A stretch of DNA of 53,192 bases from a bacterium (lineage in GTDB: Bacteria > Patescibacteriota > Minisyncoccia > Moranbacterales > UBA9337), in the NCBI GenBank assembly GCA_021159185.1, contig JAGGSH010000010.1, forward strand, positions 1 through 53,192. The letters run 5' to 3'. The notes under the pieces were generated by a model. It was given only the letters and a program-made list of their open reading frames with translations, had not been told where the DNA came from and did not search any database. A program made the translations under genes and the position numbers. Of this stretch, positions 1 to 53,192 are shown piece after piece; position 1 is the stretch's first letter; every line of letters starts with the position of its first letter.

Positions 1-117
1 CTCCGTGGTTCCCGGGATCTTTTCCATGGGGGTATAGGTGTATTGGGCGAGGGTTGGAGAAACTATTAAAAAAGATATGGCGCAGAGAAAAGTGAAAATT
101 AAGATTTTATATTTCAT
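1..117 (-). CDS. 5' part of a secreted/pilin-like protein (runs off the window)
   Basis: Manual translation MKYKILIFTFLCAISFLIVSPTLAQYTYTPMEKIPGTTE has a signal-peptide-like N-terminus. It is co-oriented with the VirD4-like ATPase cluster; pilin identity is inferred. Confidence 0.5.
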   Translation of the reverse strand, partial: MKYKILIFTFLCAISFLIVSPTLAQYTYTPMEKIPGTTE

Positions 118-168
118 GAGTTTTTAATTTTTAATTATCCCTAGTTACCAGTTACGAATTACTGGTTA

Positions 169-2037
169 CTAGTTACTAAGACACGCTCCGTCTTTGCATC
201 CGTTCTCGCACTTCACTACTTCAAAAGCGGCAAAACCCTGGTCATCTTTATAAAATTCAACCAGATAGGGTCCCGCGTTTACTTTATGGCTGCCCACGCT
301 CCCGTCTTTAATGGTCGTGCAATAATCTATTCCTTGATCCTTATTACTTTCATCCATATTCCAAAAAGCTTTATATCCGATAGTGTATCCTTTAGTTGAG
401 TAATCTCTATTATCTTGCTTTACTGTTTTTTCTTTGCAGTCTTGAGAGCAATTTTCAGAAGTTTCGCTTGGAACGCAGGGAGAAAATTCGCCTCTGCAAT
501 CATTGCAAACTCCGTCTCCGCACTTAGCCGCTTGACATTGTCCATTTACACAGCTCCATTGGCTATTCCCGCCGCAATTTGTCGCGTTAACGCAATCATT
601 TGCTGAACCGTTGCCATTATTATTGTCAGCGCCAAATTTGCACATTCCATTCTCGCACCCATTTTCGCAATACTCGGACTTCCAAAAACTGCCCTTATTT
701 GGATGTTTTAACGCGCACGGCTCTTTCATATTAATTGAATATATTTCGCCGTTTTTAATTGTTTTCAAATTAGTAAATCCCATTTCGTCAGGAACAAATG
801 AAGTCCATTTTTCAGCATTAAAATCATAATGCCAAATTATTTCCACTTTTCCCGCGCATCCATAATGGCTATTGTTTCCGAATAAGGTTTGGGCGTCTAT
901 ATCCCAACCATCATCTGATTTATAAATCAAGCCTGTTCCCGCTCCTTTGGCTTTTAAAAACCAACCTTGAGAAAAATTAACTGAATTTCCGATATAGCTT
1001 GTTTTATATGTCCAGTCTTTATTTTCAAGCGGCTTGTAGCAATAAGGCTTGCTTTCATGGCTTGACCCATTATTATCACCAGAATTGTCTCCGTTACTAC
1101 CGCTTCCATTATTACCATTCCCTCCGGCAGAACTCCCTCCGCAGTCTTGAGGGCAGCCAAGCGCCTCTTCAGCCGCCGGGCTAAATCCGTCGTCATTGCA
1201 AACCCCGTCTCCGCATCTAGCTTTTTGACATTGATTATTTACACATGACCAACTTCTTATGTCACCGCAATCTTCCCGAGTTTTATCTTTACCCCGACAA
1301 TAATTATCCGGAAGGCTTTTATCTAAAACATTGAATTCGCTAATTTCATAACTGCCATCTTTAAAGCATTGCCCGACAATTTTTTTTATTTTATCATCTT
1401 CTTTAATATCACTAAATTTGGCGCTTTTAAAATTTCTAATTACTTTCTTGATTTTACTGCTATTAAATCTAGCTTGATTAAAGGCAGTTAAAATACCATC
1501 TTTCCAGCAATTAACATTTTTTATTCCGGAAGAATAAATCGTTATTTCAGTGTTCATTATTCTTGAAACATATCCATCGGTAAGCTCAAACTTTTTAGCC
1601 TCGCGTTTCAGCCAAAATAAAATATCAGAAAAAGATTTGTCGCTGTGATATGTGCCTTTTATATCCTTAATTTCATCTGCCATAGTCACCTCAGAAAAAC
1701 TTATGTTAGTACCTAAACCGTTAAGAATAGGATTACTGGAATGACCTTGCGCCTTTATTTTGCTTATAATATCTTTGTTTACTTTAAAACTACGAATTGG
1801 AGTCGGGATAGCTTTTAATTGATTCGCTAATTCTTTCTTTTCTCCCATAAAGAAGAAACTGAAAGGCACGGAAATTTTAGTTATGTCAATAATCAACCCG
1901 TCGCTTTCCACTTTTTTTAAATCCGCCTTCAGATTAAATGTCACCGACGCGCTTCCCGCGGCAGCGGCAAAACTGAAAGAAAACGCTAACGCCAAAACCA
2001 GTCCCCCGAAAATTAACTTTTGATACATCTTGTCCAT
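169..2037 (-). CDS. Secreted cysteine-rich surface protein (622 aa)
   Basis: Signal peptide, duplicated WSCVNxQC..CGDGVCND..CxQDC modules, two CENGCxxGxC motifs and Gly/Asn/Ser linkers. Confidence 0.8.
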   Translation of the reverse strand: MDKMYQKLIFGGLVLALAFSFSFAAAAGSASVTFNLKADLKKVESDGLIIDITKISVPFSFFFMGEKKELANQLKAIPTPIRSFKVNKDIISKIKAQGHSSNPILNGLGTNISFSEVTMADEIKDIKGTYHSDKSFSDILFWLKREAKKFELTDGYVSRIMNTEITIYSSGIKNVNCWKDGILTAFNQARFNSSKIKKVIRNFKSAKFSDIKEDDKIKKIVGQCFKDGSYEISEFNVLDKSLPDNYCRGKDKTREDCGDIRSWSCVNNQCQKARCGDGVCNDDGFSPAAEEALGCPQDCGGSSAGGNGNNGSGSNGDNSGDNNGSSHESKPYCYKPLENKDWTYKTSYIGNSVNFSQGWFLKAKGAGTGLIYKSDDGWDIDAQTLFGNNSHYGCAGKVEIIWHYDFNAEKWTSFVPDEMGFTNLKTIKNGEIYSINMKEPCALKHPNKGSFWKSEYCENGCENGMCKFGADNNNGNGSANDCVNATNCGGNSQWSCVNGQCQAAKCGDGVCNDCRGEFSPCVPSETSENCSQDCKEKTVKQDNRDYSTKGYTIGYKAFWNMDESNKDQGIDYCTTIKDGSVGSHKVNAGPYLVEFYKDDQGFAAFEVVKCENGCKDGACLSN

Positions 2038-2125
2038 ATTTTTTTGTTTTAATGGTTATTTTAACTTATGATGATTTATTGCAGACTAAAGATTTATAAT
2101 TTTCTTGATTATTCCAAGCTACTAG

Positions 2126-4627
2126 CTACTGGCTACTAGTCCCTGACAATTTCGTCCGTTCTAAAATTTCTCTATTAACCAGCTTCGCGTCCCGCCCGTA
2201 TTTTAAACGGGAAAGTTCCTTAAAACTGTCGGCAATTTTTTGGTCTCCCTCTGTAGGCGGATAGGTTTTTATATTAAACGGCTTGCTTAGTTCACTATTA
2301 ATCAATAATTTAGCGAAACAATTATAATTATCCACATTTACCAAATCATTTACTCCGAAAACAGGCTCAAATTGTTTTTCCAAAAATTCCGCGTCCTCCG
2401 GACCCACTCGGAAAGAGCAGAGAGAGCCGACATTTCCGAATACCGCCTTGGAAATTTCCTCGCTCAATTGGCCGATAAATTGGTGGGCGATAATAAGATT
2501 AAGGTGATACTTTCTAGCTTCGGACAAAATCTGGGAAATTGAATCGGTGGTCACATTCTGGAATTCGTCAATATACAAGTAAAAATCCTTCCGTTCTTTT
2601 TCCGCCATATCCACCCGCGACAGCGCCGCCATTAAAATTTTACCAACAATCACCATTCCCAGCAAATGGCTGTTAATTTCCCCGATTTTTCCTTTAGAAA
2701 GATTAATGAGAAGAATCTTGCCTTCGTCCATAATTTGGCGAAAGTCCAAAGTGCTTTTCTGCTGGGCGATAATCGGACGCATCATATCGTTGGAAATGAA
2801 AGTGGTGAGCTTAGAGGTAATATAAGGAACCATGTTGGCCAGCGCCGCTTCTCCCCCCGCTTTCTCCGCTTCCTTAACCCAGAAATCTTTCACTACCGGA
2901 TTATTACAGTGTTCCAATTTCATTTTGCGAAATTCTTCATCCGCCAAAACTTTGGGAATTTCCATAAGAGTTGACCCGGACTCCGGATGCTCCATAATCA
3001 AAAGCATAGCGTTTCTGGCATACTGTTCAAACATCGGACCGCCCGTCTGTTTTAAATCATACAGCTTGTCAAAAATATTTATCATTTCGTTAATCACGAA
3101 ACTTTTTTCTTCCGGAAGTTTATATTCCAGCATATTCAAGCCGAATGGCCGTTCGGTATCCGAGGGATCAAACACAATTACATCTTCCGCTCTCTCTTTG
3201 GGGATGGCCGTCAGAATCTCCTCTATGGCGTCCCCGTGAGGATCAATAAAACACATCCCCTTTCCGTTTTTCGCGTCTTGCTTCGCCATCTCCTGCAAAA
3301 ATACTGATTTACCGGTTCCGGTTTGCCCGATAGTATATAAGTGCCGGCGGCGGTCGCTATCGGCTAATTTAATATCTGTTTTAGACCCTCTGTAATCATT
3401 AAAACCCAACAGCATTCCTTCCGGAGGAATATTGGAGGGCGGCGGAGCGAAATTGGATTTCAACCATTTTATTTTAGGCGTTTCAGTAGTGGAAATAGGA
3501 AAGTGAAAAATGCCGGCGATTTCTTCCGTGTTTAAAATAACCGATTGACTGCCGTTAAAATTTCTAAAAATATAATCAAAAGCGAATTTTTTATTTTTAG
3601 TTCTTTTATTTATCGTGAAATGGTTAATATCAGAATTTTCAAATTGCGAAAAAGCGTTTTCCATCTGGGCCAAAATTTCATCCGCCCTTTCTTGGCTGTC
3701 CGCGGAAGCCAGAAGCCTGATATTAACCCGAAAGCCCGTTTTATTCGCTTTGCCTTCAATGGATTTTATTAACTCCTGTTCTTCCGGAGTAAGTTGAATG
3801 GGATCTTTTTCAAATTGCCGATTAACATCCTTATCTTTGCGAGCAGCGTTCGGGGAAGCTAGCAAAGCTCCCGCCATTCCCTTGCCCATATCTTTGGCCG
3901 CTTTTTTGACAACGGAATTAGGCTGGACATCTTTAAGCTGTTTTCCCTGTTGCATTTTATGAGCAATGGATTTTCCCAGCGAACGCCAACTTTCTCCCGC
4001 CGGACAAAGTATTAGCTGAATCGCCGCTCCTTCTTCTACTGTTTGGAGCTTGCTTAAAGCGTTGGAAATTTCATTTAAAGGATCCGCATCCATTTGTTCA
4101 TAAGTTTTAACCGGCAAAGCGTATTTGTTTTTTAATTTTAAAACCGCCGCCGCCGTAAAACTGCCCGGAGAAAAAATCGTATAATCAGAAACTTTTTCAA
4201 CCGAAGCGTTGGGAAAAAAGCTATGCACTTGCTTTTCTACGGTTTCGCGAAATTTTTTTGGCGCGGATAAATAAAAAAATATTTCCTCGCTATTGGAAGG
4301 GTTGGCAATTTCAAAAGAAATATGCGGATCATCGTAAAAAAGCCCGTGAAAAAAAGATTTCTTCTTTTTTATTTTAGCCAGACTTATTAATAAATGCTCC
4401 ATTGAACCGATTTCTTCTTTCCAGCTTTCTTTTTCTCCGCTTTCCGTTCCCGTTTTTTTCACTTCTTTGGTAACTCTGATGACCTCAAGATCCATATTCA
4501 TAGCGTAATTTATCTGGGCGCGAAAACCCAAAAAACTTCGCAACACTAAATAAGCGCCGCTCGCGAAAGATAAAAGCGACAAAAAAATCGTCAAAGGGAT
4601 GAGAATTAAATTGAGATTAAAATCCAT
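2126..4627 (-). CDS. VirD4/TrwB/HerA-like (DUF87) P-loop ATPase, type IV secretion coupling-protein family
   Basis: N-terminal TM helix; RRHLYTIGQTGTGKS Walker A, FIDPHGD, YIDEFQN Walker B, SEARKY..LIIAHQ motifs. Confidence 0.88.
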   Translation of the reverse strand: MDFNLNLILIPLTIFLSLLSFASGAYLVLRSFLGFRAQINYAMNMDLEVIRVTKEVKKTGTESGEKESWKEEIGSMEHLLISLAKIKKKKSFFHGLFYDDPHISFEIANPSNSEEIFFYLSAPKKFRETVEKQVHSFFPNASVEKVSDYTIFSPGSFTAAAVLKLKNKYALPVKTYEQMDADPLNEISNALSKLQTVEEGAAIQLILCPAGESWRSLGKSIAHKMQQGKQLKDVQPNSVVKKAAKDMGKGMAGALLASPNAARKDKDVNRQFEKDPIQLTPEEQELIKSIEGKANKTGFRVNIRLLASADSQERADEILAQMENAFSQFENSDINHFTINKRTKNKKFAFDYIFRNFNGSQSVILNTEEIAGIFHFPISTTETPKIKWLKSNFAPPPSNIPPEGMLLGFNDYRGSKTDIKLADSDRRRHLYTIGQTGTGKSVFLQEMAKQDAKNGKGMCFIDPHGDAIEEILTAIPKERAEDVIVFDPSDTERPFGLNMLEYKLPEEKSFVINEMINIFDKLYDLKQTGGPMFEQYARNAMLLIMEHPESGSTLMEIPKVLADEEFRKMKLEHCNNPVVKDFWVKEAEKAGGEAALANMVPYITSKLTTFISNDMMRPIIAQQKSTLDFRQIMDEGKILLINLSKGKIGEINSHLLGMVIVGKILMAALSRVDMAEKERKDFYLYIDEFQNVTTDSISQILSEARKYHLNLIIAHQFIGQLSEEISKAVFGNVGSLCSFRVGPEDAEFLEKQFEPVFGVNDLVNVDNYNCFAKLLINSELSKPFNIKTYPPTEGDQKIADSFKELSRLKYGRDAKLVNREILERTKLSGTSSQ

Positions 4628-4639
4628 AAATTAGTTTTA

Positions 4640-4842
4640 TGTCATTCCGGAAAATTTCGGAGTGGAACGGAGAAATTTATCCGGAATCTAAATCTATTGT
4701 CATTCCGGAATTTTCCGCAGTGACAGCGGAGGAAAATATCCGGAATCTACGCCTTCAATTATCTCACGCTTAGGATTCTAACAATCCTAGATTCCGGATA
4801 TTTTTTCTTCCACTTCGTTTCAGAAAAAATTCCGGAATGACA
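4640..4842. repeat. REP/REPIN-like palindrome family A: half copy (4640-4690) plus full dimer (4698-4842)
   Basis: TGTCATTCCGGAA...ATCCGGAATCTA-spacer-TAGATTCCGGATA...TTCCGGAATGACA. Confidence 0.9.
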
Positions 4843-4876
4843 AATGAGAAACAAAACATGTTGTAAAATTCAATAT

Positions 4877-5329
4877 CTAAATCAGTCCCTTTTCCACTAA
4901 CGCTTTGTGAAATTCATCCGCCAGCAGTTTGTCATGAAACATATCCAGCGTGTAATTGTCTTCCAGATGCTTAGCCACTTTTACCGCGTAGACCACTCCT
5001 TTATTTAAAGCTAAATCTGTCAGATGCCGGATTTGACTTTCAGCGTCTGTTTTTTGAGAGGCTGTTTCAGCGTCAGTTTGAATTTCATCATCCGATCCCG
5101 CTTGTTTTACCGGCTGCTTTTTTACTTTGGATAAAATTTTGCCGTAAGCGCTGTCTTTCTCAGCCGGATTAATTTCGCCGACTGTTTCTTTTTCAATTTT
5201 CAAGGGAGCCGCTTCCGTTTTTTTTATTTTTTCTGCTTCCTTCTCCGGAGAAGGACTGCTCCCAGCTCCCCCAAATTTTTCTTTTAAATCCAAATCGCTT
5301 TCTTCCACTGGTTCTAAATTTGTATTCAT
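4877..5329 (-). CDS. Hypothetical protein (150 aa)
   Basis: Charged N-terminus, helical C-terminus (LALNKGVVYAVKVAKHL..LDMFHDKL); co-oriented upstream of the ATPase. Confidence 0.7.
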   Translation of the reverse strand: MNTNLEPVEESDLDLKEKFGGAGSSPSPEKEAEKIKKTEAAPLKIEKETVGEINPAEKDSAYGKILSKVKKQPVKQAGSDDEIQTDAETASQKTDAESQIRHLTDLALNKGVVYAVKVAKHLEDNYTLDMFHDKLLADEFHKALVEKGLI

Positions 5330-5404
5330 AAATCCCTAATCCACACTAATTCAATCACAAATAATCTCTAATTTTGTGGTTAAAAAAGCGCTTGTTTAAT
5401 TATT

Positions 5405-5782
5405 TTATTTTCCTCTTAATATTCTTTTATAAATCAAACCGCTTCTCCCGAAACAAGCAAGAATGCCTAAGTCTAATTCTTTTGCCTTTAAATAACCGAG
5501 GACTTGCCTTACATCTCTATAATAAAATTTTGAAGCTGCTTTTATCTCTAAAATTATTTTATTTTCAATAAAGAAATCCAAATAATACCTTCCAATATCG
5601 CTCTCTTTGTATTTTAAATTCACTGGTAATTGTTTCCTGAATTTTATTTTTCTGCCACTGAATTCTTTAGCTAGCGCTCTTTGATAATATTTTTCCTGAT
5701 ACCCGCCACCTATTGAATTGTAAACTTCATATAAAGCGCCAACTATTTCATAACTTAATTTCGGATGAACAAGTTTAGCCAT
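5405..5782 (-). CDS. GxxExxY protein (PD-(D/E)XK nuclease-like)
   Basis: GGGYQEKYYQRAL motif, YYLDFFIENKIILEIKA, QVLGYLKA..LGIL. Confidence 0.92.
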   Translation of the reverse strand: MAKLVHPKLSYEIVGALYEVYNSIGGGYQEKYYQRALAKEFSGRKIKFRKQLPVNLKYKESDIGRYYLDFFIENKIILEIKAASKFYYRDVRQVLGYLKAKELDLGILACFGRSGLIYKRILRGK

Positions 5783-5834
5783 ACAACAAATAAAAAATAA
5801 AATTGGGGATTATTAGAGCTAAATTCGATTCAGA

Positions 5835-6149
5835 TTAGGGATTAACTGCTTTCAGCTCCTCCTTCAACTCCCCCACGATTTTCTCCAAAACTTTATCGTA
5901 ATCGGGAATTTTCACTTTCAAAAATTCCTCAATTTCTTCCGGCGTCCTTTTTTCTTCCAGCATTTTTTCAAAATGTTTTCGTCCGTCTTCGTCCAGCTTT
6001 TCCACGGTTTTCAGAAACATTTTTTTTAAAATCACTTCGCCCATTTTGGCAATCAGCTCTTCCTGCTTTTCTTGGGGCAATTTTTCCAGCCCCAATTCCT
6101 TCATTATGGCCTCCCGTATTTTACCCGCGTTTTGATTTTGATTGTTCAT
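5835..6149 (-). CDS. DUF5663-like small helical protein
   Basis: LGLEKLPQEKQEELIAKMGEVI...FLKVKIPDY pattern of this CPR family (recognised from memory). Confidence 0.7.
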   Translation of the reverse strand: MNNQNQNAGKIREAIMKELGLEKLPQEKQEELIAKMGEVILKKMFLKTVEKLDEDGRKHFEKMLEEKRTPEEIEEFLKVKIPDYDKVLEKIVGELKEELKAVNP

Positions 6150-6239
6150 TTTTTTATGTTTTTAAGAAATTATAGCTTACTACTTATAATTTACTATTTA
6201 CGATTTATTGCTAATGATTCTTCTCTCAAATTAGCGCTT

Positions 6240-8870
6240 TTAAAAATCTCGGGGAGGAAGTGGAATAAGTCGCTTGTGATTTATAGCCGATATTTGCTCT
6301 CTTAATTCATCCAGTATTCCTCTTTTATACGCTTCTTTTGTGATTTTTATCATCCAGTTTTCCACTGTGTCGCTATCTGAATATTTAGCTGCGCCCTCCG
6401 GCAGCACTTTTGACACAGCCGTTTTAATATTTTCCACTATTTCATTTTGACCGGAGTTAACCACTAGCGCGTTTTTTATATTATTCCAACTTTCAATATT
6501 GCCGGCGCAAGTTTTTATGGTTTCCGCCGTTTCCTGCTGTAAAACTCCTGCCAAATATTTTGCGCCGTCTTCAAAAGAAAAATGTTTGGACATTACGGCT
6601 GAATCCGATGGCAAACTTTCTAGGTCAACTTTCATTAAAAATTCTTTGACGGACAAACGATCGCCTTCGGGAACATTATTTAACTGGCTTTTAATAAATT
6701 CCGCCAACCGAGCATGGCCGTATCTTTCCGAATTTCCATAAATTCCATCGTGAGGCAAATCAGGAATATATTTTTTGGCTCCAAGCTCTTGAAATTTATC
6801 CATCTCGCTTAACAATTTACCTACACCGGTGTTGTTAATGGCGCTGTATTCGCGCGGATTCAATCCGAGCGCGTAAGCAATTTTCATTTCCGCCAACAGC
6901 CGGTTTTGCATTTCTATTTCGGACGCTGCTTCCGCGGCGGGCGCTTCCGTTGAAGTTTCCGCTACCGGCGTTTCGGCGCTGGCCGTTTCTGTTCCATGCA
7001 GTGAAGATTCTCCCGCTAAATTACGAGTAATATTCTCTATATCGCTTCTCCCTAAAGATTCCGCCTTATCAATTATATTCTCAATGTCATTTTTATTTTC
7101 AAAAATGCTGGAGAAATCAATTTTCTGCCCGACCTGGATTTTATCAGCGTTAACCAATCCGAAATCTTTTGGATTTTCCGCTACCTTGTCTTTGATAGCG
7201 TCAATTAAATAAGTCTTTTTAGCTAAAATTTCTTCAGGCGTGCCGGTTAATCCTTTAAAATATCCTCTGTTTTCCAATTGATGTTCCGCCATTTTCCAAA
7301 TAGAATCTCCGCTCTTGGCTATTTCAACCCCGCTTACTGCTTCAGTATTCAACTCCAAACTACCTGCTGCTTCGGCGCCCGGCGCGGTTTCTCCCAGCGT
7401 GTCAAATTTTGGATTATGCAAAGCTTGCTCTACCTGCTCTTTTATAGCCTCGCTATTCACGCCGGACTCTCCCAATGTATCAAATTTTGGATCGTGCAAC
7501 GCGCCTGTTGTGCCTGCCTTTATCGCTTTGCTATTTACCAAAGGATCAGAACCATCTTCAAAATCGGGCGAAATATGCATTATATTTTTTACTTCTGAAG
7601 CTTCGCCTTGAAAATGTTCGGCGATTTCTTTTCCTAGATACCGGCCTAGCATGCTCATTCCAATACCCGCGCCAACTCCCATATATTTGCGCCATACTTT
7701 CCACTGCTTCCCTTTTTGAATTCTGTTGTTTACTTCTTCTATATTTTTATCCAGCGCTTCTTTTAATTTTTCATAGCTTGCTTCTATTCCTAATTCCAAT
7801 CCTTCAAATCCGGAGTCTTTAATCTTTTCCACTTCTTTCTCCGCTTTTTTACTTCTCCACTTTTGCGCCGCCGTTTTAAACATACTGTTAAAACCAACAG
7901 AAGAAACACCTATAGAGAAAACGCGATAGCCCCCAACGGCTAACGCTCCGCCTGAAGTCAGCGCTTTACCTAATGCTGCTGCTCCACCCGCCGCCGCCAT
8001 TCCCCCCGCAACAGATAAGCCAAATCCCAGCCCAGCCACGCTAGCGCCGATTAAAAGTTTTTGCTTAAAAGAAAGTTTTCTGTATCTTTCAGTTAATCTA
8101 TTAAATCCTTTTACCAATGTTTTAGACCATCCTTTTTCTCCAGCTTCCAGATCCGCGCGAATGCTTTCCCTGTTTAAATTTTCCCCGATTATAAACCCGC
8201 GCGCCGCAATTTCCATATCCTCCTTATCTTCCACATGCTCCGAATCAATCACCGCGTCCTTGTATTTTTTTAACGCTTCCTCGTAATTATTTTTGTATTC
8301 TTCCATTTCTTCTTTAAAATTTCCCAGTCCCGCCCTGAAACCAAACATCTTCGCGAATTTATTGCTTTTTTTATCCATCTCGTAATCCTTCTTTACGTAT
8401 TCTCTTCTCGCTTTTTCTAATTCTTTGCTCAACGCTTCCAATTTCTCATCGGATGATTCTTTTTTTTCTCCTTTTTTTTCTTCAGAACTAACTTTTTTCT
8501 CACTTTCTCTTTCAATTTTATCCGCCAATTCTAAATCACTTTCTTCGTCCAATTCTTCCTGTGATGTTTCTTTCTCTCTTTCCATTTTATCCGCCAGTTC
8601 TAACTCACCTGCCTCACCAATTTCTTCCGTTTTTTTCTGCTTTTCCTTTTCTCTAATATCATCAGCCCATTTTCCTTCACCCCTCGCTTCCATTTTTTTC
8701 AAAATCTCTTCCTTTTTTTCTTCATTGCTTAATTCTTTATCTCTGCTTTCTGCTTCCTGCCCGCTACTTACTTCGCCATCTCCCATCACTTTCTTCAAAT
8801 TCTTATCAAACTCATCATTAAGATCCGCTCTGATTTTTTCCGCTGTTTTTATTGGATCCATTTTTTCCAT
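6240..8870 (-). CDS. Large membrane-associated hypothetical protein with a LysM-like segment (876 aa)
   Basis: Acidic coiled N-terminus, Gly/Ala-rich hydrophobic helices, GDSIWKMAE...ADKIQVGQKIDF, short internal duplications. Confidence 0.7.
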   Translation of the reverse strand: MEKMDPIKTAEKIRADLNDEFDKNLKKVMGDGEVSSGQEAESRDKELSNEEKKEEILKKMEARGEGKWADDIREKEKQKKTEEIGEAGELELADKMEREKETSQEELDEESDLELADKIERESEKKVSSEEKKGEKKESSDEKLEALSKELEKARREYVKKDYEMDKKSNKFAKMFGFRAGLGNFKEEMEEYKNNYEEALKKYKDAVIDSEHVEDKEDMEIAARGFIIGENLNRESIRADLEAGEKGWSKTLVKGFNRLTERYRKLSFKQKLLIGASVAGLGFGLSVAGGMAAAGGAAALGKALTSGGALAVGGYRVFSIGVSSVGFNSMFKTAAQKWRSKKAEKEVEKIKDSGFEGLELGIEASYEKLKEALDKNIEEVNNRIQKGKQWKVWRKYMGVGAGIGMSMLGRYLGKEIAEHFQGEASEVKNIMHISPDFEDGSDPLVNSKAIKAGTTGALHDPKFDTLGESGVNSEAIKEQVEQALHNPKFDTLGETAPGAEAAGSLELNTEAVSGVEIAKSGDSIWKMAEHQLENRGYFKGLTGTPEEILAKKTYLIDAIKDKVAENPKDFGLVNADKIQVGQKIDFSSIFENKNDIENIIDKAESLGRSDIENITRNLAGESSLHGTETASAETPVAETSTEAPAAEAASEIEMQNRLLAEMKIAYALGLNPREYSAINNTGVGKLLSEMDKFQELGAKKYIPDLPHDGIYGNSERYGHARLAEFIKSQLNNVPEGDRLSVKEFLMKVDLESLPSDSAVMSKHFSFEDGAKYLAGVLQQETAETIKTCAGNIESWNNIKNALVVNSGQNEIVENIKTAVSKVLPEGAAKYSDSDTVENWMIKITKEAYKRGILDELREQISAINHKRLIPLPPRDF

Positions 8871-8876
8871 ATTTTT

Positions 8877-11231
8877 TTATTTTATCTTTTCTAAAACCAT
8901 CTTAGAAACTTCATCTGCTTTTCCCGCGAATAATTTTTTTTCTTTCATTTTTAGATTAACAGAAACCGCAGTTTGTATTTCAAGAGTATCATTTTTTTGC
9001 TTGTCTGAATACCCTGTCCAATCCGCTTCCGCTTCCAACTTCTCTTGAAATTTTTTCGCGTATTCCACAAGTACTCCAATTACTTCTCTCTCCTTTTCCG
9101 TAAATTTCTGTTCTTTTGTCTCAGTTTGTTTTTCTTTTTCCAAATATTCCTTTAATTTGCCTCTTGGCTCAAATTTGCCATTAGTCATTTCTTTAAGAAT
9201 CTCTCCTAATTTTATATTTGATAGCTTTTCTTCATTTGCCGGTTTGACCCACATTGTTTTTCTAACATTTATCCCTTGCCTGAATTTATTGCGCAACGGC
9301 TTTCCTCTTAAATCAGAAATAAAAAAACTATCGCTTTCAGGATTCCATAAAACAATAGCGCCGCATCCGAAGGCTTTGGCTCCGTCTATCCCAGTCGGGA
9401 TTCTTCCGCCTATGTTAATTGCTATCTTTCCATAATAATCTGAATCAATGATAAATCCTTCTTTTTCCATATTCTGAAGTTCTTCCAGGGATCTTTCTAC
9501 TCTTTTTTTGTGACTTTCACTTTTGTTAAATTCTTTTTTGCCTTTTTTGTATATAAATCCGAATTTTTTTAAAAGTCCATCAGTAAGAGGTTCGGCGGGT
9601 GAAAGTTTTTTCCCGCTTTTATATTTTCTGTATTTGAAAAAGTTTATTAAATTATCCGCACTAGCCATTCTATATAACCCTAAAAGAGTCCTCCACGAAT
9701 TTTCAAAATAATTTTTGAAATACTTTTTTTCTTCCGGATATTTAAAATTATCAACTTGAGTAACAAAATTTACCAAATCGTCCAAGTATTTCTTTTTTTC
9801 CAAAAGCCCCAATCCGGTTAAGATTTCATACGTAAATTTCGCGGCAGAAACATTATTGTCTGATCCCGGCCCATGATGGTCAATAAAAACCGTCCCGTCC
9901 TTAAGAATAACTATTCCGTCTTTGCCGCCTGTGTCTATATGGAATTTTCCCGGTTCCTTGCTTTGTCCGCCTGGCGCTACATATTCAATATTTTTTTCGT
10001 CAACATCAAACCCCGCCATATTCAGCAGTTTTATGGAAATTTTTCCATCTAAATCGGTGTGATTTTCAATTATGGGCTCGCCCGTTTTTTTATCAAACCT
10101 TAATCTTCCATGAGTAACAAAATTTTTCCATAGTTCGCGGCTCTTTTGTTTGAATTTCTCGTCTCCCTCTTTCTCCGTATCCGCGTTAAGCTCTTCCCAT
10201 TTTTTAATTTTGTTCAGTGTAATTTCAGCCGCTTGGCGAATTGATTTATATTTTTCCTTATCTTCTTCTATCTTAAGCTCCTCGTTTAGTTCTTCCTTCT
10301 CGCTAGTCATTTTTTTCCTCTCTTCTCTAAACATTTCAAACACCTTATACTTTCCGCTTTCTTTGATTCTTCTAAGCGCTTTTGGAGGAATCAGCGTATA
10401 TGAACGCTTGCCGCCTTTTTTTATTAAAATAACATTTAACAATTTCTTATCTTTATCATCAAAACCCTGGACGATAAAATCAAAATAGCTCCCGTCCTTT
10501 TTTTTATTTTCATCCGCTTTCCAGATTTTTCCAAGCTGAAATTCTTCTTTTAATTTTTCTTTGTCCGCTCGTTCCGGTTCGCGCCGATATTGTTTCTTGT
10601 TTTCTTTTCCTCTTTTTTCTCTTTTGCCGGTTAAAGACAATTTCTTTTCTTTTTTGCCTAATTCAGCCATAGCTTCCGCCAGCGCGTCCAGCAAATCTTT
10701 ATTGGGATATTTTTTCTCGTCTTTTTCATTTTTATCAACTCCGTCGTTAACCTTGCCGATTATGGAATCTATTTCTTCTTCAAACGCTAACGCGTCTTTT
10801 TCTGGCATTTGCTTATTATCCATTTTTGCTTTCAGCGCGTCTTTCAAGACATTGGCCTTTTTCCCCAGATCGTCCAAAAAATTTCCAATGAAGCAGTCTT
10901 CAAAAGCGCGCAATAACTTCGGCAACCGCGGTTTTCTATTCCGCAAATAATCAACCGCTACAAACCAACGCTTGTTTTCATCCAAAGATCCTTCTTGCCG
11001 CTCCTGGAAATTCCTTATTTCCTTGATTATTTCTTCTTGGCATTTTTTTAAATTTTGTTCTTTCCTTTCCCTATCTTTTCCCTTGCTGCTCCCGATATAT
11101 TCTATGGCTACCGCTTCCGGAAAACTAAAACGGCTTTGCTCTTTTTCCAGTTTTTTAAAAACATCTTTTTGCGTGTTGTGTTTAACTAATTCCTTCATTG
11201 GGACTTTTAAATTTTCAGAACGAGAATCCAT
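8877..11231 (-). CDS. Hypothetical protein with DHH-phosphoesterase-like motifs (784 aa)
   Basis: NHTDLDG, HIDTGG and VFIDHH motifs in DHH-family order. Confidence 0.65.
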   Translation of the reverse strand: MDSRSENLKVPMKELVKHNTQKDVFKKLEKEQSRFSFPEAVAIEYIGSSKGKDRERKEQNLKKCQEEIIKEIRNFQERQEGSLDENKRWFVAVDYLRNRKPRLPKLLRAFEDCFIGNFLDDLGKKANVLKDALKAKMDNKQMPEKDALAFEEEIDSIIGKVNDGVDKNEKDEKKYPNKDLLDALAEAMAELGKKEKKLSLTGKREKRGKENKKQYRREPERADKEKLKEEFQLGKIWKADENKKKDGSYFDFIVQGFDDKDKKLLNVILIKKGGKRSYTLIPPKALRRIKESGKYKVFEMFREERKKMTSEKEELNEELKIEEDKEKYKSIRQAAEITLNKIKKWEELNADTEKEGDEKFKQKSRELWKNFVTHGRLRFDKKTGEPIIENHTDLDGKISIKLLNMAGFDVDEKNIEYVAPGGQSKEPGKFHIDTGGKDGIVILKDGTVFIDHHGPGSDNNVSAAKFTYEILTGLGLLEKKKYLDDLVNFVTQVDNFKYPEEKKYFKNYFENSWRTLLGLYRMASADNLINFFKYRKYKSGKKLSPAEPLTDGLLKKFGFIYKKGKKEFNKSESHKKRVERSLEELQNMEKEGFIIDSDYYGKIAINIGGRIPTGIDGAKAFGCGAIVLWNPESDSFFISDLRGKPLRNKFRQGINVRKTMWVKPANEEKLSNIKLGEILKEMTNGKFEPRGKLKEYLEKEKQTETKEQKFTEKEREVIGVLVEYAKKFQEKLEAEADWTGYSDKQKNDTLEIQTAVSVNLKMKEKKLFAGKADEVSKMVLEKIK

Positions 11232-11435
11232 AATTTTAATTTAATGTTTAGCCGGCATTTATTAAACAGCCGTTTTTCTAAAAAAATTATACCACAACTT
11301 TACCAAAAAACAAAAACTGTTATAATATAAATTACAAATCAACACTAATTTAATCTCGAACAATCTCTAATTTAGTTTTAAATTATTCGTGGTAATTGAC
11401 GGGTGAGTTTGCGTTAATTAGCGATTTATATCATC

Positions 11436-13076
11436 ATGCAAAATAAAAAAACAACTTATTGGCTTTTATTAGCCGTCGTAATCGCCGCCGCTTTTCTTTT
11501 GCGCGCCTATAATATTGAAAACATTCCAGCGGGGATTTATCCTGATGAAGCCGTTAACGGAACTGACGCGTTGTTAGCCAATGAAACCGGAAATTACCGC
11601 TGGTTTTACACTAATAATTTCGGGCGGGAAGGATTATTCATCAATTTAATCGCCGGCGCTTTTAAAATTTTCGGTGTTTCTATTTTCGCTTTAAAATTTT
11701 GGCCGATTATTTTCGGGACGCTCACGGTATTGGGCGTCTTTCTTTTAAGTTTTGAATTATTTCGCGGATGGCCCGCCTTTGCTAAAGCTGCGGCGGGCAA
11801 GCGCGCCGCGTTAATCGCCGCTTATTTAACCGCCTTTTCATTTTGGGCGATTAATTTTTCCCGCATCGCTTTCCGCGCTGTGATGATGCTGCCTGTTTTG
11901 GTTTTTTCTTTTTATTTTATTTTCCGAGGATTGAGAACTGAAAAATACCGCGACTTTATTCTGGCCGGACTTATTTTTGGGCTGGGCTTCCATACCTATA
12001 TCGCTTTCCGCATTGCGCCGCTTATTTTAATAATTTTATTGCTGGCGATTTTAATCAGCCAAAGAAATGTTTTCCGGCGGTTTTGGAAAAAAATTATTGT
12101 TTTTGCGATTTGCGTTTTTATTTCCGCTTCTCCTCTTTTATTTGATTTTTATCAACATCCGGAATATCTCCAATCACGCACAGGCGCTATTTCCGTTTTC
12201 TCTCCCGAAGTTAATCAAGGACATTTAATAAAAACTTTATCCCAAAGCGTTGGATTAAGTCTGGTAAAATTTAATTTCTGGGGAGACCAAAACTGGCGGC
12301 ACAATTACCCGCCTTATCCCGTTTTAAATCCTGTCGTGGGTATTTTATTTTTAATCGGATTGATTTATTTAATTGCCGAATTTTTCCATCTTTTATTTTT
12401 GCGATTCAAGAAAAAAACGCGGGACAGAAAATTCATAATTTATTCATTTTTATTAAGCTGGTTTTTTGCACTGCTCATCCCCGAATTTTTAACTGCCGAA
12501 GGATTGCCGCACTGCCTCCGTTCTATTGGAACGCTTCCGGTTGTTTACATTATTTCCGCCATTCCCTTCGCTTGGATATTAGGAAAATTTACTAACCTAC
12601 AACCTACAACTCATAACTTACAACCCATAAAGATTGCTCTTTTGATTATTTTCGCGGCGGTTTTTGCTTTTGTCGGAATTTTTAATACCGCTAAATATTT
12701 TGTGTTCTGGGCGGAAAAACCGCAGCAGCATGGAACTTTTAGCGAAAATTTTAAAAATATAGCGCTTTATCTTAATTCCCTTCCCGATGAAGTTAATAAA
12801 TATGTCGCGGCTAACGGCGGCGGCAGAATTATGGAAGACGGGCTTCCCGTAAGCGCCCAGCCAGTAAAACTTTTAACTTACCAAAAAACTGAAAACCTAA
12901 AATTTCTCCAGCAAGGGCAAGACTGCCCGCTGGAAACTCCGATGGTTATAATTTTAATGAATTACGACCAATATATTATTGACCGCGTTAAATTATTTTA
13001 CCCCCAAGCTCAAGTGGAAAAAATTGATTTAAATCCGGGATATGGGTCCGATTTCGTTTCAATAGTAGTTGAATAA
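11436..13076 (+). CDS. ArnT/PMT-family (GT-C) membrane glycosyltransferase
   Basis: LRAYNIENIPAGIYPDEA N-terminal motif and multiple TM helices. Confidence 0.85.
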   Translation: MQNKKTTYWLLLAVVIAAAFLLRAYNIENIPAGIYPDEAVNGTDALLANETGNYRWFYTNNFGREGLFINLIAGAFKIFGVSIFALKFWPIIFGTLTVLGVFLLSFELFRGWPAFAKAAAGKRAALIAAYLTAFSFWAINFSRIAFRAVMMLPVLVFSFYFIFRGLRTEKYRDFILAGLIFGLGFHTYIAFRIAPLILIILLLAILISQRNVFRRFWKKIIVFAICVFISASPLLFDFYQHPEYLQSRTGAISVFSPEVNQGHLIKTLSQSVGLSLVKFNFWGDQNWRHNYPPYPVLNPVVGILFLIGLIYLIAEFFHLLFLRFKKKTRDRKFIIYSFLLSWFFALLIPEFLTAEGLPHCLRSIGTLPVVYIISAIPFAWILGKFTNLQPTTHNLQPIKIALLIIFAAVFAFVGIFNTAKYFVFWAEKPQQHGTFSENFKNIALYLNSLPDEVNKYVAANGGGRIMEDGLPVSAQPVKLLTYQKTENLKFLQQGQDCPLETPMVIILMNYDQYIIDRVKLFYPQAQVEKIDLNPGYGSDFVSIVVE

Positions 13077-13100
13077 AAACTTCTTCGCCATTTTTCCATA

Positions 13101-13247
13101 TGTCATTCCGGAAAATTTCGGAGTAGCAACGGAGAAATTTATCCGGAATCTACGCTTTCATTTATCTCATGTTTAAAGATTTTAATTAACCTAGATTCCG
13201 GATATTTTTTCTTCCGCTGTCGCTCCAGAAAAAATTCCGGAATGACA
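13101..13247. repeat. REP/REPIN-like palindrome family A
   Basis: TGTCATTCCGGAA...TTCCGGAATGACA dimer with conserved spacer. Confidence 0.9.
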
Positions 13248-13301
13248 TAAGAATTTAACTATTTAACAATTTAATCATTTAACAATTTAACAAAAAATCC
13301 T

Positions 13302-15140
13302 ATGTTAAAAAAATATTCGTCAGTCATCGTCGCTTTAATTCTCATCGCTTTTTTCGCTGTTTCTCTTATTGTCTCCTTGCAGGAATCAACCACTATGGAC
13401 GAGAAAGCGCATATTCCGTCCGCCTATTCTTATGTCAAATACAATGATATGCGGCTTAATCCTGAACACCCTCCGCTTCTTAAGGATTTAGCCGGGCTTC
13501 CTTTATTATTTTTCAATCCGCGGTTTCCTGCCGACGATCCCCTTTGGACCGAGGGCGTAAACGAGCAGTGGGAATTAGGCGACAAATTTATTCACTCCAA
13601 TGACGCCGACCAGATTACTTTTTGGTCGCGCCTGCCTATTACTTTGATCGCTCTCCTTTTAGGATTTTTTATTTTTAAGTGGACGAAAGAACTGGCCGGA
13701 GCCGCCGCCGGAATTTTCGCTTTGATTCTATACGCTTTTGATCCCAACATTTTGGGGCACAGCCATTATGTCACCACTGACATTGGCATCGCCGCCTTCA
13801 TTTTCATTTCCTTTTACTATTTTATTAAATTCCTTAAATATCCCAGTTGGAAAAACACTATTTTAGCGGGAATATTTTTAGGGCTGGCCGAACTGGCTAA
13901 ATTCTCCTCCGTGATTCTTTTTCCTTTTTTCGGGCTTATTCTGGTTATTTACGCTTTAGCCAAAAGAAGCAAGCCGCCTAAAACGCCGCTTGGGAATCTT
14001 TCAGAATATATGGGAAAATATGTTCTAATCGTCTTTATCTGCTTCGCCGTAATCTGGATTTTGTATTTTTACAATACTTTTAATATGCCGGCGGAAAAAA
14101 TCCAGGACATTGCTAATACCGTCTTCGGAAATGAAGGTATGGGAGAACTGGCTAAGTCAACCGTCATTGGTATGAGCACTATGCCGGTTCTTAAATATTT
14201 AAGCGAATATTTTTTGGGCGTTTTTATGGTTTTTACCAGAGTGGCCGGAGGGAACACTTATTATTTCCTCGGCACCGTTTCCAACCATGCCACTCCTTTT
14301 TATTTCCCGGTTGTTTTTCTGCTTAAAGAAACTCTGCCTTTCTTGTTTCTCATTCTAGCCGCTTCCGTATACGCTTTCGCGGAAATGATAAAGAAAGCGC
14401 TTTCCGCGAGATTGAAAGAAAATTGGAAAAAGTTTTTAGGATACTTGCAAAGCGGGGTGGCGCAATATTCTATGTTGGGATTTATAATTTTTTATTCCTT
14501 TTTAAGCATTACCGGAAATTTAAATATAGGATTTCGCCATCTTTTCCCCATTCTGCCTTTCGTTTATGTTTTAGTGGCTAAAAAAGTTACTGACTTCATT
14601 AAAAGCTGTGAGGGCAAGAAAATTAAAACCACAGTTAAAGCAACACTGGCGATACTTGTAGCTTGGATTATTCTTGAGCCGATTATATTTTTCCCCAGCT
14701 ATCTTTCTTACTTCAACGAACTGGCGGGCGGTCCCAAAAACGGATATAAATATGTCACCGATTCCAACTACGATTGGGGGCAGGATTTAAAAAGATTAAG
14801 CCGCTGGGTAGATAAATACAACAGTTGCGCTTTAAGCAAAAACCCTGAAGTTTGTATAGATCCAAACCGCGCAATTCCAATCAAGCCTAATCAGCCCATT
14901 AAAAAAATCCGCGTTGATTATTTCGGCGGATCTAATCCGGAATATTATTTGAAGGATAAATTTATTCCTTGGCATTCTTACAATAATCCCGAACCGGGAT
15001 GGTATGCTATTTCAATCGGATTTTTGCAGGAAAGCATTCATAAAGAAAAACAGCCCGGAGAAAAAAGCTACGAATGGCTCCGCGGTTACCAGCCCATTAC
15101 CAAAGCAGGAGATTCCATTTTCGTTTATTATGTGGAATAG
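13302..15140 (+). CDS. PMT/GT39-like membrane glycosyltransferase
   Basis: STTMDEKAH, LNPEHPPLLK, YLSYFNEL, DSNYDWGQDL motifs; multi-TM. Confidence 0.85.
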   Translation: MLKKYSSVIVALILIAFFAVSLIVSLQESTTMDEKAHIPSAYSYVKYNDMRLNPEHPPLLKDLAGLPLLFFNPRFPADDPLWTEGVNEQWELGDKFIHSNDADQITFWSRLPITLIALLLGFFIFKWTKELAGAAAGIFALILYAFDPNILGHSHYVTTDIGIAAFIFISFYYFIKFLKYPSWKNTILAGIFLGLAELAKFSSVILFPFFGLILVIYALAKRSKPPKTPLGNLSEYMGKYVLIVFICFAVIWILYFYNTFNMPAEKIQDIANTVFGNEGMGELAKSTVIGMSTMPVLKYLSEYFLGVFMVFTRVAGGNTYYFLGTVSNHATPFYFPVVFLLKETLPFLFLILAASVYAFAEMIKKALSARLKENWKKFLGYLQSGVAQYSMLGFIIFYSFLSITGNLNIGFRHLFPILPFVYVLVAKKVTDFIKSCEGKKIKTTVKATLAILVAWIILEPIIFFPSYLSYFNELAGGPKNGYKYVTDSNYDWGQDLKRLSRWVDKYNSCALSKNPEVCIDPNRAIPIKPNQPIKKIRVDYFGGSNPEYYLKDKFIPWHSYNNPEPGWYAISIGFLQESIHKEKQPGEKSYEWLRGYQPITKAGDSIFVYYVE

Positions 15141-15149
15141 TTCCAAATA

Positions 15150-15322
15150 AAAGAATCCCTGAATAAATTCAGGGATTCTTTTTATGAAAAGCTTAAAAAC
15201 TAAAAAAACACCGGACTAAATTCCGGTGTTTTTTATAAATTTTCTCTCATCTGAATCTGCTAAAAATATTTTGGTAGACTCGGATAAGAGGGCAGAAGAC
15301 AAGTATTGCTTGTCTTCTGCCC
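15150..15322. terminator. Three consecutive hairpins between convergent genes; the first two are bidirectional intrinsic terminators
   Basis: AAAAGAATCCCTGAA..TTCAGGGATTCTTTT; AAAAAAACACCGGA..TCCGGTGTTTTTT; GGGCAGAAGACAAG..CTTGTCTTCTGCCC. Confidence 0.8.
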
Positions 15323-15328
15323 CAGAGC

Positions 15329-15634
15329 CTAGAAAATGGCAAACTGCGGATCTGCCATTCCTAAGACCCTGTGGTTAGTGCCCATATGAATAGATGGGGC
15401 ACCAACGAAATCAAGCCGGGAGTTGTTTTTAATTTTTCTGACCGCTGCCCCAGCTGAAATAGGTAAAACTTTCAGAAATTCTGTGCAGTCATCCATGACA
15501 CATGAGTGACGTTGCACTTTTCTAATAAATAGGTATTCATCCTCGCCCGGTGTATGCTTCACTAAAACGAATCTTCTACATTCTCCTTGATACTGAATCT
15601 CTGGTTGATCTATGTAACCGTTGAAAAATGTCAT
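15329..15634 (-). CDS. Orphan hypothetical protein (~101 aa, MTFFNGYIDQ...)
   Basis: ATG at 15634 preceded by an AAGGAGG Shine-Dalgarno; has its own promoter and a downstream hairpin. Confidence 0.55.
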   Translation of the reverse strand: MTFFNGYIDQPEIQYQGECRRFVLVKHTPGEDEYLFIRKVQRHSCVMDDCTEFLKVLPISAGAAVRKIKNNSRLDFVGAPSIHMGTNHRVLGMADPQFAIF

Positions 15635-15833
15635 TACTCCCTCCTTTTCTTCTGGGATTTTTTGGTTGTGGTTAAACGATATATTTAACCTAAATCCCCT
15701 AATCGGGGCAAAGGACAATTTTTTCTAACTGCCTCATCTAAAACAACAACATATTTTGCTGTCTCAAATAAGGCAATTAGAATTTTTTCAAAGAACAATT
15801 TCCCTCTTTCAAAACTTTCTCATCTGACTTACC

Positions 15834-15862
15834 AGCTTAGCATATTATGAAAGGCTTGTCAA
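15834..15862 (-). promoter_or_regulatory. Sigma70-type promoter
   Basis: TTGACA-17 bp-TAAGCT with extended -10 TG. Confidence 0.65.
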
Positions 15863-16124
15863 GCAGCAAAAATCGTAAATCAAAAATCGTAAATCGTAAA
15901 AATGGCTAAAATAAGCCATTTTTGATTGAAAAAACAAGTTAAACTAAACGCTTTTTAATCTTTATTTGTCATTTATGGGCGATCGCTTATAAATGACAAA
16001 GCGTTAGACTAAATTAATTATATACCATTTTGTTGCGACCGCATAAAAATGGTATCATTGTTTTCTAATCTTCTTAATTACTGTCTGTGCTAACTTGAGT
16101 TCCTTCATCCTGATCGTCCTCATC

Positions 16125-16988
16125 CTAATCATTCTTATTCTCCCCTAAATCCTTAAATTTATAATAAACTTTATTTTCCACTCTTAAATCTACATATTCT
16201 AAATTTTTTCTTTTTTCTTCACCCATCTCTTTTTCTAGGAAAGTTTTTAAAGTTCTGGCTGATTGCTTCGCGGGAACTTTGCTACTGAAATAAATATCCC
16301 ATCCCGCGGCCGTTTTGATTCTAACATCTTCCGCTGCCCGGCAAGCGGTTTGATATTCGCCGGAAATATCAGCCAGCGCTTCTTTTTTTATTTCTTCCGT
16401 AAGCTCTAAAATAAAATTAATATAATCTTCGCCTAAAACTTTCTCTCCCAAATTAACCGGCTTGGCGCTGGCGTCCTCCAGCCTAATTAAATTATTTTCT
16501 TTGATTTCCGGTGATTCAAAATCAGCTCCGCTGTAAGCGCGCCCTTTCTCGTCAATAATATAGCACGGCCCGCCCGAACACCATAATAATAAAGATTTTC
16601 TTTCTACAATTCTCACCTTAACTGTGTCGGGAAATTTTTTTTCTACCTCAACTTCGCTGATCTTTTTAAATTTTTCCGTCAGATGATTTTTAATTTTTCT
16701 TTCAGAAATTAAAATAAAATTATTTCTTGAAATAAAACCGAGATACTTCCCATCTAACAAGCAGCTCAATTCTTTTGAAACTTTTTCATATTCAAGTTCC
16801 TCCACTCCTCTCAATTCAACATAATTAATCTGGAGAAAGGGCGAGAACATAAAAATATACACGGTTACTCCCGCGAAAGCGATTAGAAGAAAATAAAAAG
16901 CCATTCTAAAAAAAACGGAGCGTTTCTCCTTTTCCTTTTTTCTTTTTCTATTTTCCACCCAACTCTGCCGACCTTTTTTTACCCGCAT
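16125..16988 (-). CDS. ftsQ: Cell division protein FtsQ/DivIB (POTRA)
   Basis: Basic N-terminus, TM helix, VEKKFPDTVKVRIVER and C-terminal YVDLR. Confidence 0.8.
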   Translation of the reverse strand: MRVKKGRQSWVENRKRKKEKEKRSVFFRMAFYFLLIAFAGVTVYIFMFSPFLQINYVELRGVEELEYEKVSKELSCLLDGKYLGFISRNNFILISERKIKNHLTEKFKKISEVEVEKKFPDTVKVRIVERKSLLLWCSGGPCYIIDEKGRAYSGADFESPEIKENNLIRLEDASAKPVNLGEKVLGEDYINFILELTEEIKKEALADISGEYQTACRAAEDVRIKTAAGWDIYFSSKVPAKQSARTLKTFLEKEMGEEKRKNLEYVDLRVENKVYYKFKDLGENKND

Positions 16989-16992
16989 AATT

Positions 16993-17931
16993 CTACAAAT
17001 TCATTATCAAATTTTCCAGCGCCAACCGTCCGTTAGCGTTGGTGTTTTTAAGTTTTTCCATACTATCTTCCAGTTTTTCAATAATTTTAAAAAAACGCGA
17101 AGCATTCTTAAAATCTTTTATCGCGCCTGAATGCATAATCCAAACCCAAAACTCCAGTTTTTTAATTGCCTCCGGAATATTTTTGGAAAATTTCTCCGCC
17201 ATCTCCATTCTCTGGGCGATATTCATAGCGGAAATCTTTTTCAATTCTTTCAGCGCGCTCTCGCGCGAATGAAGCTCTTTCTTATTCCGCGCTATTTTAA
17301 CCGCCCAGCCCGGGCGGCCGGCTGAAAAAGATATAATTTTATCCTTGGAAATTAAATCTTTGGACAAAAATTCCGGATCATTTAAAAGCTCCTCAATCTC
17401 GCCATCCGCCACTAAATTAAACCTGATTTTCTGGCAGCGCGATTTTACCGTGGGAAGCAGTTTGCCTTCCTCGTGAGTTACCAAAATAATAATAGAAGTT
17501 TCATTAGTCTCTTCAATAGTTTTAAGCAAAGCGTTCTGAGACGCCTTGTTCATTTTATGAGCGTTGTCAATTATAAGCGCGCGGTAATTTCCTTGAGACG
17601 GAAAAAGCGACATTTCTTTTTGGACTTCTCTAATCCTTTCAATTTTTATTTCCCTTTCTTTCGTTACTTCTTTTTTTTCTTCAACCTCAGGCTTTAAAAT
17701 AATTAAATCTGATAAAAACTTTTTATTCTCGCCACGCTTGCCCGCGCTTTCGTCTTTTACCATATTATGTAATATGGTAAATTTTTTCCCACTTATTAAA
17801 CTTTTGGCAAATTTTTCCGCCAGCGTAAATTTTCCCACTCCCTCCGGACCGGAAAAAAGATAAGCCTGGGCAACTTTATTTTTCTCAATGCTCCGACTTA
17901 GCAATTTAATAATTTTTTGATGGCCGACCAT
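16993..17931 (-). CDS. holB: DNA polymerase III delta' subunit
   Basis: AQAYLFSGPEGVGK, SQNALLKTIEE, LLPTVKSRC. Confidence 0.9.
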   Translation of the reverse strand: MVGHQKIIKLLSRSIEKNKVAQAYLFSGPEGVGKFTLAEKFAKSLISGKKFTILHNMVKDESAGKRGENKKFLSDLIILKPEVEEKKEVTKEREIKIERIREVQKEMSLFPSQGNYRALIIDNAHKMNKASQNALLKTIEETNETSIIILVTHEEGKLLPTVKSRCQKIRFNLVADGEIEELLNDPEFLSKDLISKDKIISFSAGRPGWAVKIARNKKELHSRESALKELKKISAMNIAQRMEMAEKFSKNIPEAIKKLEFWVWIMHSGAIKDFKNASRFFKIIEKLEDSMEKLKNTNANGRLALENLIMNL

Positions 17932-17959
17932 AATAGAATAGTGATTGGTAACTAGCTAT

Positions 17960-18099
17960 TGTCATTCCGGAATTTTTTGAGCGATAGCGAGAAAAATATC
18001 CGGAATCTAAAATTGTTAAAATCTTTAAGCTTGAGATAATTGGAAGCGTAGATTCCGGATAAATTTCTCCGTTTCTCTCCGAAATTTTCCGGAATGACA
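17960..18099. repeat. REP/REPIN-like palindrome family A
   Basis: Same termini; spacer in the opposite orientation to the 4698 and 13101 copies. Confidence 0.9.
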
Positions 18100-18121
18100 T
18101 AAAGTAAGACTGTAAATAATA

Positions 18122-19315
18122 CTAGAAATTCTTATTTATCACTTCTTTCACAATTTCCATAAAACTATCTTTAAATCTTTCTTCTGAAAATTTTTCCGCG
18201 GATTTTTTAATAATTTCTTTATTATATTTATTTTCATTTTCCATAAATCTTCTTACTCCGTCAGCCAAAACTTCCGGGGTTTGCGCGTTAAAAAATTCAC
18301 CGTTAATTCCCTCCCGGATTATTTCCTTCGCTCCGCCTTTTTGAAAAGCGATAACCGGAACGCCATAACTCATCGCTTCAACCATAGTCAAGCCGAAATC
18401 ATCTTCGCAAGGAAAAATAAAAGCGCGGGCGCGGGCGTAATATTCGGCCAGCTTTTCATCGCTCTGCCAGCCTAAAATTCTAATATTTTTTCCGGCGATT
18501 TTCTTAAGGCGCTTTTCCTGCTCTCCCTCGCCGACAACAATCAGCGGAAGCCCTAACTTGTTAAACGCTTCCACCGCCAAACTGACTTTTTTATAAGCGG
18601 ATAGACGAGAAACGATGAGAAAGTAGCTTGCAGCTTGCAGCTTGCAGCTTGCAGCTTTATTTGCAGAGATTCCCGGATAAATTACTTTACTTTCTCTCCT
18701 ATAATATTTCTTTATCCTCTCTCGCGTGTATTCCGAATTAGCGATTAAATAATCCGGGCGATCGGCCGCCTGCCGATCCCAAACACGAATATAGTTAAGT
18801 ATAGCCCTTGCGAAAAAACAAATTCTCTTCTTTCCAATTTCGTTTATGTATCTTTCATTATAATCCCAGGCAAAGCGCATAGGCGAATGGATATAAGCAA
18901 TGTGAATTGTATTTAATTTAGTAATAATTCCCTTGCTCCACGCTCCCGAAGAAGAAATGACTAAATCGTATTCCCGCAAATCAAAAGTTTCCGGCGCGGT
19001 AGGTATAAAGGGCAAAAGGAATCTTCGGCGATTTCTCAAAAATTTGGGAAATTTTTGGAGAAAAGACGTGTGGATTTCCCGTTGTGTAATTTTCCGGGAA
19101 GAATATCTCTCTGCCTCCCCCCCTCTTTGAGGGGGGGATTGAGGGGGGGTGCCATCAGAATAAGCAGCCAGCATCTTTTCCTTGTCATATAATAAAGTAT
19201 AAATCGGCGCCTTGGGAAACATCTCGCAAAGCGATTCCAAAACTTTCTCCGCGCCGCCGTATTGAACTAAAAAATCATGAACCAGCGCTATCTTTAAATT
19301 GTTAAATGGTTTCAT
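18122..19315 (-). CDS. Glycosyltransferase family 4
   Basis: ALVHDFLVQYGGAEKV, EDDFGLTMVEAMSYG. Confidence 0.9.
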   Translation of the reverse strand: MKPFNNLKIALVHDFLVQYGGAEKVLESLCEMFPKAPIYTLLYDKEKMLAAYSDGTPPQSPPQRGGEAERYSSRKITQREIHTSFLQKFPKFLRNRRRFLLPFIPTAPETFDLREYDLVISSSGAWSKGIITKLNTIHIAYIHSPMRFAWDYNERYINEIGKKRICFFARAILNYIRVWDRQAADRPDYLIANSEYTRERIKKYYRRESKVIYPGISANKAASCKLQAASYFLIVSRLSAYKKVSLAVEAFNKLGLPLIVVGEGEQEKRLKKIAGKNIRILGWQSDEKLAEYYARARAFIFPCEDDFGLTMVEAMSYGVPVIAFQKGGAKEIIREGINGEFFNAQTPEVLADGVRRFMENENKYNKEIIKKSAEKFSEERFKDSFMEIVKEVINKNF

Positions 19316-19335
19316 TGTTGAATTGTTATTGAATT

Positions 19336-20478
19336 TTATTTCATTTTATCCGTTAATAATTTAGCAATGGAATTAGCGCATTTTTCCCAGCTAAACCTTT
19401 TCATATTTTTATATCCTTTCTTTATTATATCATCTCTCAAATTTTTGTCGCTAATAAGTTTATAAGCGGCTTCGGCGATTTCTTTTGGATTATGCGGATT
19501 AACTAGCAGCGCGAAACCTGCTACCTCCGGTATAGACGAATTATCACCGGCTACTACCGGCGTCCCCATACTTTGCGCTTCCAAAATCGGCAAGCCAAAC
19601 CCTTCATAAAAGGTGGGAAATAAAAAAACATCCGCGTTTTTTAAAAGCTCCCGTTTATTTTCTTCAGAAACATATCCTGTCTTAATTATTTCGCCCTTAT
19701 ACTTACTACTTAATACTAAATACTCAATACTTTCATATCCATATCCGGGCATTCCTGCTAAAACTAATTTATGCGGAATATTGTATTTTTCTTTCAAGAT
19801 TTCAAAAGCCTTGATAATCCCCGTAATATTTTTCCGTTTCTCTAATCTTCCAATGAATAATAAGTATGGTAAATTTGAAATTTGAAATTTGAAATTTGAA
19901 TTGAATTTTAAATTTTTTAATTTTAATTTTTTCTCCCTTTGGAAATTACGATTATATCCTTCACAAATCACTCTAATCTTACCAGCCTGAATGCCATATA
20001 ATTTCACCAAATCTCGTTTCGTGTTTTTGGAAACCGCGATAATCGTTTTTGCCCAGCGGCAGGAATTTTTTATAACCCGCCGCATATAAAATCTTTCCCA
20101 TCTTGAATACGCTTCGGGGTAAAATTCGTATTCTAACCCGTGAATAACGACTATCGTGTTTTTAGGATGGATAATGGGAACGGTATGCGCCGAAATAAAA
20201 AGAATATCCACCGGACGCAAAAGCATTTCCAACGACAAACCTAATTGCGTCCACAGATAGGGAAGCTTGATAGTTTTTACACTCCATTTTTCAGGTAATT
20301 CTATATCTCCAAGATACCTTCTTGAGTTACAAGTTGCGAGTTTTGAGTTGCGAGAATATAAAACCACCTCATGGCCATTTAATTTGTCCCTCAGGTTTTT
20401 TATCACTTGATACGAATATTCCTCAATGCCGGTGCGATTTTTTACAAACGCGCGGGAAGCGTCAATACCGATAAACAT
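19336..20478 (-). CDS. Glycosyltransferase family 4 (mannosyltransferase-like)
   Basis: MFIGIDAS...RTGIEEY, YEGFGLPILEAQ; start set at MFIG. Confidence 0.9.
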   Translation of the reverse strand: MFIGIDASRAFVKNRTGIEEYSYQVIKNLRDKLNGHEVVLYSRNSKLATCNSRRYLGDIELPEKWSVKTIKLPYLWTQLGLSLEMLLRPVDILFISAHTVPIIHPKNTIVVIHGLEYEFYPEAYSRWERFYMRRVIKNSCRWAKTIIAVSKNTKRDLVKLYGIQAGKIRVICEGYNRNFQREKKLKLKNLKFNSNFKFQISNLPYLLFIGRLEKRKNITGIIKAFEILKEKYNIPHKLVLAGMPGYGYESIEYLVLSSKYKGEIIKTGYVSEENKRELLKNADVFLFPTFYEGFGLPILEAQSMGTPVVAGDNSSIPEVAGFALLVNPHNPKEIAEAAYKLISDKNLRDDIIKKGYKNMKRFSWEKCANSIAKLLTDKMK

Positions 20479-20575
20479 AAATCTGTAACGCAAATCGCAA
20501 ATTTTATGCAAATACGCGAATATGCGAATAATTTCTAGCCAGAGAATTATAATTCAACGAAGAAATATTATAATC

Positions 20576-21583
20576 TTACTTAGACATTGCTATTGCCTGT
20601 TTGTATGTTTCCAGATTGTCCAGTATTTTGCCCGCTCCCTTAGCTACGCAAAGCAATGGATCATCGGCTGCATAGCAGGGAACATTAATAGTTTTAATAA
20701 TTAGCTGGTCCAGATTTTTAAGCAAGGCGCCGCCGCCCGAAAGAATCATTCCCTTATCCATAATGTCCGCCGCTAACTCAGGAGGCGTATCTTGTAAAAC
20801 TTTTTTTATAGCGTTAATAACCGCTCTCAGCTCATCCTGCAGCGCTTCAGTTATTTCATTGGAAGAAACTTTCACTGTTTTAGGCAGCCCTCCCGTCAAA
20901 TCACGCCCTTTGATTTCCATATATTCTTCTTTTACTTGCGCGATGGCCGAGCCGATTTTGATTTTAATTTCCTCCGCCGTCCTTTCCCCAATCGCCAGGC
21001 CATGTTTCCTCTTCATATAATCGGAAATAGCCTGGTCAAATTTATCGCCGCCCACTCTCGCGCTATTAGCCGCCACTACTCCTCCCAACGAAATAACCGC
21101 AATCTCTGAAGTCCCTCCCCCGATATTGATAATTGCGTTGCCTTGAGGATTATGAATGGGAATGCCCGCGCCTATAGCCGCCAATAGAGGCTCCTTTACG
21201 ACATAAGCCTGCTTAGCGCCGGCTTTTATAGTCGCGTCAATTACCGCTCTTTGTTCAGTGGAAGTTACTCCCGCCGGGATAGAAACCATGACTTCCGGAC
21301 GAACCAGCCTAATTCTTCCGCTGGCTTTGTTGATAAAATATTTAAGCATCGCTTCCGTAATGCGATAGTCGGCAATTACTCCATCCCTAAGCGGACGGCT
21401 GGCGAAAATAGTGTCGGGAGTGCGCCCCAGCATTTCCTTGGCTTCATTGCCCACTGCCAGCACTTTATTTTCAGCCAATGAAACCGCCACCACCGACGGC
21501 TCGTTTATTATCACGCCTTTCCCGGGAACAAAAACCAGCGTATTAGCCGTGCCTAAATCTATTCCGATTTTGCGAATTAACAT
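20576..21583 (-). CDS. mreB: Rod shape-determining protein MreB
   Basis: IGIDLGTANTL, PLRDGVIAD, GGGALL. Confidence 0.97.
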   Translation of the reverse strand: MLIRKIGIDLGTANTLVFVPGKGVIINEPSVVAVSLAENKVLAVGNEAKEMLGRTPDTIFASRPLRDGVIADYRITEAMLKYFINKASGRIRLVRPEVMVSIPAGVTSTEQRAVIDATIKAGAKQAYVVKEPLLAAIGAGIPIHNPQGNAIINIGGGTSEIAVISLGGVVAANSARVGGDKFDQAISDYMKRKHGLAIGERTAEEIKIKIGSAIAQVKEEYMEIKGRDLTGGLPKTVKVSSNEITEALQDELRAVINAIKKVLQDTPPELAADIMDKGMILSGGGALLKNLDQLIIKTINVPCYAADDPLLCVAKGAGKILDNLETYKQAIAMSK

Positions 21584-21601
21584 ACGATTTTTCTCAAAAT
21601 T

Positions 21602-22275
21602 TTAATTCATCAAAACTCTTCTCTTGCTTCTTTTATTAAATCTATCCAAAAACATTTTATTAAATTTCAATTTTTCTTTAGCAATTTTCTTTCCCGTTTT
21701 CGCATGCATTAAAGAATAAAGCTTCTTATTTTTTATTTCATATTCATAATAAACGCTGTGAAACTTATTATTCTTAATTCTGCCATTTCTTTTGCCTCCC
21801 TCTAAATTAAATTTTATATAATCTCGAAGTTTCATCTTGGGAAAAATATTGGCATTATTTCTTCCCAGCCACATACCCGCTCTCATAATCACAATCGCTC
21901 CCAATGAATCCAGCTTATCCGCGTCAAATAATATTTTAGCTTCAATAATCTTTGGCTTTTTGTTTGTTTTATATCTATGGGCTAATATGCAGTGCTTGAT
22001 TTTTTCTATTTTATTTTTATTTTTAAAATTTTCTCGCCCATCTTAGCCAATTCTTCAGTATGGCAAATTTTTCCGGTTGTATCATTATCCTCTTTTATTC
22101 TTCCAATATCATGAAGAAGCGTTGCTGTTTTTAAAATATCCAGATCAACTTTGCTTTTCTCCTCTTTAGCCAGTCTTAATGCCATATTATAAACTCGCAT
22201 CATATGATCAAAATTATGCGCGTTGCACTTTAGCTCTTTTTTTTGCAATTTTAAATATTTTCCTGACAATTTCAT
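21602..22275 (-). pseudogene. HD-domain phosphohydrolase, frameshifted near 22010
   Basis: AHNFDHMMRV and LLHDIG in one frame; IEKIKHCILAHRYK...LFDADKLDSLGA continues in another frame after an A-rich run. Confidence 0.8.
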
Positions 22276-22346
22276 TTCATTATTTTGAAATAAGTGCTAG
22301 TTAAAACTGTTTGCATTATAGCATTATAGCATTATAGCATTATAGC

Positions 22347-22374
22347 ATACTACCTTATGTAGTTGAATGGTAGT
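22347..22374. repeat. 28-bp conserved imperfect hairpin, copy 1
   Basis: ATACTACCTTATGTAGTTGAATGGTAGT. Confidence 0.9.
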
Positions 22375-22441
22375 GCTAATAATTTCTTACTTGATAGCTG
22401 AACAGTGGCCCATCTGCTAAAATTTGGCGAGAGCAAAAGAA

Positions 22442-22852
22442 TTAAAGCCCAAGTAATTCTTTTAAAAATCTATGCTGGGGATAACGATCCAAAAGACTTC
22501 CACTTTCATGACTATTCGTCTTTTTTTTCTTTCTTTTGTCTTTCTCTAACCAGCTTGTCAATATTTTTCTATAAGCTCCTTCTCTGGCATTTAACCACTT
22601 TTCCACACCGCTTATTGATTGATAGCTCACTTTTAATTCTTTTCTTATTTCTTCATAACTTTTATCATCTATTAATTTTTTAGCTATTTGGACTCGGCGA
22701 GCAAGCATTAAAGATTCACTGGGGGTAAGCAATCCAATAAAAAAATCTATTATTTCTTGTTTCAACCTTAATCCGGAAACTATATCAAAAAAATCTCCAA
22801 CTTGCCGCATTCTTTCTTTTTTGGATATGGAATAAATTTTTACTTTAGACAT
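22442..22852 (-). CDS. TrpR-like (YerC/YecD) helix-turn-helix protein
   Basis: LLTPSESLMLARRVQIAKKL..SYEEIRKELKVS. Confidence 0.88.
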   Translation of the reverse strand: MSKVKIYSISKKERMRQVGDFFDIVSGLRLKQEIIDFFIGLLTPSESLMLARRVQIAKKLIDDKSYEEIRKELKVSYQSISGVEKWLNAREGAYRKILTSWLEKDKRKKKKTNSHESGSLLDRYPQHRFLKELLGL

Positions 22853-22888
22853 GTTTCAATATTTTAATTTTACAGTGATGCTTTCACT

Positions 22889-22916
22889 ATACTACCTTAT
22901 GTAGTTGAATGGTAGT
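22889..22916. repeat. 28-bp conserved imperfect hairpin, copy 2
   Basis: Identical to copy 1. Confidence 0.9.
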
Positions 22917-22954
22917 GTAGTTGTGATTTTGTTATGCTTTTTTTGTTTGGTTTT

Positions 22955-23278
22955 TTATTTAAATTCCAAAACTCTATATTTTCCATTTTTTAGCTTTTTC
23001 TTTTTTCGGTTCATTATTTTTTTGTGCTTTTTCCAAAAAGCTTTGTCAATTTCTTTCGGCGAAACACCCAAACTCACAAAATTACCCAGCACTAAATTCA
23101 GTAAATCTATATTTTCCTCTATCACATTCTCGCGAGACTTACCCTTAGTAATAGCTTGAGCTAATTCTCCCAATTCTTCAATCAACAAATTCAGCCGAAA
23201 AGTCATATCCTCGTTATTAGTTCCTTTCATCTTGAATTTCCTGTGAAATTTCGCAGTGGCGTCGTAATATTTTTTCAT
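22955..23278 (-). CDS. MazG-like nucleotide pyrophosphohydrolase
   Basis: LIEELGELAQAI...EENIDLL (EExxE...EExxD). Confidence 0.8.
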   Translation of the reverse strand: MKKYYDATAKFHRKFKMKGTNNEDMTFRLNLLIEELGELAQAITKGKSRENVIEENIDLLNLVLGNFVSLGVSPKEIDKAFWKKHKKIMNRKKKKLKNGKYRVLEFK

Positions 23279-23346
23279 AATAATATGGCAAACTAATAAT
23301 GCAATCCAATATTTACTTTATTTTCTTATTCTTCATTAATGCTACA

Positions 23347-23374
23347 ATACTACCTTATGTAGTTGAATAGTAGT
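23347..23374. repeat. 28-bp conserved imperfect hairpin, copy 3
   Basis: ATACTACCTTATGTAGTTGAATAGTAGT (1 mismatch). Confidence 0.9.
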
Positions 23375-23412
23375 CTAGTTATAATTTCACCATTCTACGA
23401 ACAGCGCTTGCG

Positions 23413-23880
23413 CTACTTTCCATGTCTTACATTTTCCAAATATTTCCCCGCTGATTTTAAAATTCTTTTCGGTCCCCTGTAAGTTATTTTTTTCATAGCC
23501 TCTTCGTATTCTAGCCATTCCCAGCCGATATGCTCAAAGGAAATTTTTACTTTTCCTGTTTCGGTTTTAGCCAAATAATAAATAACTTTTTTGAAAATAT
23601 TAACACTTATTCCTGCCCTCGTTCTTTTTTCCTTCTCCTCTCCCTTGGCTCGGTAAAAATAATAAACATGTTTCTTAAAATCAGGCAAAATTTCCAAATC
23701 GCTTATGCTTGTTTCTTCTAAAACTTCCCTTCGCAAAGCCTGTTCTTCACTCTCCCCTTCCTCAATATGCCCCTTGGGAAAATCCCAATGGCCGGATTTG
23801 TAATGAAGAAACAGAAAATAAATTTTATTTTTATTCCGCCTAAACACCACGGCGCCGGCAGATTTTTCAAAACAAAACAT
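23413..23880 (-). CDS. NUDIX hydrolase (Ap4A hydrolase-like)
   Basis: EKSAGAVVF, HWDFPKGHIEEGESEEQALRREVLEET Nudix box; start set at MFCF. Confidence 0.9.
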   Translation of the reverse strand: MFCFEKSAGAVVFRRNKNKIYFLFLHYKSGHWDFPKGHIEEGESEEQALRREVLEETSISDLEILPDFKKHVYYFYRAKGEEKEKRTRAGISVNIFKKVIYYLAKTETGKVKISFEHIGWEWLEYEEAMKKITYRGPKRILKSAGKYLENVRHGK

Positions 23881-23891
23881 AATATATAACT

Positions 23892-26546
23892 TTATTTCCC
23901 GCAACATTTTTTATATTTTTTTCCGCTTCCGCACGGGCAAGGATCATTGCGTCCCACTTTATTTTGATTAATGATGGGTTTTGAAGGCGCAGCTTTTTCA
24001 CTCCCTCCTTGTTCACTAGACTGCGCTTTTTTAATCGCGCCAAATTGTTCCACCTGCCCACCTGATCCCTTGAGCTGCCAACTACTTTCTTCTATCTGTT
24101 CAACTGGCTGAGATTCTTGAGAAATATAAGCAACTTTGAATATAGTATGAATAATAGTAGATCTAATATTATCCATCAAGCGAGTAAATAAATTATAGGC
24201 TTCCCTCTTGTATTCAACCAGCGGATCTTTTTGCCCATAACCGCGTAATCCGATTCCCTGCCTTAAATAATCAATCTCATCTAAATGATTCATCCAGATA
24301 GTATCTATAGTTCGCAACATTATTATTTTTTCAACGCGACGCATATTTTCATATCCTATTTCTTTTTCCTTTTGCGCGTAAGCCTTTTTAGCCAGTCCCG
24401 CCAAACATTCAACTAATTTACTCACTTTTTGCGCGTCATCTTCTGATTTATCGGAAGATATCTCTTTTAGATGTCTTCTATCTTTTTCTTCCAAAGGAAA
24501 TATATTATTAACATTCGCCAAAATTGTTTTCATATCCCATTCGCATCCTTGAACATCGCACCGGACAGAAACAATTTTTTCCAGTTCTTCAATAATATTA
24601 TTTAAAACTAGATTTTTTGTGTCATGGCTGGATAAAATTTCTTTCCTTTTTTTATACACCACTTCCCTTTGCTTATTCATTACATCGTCATATTCCAAGA
24701 TATGCTTTCTGACATCAAAGTTAAATCCCTCTATTTTTGACTGGGAACCTTCAATAGTTTTTGAAATAATTTTATTTTGGATCGGCTGGTCTTCCGGCAA
24801 ACCCAGAGTATTCATCATATTTTTCAGCTTGTCGCCGCCGAATCGCCGCATCAATTCATCTTCCAAAGAAACATAAAACTGCGACATGCCAGGATCTCCC
24901 TGCCGTCCCGCGCGCCCGCGCAATTGATTGTCAATGCGCCGAGCCTCATGCCGTTCCGTTCCGATGATATAAAGTCCGCCCAGTTTTTTCACTCCTTCTC
25001 CCAGTTTTATGTCAGTCCCTCTTCCCGCCATATTGGTAGCGATAGTCACCGCTCCGCGCTCTCCGGCGCCGGCAATGATAGGCGCTTCTTTCTCATGCTG
25101 CTTAGCGTTCAAAACTTCATGCTTAACTCCTTCTCGTTCCAATAAAGCGCTTAGATATTCTGACTTTTCAATAGCTATTGTTCCCACCAAAACCGGTTGT
25201 CCCGTATGATTAATTTTTTTTATAGTTTGAGCGATGGCTTTAAATTTTCCTTCCTCGGTTTTATAAATCACATCGGGCAGATCTTTTCTCGTCATCGGCT
25301 CATTAGTGGGAATCTCCAGCACTTCCAACTCATACACTTTATTAAATTCTTCCGCGCTGGTGATAGCCGTTCCCGTCATTCCGGAAAGCTTTTTATACAT
25401 TCTAAAATAATTCTGAAAAGTAATAGTAGCCAAGGTTCTTGACTCCTTTTGCACCGCCACACCCTCCTTAGCTTCTATGGCCTGGTGTAGCCCTTCACTG
25501 TAACGCCTTCCCTCCATAAGTCTTCCAGTAAAATCATCCACGATAATAACCTGTCCGTCTTTTACGATGTAGTCGCGTTCTCGTTTGAAAAGGGCGTGGG
25601 CTTTGAGCGATTGCTCCAGATGATGCACATAGCTTATTTTTTCCGGATCGTAAATATTTCCCATCCCCAGAGTCTTTTCCACATTGGAAATTCCCTTGTC
25701 GGTTAAGGTAATCGCTTTCATTTTTTCATCAATTTCATAATCAATATTCTCTTTGAGCCGCGGGACAATTTGGGCAAATTTTTGGTAAAGCTTGGTTGAC
25801 TCAGAATCGGGAGCGGAAATAATTAAAGGCGTCCGCGCCTCATCAATTAATATGGAATCCACTTCGTCCACGATGGCAAAATTCAATTCCCGCTGAACCA
25901 TTTGCTCCAAACTTTGCGCCATATTGTCCCGCAGATAATCAAAGCCGTATTCATTATTAGTCCCGTAAGTTATATCCGCGCTGTAAGCTTCTCGGCGGCT
26001 TATTGGAATAAGATTTTCTTCTTCCACGCTCACCTCATCATCATCTATAATTTTAGGCTCATACTTATAAGATATGTCGTGCAAAATACAAGCGGTGCTT
26101 AATCCCAGAAAATGAAAGATTGATCCCATCCAATTGCAATCTCTTTTAGCTAAATAATCATTGACGGTTATTATATGCGCTCCCTTGCCTTCCAAAGCGT
26201 TAAGGTAAATCGGCAAAGTAGATGTCAATGTCTTTCCTTCTCCCGTTTTCATTTCGGCGATTTTTCCCTGATGTAAAACTATGCCGCCTAACAACTGGAC
26301 ATCATAGTGCCGTTCGCCAATGACTCTCTTGGCCGCTTCCCGCGCCACGGCAAAAGCCTCTGGCAAAATGTCATCCGGAGATTCTCCTTTTTTTAAGCGG
26401 TTTTTAAAATCTTCTGTTTTATTTTTCAGTTCACTGTCTGAAAGTTTGGATATTTCACTTTCAAGAGAATTTATTTCTTTTACGATTGGTTGAAGTTTTT
26501 TAATTTCTCTTTCATTGGAACCAAAAAGTTTTTTAAGCAATTGCAT
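23892..26546 (-). CDS. secA: Preprotein translocase SecA
   Basis: AEMKTGEGKT, IVDEVDSILIDEARTPL, C-terminal SEC-C GRNDPCPCGSGKKYKKCCG. Confidence 0.99.
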   Translation of the reverse strand: MQLLKKLFGSNEREIKKLQPIVKEINSLESEISKLSDSELKNKTEDFKNRLKKGESPDDILPEAFAVAREAAKRVIGERHYDVQLLGGIVLHQGKIAEMKTGEGKTLTSTLPIYLNALEGKGAHIITVNDYLAKRDCNWMGSIFHFLGLSTACILHDISYKYEPKIIDDDEVSVEEENLIPISRREAYSADITYGTNNEYGFDYLRDNMAQSLEQMVQRELNFAIVDEVDSILIDEARTPLIISAPDSESTKLYQKFAQIVPRLKENIDYEIDEKMKAITLTDKGISNVEKTLGMGNIYDPEKISYVHHLEQSLKAHALFKRERDYIVKDGQVIIVDDFTGRLMEGRRYSEGLHQAIEAKEGVAVQKESRTLATITFQNYFRMYKKLSGMTGTAITSAEEFNKVYELEVLEIPTNEPMTRKDLPDVIYKTEEGKFKAIAQTIKKINHTGQPVLVGTIAIEKSEYLSALLEREGVKHEVLNAKQHEKEAPIIAGAGERGAVTIATNMAGRGTDIKLGEGVKKLGGLYIIGTERHEARRIDNQLRGRAGRQGDPGMSQFYVSLEDELMRRFGGDKLKNMMNTLGLPEDQPIQNKIISKTIEGSQSKIEGFNFDVRKHILEYDDVMNKQREVVYKKRKEILSSHDTKNLVLNNIIEELEKIVSVRCDVQGCEWDMKTILANVNNIFPLEEKDRRHLKEISSDKSEDDAQKVSKLVECLAGLAKKAYAQKEKEIGYENMRRVEKIIMLRTIDTIWMNHLDEIDYLRQGIGLRGYGQKDPLVEYKREAYNLFTRLMDNIRSTIIHTIFKVAYISQESQPVEQIEESSWQLKGSGGQVEQFGAIKKAQSSEQGGSEKAAPSKPIINQNKVGRNDPCPCGSGKKYKKCCGK

Positions 26547-26603
26547 AGTAAAAAGTGTTATTTTACAGTATTGTTTACGATTTTTTATTGCCTACTCCTT
26601 GTC

Positions 26604-26747
26604 TGTCATTCCGGAATTTTTTCTGTAGCATAGCGAAAGAAAAAATATCCGGAATCTAGGATTGTTAAAATCTCTAGGCTTGAGATAATTAAAAGCGCAG
26701 ATTCCGGATATTTTCTCCGCTGTCGCTCCGAAAATTCCGGAATGACA
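26604..26747. repeat. REP/REPIN-like palindrome family A
   Basis: Same termini and spacer family. Confidence 0.9.
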
Positions 26748-26832
26748 TAAAGAAAAAGTGTAAACAACGCTTTTGATTCTTATACATAAAGTAATGTCGT
26801 AACTAGCGCTGGGGAGTTTCTTGCAAATCAAT

Positions 26833-29259
26833 CTATTTTCTTATCTTTACACCCAATTCTCTTTCTAAATCAGCGGCAATTTTTTCCATCAGCGCGTCCG
26901 CTTCTTTACTTTCCAATGTTCTGTCAGCTGATCCAAAAATAATATGAAACGCCAGACTTTTTTCGTTTTCTTTCTCGTTTTCAAAAATATCAAACAAGTC
27001 AACATCCAAAACTAAATTCCCTCCGGATGCTTGAATGCTGGATAAAACATCGGATATTTTGACGCTTTTGTCAACAATCATTGAAATATCTCTTACGATG
27101 GTCGGATATTTGCTAATAGGCGCGTATTCTCTTTCTGTTTCTGAAATTTTTTTGAGTTCTCCCATATCAAATTCAAACATCGCCACTCTTTGCCGAATGC
27201 CAAATTGGGCCAACACGAAAGGATTAATTTCACCTAAATATCCTACGGCCTTTTCGCTGCCTTCAATTTTTATTTCCGCGCTGCGGCTTTCGTGCCAAAG
27301 CGTTCGAAAAGTCTCCAGCGGGCTGGAATTAAAATCATCATAGTATTGTCCCATCACTCCCAACCGCGAGAGCAAATGGTCAACATATCCTTTTGCCAAA
27401 TAAAAACCTTCCGCTCCGCTATTTTCTCCTTTTTTTGAAGAGTTCATAACTACTGCCCCAACTAACACTATTTTTTCCTCCGGTAAAACTTCACTGTTCG
27501 GCCAATATACCCGCCCAACCTCAAAAATATTAAATTCCTTGTAATTCCTCAAATTATCCCTGATATTTTTAAGTAAATTAGGAATTAAACTTATCCTCAT
27601 CAAGGCTTGATTTGGATTCATGGGATTTTTCAGCTCTAAATGTTTTATAGTCCCTAACCCCGCCAATCCGGCGTCTTTAACGCCGTAAAACGAATAATTG
27701 CAGACTTCCAAAAATCCGCCGCCAGCTAAAATGTTTTTAACTTCTCTTTCAAACATTTTCTGATCATTGGCTTTGGCCGGCTTTACGGGAGCCAGCGGCG
27801 GACGCGGCTTTATTTTTTCATAGCCGTAGATTCGGCCTATTTCTTCAATTAAATCTTCCTGCGTCTTTAAATCAATTCTAAATGTTGGAATCTCTGCCTC
27901 AACTCGTGACTCGTGACTCGTGACTCGTAACTCAAGATTTTCTAATATTTTTTTAACAATTTTAGGAGAAATATCCTCTCCCAATAATCTGTTTAAATAA
28001 GCCAAATCTAATTTTATCTTCCACGGTAAAACTTTTTTTGGATAAATATCTTTCACGGATTCTAATTTCCCGCCAGCCGTTTCCGAAATTATTTCAATTA
28101 ACCGCGCCATTCCTTTCTCCGCCAGATTAGGGTCAAGCTCTCTTTCAAAACGGTCGGATGATTCAGTTTTAATTCCCAGCCGCATCCTGGTTTTCCTGAT
28201 TAACATTGGGTTAAAATTGGCCGCTTCCAAAAATATATTTTTTGTTTTTGGGTTAACTCCGGAATCCAAACCTCCCATAATTCCCGCGATAGCCAGCGCC
28301 TTTTCACTGTCCGCGATCACCAGATCATCTTCCATTAATTCCGCGATAGATTCGTCCAGTAATTTTATTTTTTCGCCTTTTTTAGCATTTCTAATAAATA
28401 TACTAGGAATTTTGGATTTGGGATTTGGGATTTCCATTGTTTTGATTTTTCCAAAATCAAAACAATGGAGCGGCTGTCCCAATTCCAGCATCACATAATT
28501 AGCCGCGTCCACCACATTATTAACGGGACTAATTCCGCAAGTTATCAGTCGCGACTTAATCCAACTGGGCGATTCTTTAATTTCAATATTTTTCATAACC
28601 GCTCCGATATATCTCGGACATAATTCTTTACTTTGAATTTCAACTTTAATTTTATCAGTTTTCGCGGATGGCATTTTTAATCCTTCGTAATCATAATCAA
28701 ATTTTTTATTTTCCAGCGCGCAAATTTCCCGCGCTATTCCGATATGGCTTAGCGCGTCATGCCCGCGATTGGACAAAATATCCAAATCTATCATCGCATC
28801 GTCAAGTTTCAGGGCTTCAGCTAAATTCATTCCCGGCCTTAATTTTTTATCCAATATTAAAATTCCGCTATGATCGCTTCCTAGTCCTAACTCGTCTTCG
28901 GCGCAAAGCATCCCATAAGATTTCACGCCCCTAATTTCCGCTTTTTTTATTTTTAATCCCCCCGGGAGCTTAGCTCCCGCCAGCGCCACCGGCACTTTCT
29001 GCCCAATCGCTATGTTATAAGCGCCGCAAACGATATTTAATTTTTTGTTTTTTATATCCACTTTCACAACCTGCAATTTGTCCGCGTCAGGATGCTTTTC
29101 AATCCCCACTATCTTCCCGACGACAACTTTATCCAAATTCTTTCCCGTTTTTCTAATCTCCTCCGCTTCAAAAGCGCGCATCGTCAAAAGCTCCGCCAAT
29201 TTCTCCGGAGATAATTTCGTTCCTGATAATTCTTTAAGCCAATTATAGGAGTAACGCAT
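26833..29259 (-). CDS. pheT: Phenylalanine-tRNA ligase beta subunit
   Basis: KHPDADKL, NVVDAANYVMLELGQPLH, DLIEEIGRIYGY, ferredoxin-fold C-terminus. Confidence 0.98.
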   Translation of the reverse strand: MRYSYNWLKELSGTKLSPEKLAELLTMRAFEAEEIRKTGKNLDKVVVGKIVGIEKHPDADKLQVVKVDIKNKKLNIVCGAYNIAIGQKVPVALAGAKLPGGLKIKKAEIRGVKSYGMLCAEDELGLGSDHSGILILDKKLRPGMNLAEALKLDDAMIDLDILSNRGHDALSHIGIAREICALENKKFDYDYEGLKMPSAKTDKIKVEIQSKELCPRYIGAVMKNIEIKESPSWIKSRLITCGISPVNNVVDAANYVMLELGQPLHCFDFGKIKTMEIPNPKSKIPSIFIRNAKKGEKIKLLDESIAELMEDDLVIADSEKALAIAGIMGGLDSGVNPKTKNIFLEAANFNPMLIRKTRMRLGIKTESSDRFERELDPNLAEKGMARLIEIISETAGGKLESVKDIYPKKVLPWKIKLDLAYLNRLLGEDISPKIVKKILENLELRVTSHESRVEAEIPTFRIDLKTQEDLIEEIGRIYGYEKIKPRPPLAPVKPAKANDQKMFEREVKNILAGGGFLEVCNYSFYGVKDAGLAGLGTIKHLELKNPMNPNQALMRISLIPNLLKNIRDNLRNYKEFNIFEVGRVYWPNSEVLPEEKIVLVGAVVMNSSKKGENSGAEGFYLAKGYVDHLLSRLGVMGQYYDDFNSSPLETFRTLWHESRSAEIKIEGSEKAVGYLGEINPFVLAQFGIRQRVAMFEFDMGELKKISETEREYAPISKYPTIVRDISMIVDKSVKISDVLSSIQASGGNLVLDVDLFDIFENEKENEKSLAFHIIFGSADRTLESKEADALMEKIAADLERELGVKIRK

Positions 29260-29270
29260 ATGTATTTTAT

Positions 29271-30320
29271 TTAAAACTGATCTATAAACCTCAAATCCCC
29301 GGAATAGAATAACCGAATGTCATCAATCTTATACCTCATCATCGCCAGCCTTTCCACGCCAAATCCCCAAGCAAATCCCTGATAACGGTTGCGGGGATAA
29401 CCAACTGCTTCAAAAACGGCTTGATTAACCATCCCCGCCCCTCCGATTTCCAGCCAGCCTGTTCGGGAGCAAGTGGAACATCCTTTTCCGCCGCACACCA
29501 CGCAGCTGATGTCAAATTCAAAGCTTGGCTCGGTAAAAGGAAAAAAGCTCGGTCTTAATCTTACCTTCAACTCTTTTTTGAAAAACCGCGAAAAAAATTC
29601 TTGTCCGATATATTTAAAATGCCCCGCGTTAATATCGTCGCCCGCCACTAAAGCTTCAAACTGGTTAAAAGTATGTTCATGGGACGAATCAGTGGCTTCA
29701 TTGCGGAAACATCTCCCGGGAGCGATAATCCTGAAAGGCGGCTTGTGTTTTTGCATATAACGCGCCTGCACCGGCGAAGTATGCGGGCGCAACAGAATCT
29801 TTTCTCTTAAATTTTGATCTTTGATTTTTGATCTTTGATCTTTGATAAAAAAAGTATCCCACGCGTCCCTGGCTGGATGATTTTTGGGAATATTCAAAGC
29901 GTCAAAGGCGTAAAATTCCGTTTCCACTTCCGGACCGTCGGCGATTTCAAATCCCATGGAAGTAAAAATATCTTCAATTTCATTTTGGACAATTGTCAGC
30001 GGATGGAGATGCCCGCGCTTAATTTTTTTTCCGGGAGCGGTGATATCAATTTTTTCTTTTTCTAAATCAACTTTTGATCTGATTATTTTTTCCGCCTTTT
30101 TAATTTCTTCGTCAATTTCTTTTTTCACGGCGTTAGCCAGCGGTCCGATTTTCTTTTTTTCTTCCAGAGATAAATTTTTCAGGCTTTTTAAAATCTTATT
30201 AAACCCGCTTTTCCGTCCCAAATATTTCACGCGCGAATCAAAAAGCTCTTTCTCGCTTTGAGCTTTTTTAATCTCTCCCGCCGCCCGGGTTTTTATATTT
30301 AATATTTTTTGCTCTAACAT
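29271..30320 (-). CDS. pheS: Phenylalanine-tRNA ligase alpha subunit
   Basis: HPARD, LRPHTSPVQ, FPFTEPS, GFAWGFGVERL. Confidence 0.98.
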   Translation of the reverse strand: MLEQKILNIKTRAAGEIKKAQSEKELFDSRVKYLGRKSGFNKILKSLKNLSLEEKKKIGPLANAVKKEIDEEIKKAEKIIRSKVDLEKEKIDITAPGKKIKRGHLHPLTIVQNEIEDIFTSMGFEIADGPEVETEFYAFDALNIPKNHPARDAWDTFFIKDQRSKIKDQNLREKILLRPHTSPVQARYMQKHKPPFRIIAPGRCFRNEATDSSHEHTFNQFEALVAGDDINAGHFKYIGQEFFSRFFKKELKVRLRPSFFPFTEPSFEFDISCVVCGGKGCSTCSRTGWLEIGGAGMVNQAVFEAVGYPRNRYQGFAWGFGVERLAMMRYKIDDIRLFYSGDLRFIDQF

Positions 30321-30344
30321 AAATTTAGCCTGTTATCTTTACTA

Positions 30345-30429
30345 TGTCATTCCCGCGCAGGCGGGAATCCAGAGTGATTTCTAAAGCTAGCGACTGCATT
30401 CTGGATTCCCGATCAAGTCGGGAATGACA
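30345..30429. repeat. REP/REPIN-like palindrome family B
   Basis: TGTCATTCCCGCGCAGGCGGGAATCCAG-spacer-CTGGATTCCC..GGGAATGACA. Confidence 0.9.
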
Positions 30430-30472
30430 AAATGTGATAGCTATAACAAAAAGGAACTTCATAATTCAATCC

Positions 30473-30580
30473 CTAAAAAACCGCTTTCACAAAATCCTTC
30501 TTCCCGACTTTAATAATAGCCCCGTTATCGCTTTTTTCAATACCGCGCGCCAGTCCGTTTCTTTTTCCCCGTTAATTTCC
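30473..30580 (-). pseudogene. Displaced, diverged copy of the tyrS 3' end
   Basis: Translates (one frameshift) EINGEKETDWRAVLK/KSDNGAIIKVGKKDFVKAVF* versus TyrS SIDGEKITDPNKIL...VVKVGKKDFVKIVF*; 21-bp exact repeat 30485-30505 = 30864-30884. Confidence 0.8.
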
Positions 30581-30602
30581 TCCACTCTAAGAGCATGACT
30601 CT

Positions 30603-30631
30603 ATTGTATTAAAAAAGCTATTTAAAGTCAA
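30603..30631 (-). promoter_or_regulatory. Sigma70-type promoter directed toward pheS
   Basis: TTGACT-17 bp-TACAAT. Confidence 0.65.
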
Positions 30632-30851
30632 AATTAGAAGTGGCATTTTAGAAGCGACATCTTTTTATTGGAAGCAATGTCTTTTTAGGCCGCAAAAACA
30701 AAGCTGTGAAAAATTACATCATTTAGAAACGATCGTTTCTAAATGATGAAAATGATGAAAACAAAAAATAGTAAAGGATAGCGAAATGAAAAATTTTATA
30801 GGGTTAATAAAGTTATAGCGCGAAAGTTTCTAAGTAATTTATTTGTAAAAA

Positions 30852-32051
30852 TTAAAAAACTATTTTCACAAAATCCTTCTTCCCAACCTTGACAACTTTC
30901 CCCGAAAAAGAATCATCCAAAATTTTATTTGGATCTGTTATTTTTTCTCCGTCAATTGAAACTCCACCTTGCTCTATTTTTCTGCGAGCATCAGATTTAC
31001 TTTCAGCTAAGCCAGCACTTATCATATAATCAATGATTGATATTTCAGGCGCAGGACTGGGAAAAGGCGCAACATTATCAGGGATTTTCCTCTCGGAAAA
31101 AGTACTAATAAAATATTCCTTGGCCTTTCGCGCTTCCTCTTGTCCGTGGTAAATTTTCACAATTTCTTCCGCCAATTTAATTTTAGCGTCGCGGGGATTT
31201 ATTTTTTCATCTTTCATTCCATCCTCCATCTTTCTGATTTCGTCCATAGAAATTCGCGTGCAATGGATAAAATATTTGATAATTAGTTCATCGCCCATAC
31301 TCATAATTTTGCCTAGCATTTCATTGGGTTCGTCCAGTAAATTTACAGTATTGCCCCAACTGGAACTCATTTTTCTGCCGTCCGTTCCTTCTATCAAATT
31401 AACCATCAAAATATCCTGCGGTTTTTGTTTATAAGTCCGTTGCATTTCTCTCCCCGATAACAAATTAAAACGCTGGTCAGTTCCGCCAATTTCCAAATCC
31501 GCTTCCACGGCGACGCTGTCATATCCTTGCATAAGCGGATATAATAATTCTCTAAGCGATATACGGCTATCATCTTTCAATCTTTTTTTAATATTATCTC
31601 TGGCGATAAATTCCGCTAAAGAAAAAATGTCAGCTTGCTTGGAAATTTCCTCATAATCAAGATTTTTTAGCCACTCGGAGTTGCGATGGAATTTCACTTT
31701 GTCTACATCCAATATTTTTCCTATTTGATCTTTGTAAGTTTTCAAATTTTTCTCAACAGTTTTCTTTTCAAGTATCGGCCGTTCACTTTCTTTGTCTGAA
31801 CTATCTCCTATTACCCCCGTAAAATCGCCGATAATAATCACTATTTTATGTCCCAGTTCCTGTAAATCTTTTAATTTAAGCAAAGCAATTGCCCGACCCA
31901 AATGCAAATATGGGCTAGTCGGATCAATGCCGAATTTTATTCTAAGCTTTTCACCGCTTAAGAGCCGCTCCTTAAGATGATCTTTTTTGATCACTTCGTT
32001 CACTCCCCGCGTCAAAATCTCGTCAATTTTATTTTCCAAATCTTTATTCAT
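30852..32051 (-). CDS. tyrS: Tyrosine-tRNA ligase
   Basis: GIDPT..HLGR, YPLMQGYD, GGTDQRFN, KMSSS, C-terminal S4-like domain. Confidence 0.98.
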   Translation of the reverse strand: MNKDLENKIDEILTRGVNEVIKKDHLKERLLSGEKLRIKFGIDPTSPYLHLGRAIALLKLKDLQELGHKIVIIIGDFTGVIGDSSDKESERPILEKKTVEKNLKTYKDQIGKILDVDKVKFHRNSEWLKNLDYEEISKQADIFSLAEFIARDNIKKRLKDDSRISLRELLYPLMQGYDSVAVEADLEIGGTDQRFNLLSGREMQRTYKQKPQDILMVNLIEGTDGRKMSSSWGNTVNLLDEPNEMLGKIMSMGDELIIKYFIHCTRISMDEIRKMEDGMKDEKINPRDAKIKLAEEIVKIYHGQEEARKAKEYFISTFSERKIPDNVAPFPSPAPEISIIDYMISAGLAESKSDARRKIEQGGVSIDGEKITDPNKILDDSFSGKVVKVGKKDFVKIVF

Positions 32052-32073
32052 AATTTAATCATACCAACAGAAA

Positions 32074-33003
32074 TTACTTTTTGCCAATTTTATATTCATA
32101 GCTGCTTACCAGCAGTGCTGACGCCACATAAATTGAGGAGTAAGTTCCGAAAACTATTCCCGCCAGAAGAGCCACAGAGAAAAATTTAATGGTTTCTCCT
32201 CCAAAAAATATTACCGCCAGAAGAACAACAACTACGGTTAAGGATGTGTTGATTGATCGCGCCAGCGTTTCGTTAATTGACTTATTGACGATATTTTCAA
32301 AATTTTCTTTGGCTCCGGAACGCAAAATATTTTCGCGGATTCTATCATAAACCACAATAGTATCATTGACAGAATATCCTAGAATGGTAAGCAGGGCCGC
32401 TATGAAAGGAATGCCTATTTCCACTTCCCAGAAATGTCCCAAGATAACAAATACTCCTAGAGTGATAATAATATCGTGAGCCAGAGCCATCACGGCGCCC
32501 AGTCCGTATTGCCATGACGGAATGGGATAAGAAACTTTGCGAAATGCCCAGGCGATATAAAGAGCGATGGCGATTACGGCTAAAATTATTGCCATTAAAG
32601 CATTTTCTTTTATTTGTTCGGAAATTGACGCGCCGATAAAATCAACTCTTAACTGCTTCGTGTTTTCGTCAAGCTCTCTAAGATTTTCAACTACTTTTTC
32701 ATTTAACTCTTCGTCCGAAGCCATATAGCGCAAAATAACTGTGTTATTTTCCGAAAGCTGGACAGTAAGACTATTAAGATTTAATTCCGCAAGTTTATCC
32801 TGAATCTCCTGACTAGACGGAATTTGAAATTCTTTTTCCGCTTCTTCCGTCTTATTTGCTCCAAACTGAACTTCCATCAGCGTCCCACCCTTAAAATCAA
32901 TTCCCAGCTTTAGTCCCCAAATAAATAAAACGGCAACGCTCAAAACAACCAACGCCACTGAAAGAATATAAGTATATTTTCTTTTGCTAATTATCTGCAG
33001 CAT
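32074..33003 (-). CDS. secF: Protein translocase subunit SecF
   Basis: LGIDFKGGT, GYSVNDTIVVYDRIRE, GTYSSIY. Confidence 0.97.
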   Translation of the reverse strand: MLQIISKRKYTYILSVALVVLSVAVLFIWGLKLGIDFKGGTLMEVQFGANKTEEAEKEFQIPSSQEIQDKLAELNLNSLTVQLSENNTVILRYMASDEELNEKVVENLRELDENTKQLRVDFIGASISEQIKENALMAIILAVIAIALYIAWAFRKVSYPIPSWQYGLGAVMALAHDIIITLGVFVILGHFWEVEIGIPFIAALLTILGYSVNDTIVVYDRIRENILRSGAKENFENIVNKSINETLARSINTSLTVVVVLLAVIFFGGETIKFFSVALLAGIVFGTYSSIYVASALLVSSYEYKIGKK

Positions 33004-33015
33004 AAATTATGTATA

Positions 33016-33101
33016 TGTCATTCCCGCGCGGGCGGGAATCCAGAGTAATTTCTGAAAGCCAGCGATTTTATCCTGGATTCCCAGTCAAGCTGGGAATGAC
33101 A
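33016..33101. repeat. REP/REPIN-like palindrome family B
   Basis: Same termini and related spacer; fills the secD-secF gap. Confidence 0.9.
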
Positions 33102-33109
33102 CAAAAAAC

Positions 33110-34897
33110 TTATTCTAATTTATTCTTAACTCGCGAATTACTAATTAACCAAAATCTCTTTTCCAGCCATTCTCCTATCACAAATCTCAAAATAGCTTTC
33201 ACCAAAACAATCGCCGCAAACATTGACATTAAAACTCCGATAACTAAAATGATCGCGAAGCCCTTAACAAATCCCGTCCCCAACCAGATTAAAATAAATG
33301 AAGTTATAATGGTAGAAAAATTTCCGTCCCGAATACTGGGCCAGGCCCGGCGAAAACCTTCCTCTATGGCTCCGCTTAAACTGCGGCCATTTTTTAATTC
33401 CTCTTTAGTCCTTTCAAAAATTAAAATATTGGCGTCCACCGCCATTCCTACTGACAAAACAAACCCGGCGATTCCCGACAAGGTTAGCGTAATCGGCCAC
33501 GGAGATAAAAATCCGGACAGTTTAAAAATGGAAACCATCATTCCCGCGTAAATCAAAAGAGCTGCAGCTGCCACTAATCCTAAAAATCTATAATAAGCGA
33601 TCATAAAAATCATCACCAGCAGAAGCCCCGCCGCGCCGGCTTTTAAACTTTTTTGCAATGACTGCATTCCCAGCGACGCTTCCACGCTTTGCTGGGAAAT
33701 TAAAGTTATGGGAACGGGCAGCGCGCCTTCATTAAGGCGGCCCGCCAGTTTTTTAGCTTCGTCCAGTTTAAAATTTCCTGTGATGACCGCTTCCCCGTTG
33801 GTAATTTCCGACTGCACCGTGGGAGCGCTGATTATCGCGTTATCCAAATAAATGGCTACTGTTTTATTTAAATTCCTCTTGGTGATATCCGCGAAAAGTT
33901 TAGATCCTTCCCCGTCAAATTTAAGCGACACTTGCGGTTCGCTTAATCCCTGATCGCGAAAAACCACGCTGGCGCTTTCCAAATTCTTCCCCGTAAGGTC
34001 GGTAGATTTATATTTCAACTCCGGGAACATTTCTACGCTGCTTTTGGCAAAAAGAATATGCCGAGCGTGAATTTCTAATTCGCTTTCCTCGCTTTCTAGA
34101 GAAAGTTGCTGTTCTTCCACGCTATTTTCTTCTGTTGTTTCTTCTGGCTCTGTCTTATCTTCCGCCTCGCTCATTCTCTCTTCTACTTTTTTAATTATAT
34201 GCCAGCCAAATTGCGTTTCCACCAATTCCGGATAAATTTCCCCGTCTTTTAAATCGCTTTCAAACAAAACTTTATCAAACTCCGGCACAAAAGTTCCTTT
34301 TTTGGCAAAACCCAGATCGCCTCCGTCATCCCTGCTCCCGGGATCCTGGCTGTATTCTTTAGCCAGCTCTTCAAAATTTTCTCCACTCTTGGCTTTTTCC
34401 AAAATTTCTTCCGCCTGTTTTTTGGCTTGTTCGTTCATCGGCGCCAGCATTTTTTCCGCTTCTTTCATTTCTTCCTCGCTCTTTTCTTCTTTAAATTCCA
34501 AAAAAGGAGTTTCCTTGATTGTTTTCTTGGCATCCTCAATATCTTTTATGCCCGGCAGTTCCACAATAATGCGATGTTCTCCGCCGGACAAAGCTGTTTG
34601 CACCAGCGGTTCGCCTACGCCGAAAGCGTTTACCCGCCTTTCAATAACATCCTGCGCCGCTTGCAAAGCCTCACTCACTTTATCGCCGTCAATATTGGAA
34701 ACATCCGCTTTGTATTCCAGATGGATTCCGCCCTGCAAATCCAGCCCCAGATTTATTTTTAATTTATTCAGCGCGCCATAAACCGGCGGGATGAATTTTA
34801 CCGTCCGCGGATAAGAAATCAGCCCCGCCGCCAGAGCTAATGCTGCGACCAAAATAAATTTTATTCTCACTTTCTGCCTGATATTCATAATCCTCAT
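33110..34897 (-). CDS. secD: Protein translocase subunit SecD with inserted parvulin-type PPIase domain
   Basis: LGLDLQGG, IERRVNAFGVGEP, GMAVDANILIFER; insert contains YSQDPGS..GGDLG..VETQFGWHIIK. Confidence 0.95.
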   Translation of the reverse strand: MRIMNIRQKVRIKFILVAALALAAGLISYPRTVKFIPPVYGALNKLKINLGLDLQGGIHLEYKADVSNIDGDKVSEALQAAQDVIERRVNAFGVGEPLVQTALSGGEHRIIVELPGIKDIEDAKKTIKETPFLEFKEEKSEEEMKEAEKMLAPMNEQAKKQAEEILEKAKSGENFEELAKEYSQDPGSRDDGGDLGFAKKGTFVPEFDKVLFESDLKDGEIYPELVETQFGWHIIKKVEERMSEAEDKTEPEETTEENSVEEQQLSLESEESELEIHARHILFAKSSVEMFPELKYKSTDLTGKNLESASVVFRDQGLSEPQVSLKFDGEGSKLFADITKRNLNKTVAIYLDNAIISAPTVQSEITNGEAVITGNFKLDEAKKLAGRLNEGALPVPITLISQQSVEASLGMQSLQKSLKAGAAGLLLVMIFMIAYYRFLGLVAAAALLIYAGMMVSIFKLSGFLSPWPITLTLSGIAGFVLSVGMAVDANILIFERTKEELKNGRSLSGAIEEGFRRAWPSIRDGNFSTIITSFILIWLGTGFVKGFAIILVIGVLMSMFAAIVLVKAILRFVIGEWLEKRFWLISNSRVKNKLE

Positions 34898-34942
34898 TAT
34901 AGTTTAGCTATCTTAATTTGGCAAACGAGGAATTAGGAAAAA

Positions 34943-34972
34943 TTGACTTGTTTGCCGAAAATAATATACACT
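34943..34972 (+). promoter_or_regulatory. Sigma70-type promoter of prfA, probably leaderless
   Basis: TTGACT-18 bp-TACACT ending 6 nt before ATG 34979; no Shine-Dalgarno. Confidence 0.55.
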
Positions 34973-34978
34973 AAAAAT

Positions 34979-36055
34979 ATGAAACAGCCAGTAAAAAAAA
35001 TTAAAAAAGAATACGAAAAAATAATTCAACAACTTAGCTCCTCTGAGATTTTTGATGATGCCCAAAAAATGGCGAAGTTGAAAAAAAGGCAGTCGGAGCT
35101 GGAAGGAATTATTCAAACTATCAATGATTTGGAAAGAATTGAACGCGAAATAAAAGAAAACGCCCAAATAATTAATACTGAAAAAGATTCGGAAATAAAA
35201 CAGATGGCTATGAATGAAAATGTAAAACTCTCCGCCAGAAAAGAAAAACTGGAAAAAGATTTGGAAATGGCGCTTATTCCCAAAGATCCCAATGATTCAA
35301 AAAATATAATTATGGAAATCAGAGCGGGAGCCGGAGGAGACGAATCAGCGCTTTTTGCCGCCGACCTTTTCAGAATGTATTCCAAATACGCTGAAAAAAA
35401 CAACTGGAAAATAACGGCACTTAACGCCCACCGCATCGGGATTGGGGGATTTAAGGAAATCATTTTTGAAGTAAACAGCTTATCCGCCAATTCTCCCGTT
35501 TATCAAAAAATGAAATACGAATCCGGCGTGCATCGGGTGCAAAGAATTCCCGAAACGGAAAAGTCGGGAAGAATCCATACTTCCACCGCCACTGTCGCCG
35601 TGCTTCCCCAAACGGAAGAAACGGAATTTAAAATTGATTCTAAAGACCTCCGCATTGACACTTTCGCCTCTTCGGGACCCGGAGGGCAATCCGTCAACAC
35701 CACTAACAGCGCGGTAAGGATAACGCACATCCCGACTGGAACAACGGTTTCTTGCCAAGACGAGAAATCCCAATTAAAAAACAAGGATAAAGCTATGAAA
35801 GTTCTCCGTTCCCGCCTAGCTCAAGCGGAAAAGGAAAAAAAGATTAAGGAAATCGGCGATACGCGCCGCGGGCAGATTGGCACGGGCGACCGCAGTGAAA
35901 AAATCCGCACTTATAATTTTCCCCAGGACCGCGTTACCGACCATCGCATAAAAAAATCCTGGAGCAATTTGGAAAATATTTTGGCAGGAAATTTAGATGA
36001 TATTATTCAATCGCTTCAAGAAGAGGAATTAAAAAGAAAAACTTCAGAATCTTAA
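34979..36055 (+). CDS. prfA: Peptide chain release factor 1
   Basis: [20 protein letters not shown] (PxT), GGQ motif, [10 protein letters not shown]. Confidence 0.97.
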
Positions 36056-36082
36056 TTTTATTGAATTGCAAGATTCTCTTTA

Positions 36083-36166
36083 TGTCATTCCCGCGAAAGC
36101 GGGAATCTAGAGTAATTTCTAACACTAGCGATTTTATCCTGGATTCCCGCCTGCGCGGGAATGACA
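36083..36166. repeat. REP/REPIN-like palindrome family B
   Basis: TGTCATTCCCGCGAAAGCGGGAATCTAG...CTGGATTCCCGCCTGCGCGGGAATGACA. Confidence 0.9.
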
Positions 36167-36221
36167 TAAAAGCAAAGATGATAAAAAAATAATATGCTTC
36201 GCAATTCAAAGAAAATTAACC

Positions 36222-37223
36222 ATGCCAGCCATTAAAAACATCCAACAAAAATATTTCTCTAAAATATCTCCATCCGACTTGGAGATTTTAATTTCTCACG
36301 CCATAAAAAAGCCCAAGGAATTTATCTTAGCTCATCCGGAATATAAGCTATCGCCGAATCAAGAATTAAGAATTAAGAATTACGCGAAGAGAAGAATTAA
36401 GCGTGAGCCAATTGCTTATATTACTAAGCATAAAGAATTTTACGGGCTGGATTTTAAAGTCAACAAAAATGTTTTAATCCCCCGTCCGGAGACGGAAGCT
36501 CTGCCAGAGCTTGCAATTAGTAATTTGCCTGCCTACTTGCCTTGCCGGCAGGCAGACCGGACAGGCAGGCAACTCGTAGTTTGGAAAAATAAAAAAATAG
36601 TGATTGCGGATATTGGCACAGGATCCGGAAACATTATTATTTCTGTTGCGAAAAATCTAGATTCCCTGCCTCGCCGGCCCGCTTCGCCGAATCGAGGCGA
36701 GCAGGCAGGCCGCCTGCGCGGGAATGACAATATTAAATTTTACGCTTCTGATATTTCTAAAAAAGCTCTGCAACTCGCCTGCCAAAACGCCAAGAAACAT
36801 AAAGTGGATAAAAAAATAAAATTCCTGCAAGGCAACTTATTAAAACCCCTTATGGATAAAAAAATATTGTTCATTGATCATTGTTCATTGATTATTGTTG
36901 CCAACCTTCCCTATCTCTCAAAAAAAATTTACGATTCCGCTCCCGCCGACATAAAAAAATACGAACCCAAATCCGCGCTCTACAGTTCTGAGGAAGGATT
37001 GAAGCATTACAAAAAACTATTTCAGCAAATTAAATCCCTAGTTACTAATTACCAGTTACCGGTTACTGTATTCCTAGAATTCAGTCCGGAGCAAAAAAAT
37101 AAACTGGCTAAACTAATCAGAAATTATTTTCCCCAGTCAAAAACGATATTCCATAAAGATTTGGCCGGAAAATGGAGAGTATGCGTAATTAACATTACGC
37201 TTGAAAAACGGGCATTTGTCTAG
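36222..37223 (+). CDS. prmC: Release factor glutamine methyltransferase, carrying several in-frame repeat insertions
   Basis: VLIPRPETE, DIGTGSG, ANLPY; directly follows prfA. Confidence 0.93.
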   Translation: MPAIKNIQQKYFSKISPSDLEILISHAIKKPKEFILAHPEYKLSPNQELRIKNYAKRRIKREPIAYITKHKEFYGLDFKVNKNVLIPRPETEALPELAISNLPAYLPCRQADRTGRQLVVWKNKKIVIADIGTGSGNIIISVAKNLDSLPRRPASPNRGEQAGRLRGNDNIKFYASDISKKALQLACQNAKKHKVDKKIKFLQGNLLKPLMDKKILFIDHCSLIIVANLPYLSKKIYDSAPADIKKYEPKSALYSSEEGLKHYKKLFQQIKSLVTNYQLPVTVFLEFSPEQKNKLAKLIRNYFPQSKTIFHKDLAGKWRVCVINITLEKRAFV

Positions 37224-37252
37224 TTGACGCTTAAAAATAGTCGCGGTAAAAT
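37224..37252 (+). promoter_or_regulatory. Sigma70-type promoter
   Basis: TTGACG-17 bp-TAAAAT; strong AAGGAAGGTG RBS before 37350. Confidence 0.7.
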
Positions 37253-37349
37253 TATAAAATAATACGGATCGGCTTCAACGAAAGCAGTCCTTTAACAATT
37301 AAAAACCCTCGCTTTAAAAAGCGCGGTCTAGAAAGGAAGGTGACATTAA

Positions 37350-38012
37350 ATGGAAGACGATTTAAATGAAAATCAGGAAAGCGGAACAGATGCCGTAAAA
37401 AAGTGGATACAGGATAATCTTCGCATTATTATCAGCGTCGTTATCGTAATTGTTATCGCCGGCGGGATTTATTCTTATTCCAAGAGATCCGAAACTCCGG
37501 CGGAAGTCGCTGATATGCAAGCCAGCGATTTGGAGCAGCTGATAGAAGAGGAAGATTCTATGGAAGATGGAGAAACCGAAACAACAGAAACAGACGGTGA
37601 AGAAGAAACCACGGATGAAGAAGAAATCGCTGAAACTGAAAAAGCCGGAGAGGCCGGAGAAAAAGTTGAAGCGGAGAAAGAGCAAGTTACTTCCGTTGCC
37701 ACCAGCAAAGAGACTGAAAAATCTTTTATTGAAAGCGCCCAAAAAGGAGAAGGCGTTACTCATCTGGCTCGCCGAGCGCTATCCGATTATTTGGAAAAAA
37801 GCGCTGACTCCGAGCTTACAGCGGAACATAAAATCTATATAGAGGATTACCTTCGCAAGAAAGTGGATTTTAACGAAAGAGTCTTTGTTGGAACAACGGT
37901 AGAATTTTCCAAAGATTTAGTCAAAGAAGCTATCGCCGAATCCAAAAATCTTAATGACGCTCAACTCAAGAATCTTCACAAATACGCCATCCTAGTCCCA
38001 TCTCTGTCATAG
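37350..38012 (+). CDS. Membrane-anchored hypothetical protein with acidic linker
   Basis: Single TM helix, E/T-rich linker, C-terminal AQKGEGVTHLARRAL (LysM-like start). Confidence 0.75.
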   Translation: MEDDLNENQESGTDAVKKWIQDNLRIIISVVIVIVIAGGIYSYSKRSETPAEVADMQASDLEQLIEEEDSMEDGETETTETDGEEETTDEEEIAETEKAGEAGEKVEAEKEQVTSVATSKETEKSFIESAQKGEGVTHLARRALSDYLEKSADSELTAEHKIYIEDYLRKKVDFNERVFVGTTVEFSKDLVKEAIAESKNLNDAQLKNLHKYAILVPSLS

Positions 38013-38068
38013 AACGGATATTCTATATCCCATAAACACAAATAAAATTCTACTGTTCTTTTATATAA

Positions 38069-38105
38069 CAAACTCCCGCCATAACAATGGCGGGAGTTTG
38101 TGTTT
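38069..38105 (+). terminator. Intrinsic terminator
   Basis: CAAACTCCCGCCAT-AACA-ATGGCGGGAGTTTG followed by a T-rich run. Confidence 0.75.
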
Positions 38106-38277
38106 TAAATATTTTAAGGCTTTCGTAATTACGGGCGTAATTACACTTTGAAAGCTGCGCCTCTTATTTTTTCAATAAAAAAATTTATCTACCATTAAGT
38201 CACGATCGTGAGCTAGTGGTATATAAAAATGCGAAATAAAAAAAGCCCAGACATTAAAGTCCGAGCTATCGTAATTT

Positions 38278-38676
38278 TCACAAGAAAGCGAAAAGAGCTT
38301 GTGGCAATAATTCCTGGACAACCATTCGCAACTGTTCTAGCTTAAATGGCTTTTTCAAAAACCTGTCGGCTCCAGCCTCTTTAGCTATTCTTTCTGCGAC
38401 TTTTTCTCCGCTCATCATTATAACCTTAATTTCCGGATATTCTCCCTTTACTTTTTCTAACAGAGTTCTTCCGTCCATTTTAGGCATTTCGAGATCTGTT
38501 ATTAAAAGATCTATTATTGACCCACACTCCTCCATGAATTGCCACGCAATCTCTCCATCCTCAAAAGCTACTATTACTATTTCATAATTATCATATTCCT
38601 CCTCCCCTAAAAAATCAGCTATGAGTTTTCTAATATCATTATCATCATCAACCACAACTATACCTCTTACTTCCAT
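38278..38676 (-). CDS. Stand-alone response regulator receiver (CheY-like)
   Basis: VVVDDD, LLITDLEMPKMDG, MMSG, FLKKPF; GAAGGAGG RBS before ATG 38676. Confidence 0.9.
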   Translation of the reverse strand: MEVRGIVVVDDDNDIRKLIADFLGEEEYDNYEIVIVAFEDGEIAWQFMEECGSIIDLLITDLEMPKMDGRTLLEKVKGEYPEIKVIMMSGEKVAERIAKEAGADRFLKKPFKLEQLRMVVQELLPQALFAFL

Positions 38677-38704
38677 TGAACTATCCTCCTTCAAAGTTTT
38701 TTGT

Positions 38705-39160
38705 TTAATAAGAAATTTTGTCTCCTTTTTTAATCCCGCATTTTTTTGCCGTTCCGGCGTTGAGTTCCAATACCTTGTCAGCTAAAACATGAGAATTTAT
38801 TTCTCCTTTAAAATTGCAAGGAACATCCTTAATAACTGAAACCACATTATCATCTGAAATCCAAATAATGCCAAGGGGGAATTTCATATCACGCATACAA
38901 AAAGGGTATTCGCCTTTTTCATGAAATTCAAAAAGCATTCCGCAGTTTTGGCATATCTTTTCCCTTTTTCCCAGCCCTAAAAATCTTTCTTGCGGAGTAT
39001 CGGCTATTTCCACTTTGAATTTGCAGTTGTTTATGCGAATATAATTCACGCTATTGTCAGAAGTACTTTGCCTATTAAAAAAATATAAAGCGGTTATAAA
39101 AAACAAGATTATAATTAGCATAACCGCTACGGACAGACTGGATTTGGATTTGTAAAACAT
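38705..39160 (-). CDS. DUF192 family protein
   Basis: VEIADTPQERFLGL..GMLF..MRDMKFPL..VLELNAG. Confidence 0.9.
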   Translation of the reverse strand: MFYKSKSSLSVAVMLIIILFFITALYFFNRQSTSDNSVNYIRINNCKFKVEIADTPQERFLGLGKREKICQNCGMLFEFHEKGEYPFCMRDMKFPLGIIWISDDNVVSVIKDVPCNFKGEINSHVLADKVLELNAGTAKKCGIKKGDKISY

Positions 39161-39236
39161 CTTAATCTTATTATTAATACTTCACATAAAACATAAAAAA
39201 ACTCCCTCAAATTAAAGCTAAGAAGTTATCTGCAAT

Positions 39237-39464
39237 TTATAATAGTTTTCTTAAGTGTCCTTTTGTTATTTCCGCTTGCCTTAAAATACTAAACAAGGTG
39301 CCTTTTTTCAATTCTTTAGCGTGCATAGGCACTGGAACAATTTTATTATTATCAGGATTGCTTAAAATCAAATGGCTGCCAGTCTGGCGACGTTCAATAA
39401 ATCCAAGTTTTCTCAAAACTTTAACTATTTGTTTTGGCTTAACTGCCGGCAATTCTTGAGACAT
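39237..39464 (-). CDS. hicA: HicA family toxin (mRNA interferase)
   Basis: LGF..RQTGSHLIL..VPMH..LKKGTLFSILRQA. Confidence 0.92.
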   Translation of the reverse strand: MSQELPAVKPKQIVKVLRKLGFIERRQTGSHLILSNPDNNKIVPVPMHAKELKKGTLFSILRQAEITKGHLRKLL

Positions 39465-39465
39465 A

Positions 39466-39729
39466 TTAAATGGTTTTTACTCTTCCTGCGGAATTTTCAG
39501 CAAATATTTCCGAAATTATCACACCCTGCCTTTCTATCGGGATTTCCTGCCTGCTTTTTCTTAAGACGCTCAAATAGCCAACCACGACATCTTTTGCCAT
39601 TTGCTGCGCCTCTTCAAACGATTCGCCTTGAGTAACACAACCCGGCAAAGCGGGAATATAAACCACATACCCGCCTTTTTCCGCCGGTTCAAAAATAGCT
39701 GTGTACTTATAAACTTTTTTCTTGATCAT
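39466..39729 (-). CDS. hicB: HicB family antitoxin (short, no DNA-binding tail)
   Basis: GGYVVYIPALPGCVTQGESFEEA. Confidence 0.92.
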   Translation of the reverse strand: MIKKKVYKYTAIFEPAEKGGYVVYIPALPGCVTQGESFEEAQQMAKDVVVGYLSVLRKSRQEIPIERQGVIISEIFAENSAGRVKTI

Positions 39730-39803
39730 ATTTTAGATTATTTAAGAATTAGCTTTCTATTCCCACTCTATCACAATTTATATTTCCCAGTCAAACCCTG
39801 AAT

Positions 39804-40847
39804 TTATGAAGCCCGAGCTTTACTTTTAACATTAGATGAAAGTTTTTTATTGATAATAATCAGCGCTGTGACCATAATAACAGCCACCAAAACTATGGTT
39901 ATTAACTTTCCGATGGTTCTGGTATTGAGAGCCACGACAGCGATTGAAAAAGTAACGGCGTAAAAAAATAAGGCGATTTTTCTCTGTGTCCAGCCCAGCT
40001 CCATCAGCTTGCGGTGCAAGTGGCGGGTATCCGACTTGAATATTGGGTTGCCCGCTTTAATTCTCTCTCCTATTACCCAAAAAACATCAATAACGGGTAT
40101 AGCCATAATTAGCAAAGCGGTGGCTATTTTAGTTCCGGCAAAAATAGCCAGCGCCGCCAGAGCAAAACCCATAAACATCGCTCCGCTGGTGCCCGCCATA
40201 ATTCTGGCCGGATAAAAATTAAAAATTAAAAAACCCAGCGCCGCCCCCGCTAATATCACAGCGATTATTCCCACCGGCGGCTGGTTGACTTCCGGGCTAA
40301 GACTCAAAAAAAATATGGTGAGGGCGCCGATAAAAGCCATTCCTCCGCTCAATCCGTCAATACCATCCAGCCAATTCATAGCATTCATCATAATTACCAG
40401 CCAAGCGATAACGAACAATAAGCTGGGAATAAGATATTTCCCCAAATTTAGAAAAACGACTCCGCCCAAAGGATTGGTAATATATTCTACTTGAACTCCC
40501 ATAATAAAAACGGAGATAGCGGCGCAAATTTGAAAAAACAACTGAGTTTTCCATTCAAGTTTCCAAAAATCATCCCAAAGTCCCACTGCCAGAATAAATA
40601 GTGATGCGGCAATTATTCCATAAAGCTGAGTAGTTATCACTAAATTCTGATCTGTTAAAATGGAAATTAAAAAAGCGGAAATTATCGCCGCCCCTCCCAG
40701 CCGGGAAACTTTTTTGGAATGAATATGCCGAGAAGATTTTCTCTTTCTGGTTTTTATTTTTTCGGAAAGTAAAATAAGCGCCAGTGACAACCCGGCCGCT
40801 ACTAAAAAAGATTTTAAAAACGGAATGATAAATAAATTGTAGTCCAT
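39804..40847 (-). CDS. MraY/WecA/TagO-family polyprenyl-phosphate GlcNAc-1-phosphate transferase
   Basis: SRLGG, GLWDD, NAMNWLDGIDGL, FNFYPARI, HLHRKL. Confidence 0.9.
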   Translation of the reverse strand: MDYNLFIIPFLKSFLVAAGLSLALILLSEKIKTRKRKSSRHIHSKKVSRLGGAAIISAFLISILTDQNLVITTQLYGIIAASLFILAVGLWDDFWKLEWKTQLFFQICAAISVFIMGVQVEYITNPLGGVVFLNLGKYLIPSLLFVIAWLVIMMNAMNWLDGIDGLSGGMAFIGALTIFFLSLSPEVNQPPVGIIAVILAGAALGFLIFNFYPARIMAGTSGAMFMGFALAALAIFAGTKIATALLIMAIPVIDVFWVIGERIKAGNPIFKSDTRHLHRKLMELGWTQRKIALFFYAVTFSIAVVALNTRTIGKLITIVLVAVIMVTALIIINKKLSSNVKSKARAS

Positions 40848-40858
40848 GGTTTTTTACT

Positions 40859-41013
40859 TGTCATTCCGGAATTTTCCGCAGCGATAGCGGAGGAAAATAT
40901 CCGGAATCTAGGATTAAGTTGTAGCGACATTTAAGTTAGTTGGTTATTTCATTACGCGTAGATTCCGGATATTTTTTCTTACGCTTCGCTTCAGAAAAAA
41001 TTCCGGAATGACA
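40859..41013. repeat. REP/REPIN-like palindrome family A (divergent spacer)
   Basis: Same termini. Confidence 0.9.
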
Positions 41014-41102
41014 CATAGTTTAATCCTTCAGACAAATTTCTTTTTCCCTTCTTTCCCTAGTTACCAATTACTAATTACCGATTACTGATCACTGATTACT
41101 GA

Positions 41103-42635
41103 TCACTTCTTCATCTTCTCTGTCACCCAAAATTCTCCGAAATATTTTTTAATTAAAATTCTGGTCTGTGAATCAATAGCTGGCATCGCTCCTAAAAACG
41201 GAGAGATAATCGGGACCAGAAACCACTGGAAAAACATATAGATATATTTTTTGCGCGAATATTTTTTAGGGCGGGGAGGCAAAAGAAAAAAACTTAAAAA
41301 CATAGAGATAATAAGCCCGGTCATAGCCAGAGTCATAAGATACCTGGTGACAAAAGGAAGATTATGCGCCAGAACACTTTCATTAAATATCGTTCCGCCG
41401 AAAATCAAAGGAAGCCATCCTAAAATCGCCAGAATAAAAGGAGCGGTCGCCCAGGAATGATGGCCTTCCAGCATTTCAACAGCTATTTTTATTTTACTGA
41501 AAAATTTTATTTTCTTGTCCGGCCAAATAGCGCGCATAATAACAGGAAAATTTTCTATTCCGTAAGCCCAGCGTCTTTTTTGTTTGTATTGATTTTTTAT
41601 CGTTTTCCAATAAGTTTCCGCCAAAACCGCGTCCAGAGAAATAGGAAGATAAATAGGTTTCACTTTATAATCCCCATGAAAATATGAAAAACATTTCCAA
41701 TAAATAATTGAGTCTTCGCTTATCATATTAATCGGCCAGAAATTCACTTTCACCAAAGTGTCAAACGGCTCGCTGTGGGAAGAAAAGGTCACCATTTCCT
41801 TTCGCGTGCTCTGAAACATATGCCAAAAAGATGAGCTGGTGACAATCACTCTCACAAAAGCGTTAGTATCCCAGATGTTATTATGATACATTGGCAGAGG
41901 CTGATAGGATCTTTGCAAACGCTTGGGGTCGCTAGCATAAGCGTAGGTGAGCGCGGCAAAATACTGGGGATGGCAAACGCTGTCGCAATCAAAGTTGGAA
42001 AAAATAACTTTTTTATAATCAATGTTTTTTTCGTCTAAATACTCCATTAATTTTTTAGCGGCAAAAGTGGCGTTGGAAGCTTTGCATTTCATTTCTCCCG
42101 TTTTTACTTTATGCGTGGTCACTAAAAAATCTTTAAATATCCCATCAAATTTATTTTTTAAATATTTAACTTTCTTTAAGCGATGTTTTTTATTCTCTCG
42201 CTCTTCTGTCGCCAAAAGAATTATGATTTGCTTATTGGGAAAATTACTGTCCGCTATCGCTTGAATAGACGGCTCTATAATTTCCGCCGCTTCCCCCGCC
42301 GTGGGAAGCAGTATCACATGAGTAATTTCTTTCCAGTCTAAAATTCGGCTCTTTTCTTTTTTTAGCAATCGGCAACGCTTCCACCAATCAATCTTTTTTC
42401 CTTTTTTAAGGCGGTGATAAGCGGCGATAGAATAAGAAGATATGAATATTGTTCGGCAAATCCAATAAATATCAAAAACGATAACAAAAACCGCCACCCA
42501 GACCGGCAGTAAAAAAGAAAAAAGAGGCATTCCAATAAGAGTAGCCCAAGTTAAGGCTCCCGGAATAATTTCCAAAATTCTTTGCCTTTTTTTCTCTTGA
42601 GGATTTTTAGTTTTGGGATTAGGAAAAGTAAACAT
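41103..42635 (-). CDS. Membrane glycosyltransferase family 2
   Basis: FDCDS (DxD), ISED, QKRRW motif, flanking TM helices. Confidence 0.85.
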   Translation of the reverse strand: MFTFPNPKTKNPQEKKRQRILEIIPGALTWATLIGMPLFSFLLPVWVAVFVIVFDIYWICRTIFISSYSIAAYHRLKKGKKIDWWKRCRLLKKEKSRILDWKEITHVILLPTAGEAAEIIEPSIQAIADSNFPNKQIIILLATEERENKKHRLKKVKYLKNKFDGIFKDFLVTTHKVKTGEMKCKASNATFAAKKLMEYLDEKNIDYKKVIFSNFDCDSVCHPQYFAALTYAYASDPKRLQRSYQPLPMYHNNIWDTNAFVRVIVTSSSFWHMFQSTRKEMVTFSSHSEPFDTLVKVNFWPINMISEDSIIYWKCFSYFHGDYKVKPIYLPISLDAVLAETYWKTIKNQYKQKRRWAYGIENFPVIMRAIWPDKKIKFFSKIKIAVEMLEGHHSWATAPFILAILGWLPLIFGGTIFNESVLAHNLPFVTRYLMTLAMTGLIISMFLSFFLLPPRPKKYSRKKYIYMFFQWFLVPIISPFLGAMPAIDSQTRILIKKYFGEFWVTEKMKK

Positions 42636-42645
42636 AAAATTCTAA

Positions 42646-42807
42646 CCTTCCTCTCCCCCTTTACTAAGGGGGGGGGATCCGCCCCGGGCGGAGAGGGGGT
42701 TTTTTAATTCAGGCTGGAGCTAAAAATTTACGCGCTCAATTATTTAACGCTTTTCAAATCCCCCTGCTTCGCTGCGCTTGCTTTCCCCCTTTTCCAAAGG
42801 GGGAGTT
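42646..42807. repeat. C/G-run palindromic element with nested GGATCCGCCCCGGGCGGA
   Basis: CTCCCCCTTT..AAGGGGG arms; related sequence at 19114-19150 and 50538-50570; the 18-mer at 42675-42692 is identical to 47438-47455. Confidence 0.65.
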
Positions 42808-42815
42808 TCAAATTA

Positions 42816-43256
42816 TTAATAATTTATCAATATTACGCTGGCTACCGCTATGGCGGAACTTAATTGGATCATAATGGAAGCTATCAATAAAATATAAGAA
42901 GCGACTCTTTCTTTTTTCTCGTAAAACCTCCGGGCTAAAAAAATATTCAGCAATGTGAGCGCTGTTGCCACCGCCGGCGCCAAATAAGCTTGCTGCCACT
43001 CTCCGACAAGATCCACCCCGAAATAAACATTGTAATGCAAAATTATGGAATAAGAACGGCTGCTATTAATAAAAACGGCTATTGCGATCCAATTAACTAT
43101 ATCCAAAACAGCCAGCGCTATTAAAATACAGCGAATAATATTATTTCCGAGAAATCCCCGGTTAAAAAAAGACCTGACTTTAAATTTCAGGCTAATGTTT
43201 TTTTGGTCTTTCTTTTTGTTTTTTAGAAAAATTTTAAATATTGAAATTTTGAACAT
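42816..43256 (-). CDS. Hypothetical membrane protein
   Basis: Three TM helices; ILHYNVYFGVDLVGEW motif. Confidence 0.75.
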   Translation of the reverse strand: MFKISIFKIFLKNKKKDQKNISLKFKVRSFFNRGFLGNNIIRCILIALAVLDIVNWIAIAVFINSSRSYSIILHYNVYFGVDLVGEWQQAYLAPAVATALTLLNIFLARRFYEKKERVASYILLIASIMIQLSSAIAVASVILINY

Positions 43257-43285
43257 TGGAATTTATTTAGAACACTTCCCGCTTC

Positions 43286-43873
43286 TCATATTTTAAACCC
43301 TTTAATTTTAATTTTATTAACAATTTCATTATGAGGATCTTTAATGAAATCAAGTATAAAACGATCCATCATATTAACGCGGTATTTTAATTCCTCGCTG
43401 CTCATTAGGACATATCTTATTTCCTTCCCCAGTTCCGCCTCAAGATTGCTTATTAAATTTTTAAGTTTCCGGCGATTGACATTATCCACCGCTAAAATCA
43501 AATCTGCCTTGCTTTTGGGATAATTCAAAAAAATTCCGCTAACCACCGCCAACTTAACATTTCCAACACTTTTTATTTTTTTTAAAATTTTGCATTGGGG
43601 ATAGGTATTGGATTTCGCCACCAAGCTTTTGAGTTCCGGTTGAAAAATAAAATCGGGATTTAAGCGATAGAATTTTTTTCTTTTTTTAGTTTTTTCAATA
43701 ATAAATTTTATCTTTTTAAAATTTTTTATTTCCCGCTTGGCATCAGTAACTTTAAGCATATTTTTCTTAGCCGCTTCCGCTATTGAATATTCTTGATCGG
43801 GATTAAGCAAAAAAAAGCGAAGCATTCTTGCTTTGGATTTTGACCCAAATAAACTTTCTAATATTTCAGCCAT
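43286..43873 (-). CDS. wHTH plus nucleotidyltransferase-like fold protein (putative regulator)
   Basis: LFGSKSKARMLRFFLLNP N-terminus; SGIF..ADLILAVD..LEAELGKEIRY. Confidence 0.7.
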   Translation of the reverse strand: MAEILESLFGSKSKARMLRFFLLNPDQEYSIAEAAKKNMLKVTDAKREIKNFKKIKFIIEKTKKRKKFYRLNPDFIFQPELKSLVAKSNTYPQCKILKKIKSVGNVKLAVVSGIFLNYPKSKADLILAVDNVNRRKLKNLISNLEAELGKEIRYVLMSSEELKYRVNMMDRFILDFIKDPHNEIVNKIKIKGFKI

Positions 43874-43905
43874 ATTTTTAATTTATCTTTAAGGAAAGTG
43901 TAATA

Positions 43906-44178
43906 CTAAAGCCGTGAAAAGTAAACCCCATTAGAAAAATGATGGCTAGTCAAATTGCCGAGAGGTATTCCTTTGCATGGTTCTTTATTACAGCTTCTGA
44001 TTATTTCTTCAATGATATTTAGAAGTTTGGCGTCTTTTATTTTTTCCCTAATCAGTGACAGTAAAATCTCATGGTCAATAGAATCAAAGAATTTTTTAAC
44101 ATCGCATTTCAGTGCCCAAGCGGTTCTGGTTTTATTCCTTGTTAGCGTTAAGCAAAATTTTTTCAGCCGTTTTATAGC
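43906..44178 (-). pseudogene. Reverse transcriptase fragment (DGR-type; motifs 3-4 only, no start codon, no YxDD)
   Basis: Manual translation AIKRLKKFCLTLTRNKTRTAWALKCDVKKFFDSIDHEILLSLIREKIKDAKLLNIIEEII...KGIPLGNLTSHHFSN; not in the ORF track. Confidence 0.9.
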
Positions 44179-44285
44179 TTAGTCCAGTGAGGTCACGCTA
44201 AAAAAGCCCGCCAAATTTAGGCGGATCAAAGACTGCGAGCCTGTCCGTCGAAGCAAGCTTGTGATTTTATACAGGCTTTGTGAAA

Positions 44286-46385
44286 CTAGCGAAGGCGGGA
44301 AAAAGCAACGCCAAGGTCGTCATTGGAATAGTCAGGCCTGTCGCTGTACACCAACACACCGTCCGAATCAAAAGACCCGACATGCACAAGCTGGCCACCC
44401 GAATCACGGCCGGCAGTCCAGGAATACATATTTTTAAACAGTCTTTCTTCATTATTCTTAAAATAAGCTAGAATATCATACATAAACTCCACTGGTGATT
44501 GTCTTGTGAGTCTGGTAATTTGCAACCCCTCCAGCATTTTTGTTGCCTCCTGCCAATTATCGTCCATAAGCTTTCCGATTTTTCCTTTCTGCTCGGCAAA
44601 TTCTTTAATAGCTTCCTGAAATTCTTTCGGGATAGTTTTACCCTCAAAAACTTGCTCTTTGAGGTAATTAACAATGCTTTCCGTTTGTTCCAGATAATTT
44701 TTACTATTGGAATCGGGAATTATTTCCTTGCTGGTTAATGCCCAAGAAAGCTTTGGAGAATTATCAGTGAAAAATTCTTCTTCTTTATGCCAATCCGTAT
44801 CCCAGAAAATTTTTCCGTGTCCGTCTTTTTCAAAATCTTCAGAAAGCAGTTCTTGCATTTTTTTCATGGACAAAACTGTTCCGTCTTTCGCTTTATCCAC
44901 CCTTAAAATCAAGAATTGCCCCAGCTCCTTGGCTTTTTCTAATTCTTCTTTGGAAAACAGGATTTTCGGAATATCTTCCGCTTTCAGTTTTATGTTAAAC
45001 GCTTTTTCAATTTCATCGGGACCCAAAACATCTTGCTTGCCTAAAATTTCCTTGGCATTTTTAATTTGCTCTGAAAGTTCTCCGCTTAAACCCTCTTTTT
45101 TTTCTTCAAAAAATCCCTCAGGAACTTTTCCGCTTTCCTCTATCCTCTTCCTTATTTTTTCTATTTCAACCAAAGTCTTTTCTTTTTCCAATTCTTCAGG
45201 CGTGGCCGCTTTGCTTTCGCGTTCAATACCTTTTCGTTTTGATTCTATGGGTTGCGCATATTCAATCGCGTTAATAAGCTCAAACAACTTTTGCCTGTCC
45301 GCCTCGTCTTCCAGTTTGTTCACATAAAAATATTTCAGAGCTTCCTTCCAAACCGCGTTTATATCACCCCGATAAAAATTCTGGATGAACTTGAGAACTC
45401 GTTGCGGTTCCATGCGGTCATCATACATGAATGTCTGCGGTTGGTCTTGAGCAATCTTCCTGTTTTTCAGAAGCTCTTTGGCGGCATAATGAAACTCTTT
45501 GTATTTTTCCACTAATTCTTTCATGCCTGGAATTTCCCGAAGCTCTTCGATGGGAATTTCCGTTTCATTTGAAGTCAAAAACTTTTCAGGAACCGCTTCC
45601 TTTGTTTCTGGCTTCAAACGAAACATCATATCCACTGAACCTGAAAAAGTGTCTTTTGGCAATTCGGTAACCTCTTTTTGATATACCCATCGGCGAAGCT
45701 GGGCGGGGTCAAGCGGCTGGCGGTCCAGAAACCCTTTGCCCGGAGGATTGGTTAGAGCGATAATCTTCGTGCGAGACCTGTCTACTTTCACTCTTTCAGA
45801 AGCGTCTTCCGCTAAAACAACTTCTCCGTTCTTTTCCAATTCGTCCAAAACTTCGTGGAGACGAATAATGATGTTTGGATTGGCAGAGTTGTATTCATCC
45901 AAAATTATGACTCTGATTTTTTCATCGTCTTGGCGAAGACCTTGAGTCACAGGGCCATCCGCCCATTTGTATTCCGGGTCATTGGCCGTTTTTCTTTCAG
46001 GGTTAGGGATATATCTGCCCATCATATCTTCCACATCAGTCGTTCCGTTCAGGTTTTTATAATACACTTCCCAGCCCAGCTCGGCGCACATTTTTCTGAC
46101 TGTCGTGGTTTTCCCGATGCTGGTTCCGCCCTCAATAAGAATCGGCTGGTTAAGCTTGAAAGCGGTAGCGATTTTTTTCTGAAGTTCCAGGGAGAAGTCG
46201 TCGTTTATATAAATTTTGTCATAAGTTTCTTTTTTAGGGCAAAATTCTCCACCCTTTCCTTTGGGAAGCTCCACACCCAAATAAGCCACTGAATTTTCTG
46301 TTTCCGCAATGGGAGTATCTTTTTTCTTGTCAAAACCGCCCGCATTGAATTTTGCCGATTCGTTTTTCATATTTATTTTCTCCAT
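44286..46385 (-). CDS. MoxR/AAA_5 ATPase fused to a C-terminal domain ending in a DGR-type variable region
   Basis: GGTSIGKT Walker A, IILDEYN Walker B, TNPP..LDPAQLRRW; C-terminus YSWT..LVHVGSFDSDG..LGVAFSR. Confidence 0.85.
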   Translation of the reverse strand: MEKINMKNESAKFNAGGFDKKKDTPIAETENSVAYLGVELPKGKGGEFCPKKETYDKIYINDDFSLELQKKIATAFKLNQPILIEGGTSIGKTTTVRKMCAELGWEVYYKNLNGTTDVEDMMGRYIPNPERKTANDPEYKWADGPVTQGLRQDDEKIRVIILDEYNSANPNIIIRLHEVLDELEKNGEVVLAEDASERVKVDRSRTKIIALTNPPGKGFLDRQPLDPAQLRRWVYQKEVTELPKDTFSGSVDMMFRLKPETKEAVPEKFLTSNETEIPIEELREIPGMKELVEKYKEFHYAAKELLKNRKIAQDQPQTFMYDDRMEPQRVLKFIQNFYRGDINAVWKEALKYFYVNKLEDEADRQKLFELINAIEYAQPIESKRKGIERESKAATPEELEKEKTLVEIEKIRKRIEESGKVPEGFFEEKKEGLSGELSEQIKNAKEILGKQDVLGPDEIEKAFNIKLKAEDIPKILFSKEELEKAKELGQFLILRVDKAKDGTVLSMKKMQELLSEDFEKDGHGKIFWDTDWHKEEEFFTDNSPKLSWALTSKEIIPDSNSKNYLEQTESIVNYLKEQVFEGKTIPKEFQEAIKEFAEQKGKIGKLMDDNWQEATKMLEGLQITRLTRQSPVEFMYDILAYFKNNEERLFKNMYSWTAGRDSGGQLVHVGSFDSDGVLVYSDRPDYSNDDLGVAFSRLR
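44295..44420 (-). repeat. Putative DGR variable repeat VR1
   Basis: Homologous to 47073-47203; many differences fall at codon positions 1-2 with the third base fixed. Confidence 0.75.
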
Positions 46386-46774
46386 GTTAAACCAATCAGT
46401 TTCAGCAAACTTTTATTGCTTTTTTCAATCTGATTAAGATTTTCCTCCGTAATTAAAATTAAAACTGCTCCCGTTTGATAATTGGGATTAGCCACCAAAT
46501 TATCATTGCCGTCATACGCGTTAATTTGTCCTGTCGGATATTGGGCAAGAATGTTATAGATATTGTTTCCCAGTTCATTTTTCAGAACAAAGTAAGCCTT
46601 GTCGCCGCTTCTTACGGCATTGAATATCTCCCTGACATTTTGGGTTTTCTGAAAACCAAATTCGGATGCTTTGTTTTCCAATTTTTCCAATTCTTTCTCA
46701 TTGCCAGCTATCGCTAAACTAGCTTCTTTTGAAGAAATTGCCAGCTGTAAGAATTTTTTTATTTCATTTTGCAT
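46373..46774 (-). CDS. Hypothetical protein (133 aa) overlapping the start of the AAA gene
   Basis: Intact ORF overlapping the 46385 start. Confidence 0.7.
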   Translation of the reverse strand: MQNEIKKFLQLAISSKEASLAIAGNEKELEKLENKASEFGFQKTQNVREIFNAVRSGDKAYFVLKNELGNNIYNILAQYPTGQINAYDGNDNLVANPNYQTGAVLILITEENLNQIEKSNKSLLKLIGLTWRK

Positions 46775-47036
46775 CTATTTTATACTTTCAAAATAATTAT
46801 TTAATGTTTTTCTTATATAATTTCTTCCCCGGCCGGTTTTTAAATATCTCTCCCTTTTCATTGCATCCTTCTTATTCAGATATGCCTCATAATAAATTAA
46901 TTTCCATGGAATTCCAAATTTTGTAAATTTGCTTTTTTCCTTCATTGTGTTCCAATAATCTTTTTCTTAAATCATTTGTAAGTCCTGTGTATAATTTTTC
47001 TATTTTTTTGCTTTGCAGAATATAGACATAGTACAT
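46775..47036 (-). pseudogene. GIY-YIG nuclease, +1 frameshift in an A6 run
   Basis: MYYVYILQS..LYTGLTNDLRKRLLEHNEGK / SKFTKFGIPWKLIYYEAY..DAMKRERYLKTGRGR*; not in the ORF track. Confidence 0.85.
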
Positions 47037-47072
47037 ATATTTTCATGCGTCAAATTATCAAATAGTCAAATC

Positions 47073-48151
47073 TCAAAGACTGCGGGAGAAAGCGACACCA
47101 AGGTCGCCAAGGGAATAGCCAGACCTGAACCTACCTTCACACCATCCAAATTAAAACCACCGACATACACAAGCCTGCCATCCAAAGCACGGCGGGCAGT
47201 CCAACTATATCTATTCTCCAATATCCGTTCGCCTTTGTTTTGAAAATAAATTGCGATGTCATATAAAACTTCGGCTGGATTTTGTCTGGTTAATTAGTTT
47301 ATTTTTAGATTGCTTAGTTTTTCGGCTGCCTCTTTCCAGTCTGAAAACATCAATTTTTCTATTTCGCCTTTCTCTTTTTCAAATTCGTCTATTGCCTCTT
47401 GATAAATTACCGGTATTTCTCCTTTTCCGCCCAAGGCGGATCCGCCCCGGGCGGAAAAAACTTGGTTCTTGAGATAATTTAACATTTCTTCCGTTTGCTG
47501 GAGATAATTTTTGCCGGTTGAATTCGGAATCACTTCTTTGCTAACTAGCGCCCAAGACAATCTTGGAGTTTCATCTTTGATAAAATCCTCACTTTTATAC
47601 CACGCATCGCTTTTGATTTCCCCTTTGCCGTCGTCTGAATATAGGAGCTTGCTTCCATCGGAAACTTTACCCTTGAGAATTTCATTTATTTTTTGAAGTG
47701 TAAGCGGTTTTCCGTCTGGCGCTTTATCAGACCGCAGAACTAAAAACTGGCTTAACTCTTTCGCTCTTTCCAATTCCTCCCTGGAAAATGGAATCTCCGG
47801 AACATCTTCGGGACTGATTCTTATTCCGAAGGCTTTTTCCACTTCCTGAAATCCAAAAAATTCTTCACCCATAACTTCCTTTGCCATGTCCGTTTGCTCC
47901 TGCGCGGTTCCTTCAATCTTCTTTTCTGATGAAATACCCAAAGACATTTCAATCTGCTTGTATTTGTTTAGAACTTCTTTTAATTCGAAAATCTCCAAGC
48001 TCTCAAGGCCTCTGCCTATGGTAATTTCGCCTATTTCTTTCTTTAGTTCGGCAGCTTTTTGAAGTTCGAAAACTTCTTCCATCTCTTTCTCTGGACTGGC
48101 AGGCATTTTATCGTCTTTTTTTCCACCGAACAAAGCTTCAAATTTTTCCAT
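47073..48151 (-). pseudogene. Second DGR target paralog: in-frame TAA at 47294 and a frameshift in the variable region
   Basis: Aligns to the C-terminal domain of 44286-46385; reads on past the TAA as LTRQNPAEVLYDI...YSWTARRALDGRLVYVGGF and ends ...GDLGVAFSRSL* in a shifted frame. Confidence 0.85.
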
Positions 48152-48163
48152 ACTTTAATTATA

Positions 48164-50437
48164 CTAAAAATTTTGATAATTTACAATCATTTCCTTTATG
48201 ACACCCGCCAATTTTTCCGCCATCTCTTTAACATCAATATCAGCCAGGCTGTTAGGATAAAATTCCTTCACATGCCTCGTTCCACTGCCGATTCCAAGAC
48301 CGATGAGTTTTTGGTCTGTTTCCTGCATTATCCTATTTACTATTCTGCCCAAGTCAAATTCCGGTCCGCTATGAGCGGAAGATTCCTCTGGCAGTCCGTC
48401 CGAAAGAACTATAGCGAATTTCTCGTTTGCCCGCTGTTTTGCCAGCCTTTTTGAAGTCTCCTGAAGCGCCCAGCCGTCATCATTATAATCCGCTCTTCCG
48501 CCCTGATGATTATTGACTTCTTTTAATACTCCGCCCATATTTTCCCTGATTTCCCGCGACAGATTTTCCCCGAATGTCTGGTATTCATAAAGCCTATCGT
48601 TAAAACCAAGAATTTCTGTTTTTATAGAAAGTTTGTTTAATACTTCCGCCAAAACAATCAATGCTTTGAATGTTTCTCTTATCTTCCGCCCCGACATAGA
48701 ACCGGACAAATCCACTAAAATGGAAATGGCATAGTCTTTTTCCGTTGGCAGTTCCCGCTTCTGCCAAGCCTTGCTTTCCACGACGGAAACGCCTTTGGCC
48801 TTTTCCTGAATTCTGGTTTTAATGTTTATTTTTTTACCGGTCCTGAATCCGCTTTTCCATCGGCTGGCGCGCCTTGCCACGAAAATTTCCCGCAAATCAT
48901 TTTCCAGCTTCTCAATTATCGGCAAAACTTCTTTTCGGTATTCCTCATAGACATTGGCGTCTTTCTCTAATGATTTTTCCAAAATATCTTTGTATTTTTG
49001 CAAATCGCTCTGCCGTTGCTTTTCTCTTTCTTTGTCCAAGTCGGTTTCTGACTTTTCTTCTTCCGGCTTTTCTATTTCTTCTTTTGTTTTTTCACCATCA
49101 ATTCTTTCTTGTTTTTTTTCCAGATTATCAGAAAGCTTTCCCTCAATCTCTTCATTGATTTCTTTTTCCAGTCCCTTGATTTCTTTTTCCGCATTATCTT
49201 GAAGCTCTTTCTTTTTATCGGCTGGCAAAGAATCTATATAGCCCTTAATTTTTTGCTTGAGCCCTTCCGAAAGAGAATCCAAATCAATCGGCCTGCCTTT
49301 TGGCTCGCCTTCCCGTGGTTTCTTCTCGATCATTTCTCCCGCTTGCGATTCACTTTCTTTTTCTTTTTCTTTTTCTTCTTTTCCTTTTTCGCCCTTTTGC
49401 TTTTCTTGCCTGTCCGCTGTAGCTTTAGCGGAGGCGGATTCTTTTTTTGCCTCTTCAATAGCTTTGTCAATCGCTTCTTCCAGCTCTTTTTGTTCTTCCG
49501 GAGTTGAATTATCTTTTAATTCTTGGGGTATCGGCTGTCCTTGCCCTTCTCCCTGTCCTTTCTGCATATCTTTCATTAGCTCCTGCATCTCTTGGTCTTT
49601 CATATCTTCCTCAACTAATTTTTTAAACTCAGGCCATATTTCATCCCTGTTTATTTCATAAGAAACCTGGGCGTATTTTCGGATAAGTTCTTCGCTTTCA
49701 TCAGCTTCTTTTTTAGATGGGTAACGCCACCAGGAATCTTTAGCCGATTCCAGCGTTTCCTTAACTGTTTTCCTGACATCTTCCGGCAGATCCGCGTTGA
49801 TTACATTTTCTTCCCCTTGTGTCTCTTTATACCACTGCTTGATATATTCAAAGCCGGCTTGCATAAATTTCGGCTGATAGCCCAGCTTTTTCTCTGCTTT
49901 TTCTTTGGCTTTTTGCTCAGTATCCAAATCGCGCCGGTAGGCCAGCTTCATTTGTTCTTTGAATTTGGGATAATTTTCCGCCACGAAATTATTGTCCCTC
50001 GGGTCTTCAATAGCGTTCATCATAAAAGAAAAGCCTGCCTGTTTCCAAATCTCCAACGGAATAAAGTCGGTCCGGGAGATTCTTCTGTGCCCTCCTTCAT
50101 GAGAAATGACAAAGCGAAGATAGTCCATAGGTTTTTCCAGCAGGTCTTTCGGGTCAATTCTGATTTTATTTGCTTTAAAATCCCAGTGCCAGCCAGCCCC
50201 GGGCTTATTAAGCTCTACGGGAATTTCAAAATCTTTTCCAATAAAATATGCCAGCGAAGACAGTACTTTTTGTTTGTATTTTATTTCTTTCTGCTCTTTT
50301 TTTGAAAATGAAGAAAGAATATCTTTTTCAAGATTCTTTTCTGATTTTTCATCTTTCCTCAAGGATTCAAATTGTCGGCTAGCTATTTTCATTTTTTCCA
50401 TATCTACAATATATAGCAAAGTAGAATAAAAATCCAC
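48164..50437 (-). CDS. vWA/MIDAS-domain protein (CobT/NorD-like MoxR partner)
   Basis: HEGGH and NAIEDPR in the N-terminal domain, E/K-rich linker, ILVDLSGSM MIDAS, IVLSDG. Confidence 0.88.
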   Translation of the reverse strand: MDFYSTLLYIVDMEKMKIASRQFESLRKDEKSEKNLEKDILSSFSKKEQKEIKYKQKVLSSLAYFIGKDFEIPVELNKPGAGWHWDFKANKIRIDPKDLLEKPMDYLRFVISHEGGHRRISRTDFIPLEIWKQAGFSFMMNAIEDPRDNNFVAENYPKFKEQMKLAYRRDLDTEQKAKEKAEKKLGYQPKFMQAGFEYIKQWYKETQGEENVINADLPEDVRKTVKETLESAKDSWWRYPSKKEADESEELIRKYAQVSYEINRDEIWPEFKKLVEEDMKDQEMQELMKDMQKGQGEGQGQPIPQELKDNSTPEEQKELEEAIDKAIEEAKKESASAKATADRQEKQKGEKGKEEKEKEKESESQAGEMIEKKPREGEPKGRPIDLDSLSEGLKQKIKGYIDSLPADKKKELQDNAEKEIKGLEKEINEEIEGKLSDNLEKKQERIDGEKTKEEIEKPEEEKSETDLDKEREKQRQSDLQKYKDILEKSLEKDANVYEEYRKEVLPIIEKLENDLREIFVARRASRWKSGFRTGKKINIKTRIQEKAKGVSVVESKAWQKRELPTEKDYAISILVDLSGSMSGRKIRETFKALIVLAEVLNKLSIKTEILGFNDRLYEYQTFGENLSREIRENMGGVLKEVNNHQGGRADYNDDGWALQETSKRLAKQRANEKFAIVLSDGLPEESSAHSGPEFDLGRIVNRIMQETDQKLIGLGIGSGTRHVKEFYPNSLADIDVKEMAEKLAGVIKEMIVNYQNF

Positions 50438-50580
50438 TTCTTTATTCTTTAAAGTGACGCGGTTCAGATTAGAATTTAAGAAAGTTTAATTGCCGATTCG
50501 GGTTATTTATTGTATGATAAACAAAGATACATAGTCTCTCCCCCTTTTCAAGGGGGAGATTGAGAGGAGGTTTCTTATTT

Positions 50581-52752
50581 ATGCCCGGAAAAAAGACAAA
50601 AAAAATAACACCGCCAAAAAAAGAGCTGGGAAAAACGGTCTCGGAAATTTTGGTTGCCAATGAAAAAGATTTGCGTCCCTACATTGAAATTCTGAATTTC
50701 ACTCCGGAAAACATCATCCAGTCCCAAATGGGCAGCTTGTTGGCGGTTTTTGAAATAAAAAGCGATGATGAAAGTTCGGCTTACATCGTAAATTTTTTGT
50801 CTTCCGTAGCAAAAAAAGAATATTTTGCCAACCCTAAAAAAACTTCGGAAGAGAGTTTTGAATCAGCCTTGAATAAAATAAATTTGGCGCTTTCCGAAAT
50901 CGCCAAACATGGAAACACCCAATGGCTGGGAAAAACCGATATAGCCATTTGCGCCATAGAAAAAAACAATATCTACTTTAGCGTGACTGGGAGCGCTAAA
51001 ATTATTCTAGCCCGAAATGGTACGCTTACCGACATAACACAAGGCCTTGCTCCCAAAGGAGAGCCTTATCCGCTCAGGACATTTACCGATACTGCCGGCG
51101 GGAAATTGAAAGATGGAGATAAACTGATAATAACTACCGGCGATATTTTTCACATTCTTCCTTTATCTGAAATTGAAAAGAAAGCGTTTTCTTTTTCTAA
51201 AAAGAAGTTCGCGCAATTTTTAAAAACCGCTTTAATTAACGAGCTGGAAATTGCCGGAACTATAGTCGCGGATATTTATGAAAATTCCGTTTGCGAACCC
51301 AAGATGGCAATCAAAAAGAAAACACGAAAAGAAAAGCCATTGAAAGATTTTAACGCTTTCAGTGAAAAAACCTTTAAGGAAGCTTCTATTATCTCTCCGC
51401 CTTCCGGCAAGAAACTGATTGAAAAAGCGGAGCAAGAAAAAGAGCCTAAAAAGAAAGAGATAGCGCGGAAAGAATATACCGACAAAAAAACCGGGCATAT
51501 TTATGTCCGGGGAGGAAATGAACGGCAAGATTTTCAGAATAATTTAATTTCCCGATTTTCATGGCTTTTTTTGGCAAAAGAAAAAATAGCCGGCGTTTTT
51601 AATCAGGTAAAGAATGAGCTAAAAAACAAAGCTTATGGCAAAACTGATGAAATAATTTTAATTATCAAAGATTTTAAAAACTTTTTATGGAACAATTTTC
51701 TTCGCGTTAAAAATAATTTTCTGTCCGCCGAGAAAAAACCGACTATTCAAAAAATAGAAATAAATAAAAAATCGCGGACAAAACTGCTCCCGGATTTTTC
51801 TAAAATTAAAGAAATATTTTTACGAATGGATTATCAGCAAAAAGTTTACGCTTTTTTAATCTTAGCTGTTATAATAATTCTGCCCTTGATAATAATAAAG
51901 ATTGAAGATAAAACCGATTCGCCTTATCTGGCAAATAATCCGGCTATTCAAGAAAAAGTTTTTGACAATGAAAATTTGGTTAATGAAAAAAATATTGAGT
52001 TTGTTGAAATTTATTCGCTTTATTCCCATACGGATTTAATAGGGCAGGTCCTAACTAATGAAAAACTGCTAGCCGTCACCAAGCGAAAAATTATTGAAGT
52101 AAAAGAAAACCAAGAAACAAAAGAATTTCCGCTGCCGCCGAAGTTGGGTAATATTGTTTCGTTCGCTTTAATGAAAGATTTGAATTTGCTTTTTCTGCTT
52201 ACCGACAAGCAAAAAATCGTAAGCTTTAGCCCTCTTTCGCGAAAATTTAAAGAAAATAATATCCAGCTTCCTGAAAATTCCAAAGTTTCCGCCATAGCTA
52301 CTTATCTTACTTATATTTACCTGGCAGATTCCAAAAATAATCAAATTTATCGCTATCCCCGCGCGGAAGGAGGATTTGGAGAAAAAGCTGACTGGCTTAA
52401 GGAAAATTTTGATTTAAAAAATGTTTCCGATATGGCTATTGACGGAAATATTTATCTCACCGATGAAAATTCTATATTGAAATTTTCCGGCGGGAAAAAG
52501 CAGGAATTTAATTTTGAAGAATCAGCCACTCCCATAAATTTCCATAAAATCTTCACCGACAATAGAACAGAGCATATTTATATTTTGGATAGCCTTAATG
52601 GACGCGTGGTAAAATTCAGCCAAGATGGAAAAATAAATTCTCAATACAGCCATGCGAGCATAAAAGAAGCTAAAAGCTTTTTCGTGAACGAAAAAAGCGG
52701 CAAGGTTTATCTTACCACTAAAAAAAACGAATTAGCTTCTTTTGGTTTGTAA
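50581..52752 (+). CDS. Membrane protein with N-terminal PP2C-like fold and C-terminal beta-propeller (NHL-like)
   Basis: ESFESAL..IN, GKLKDGDKLIITT; one TM helix; YIYLAD..NQIYRY, MAIDGNIY, IYILDSLNGRVVKF repeats. Confidence 0.7.
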   Translation: MPGKKTKKITPPKKELGKTVSEILVANEKDLRPYIEILNFTPENIIQSQMGSLLAVFEIKSDDESSAYIVNFLSSVAKKEYFANPKKTSEESFESALNKINLALSEIAKHGNTQWLGKTDIAICAIEKNNIYFSVTGSAKIILARNGTLTDITQGLAPKGEPYPLRTFTDTAGGKLKDGDKLIITTGDIFHILPLSEIEKKAFSFSKKKFAQFLKTALINELEIAGTIVADIYENSVCEPKMAIKKKTRKEKPLKDFNAFSEKTFKEASIISPPSGKKLIEKAEQEKEPKKKEIARKEYTDKKTGHIYVRGGNERQDFQNNLISRFSWLFLAKEKIAGVFNQVKNELKNKAYGKTDEIILIIKDFKNFLWNNFLRVKNNFLSAEKKPTIQKIEINKKSRTKLLPDFSKIKEIFLRMDYQQKVYAFLILAVIIILPLIIIKIEDKTDSPYLANNPAIQEKVFDNENLVNEKNIEFVEIYSLYSHTDLIGQVLTNEKLLAVTKRKIIEVKENQETKEFPLPPKLGNIVSFALMKDLNLLFLLTDKQKIVSFSPLSRKFKENNIQLPENSKVSAIATYLTYIYLADSKNNQIYRYPRAEGGFGEKADWLKENFDLKNVSDMAIDGNIYLTDENSILKFSGGKKQEFNFEESATPINFHKIFTDNRTEHIYILDSLNGRVVKFSQDGKINSQYSHASIKEAKSFFVNEKSGKVYLTTKKNELASFGL

Positions 52753-52866
52753 TTCAGCCAATTTCTCTCTTTTTTTATCCAAGATAATGTCTGGATGTCC
52801 TTATGTGGTTATGAGGACATCTTGATTTTAATTGCAAAAAACAAAAAAACGGTGGAAAATATTTTA

Positions 52867-52894
52867 ATACTACCTTATGTAGTTGAATGATAGT
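52867..52894. repeat. 28-bp conserved imperfect hairpin, copy 4
   Basis: ATACTACCTTATGTAGTTGAATGATAGT (1 mismatch). Confidence 0.9.
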
Positions 52895-52900
52895 ATTAAG

Positions 52901-52954
52901 AAAACAAAAAAACGGCAAATACTTTAGCGATACATATCGCCGAAGTATTTGCCG
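52901..52954 (-). terminator. Intrinsic terminator
   Basis: CGGCAAATACTT...AAGTATTTGCCG stem followed by a T-run on the minus strand. Confidence 0.7.
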
Positions 52955-52970
52955 AAAAAAATAGAATGCA

Positions 52971-53135
52971 TCAGCGAACTGATAGTTTTAAATGCTTTTC
53001 CACTCTCACTAATCTTATCTCAAGTTTTTTAACATAATCCAAGTCAACTTTTTTTGTTAAAATATTCTTTAAACTTTCAATTTCACTTCTTATTGACAAA
53101 ACTTCCGCCTCAATTCTGTCAAGGCGATTATTCAT
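52971..53135 (-). CDS. Small coiled-coil protein (54 aa), possibly a gene remnant
   Basis: Manual translation MNNRLDRIEAEVLSIRSEIESLKNILTKKVDLDYVKKLEIRLVRVEKHLKLSVR*. Confidence 0.5.
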   Translation of the reverse strand: MNNRLDRIEAEVLSIRSEIESLKNILTKKVDLDYVKKLEIRLVRVEKHLKLSVR

Positions 53136-53192
53136 TCACTACATTCAAACATGAAAGCCCCTTTTTGATATACTAGAGCGTTAACTTTTAAA

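Follow-up and report, generated by a model that had tools for sequence, protein, structure and literature searches.

A 26-bp dyad that brackets TrpR/YerC-like genes in Patescibacteriota is likely their binding site and has likely been recopied behind other genes

Between secA and mreB of a Patescibacteriota genome, a 26-bp dyad brackets a long TrpR/YerC-like gene. We think it fairly probable that the dyad is the binding site of the encoded protein and that it has been recopied behind other genes, where its copies mark the breakpoints of gene swaps and duplications. The observations that carry this argument are the bracket itself, site subtypes that belong to individual paralogues, matched spacers, lineage-specific solo copies, empty alleles that are free of sites, and one exact and one near-exact breakpoint. 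The 53,192-nt stretch of DNA analyzed here (the window) belongs to a genome of 0.94 Mb in 42 contigs that is 96% complete (G000). It was compared with a same-genus genome (G001) and with other genomes (G numbers), loci (L numbers), contigs (C numbers) and five sequencing runs with contigs (X1-X5).

The genes of the interval lie on the minus strand. Behind secA come a NUDIX hydrolase gene (23413..23907; PF00293), a MazG/PRA-PH-like gene (22955..23278; PF01503 and PF03819), the TrpR/YerC-like gene (22442..22852, 136 aa; Trp_repressor, PF01371) and an HD-domain pseudogene (21602..22275; PF01966), and these Pfam matches confirm the identities originally predicted. The HD gene is in two pieces: an 89-aa ORF runs into stops, and a 100-aa ORF (21602-21904) corresponds to the C-terminal half of an intact HD homologue. 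The repeated element had been described as four near-identical copies in one orientation, and a scan of the window duly returned exact matches at 22347, 22889, 23347 and 52867, all on the plus strand, with no further match at up to three mismatches and none in 100 shuffled windows. Copy 1 (22347..22374, 26-bp core 22349-22374) lies 67 nt behind the stop codon of the TrpR-like gene; copy 2 (22889..22916, core 22891-22916) lies 38 nt before the start of that gene and 38 nt behind the MazG-like stop; copy 3 (23347..23374, core 23349-23374) lies between the NUDIX and MazG-like genes; and copy 4 (52867..52894) is a solo site 116 nt behind a 730-aa ORF. Seven copies were found genome-wide within two mismatches, three of them on contigs other than that of the window. 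The exact motif was found in 0 of 60 relatives and once among GTDB genome contigs (L030). Viral contigs held 50 matches to the 16-nt core, none with at least 5 of 6 arm pairs, which we read as chance; the single peptide pattern used found no relative of the TrpR-like protein in them.

The conserved unit is a 26-bp dyad in a 10-6-10 arrangement with a 6-bp spacer, which replaces the 6-bp arms around a 14-nt asymmetric centre that had been proposed. Folding did bear out that the flanks lengthen the pairing in copies 1, 2 and 4, and flank pairing is above chance at positions 2-5 (0.62/0.56/0.50/0.47 vs 0.36/0.32/0.31/0.29). The hairpins are weak: folded as single strands of DNA, the four copies reach only -3.2 to -5.7 kcal/mol (z -0.8 to -2.9). 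Four tandem 8-bp repeats (22313..22346, plus strand) abut copy 1; they complement the other flank, and their minus strand can be read as a series of extended -10-like motifs. The predicted spacing of 38 bp behind the upstream stop holds for two copies, and the third stands at 67 nt. It is not a conserved feature: the distances in G001 are 72, 15 and 46 nt and the median over 71 downstream sites is 16 nt, so we attribute it to chance.

The TrpR-like protein matches PF01371 with 49.9 bits (cut-off 27) and the YerC-YecD family TIGR02531 with 40.2 bits, just below the cut-off of 42.2. Its predicted model (pLDDT 87.6) displays the TrpR fold, a long helix and a low-confidence C-terminal helix with the motif RYPxH; the protein is the putative cognate binder of the dyad. 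The best structural matches are 6ejw (Z 10.4, rmsd 2.2 over 98 residues) and 3g1c (Z 10.3, rmsd 2.7 over 96), followed by a match at Z 5.6, in a search that barely tests residues 118-136. A modelled four-copy complex scored 0.36, where the mark is 0.42. We considered the conserved C-terminal Tyr as a catalytic residue and rejected it, as it is Phe in 10 loci with paired sites.

The bracket recurs well beyond the window. From 155 distinct proteins, 16 were set aside for short flanks or length, leaving 112 complete loci of long TrpR-like genes and 27 short homologues. With a site profile trained on the same long loci that it scored, and with loci that are kin and overstate independence when counted, a site was found upstream of 69 long genes, downstream of 71 and on both sides of 61. 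A pair was found at 1 of the 27 short homologues, at 0 of 100 control genes and in 1 of 1120 shuffled flanks. The remaining 51 of the 112 long loci are without a scored pair, and the profile misses some long loci (e.g. L269 and L284). Close site pairs enclose TrpR-like genes at unrelated loci, and the bracket is also present in other families of the phylum (10/301 genomes at E 1e-25). Within the order, a degenerate pattern matched 30 of 301 genomes and its reversed control 4. PF01371 matches occur in 127 of the 301 genomes, with 1-7 copies each; they occur in 22 of the 29 other pattern-positive genomes compared with 126 of 300 overall, these genomes being kin and not independent. Seven of the 29 have no PF01371 match, so sites either outlive the gene or do not need it.

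All four TrpR-like paralogues of G000 are bracketed, each by its own subtype of site (7, 12, 6 and 2 copies at up to four mismatches), and the site arms change with the paralogue. At the 61 paired loci, the two spacers are identical and direct in 41, identical and inverted in 9, and within one change of each other in 58, compared with a mean of 6.5 and a maximum of 14 when spacers are paired at random. Across 40 nearest-protein pairs, 179 columns changed in concert (61 of them in spacers) and 5 changed in a position-specific manner. The make-up of the spacers is non-random, so their identity could in part reflect selection for tandem dimer binding. Sites are also found amid duplications and flipped spacers (L228, C18 and L212). 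In G000 C18:11750-12900, about 120 nt are duplicated on both sides of the paralogue, and the spacer plus two bases is repeated up to three times within a site. L228 corresponds in locus to the C5 paralogue and encodes an identical protein; seven copies are present there, along with duplicated segments and spacers that are flipped. The array at L211 has four sites and includes, besides a TrpR-like gene, an intact HD homologue and one more gene, and site-gene-site arrays are present in L096 and L121 as well. One more subtype, which has among its forms a symmetric one with two identical arms, is present at C3:302 and C17:22357 of G000, where no cognate gene was found; it brackets TrpR-like genes in L210 and L212.

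The original prediction had offered, as its alternative, that the element is a site for the TrpR-like protein. Judged from sequence comparison, this appears to be its better-supported half, with a bracket at 61 of 112 loci and a subtype for each paralogue, and the dyad is likely the cognate operator of the TrpR-fold protein that it brackets. The protein resembles HisR (YerC of B. subtilis) and TrpR in its PF01371 match and TrpR fold (PDB 3G1C, 3FRW, 3KOR and 6EJW). The site shares with theirs a palindrome with a 6-nt spacer before the protein's own gene (here at 69 of 112 long loci), the spacer length being that given where PMC9413887 sets out the HisR consensus. It differs in that the protein here is 130-190 aa long, has a C-terminal extension and forms its own branch; the site is 26 bp with another consensus, flanks the gene on either side and also turns up at scattered gene ends; there is no his or trp regulon; and several paralogues per genome each have their own subtype. 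The short homologues form a branch of their own (23 of 27 in a FastTree tree of 145 columns with many open forks). A HisR-type box lies upstream of 18 of these 27 and downstream of 2, and 8 of them precede one family that we read as HisG-like. The short HisR-like regulators at L143 and L149-L162 have canonical boxes upstream and often stand ahead of the HisG-like gene, in a group of genomes usually thought to be without amino-acid synthesis.

We asked whether it would suffice to see the sites as ordinary operators of a repressor that controls itself and a small regulon, their copies made by point mutation and selection and their coincidence with breakpoints explained by their being the last conserved DNA of the gaps. 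The predicted TrpR fold, the HisR-like 6-nt spacer geometry, the position of upstream sites (median 30 nt before the start), the extended -10-like repeats that abut copy 1 and the upstream boxes of 18 of the 27 short homologues all fit such operators. We nevertheless regard this explanation as unlikely, given that downstream sites are retained even where a convergent gene follows (e.g. L108, L120, L157 and L257), that the concerted changes far outnumber the position-specific ones (179 vs 5), and that a single locus can hold up to seven copies with duplicated segments. Nor are target genes conserved: the long genes have 74 upstream neighbour families at 106 loci and 81 downstream families at 105 loci, and no recurring target gene was found among these neighbours. 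The placement and polarity of solo sites, described below, also argue against plain operators.

Gene content between the copies varies among relatives, as had been anticipated: G001, L208 and a contig of run X3 each differ from the window. G001 has the order secA, NUDIX, site, MazG orthologue, site, a different 171-aa TrpR-like gene, site, mreB, with the HD gene absent, and here the TrpR-like gene belongs to another clade and the sites in all three gaps to another subtype, in reverse orientation. At L208, where the TrpR-like protein is 92% identical, the two sequences remain colinear through all of copy 1, as far as its left edge (22347). Beyond that base the HD pseudogene gives way to a different NUDIX gene, in a slot that is empty in G001 and in the X3 contig. 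The likeness returns 7 nt before the mreB start, and just one side of the swap is marked by a site; L208 also has a 9-nt indel at the corresponding edge of copy 3. We have one such exact breakpoint, and conserved motifs of any kind can resemble a boundary. A second, looser breakpoint separates G106 and G094 without delimiting a clean cassette, and in G094 a site persists in decayed form, together with a different gene. A separate family of palindromic repeats, found at many places in the genome (among them 4788-4843, 13179-13247, 17958-18009, 26604-26747 and 40852-41013), has a copy between secA and NUDIX in L208 and none there in the window.

The X3 contig (1017 nt) joins NUDIX, MazG and mreB through 28 and 14 other letters and has no site, TrpR-like gene or HD gene; copy 3 is thus missing from this allele. 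A contig of run X4, from another study, has the same NUDIX-MazG joint. The X3 allele differs from the window at 22 positions over 320 nt of MazG and at 19 over 495 nt of NUDIX (93-96% identical) and is nearer to it than L208 (87%), so loss of the gene and all three sites would be the simplest history. We considered the 28-nt junction as site flanks minus the core, and discarded this for its faint resemblance in a stretch that is too short and AT-rich. In genus g55, 4 of 9 genomes have the gene and two sites between the same two genes, the empty alleles are site-free in 5 of 5, and the module ends do not fall at sites. The gap behind lysS (gene name as read; lysS-tagD-like) is filled in G001 and site-free in G000. 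A gene exchange that ends exactly at the motif was seen at the copy 1 edge in L208, and the empty alleles of X3 and g55 keep no site. The MazG-like gene is present at this locus with or without sites and is therefore no cassette. The NUDIX hydrolase is a resident gene too, and no cassette: it lies near the secA end in 6 of 20 family loci read, 5 of the 6 in genomes without the pattern. Interval content thus varies among relatives, yet MazG and NUDIX are found without sites, and these genes are independent of them. The gap behind glyS (as read) holds a site-bracketed TrpR-like gene and a 314-aa gene in G001 C14 (L319), and in G000 (C2:60030-60480) a short ORF flanked by tandem 9-mer repeats, which we take to resemble a four-helix-bundle suffix protein. 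Different repeat-flanked genes alternate in this one slot.

These alleles bear on the other half of the original prediction, an attC- or pdif-like site for one-gene cassettes, which we do not retain in view of the site-free empty alleles, the resident MazG and NUDIX genes, the weak hairpins and the absence of a fixed 38-bp spacing. In its strongest form, an unlinked tyrosine recombinase on contig C1 (XerA/XerD-like or integrase-like) would act on the sites with the TrpR-like protein as an accessory factor. The genome does encode two tyrosine recombinases, and the 28-bp size and 6-bp spacer, the spacers identical within pairs, the single-gene arrays between sites and the exact breakpoint in L208 are all as such a system would have them. 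The recombinase genes are, however, on a different contig; the arms follow the TrpR-like paralogue rather than a conserved recombinase; there is no site in the empty alleles (X3 and X4 contigs, lysS-tagD-like gap, 5/5 in g55); and no copy-to-copy joint was found in the X1-X5 contigs, which drop rare variants. We consider this explanation improbable. In what PMC13141974 reports of pdif modules on Acinetobacter plasmids, sites of about 28 bp with 6-bp, matching spacers have single genes between them and alternate in orientation, whereas the sites here are chromosomal, 41 of 61 pairs are direct, the arms vary with the bracketed protein and empty alleles are site-free. The integrase-like protein at L002 (contig C1) has TIGR02249 as its best match, with 213.6 bits, below the cut-off of 265. 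Integron cassettes are small accessory genes separated by one repeated element (attC) in one orientation, with IntI as the integrase. The window shares the single-orientation repeat between small genes, and an integrase-like gene is present elsewhere in the genome, but the site is too short for attC, folds weakly, keeps no fixed distance behind the stop and has one attC-like core per copy within ~80 nt (7/7 copies), and the genes also occur without sites. A dif-like scan with an XerD-arm pattern, which may differ from the site of this lineage's own Xer-like enzyme, gave many weak matches, none at the copies.

Sixty-five sites were not scored as neighbours of a TrpR-like gene; their positions are tandem gaps (40), convergent gaps (9), ORFs (7), divergent gaps (3) and edges (6), classes that come from crude ORF calls and include two L118 rows actually adjacent to a TrpR-like gene. 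This preference for gene ends and coding loops, and the lack of recurring target families, agree with the original view that the element is no simple promoter operator. Solo sites of G001 and G000 are missing or decayed at orthologous positions in both directions, and the slots that lack a solo site in the orthologue hold unrelated repeats. Sites also lie in frame within variable loops of pheT and of a gene read as clamp-loader-like; a related site at 17756..17781 (plus strand) is in frame in the variable loop of the latter gene (16993-17931) and is not in the G001 orthologue. Rickettsia palindromic elements are likewise present in frame in variable protein loops; the element here is much shorter and is tied to a cognate protein gene. 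One surface loop of PheT (L288, L289, L114 and L307; window pheT 26833-29259) is occupied by different repeats: by the element in genus g55, by a GC-rich palindrome in G073, and in the window by a sequence that we read as heptamer repeats. At L351-L354 (G218, G085, G256 and G276), the downstream site provides the start codon of the next gene and so a new N-terminus, and in G085 and G256 another GC-rich repeat is inserted inside the downstream site.

Polarity relative to the local gene is common to 12 of 14 solo G000 copies (p 0.013), a count that omits four convergent-gap copies, the TrpR-adjacent clusters and subtype 4 and becomes 12 of 16 if the two convergent-gap copies at the window end are counted against the long gene. 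The promoter scan gave 10 matches against 10.0 in shuffles, and no dominant -10 position was found around the sites. A polarity that tracks transcription, the median distance of 16 nt behind the stop and the above-chance flank pairing could also be explained by RNA-level hairpins behind genes, terminators or stabilizers that spread by copying from gap to gap and whose link to the TrpR-like gene would be historical. We hold this to be very improbable: the subtype folds weakly (as computed for DNA, not RNA), no terminator-like site was found in 21500-24000, and the arm sequence is conserved across the phylum and changes with the protein.

Copy 4 had been placed between convergent gene ends. It does lie behind the 730-aa ORF, and its right-hand partner is merely a 54-aa ORF (52970-53134) near the contig end. 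The corresponding gap in relatives holds a site (G046) or a TrpR-like gene (L209, G001 C114). The window has a further solo site at 52794..52819 (plus strand), with the subtype and spacer found around the C18 paralogue. An unrelated perfect palindrome (52924-52951), which recurs in nearly identical form on C13, C15 and C24, lies 30 nt past copy 4, so three repeat families meet in one gap. A 53-nt stretch (53140-53192) ends three contigs (the window, the end of C22 and the start of C26) and recurs at L228:2319-2370, behind the last site; leading into the 54-aa ORF, it suggests a multi-copy small gene that travels beside sites.

Returning to the dyad as a binding site that is recopied, we propose that a TrpR-fold dimer would bind it and repress its own gene, perhaps via looping of the two flanking sites. 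The gene and its sites may enter and leave gene-end gaps as one unit, and sites would decay or vanish after loss of the cognate gene. A strand-biased copying process, not encoded by the module, would homogenize and spread the copies; template switching or repair at the protein-bound site is its most likely form and would also yield copy-specific flanks, flipped spacers and tandem repeats. The cassette-like look of the window would then arise because the resident subtype filled three successive gaps while accessory genes were exchanged beside a site.

Such behaviour has a parallel in REP/RAYT (REPIN) systems, for which PMC3686654 describes a gene flanked by cognate palindromes, class-specific scattered copies, class switches at orthologous loci and decay of copies where the gene is missing. 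Flanking cognate palindromes, class switches and lineage-specific scattered copies are found here too, at low copy number. The cognate protein, however, is a predicted TrpR-fold DNA binder and not a Y1 HUH transposase; there are merely 2-12 copies per subtype; the gene often changes position; and there is no stable hairpin with a 5'-foot tetranucleotide, GTAG lying inside the 3' arm. The suggested search for a recombinase or HUH transposase turned up the two tyrosine recombinases on C1, and no match to the Y1 transposase family PF01797 in the 96% complete G000. We found no published description of a TrpR-like gene/palindrome system of this kind in the open-access literature. It is conceivable, though we lean against it, that a non-catalytic TrpR-fold protein and its dyad constitute a minimal self-spreading system in Patescibacteria, in which the bound site recruits a host enzyme that copies it into new gene ends and opens the DNA at its edge.

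If the module does spread itself in this way, the sites would offer accessory genes programmable points of entry into genomes that are otherwise poor in mobile elements. The dozens of natural pairs, in which the 26-bp site changes with the protein, offer a testable protein-site code in uncultured Patescibacteria. REP/RAYT-like behaviour, with cognate repeats, class switches and decay after gene loss, would here proceed without a transposase, and points to an undescribed route of short-repeat spread and accessory-gene exchange in very small genomes.

Follow-up and report, generated by a model that had tools for sequence, protein, structure and literature searches.

The 3' ends of two paralogous genes on the minus strand of a 53,192-nucleotide window (the whole stretch of DNA analyzed here), from a bacterium with a small genome, are very probably the variable regions (VRs) of a diversity-generating retroelement (DGR) which was once located directly downstream of an ATPase gene and was later mostly deleted. 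Because the template repeat (TR) and the helper gene were not found and the reverse transcriptase (RT) is only a fragment, both tails are likely frozen. The locus belongs to a known system and is an ordinary example of one that has decayed.

Adenine signature of the two tails

An earlier note, made on this DNA without database searches, had placed the two tails from 44295 and from 47073 onward and had claimed that many of their codons differ at positions 1 and 2 while sharing position 3, as would be produced by mutagenesis of template adenines. Both coordinates proved correct, the tails being the ends, on the minus strand, of a gene encoding a 699-aa AAA_5 ATPase (gene A) and of a paralogous gene (gene B), with variable regions at 44295..44411 (VR-A, minus strand) and 47082..47194 (VR-B, minus strand). 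Across a 138-nt alignment, the tails share 74.6% identity and their differences at codon positions 1, 2 and 3 amount to 9, 11 and 6 among 37 codons, versus 88, 51 and 125 among 224 codons in the region upstream. Position 3 is shared in 15/15 tail codons which differ at position 1 or 2, as claimed, versus 32/110 upstream (Fisher p = 8e-8). Among tail codons with the same positions 1 and 2, position 3 differs in 6/22 versus 47/114 upstream, which is not significant (p = 0.16), and the same measure gives 0-1 of 28-29 in intact loci, unlike the tails analyzed here.

Using the TRs of related intact elements as an adenine mask, the tails were found to differ at 15/25 template-A sites versus 5/51 non-A sites (codon positions 1-2, p = 7.5e-6). 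When each VR was compared with the three closest TRs at the same codon positions, VR-A had mismatches at 11-13 of 25-26 A sites and 4-6 of 52-53 non-A sites (p ~ 3e-4), and VR-B at 13 of 23-24 A sites and 7-8 of 52-53 non-A sites (p 2e-4 to 4e-4). An all-position test of both VRs against five more distant TRs was weak or non-significant (p 0.04-0.23), since a close TR is unavailable. Eight of the nine pair types listed in the earlier note fall on template adenines; the remaining one, GAT/AAT, does not, the three closest TRs having a G at this site. The template word it had guessed matches exactly, in degenerate form, the TR of the related locus L023. Its view that neither copy is the TR and that ordinary drift has also acted is likewise supported. 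The tails have nine differences at non-A template sites. These non-A differences are real and include five C>T or G>A changes in the gene B copy and one C>G in the ATPase copy, VR-A having a single clear non-A change at codon positions 1-2. Collectively, these sequence patterns support the interpretation of the tail divergence as the adenine-mutagenesis signature of a DGR.

Intact relatives and the remnant reverse transcriptase

Orthologous loci with both TR and RT, and with TR/VR mismatches confined to adenines, were found in records assigned to the Parcubacteria group and Ca. Moraniibacteriota (L013, L020, L021, L023, L026 and L027, the near-identical L020 and L027 being counted as one). In syntenic relatives, the gene order is vWA, CLec (C-type lectin), small ORF, ATPase-CLec, TR, avd and RT, with the vWA gene found upstream in 4/4 ATPase-TR-RT loci having enough upstream DNA and avd confirmed in L020 (PF22296, E = 6.5e-19). 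Eight TR/VR pairs from the six related loci, which served as positive controls, mismatch at 9-20 of 25-29 A sites and at 0-1 of 84-88 non-A sites.

An 83-codon remnant of a DGR RT (43930..44178, minus strand) follows the stop codon of the ATPase gene at a distance of ~110 nt. It is 67% identical to the L020 RT (E = 8e-41) and, at the nucleotide level, 71-73% identical to L020, L023 and L027. It corresponds to residues 123-205 of a 356-aa relative and is devoid of a start codon and of the YADD region with its catalytic motif. While the earlier note recognized the adenine signature, it overlooked that this DGR had acted in cis and had left the remnant behind. A 14-nt scrap at 44183-44196 is, tentatively, a possible vestige of the RT N-terminus. 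No avd gene was found at the locus.

In relatives, a hairpin follows the target (4/4 of the targets folded, all from loci with an RT); neither of the two targets here has it. In the BPP-1 element, such a hairpin is needed for efficient homing (PMC3240598), and by analogy it would also be required in the clade of this locus. A comparison with the 3' ends of 11 related targets revealed in gene A a 60-nt insertion (44235..44294, minus strand), which separates the end of VR-A from the conserved 3' motif and occurs only once in the genome. This insertion splits the 3' motif of VR-A, provides gene A with a new stop codon and alters its last two residues. Further downstream, a short GC hairpin with a T-run, similar to a terminator (44207..44225, minus strand), replaces the AT-rich spacer and perfect hairpin of relatives. 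This GC hairpin, ~70 nt downstream of VR-A, resembles a palindromic repeat of the genome. Downstream of VR-B, the site of the relatives' hairpin is occupied by a frameshifted GIY-YIG nuclease gene (46775..47036, minus strand; PF01541 in two pieces, E = 1.1e-9 and 2.3e-4).

Gene B, a broken second target

Gene B (47073..48151, minus strand) is a stand-alone CLec-domain target, intact as a 365-aa ORF in L020 and L027 and now a pseudogene: its frame is interrupted by a TAA (47294-47296), and 4 nt are deleted near 47132, within the variable region. Neither lesion appears in the earlier note. Gene B also contains, in frame, a palindromic repeat (47426..47455) of the TCCGCC-N-GGCGGA family, which has 26 matches in the genome versus 0 in five mononucleotide shuffles. 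This repeat was considered as a decay lesion and dropped, since the L019 ortholog also carries it and it is therefore older than the decay.

Compared with L019, dN/dS is 0.049 for the ATPase, 0.074 for its C-terminal domain, 0.090 for the small ORF and 0.079 for the broken gene B; the value for the RT remnant against L020 is 0.085. The L019 comparison was rejected as proof of selection after the loss of the element because the ratio is equally low across the intact genes and gene B, which makes it uninformative on this point.

Genes of the island

The locus forms an island of ~6.5 kb, and the same site is empty in 9/19 family loci, including one from the same genus, the flanking genes being adjacent there. 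Upstream of gene B, an intact 757-aa protein (48164..50437, minus strand; Pfam CobT_C, E = 3.5e-14; VWA, E = 9.9e-7) carries HExxH in its N-terminal part (HEGGH, residue 113) and a vWA domain in its C-terminal part (DLSGS, residue 576), both motifs being found in 4/4 related vWA proteins checked. Between the two targets, an intact and conserved 133-aa protein (46373..46774, minus strand; orthologs 56-84% identical) had no significant Pfam match and its family is unassigned; its orthologs stand immediately upstream of the ATPase in 9/23 related loci. In the whole island, Pfam and NCBIfam searches, run without a VMAP profile, gave no match to a VMAP protein with effector or adaptor domains.

Gene A is intact (44286..46385, minus strand; PF07728, E = 1.1e-13) and its product has all the Walker A, Walker B, sensor-1 and arginine-finger motifs, with no transmembrane-like stretch (highest 19-residue hydropathy 0.68). 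This ATPase shares an operon with the vWA protein, as in MoxR-type AAA+/vWA pairs. Judging from these two families, the vWA/HExxH protein is likely the partner of the ATPase and may cooperate with it physically and functionally.

VR-A covers the last ~40 codons of gene A, at the 3' end of a domain predicted by modeling to adopt an FGE-type CLec fold. The top structural match of the model (pLDDT 95) is the variable protein of T. denticola (2y3c), aligned with the C-terminal domain with a moderate Z of 9.4 (rmsd 3.9, 176 aligned residues, 14% identity), followed in the match list mostly by FGE/EgtB-type CLec proteins and, lower down, by Mtd and TaqVP. Foldseek gave zero matches at E <= 0.001, and the PDB, when searched by sequence, had no significant match (best E = 0.081). 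Pfam and NCBIfam assigned no significant family to the C-terminal domain, and an Atlas search gave only unnamed clusters with a recognition score under threshold.

Is there a distant engine?

Among alternatives, the one surviving best, albeit with a slim chance of being right, is that a DGR located elsewhere in the cell, whether in an unassembled region, on a plasmid or in a phage, still diversifies the ATPase tail in trans, the earlier note having envisioned a DGR elsewhere in the genome. Remote DGR targets have been reported in cyanobacteria (PMC7517822), VR-A has only its one clear non-A change, and the short GC hairpin persists downstream; moreover, the assembly is a 42-contig draft (96% complete), and a TR may lie in its unassembled part. 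However, the absence of a TR, noted previously for the window, extends to the assembled genome, where the proposed search for a non-coding copy with A at the variable sites returned none: an adenine-tolerant scan with VR-A gave a best non-self score of 10, versus 49-59 for the true TRs of relatives. A match at C8:27670 (21 nt, 3 mismatches) was rejected as a TR, its half-VR scan score being 16 versus 31 for the paralog. Among 6,037 repeat pairs examined genome-wide, 13 were flagged as A-biased; on inspection these proved, without exception, to be short repeats of low complexity or palindromic ones, and none was a VR. No intact DGR RT was found in the whole assembly. The only intact RT (C7:36195-37586, 463 aa), behind a restriction-modification operon, was rejected as a trans-acting engine, being 23% identical to DGR RTs and having no matching TR. 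Similarly, the only bAvd-like match (22.6 bits, cut-off 40) is on a contig with no RT match. The missing hairpin and the split 3' motif of VR-A also argue against diversification in trans, as does the lack, in two sequencing runs, of a second contig matching VR-A or the RT remnant at 80% likeness.

Slighter still is the probability that the broken state arose in the assembly or belongs to a minority strain, the population itself having an intact element. The genome is indeed a metagenome assembly, yet in each of these two runs (depth 48 and 101) a 10,423-nt contig covers the locus with 0 differences and 0 gaps, and with no joints at the deletions. These runs may be the assembly's own source and contigs drop rare variants; they are therefore not independent, and absence of variants is not shown. 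A third run, X3, had a small share of the stretch only and was uninformative. The other option of the earlier note, an ATPase frozen at one variant, is the one supported by the missing parts and the lost hairpin, no variants being seen in the contigs of the two runs; diversification in trans is not supported. That the paralogs simply diverged at surface-exposed residues, without any retroelement, is the least probable reading. It would account for the differences at non-A sites and the non-significant TR comparisons but is at odds with the RT remnant in cis and the intact syntenic DGRs of relatives, and is largely refuted already by the shared third positions and the adenine-mask result.

A scenario for the decay of the element

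Under the preferred reading of a DGR deleted in place, the established DGR mechanism suggests that, in the ancestor, the RT and Avd would have copied the TR RNA with errors at adenines, the resulting cDNA replacing the ~38 final codons of each of the two CLec domains. Judging from the TRs of relatives, about 10^15 variants would have been possible. As to the order of events, the ~6.5-kb island may first have inserted between two conserved chromosomal genes; deletions would next have taken the hairpin, TR, avd and both RT ends, and gene B would then have been inactivated and drifted. This decay looks recent relative to the divergence from relatives.

What remains would be a cytoplasmic MoxR-type ATPase ring, likely binding its target via the now fixed CLec tip and, with the vWA/HExxH protein, remodeling or cleaving a substrate. 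It is conceivable, although we consider it rather doubtful, that the cell diversified and then discarded: a working HExxH-vWA/MoxR-CLec cytoplasmic sensor-protease would have been kept, locked on one selected variant, palindromic repeats and a GIY-YIG cassette would have disrupted the signals for homing beyond use, and both the DGR engine and the second target would have been shed.

By itself, the locus is a relic of an ordinary kind. A paralog pair alone, as it shows, is enough to recognize a former DGR target, and it provides a mapped example of the death of a CPR DGR island, in which cis signals, TR, avd and RT were lost and one target broken, with the ATPase and vWA genes staying intact. 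It also touches the question of the ligands of CPR ATPase-CLec targets, for which the frozen variant is one candidate bait, L020 and other intact relatives being more suitable.

Comparison with known systems

ATPase-CLec proteins are the commonest published DGR targets in CPR. They have been described as AAA ATPases fused to CLec (Paul et al., 2017, as cited in PMC10907252), and 'UVR4/Midasin' and P-loop 'g1' proteins as CPR DGR targets (PMC5758913). As far as these accounts go, the locus resembles the CPR/Patescibacteria ATPase-CLec DGRs in its AAA_5 ATPase with a C-terminal CLec-type VR of ~115 nt and, in its relatives, in the AAY-rich TR, avd and ~350-aa RT; unlike them (UVR4 being compared by description), the present copy is devoid of TR, avd, most of the RT and hairpins. 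A literature search, with Paul et al. (2017) outside its coverage, found no description of a three-gene HExxH-vWA/MoxR-CLec machine in CPR.

DGR-associated MoxR-vWA(-VMAP) ternary conflict systems have been reported in multicellular bacteria (PMC10907252; PMC7159879). In the text cited, they similarly combine in one operon a MoxR-type ATPase, a vWA protein and DGR-varied CLec, with two targets of which one is CLec-only. CLec is there carried by the vWA protein or a separate sensor with the ATPase apart, whereas here it is fused to the ATPase; in addition, the vWA protein here has HExxH, and the island has no recognized VMAP, TIR or trypsin gene.

The modeled C-terminal domain has its best structural match in TvpA of Treponema denticola (PDB 2y3c), with FGE-type CLec folds next, and differs by large helical insertions, the ATPase fusion and the absence of a membrane-spanning stretch. 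Finally, DGRs in decay and orphan targets that retain some TR-VR homology have been described in cyanobacteria, where the authors suggest that DGRs are removed after variant selection (PMC7517822). As in the cases outlined there, a target or RT remains and other parts are lost; here, in another phylum and with another target, intact syntenic relatives allow the lesions to be mapped.

Adenine mutagenesis in the two gene tails

The two tails at 44295-44420 and 47073-47203 are a real footprint of a diversity-generating retroelement (DGR): they mark two genes once targeted by a CPR element that was encoded in cis and has decayed, and the locus is not an active DGR. The tails belong to gene A, encoding an ATPase with a C-terminal CLec domain, and to its CLec paralog, gene B, and align with 74.6% identity across 138 nt. 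An earlier note had pointed to tail codons that differ at positions 1-2 and share position 3, and this signature is borne out: position 3 is identical in 15/15 tail codons differing at position 1 or 2, compared to 32/110 upstream (p=8e-8). Because of this disparity, the mismatch spectrum of the tails, whose equivalence to the upstream one had been named as the counter-argument, proved distinct (differences at codon positions 1/2/3 of 9/11/6 over 37 codons in the tails and 88/51/125 over 224 codons upstream).

With an adenine mask built from the three closest distinct template repeats (TRs) of related loci, genes A and B differ, at codon positions 1-2, at 15 of 25 template-A sites and 5 of 51 others (p=7.5e-6); a seven-TR mask gives 15/24 and 5/52. 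Both variable regions, VR-A (44295-44411) and VR-B (47082-47194), are A-site-enriched against each of the three closest TRs (p 2e-4 to 4e-4). The all-position test is weaker, with p values of 0.0002-0.035 for the TRs of related loci L020, L023, L026 and L027 and of 0.04-0.23 for five distant TRs. The additional ordinary drift proposed earlier is visible as changes at non-A sites (five C>T or G>A in VR-B, one C>G in VR-A). Third positions differ at 6/22 in the tails and at 0-1 of 28-29 in intact loci: the tails of genes A and B are no longer homogenised there. The relatives' TRs have a computed coding capacity of about 10^14.6 to 10^15.4 variants.

Reverse transcriptase remnant and intact relatives

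The assembly (936,727 bp, 42 contigs, 96% complete) carries the locus on contig C4, the window, where the minus strand reads vWA protein gene (48164-50437), gene B (47073-48151), a broken GIY-YIG gene (46775-47036), a 133-aa ORF and gene A (44286-46385), the latter combining an AAA_5 ATPase and the C-terminal domain. Searched with Pfam RVT_1, the genome gave a match in the window itself, at an 83-residue reverse transcriptase (RT) remnant (43930-44178) which lacks a start codon and the YADD region and is 67% identical to residues 123-205 of the 356-aa RT from L020, an intact syntenic relative.

Related loci come from the Parcubacteria group and Ca. Moraniibacteriota, so the host is probably a CPR/Patescibacteria bacterium; an RT match occurs in 8 of the 23 examined, six of which (L013, L020, L021, L023, L026, L027) contain ATPase-CLec, TR and RT in order. 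The full order, vWA - CLec - 133-aa ORF - ATPase-CLec - TR - avd - RT, is common to L020 and L027, which are near-identical to each other. In L020, the accessory gene avd lies on the opposite strand (9241-9558; PF22296, E=6.5e-19), and avd-like frames occur in four further loci; in all six ordered loci it is placed after the TR and before the RT, in the reverse orientation. Across the eight TR/VR pairs of these loci, 25-29 adenines carry 9-20 mismatches and the 84-88 remaining sites carry 0-1.

In another relative, L022, the ATPase VR (near 2530) contains a codon derived from adenines that has become a TAG stop, so that DGR mutagenesis produced a dead-end variant. The CLec domain also recurs in several copies, dispersed or in tandem, in genome G027 (L014-L018; five matches) and in loci L025, L028, L030, L032, L034 and L035, and some of these copies may be remote or orphan targets.

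Decay and insertion of the cassette

Two lesions make gene B a pseudogene: a TAA stop in frame at 47294-47296 and the loss of 4 nt near 47132. As this deletion faces AAY template codons and indels opposite AAC have been shown for DGRs (PMC5758913), it may reflect DGR error instead of drift. Among the four main genes, no other inactivating lesions were found; gene B makes up 1.1 of their 5.9 kb, so that both would land in it by chance with a probability of about 0.03, but one of them may be DGR-made.

The CLec C-terminal domain is present in 2/60 other genomes and 0/21 of the same family. Since the flanking genes are neighbours in 9/19 family loci, including a same-genus genome in which the match to the window picks up again at 43925, the cassette is, judging by gene order, an inserted segment some 6.5 kb long (about 43925-50450). 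A tyrosine integrase directly downstream of the L020 RT (10909-11820) is a possible mobility gene for this island.

The GIY-YIG gene occupies the hairpin position behind VR-B; partial copies lie behind both targets in L022 (1-110 and 2660-2730), bordered by TCCGCC / GGCGGA arms, and a second piece in our genome, on contig C11, abuts a palindromic repeat. The GIY-YIG gene may thus represent a small mobile cassette associated with a family of palindromic repeats in the genome (TCCGCC-N3-12-GGCGG; 26 motif matches genome-wide, with window sites at 47426-47455 and 42678-42692). One double palindrome copy lies in frame within gene B, as also in L019, a relative with a gene B ortholog.

No support for activity in trans

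The earlier note had reported no TR in the window and suggested that the ATPase could be diversified in trans. The absence was upheld by short-word BLASTN with the tail, for which the paralog was the sole match. An adenine-tolerant ungapped genome scan with VR-A gave a best non-self score of 10, where the TRs of L020, L023 and L026 score 49-59, and half-length scans recovered the paralog alone. The sole whole RT of the genome (C7:36195-37586, L003; 463 aa, intact) was rejected as a DGR RT, being 23% identical to DGR RTs. The avd search of the genome returned one bAvd-like match, outside C4 (C20:7336-7644; 22.6 bits, cut-off 40). Cis signals are damaged as well: a 60-nt insertion after VR-A (44235-44294) interrupts a 3' motif that is otherwise conserved. 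Gene A and gene B both lack, behind their VRs, the spacer and the perfect hairpin of 7-11 bp that occur in 4/4 folded targets of RT-bearing loci (z-scores -0.4 to -2.8). Such a hairpin is needed for efficient homing in the BPP-1 element (PMC3240598). A short terminator-like hairpin is still present after gene A. With neither a TR match, a whole DGR RT nor an above-cut-off avd found in the 96%-complete assembly, diversification in trans is not supported.

A type I-like restriction-modification operon immediately precedes the C7 RT, which matches several defence-RT models weakly, all under cut-off, and is possibly a defence RT. The C20 match is a weakly bAvd-like four-helix protein on a contig devoid of RT matches.

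The runs whose contigs cover the locus are metagenomes of hydrothermal vent origin from a single study. Contigs of two runs cross the whole locus in one piece with zero differences, and neither VR-A nor the RT fragment has a match at 80% in any other contig of these runs. These variant-free contigs are weak support for inactivity, because the assembly may itself derive from these runs and rare variants are lost from contigs.

Surviving proteins and known systems

Gene A keeps its Walker A, Walker B, sensor-1 and arginine-finger motifs, and its product has no membrane-like stretch. The C-terminal domain (model pLDDT 95) best matches a T. denticola DGR variable protein (Z 9.4, rmsd 3.9, 176 aligned) and then mostly FGE-type CLec folds; Foldseek found nothing significant. 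In the vWA protein, the HExxH and DxSxS motifs are preserved, and 4/4 relatives have them too. From knowledge of the MoxR/vWA family, we infer that the pair would form a cytoplasmic recognition-and-remodelling or proteolytic machine. dN/dS is low in intact and broken genes alike, which suggests that decay was recent.

In the literature searched, no description of the CPR vWA partner turned up. DGRs with MoxR-vWA systems have been described in other phyla (PMC10907252), and CPR targets reported in PMC5758913 include AAA/Midasin domains. Degraded DGRs and orphan targets have been reported (PMC7517822), as has below-average activity for a CPR-restricted DGR clade (PMC8144416). This decayed CPR locus is a further example of an already known type of system.
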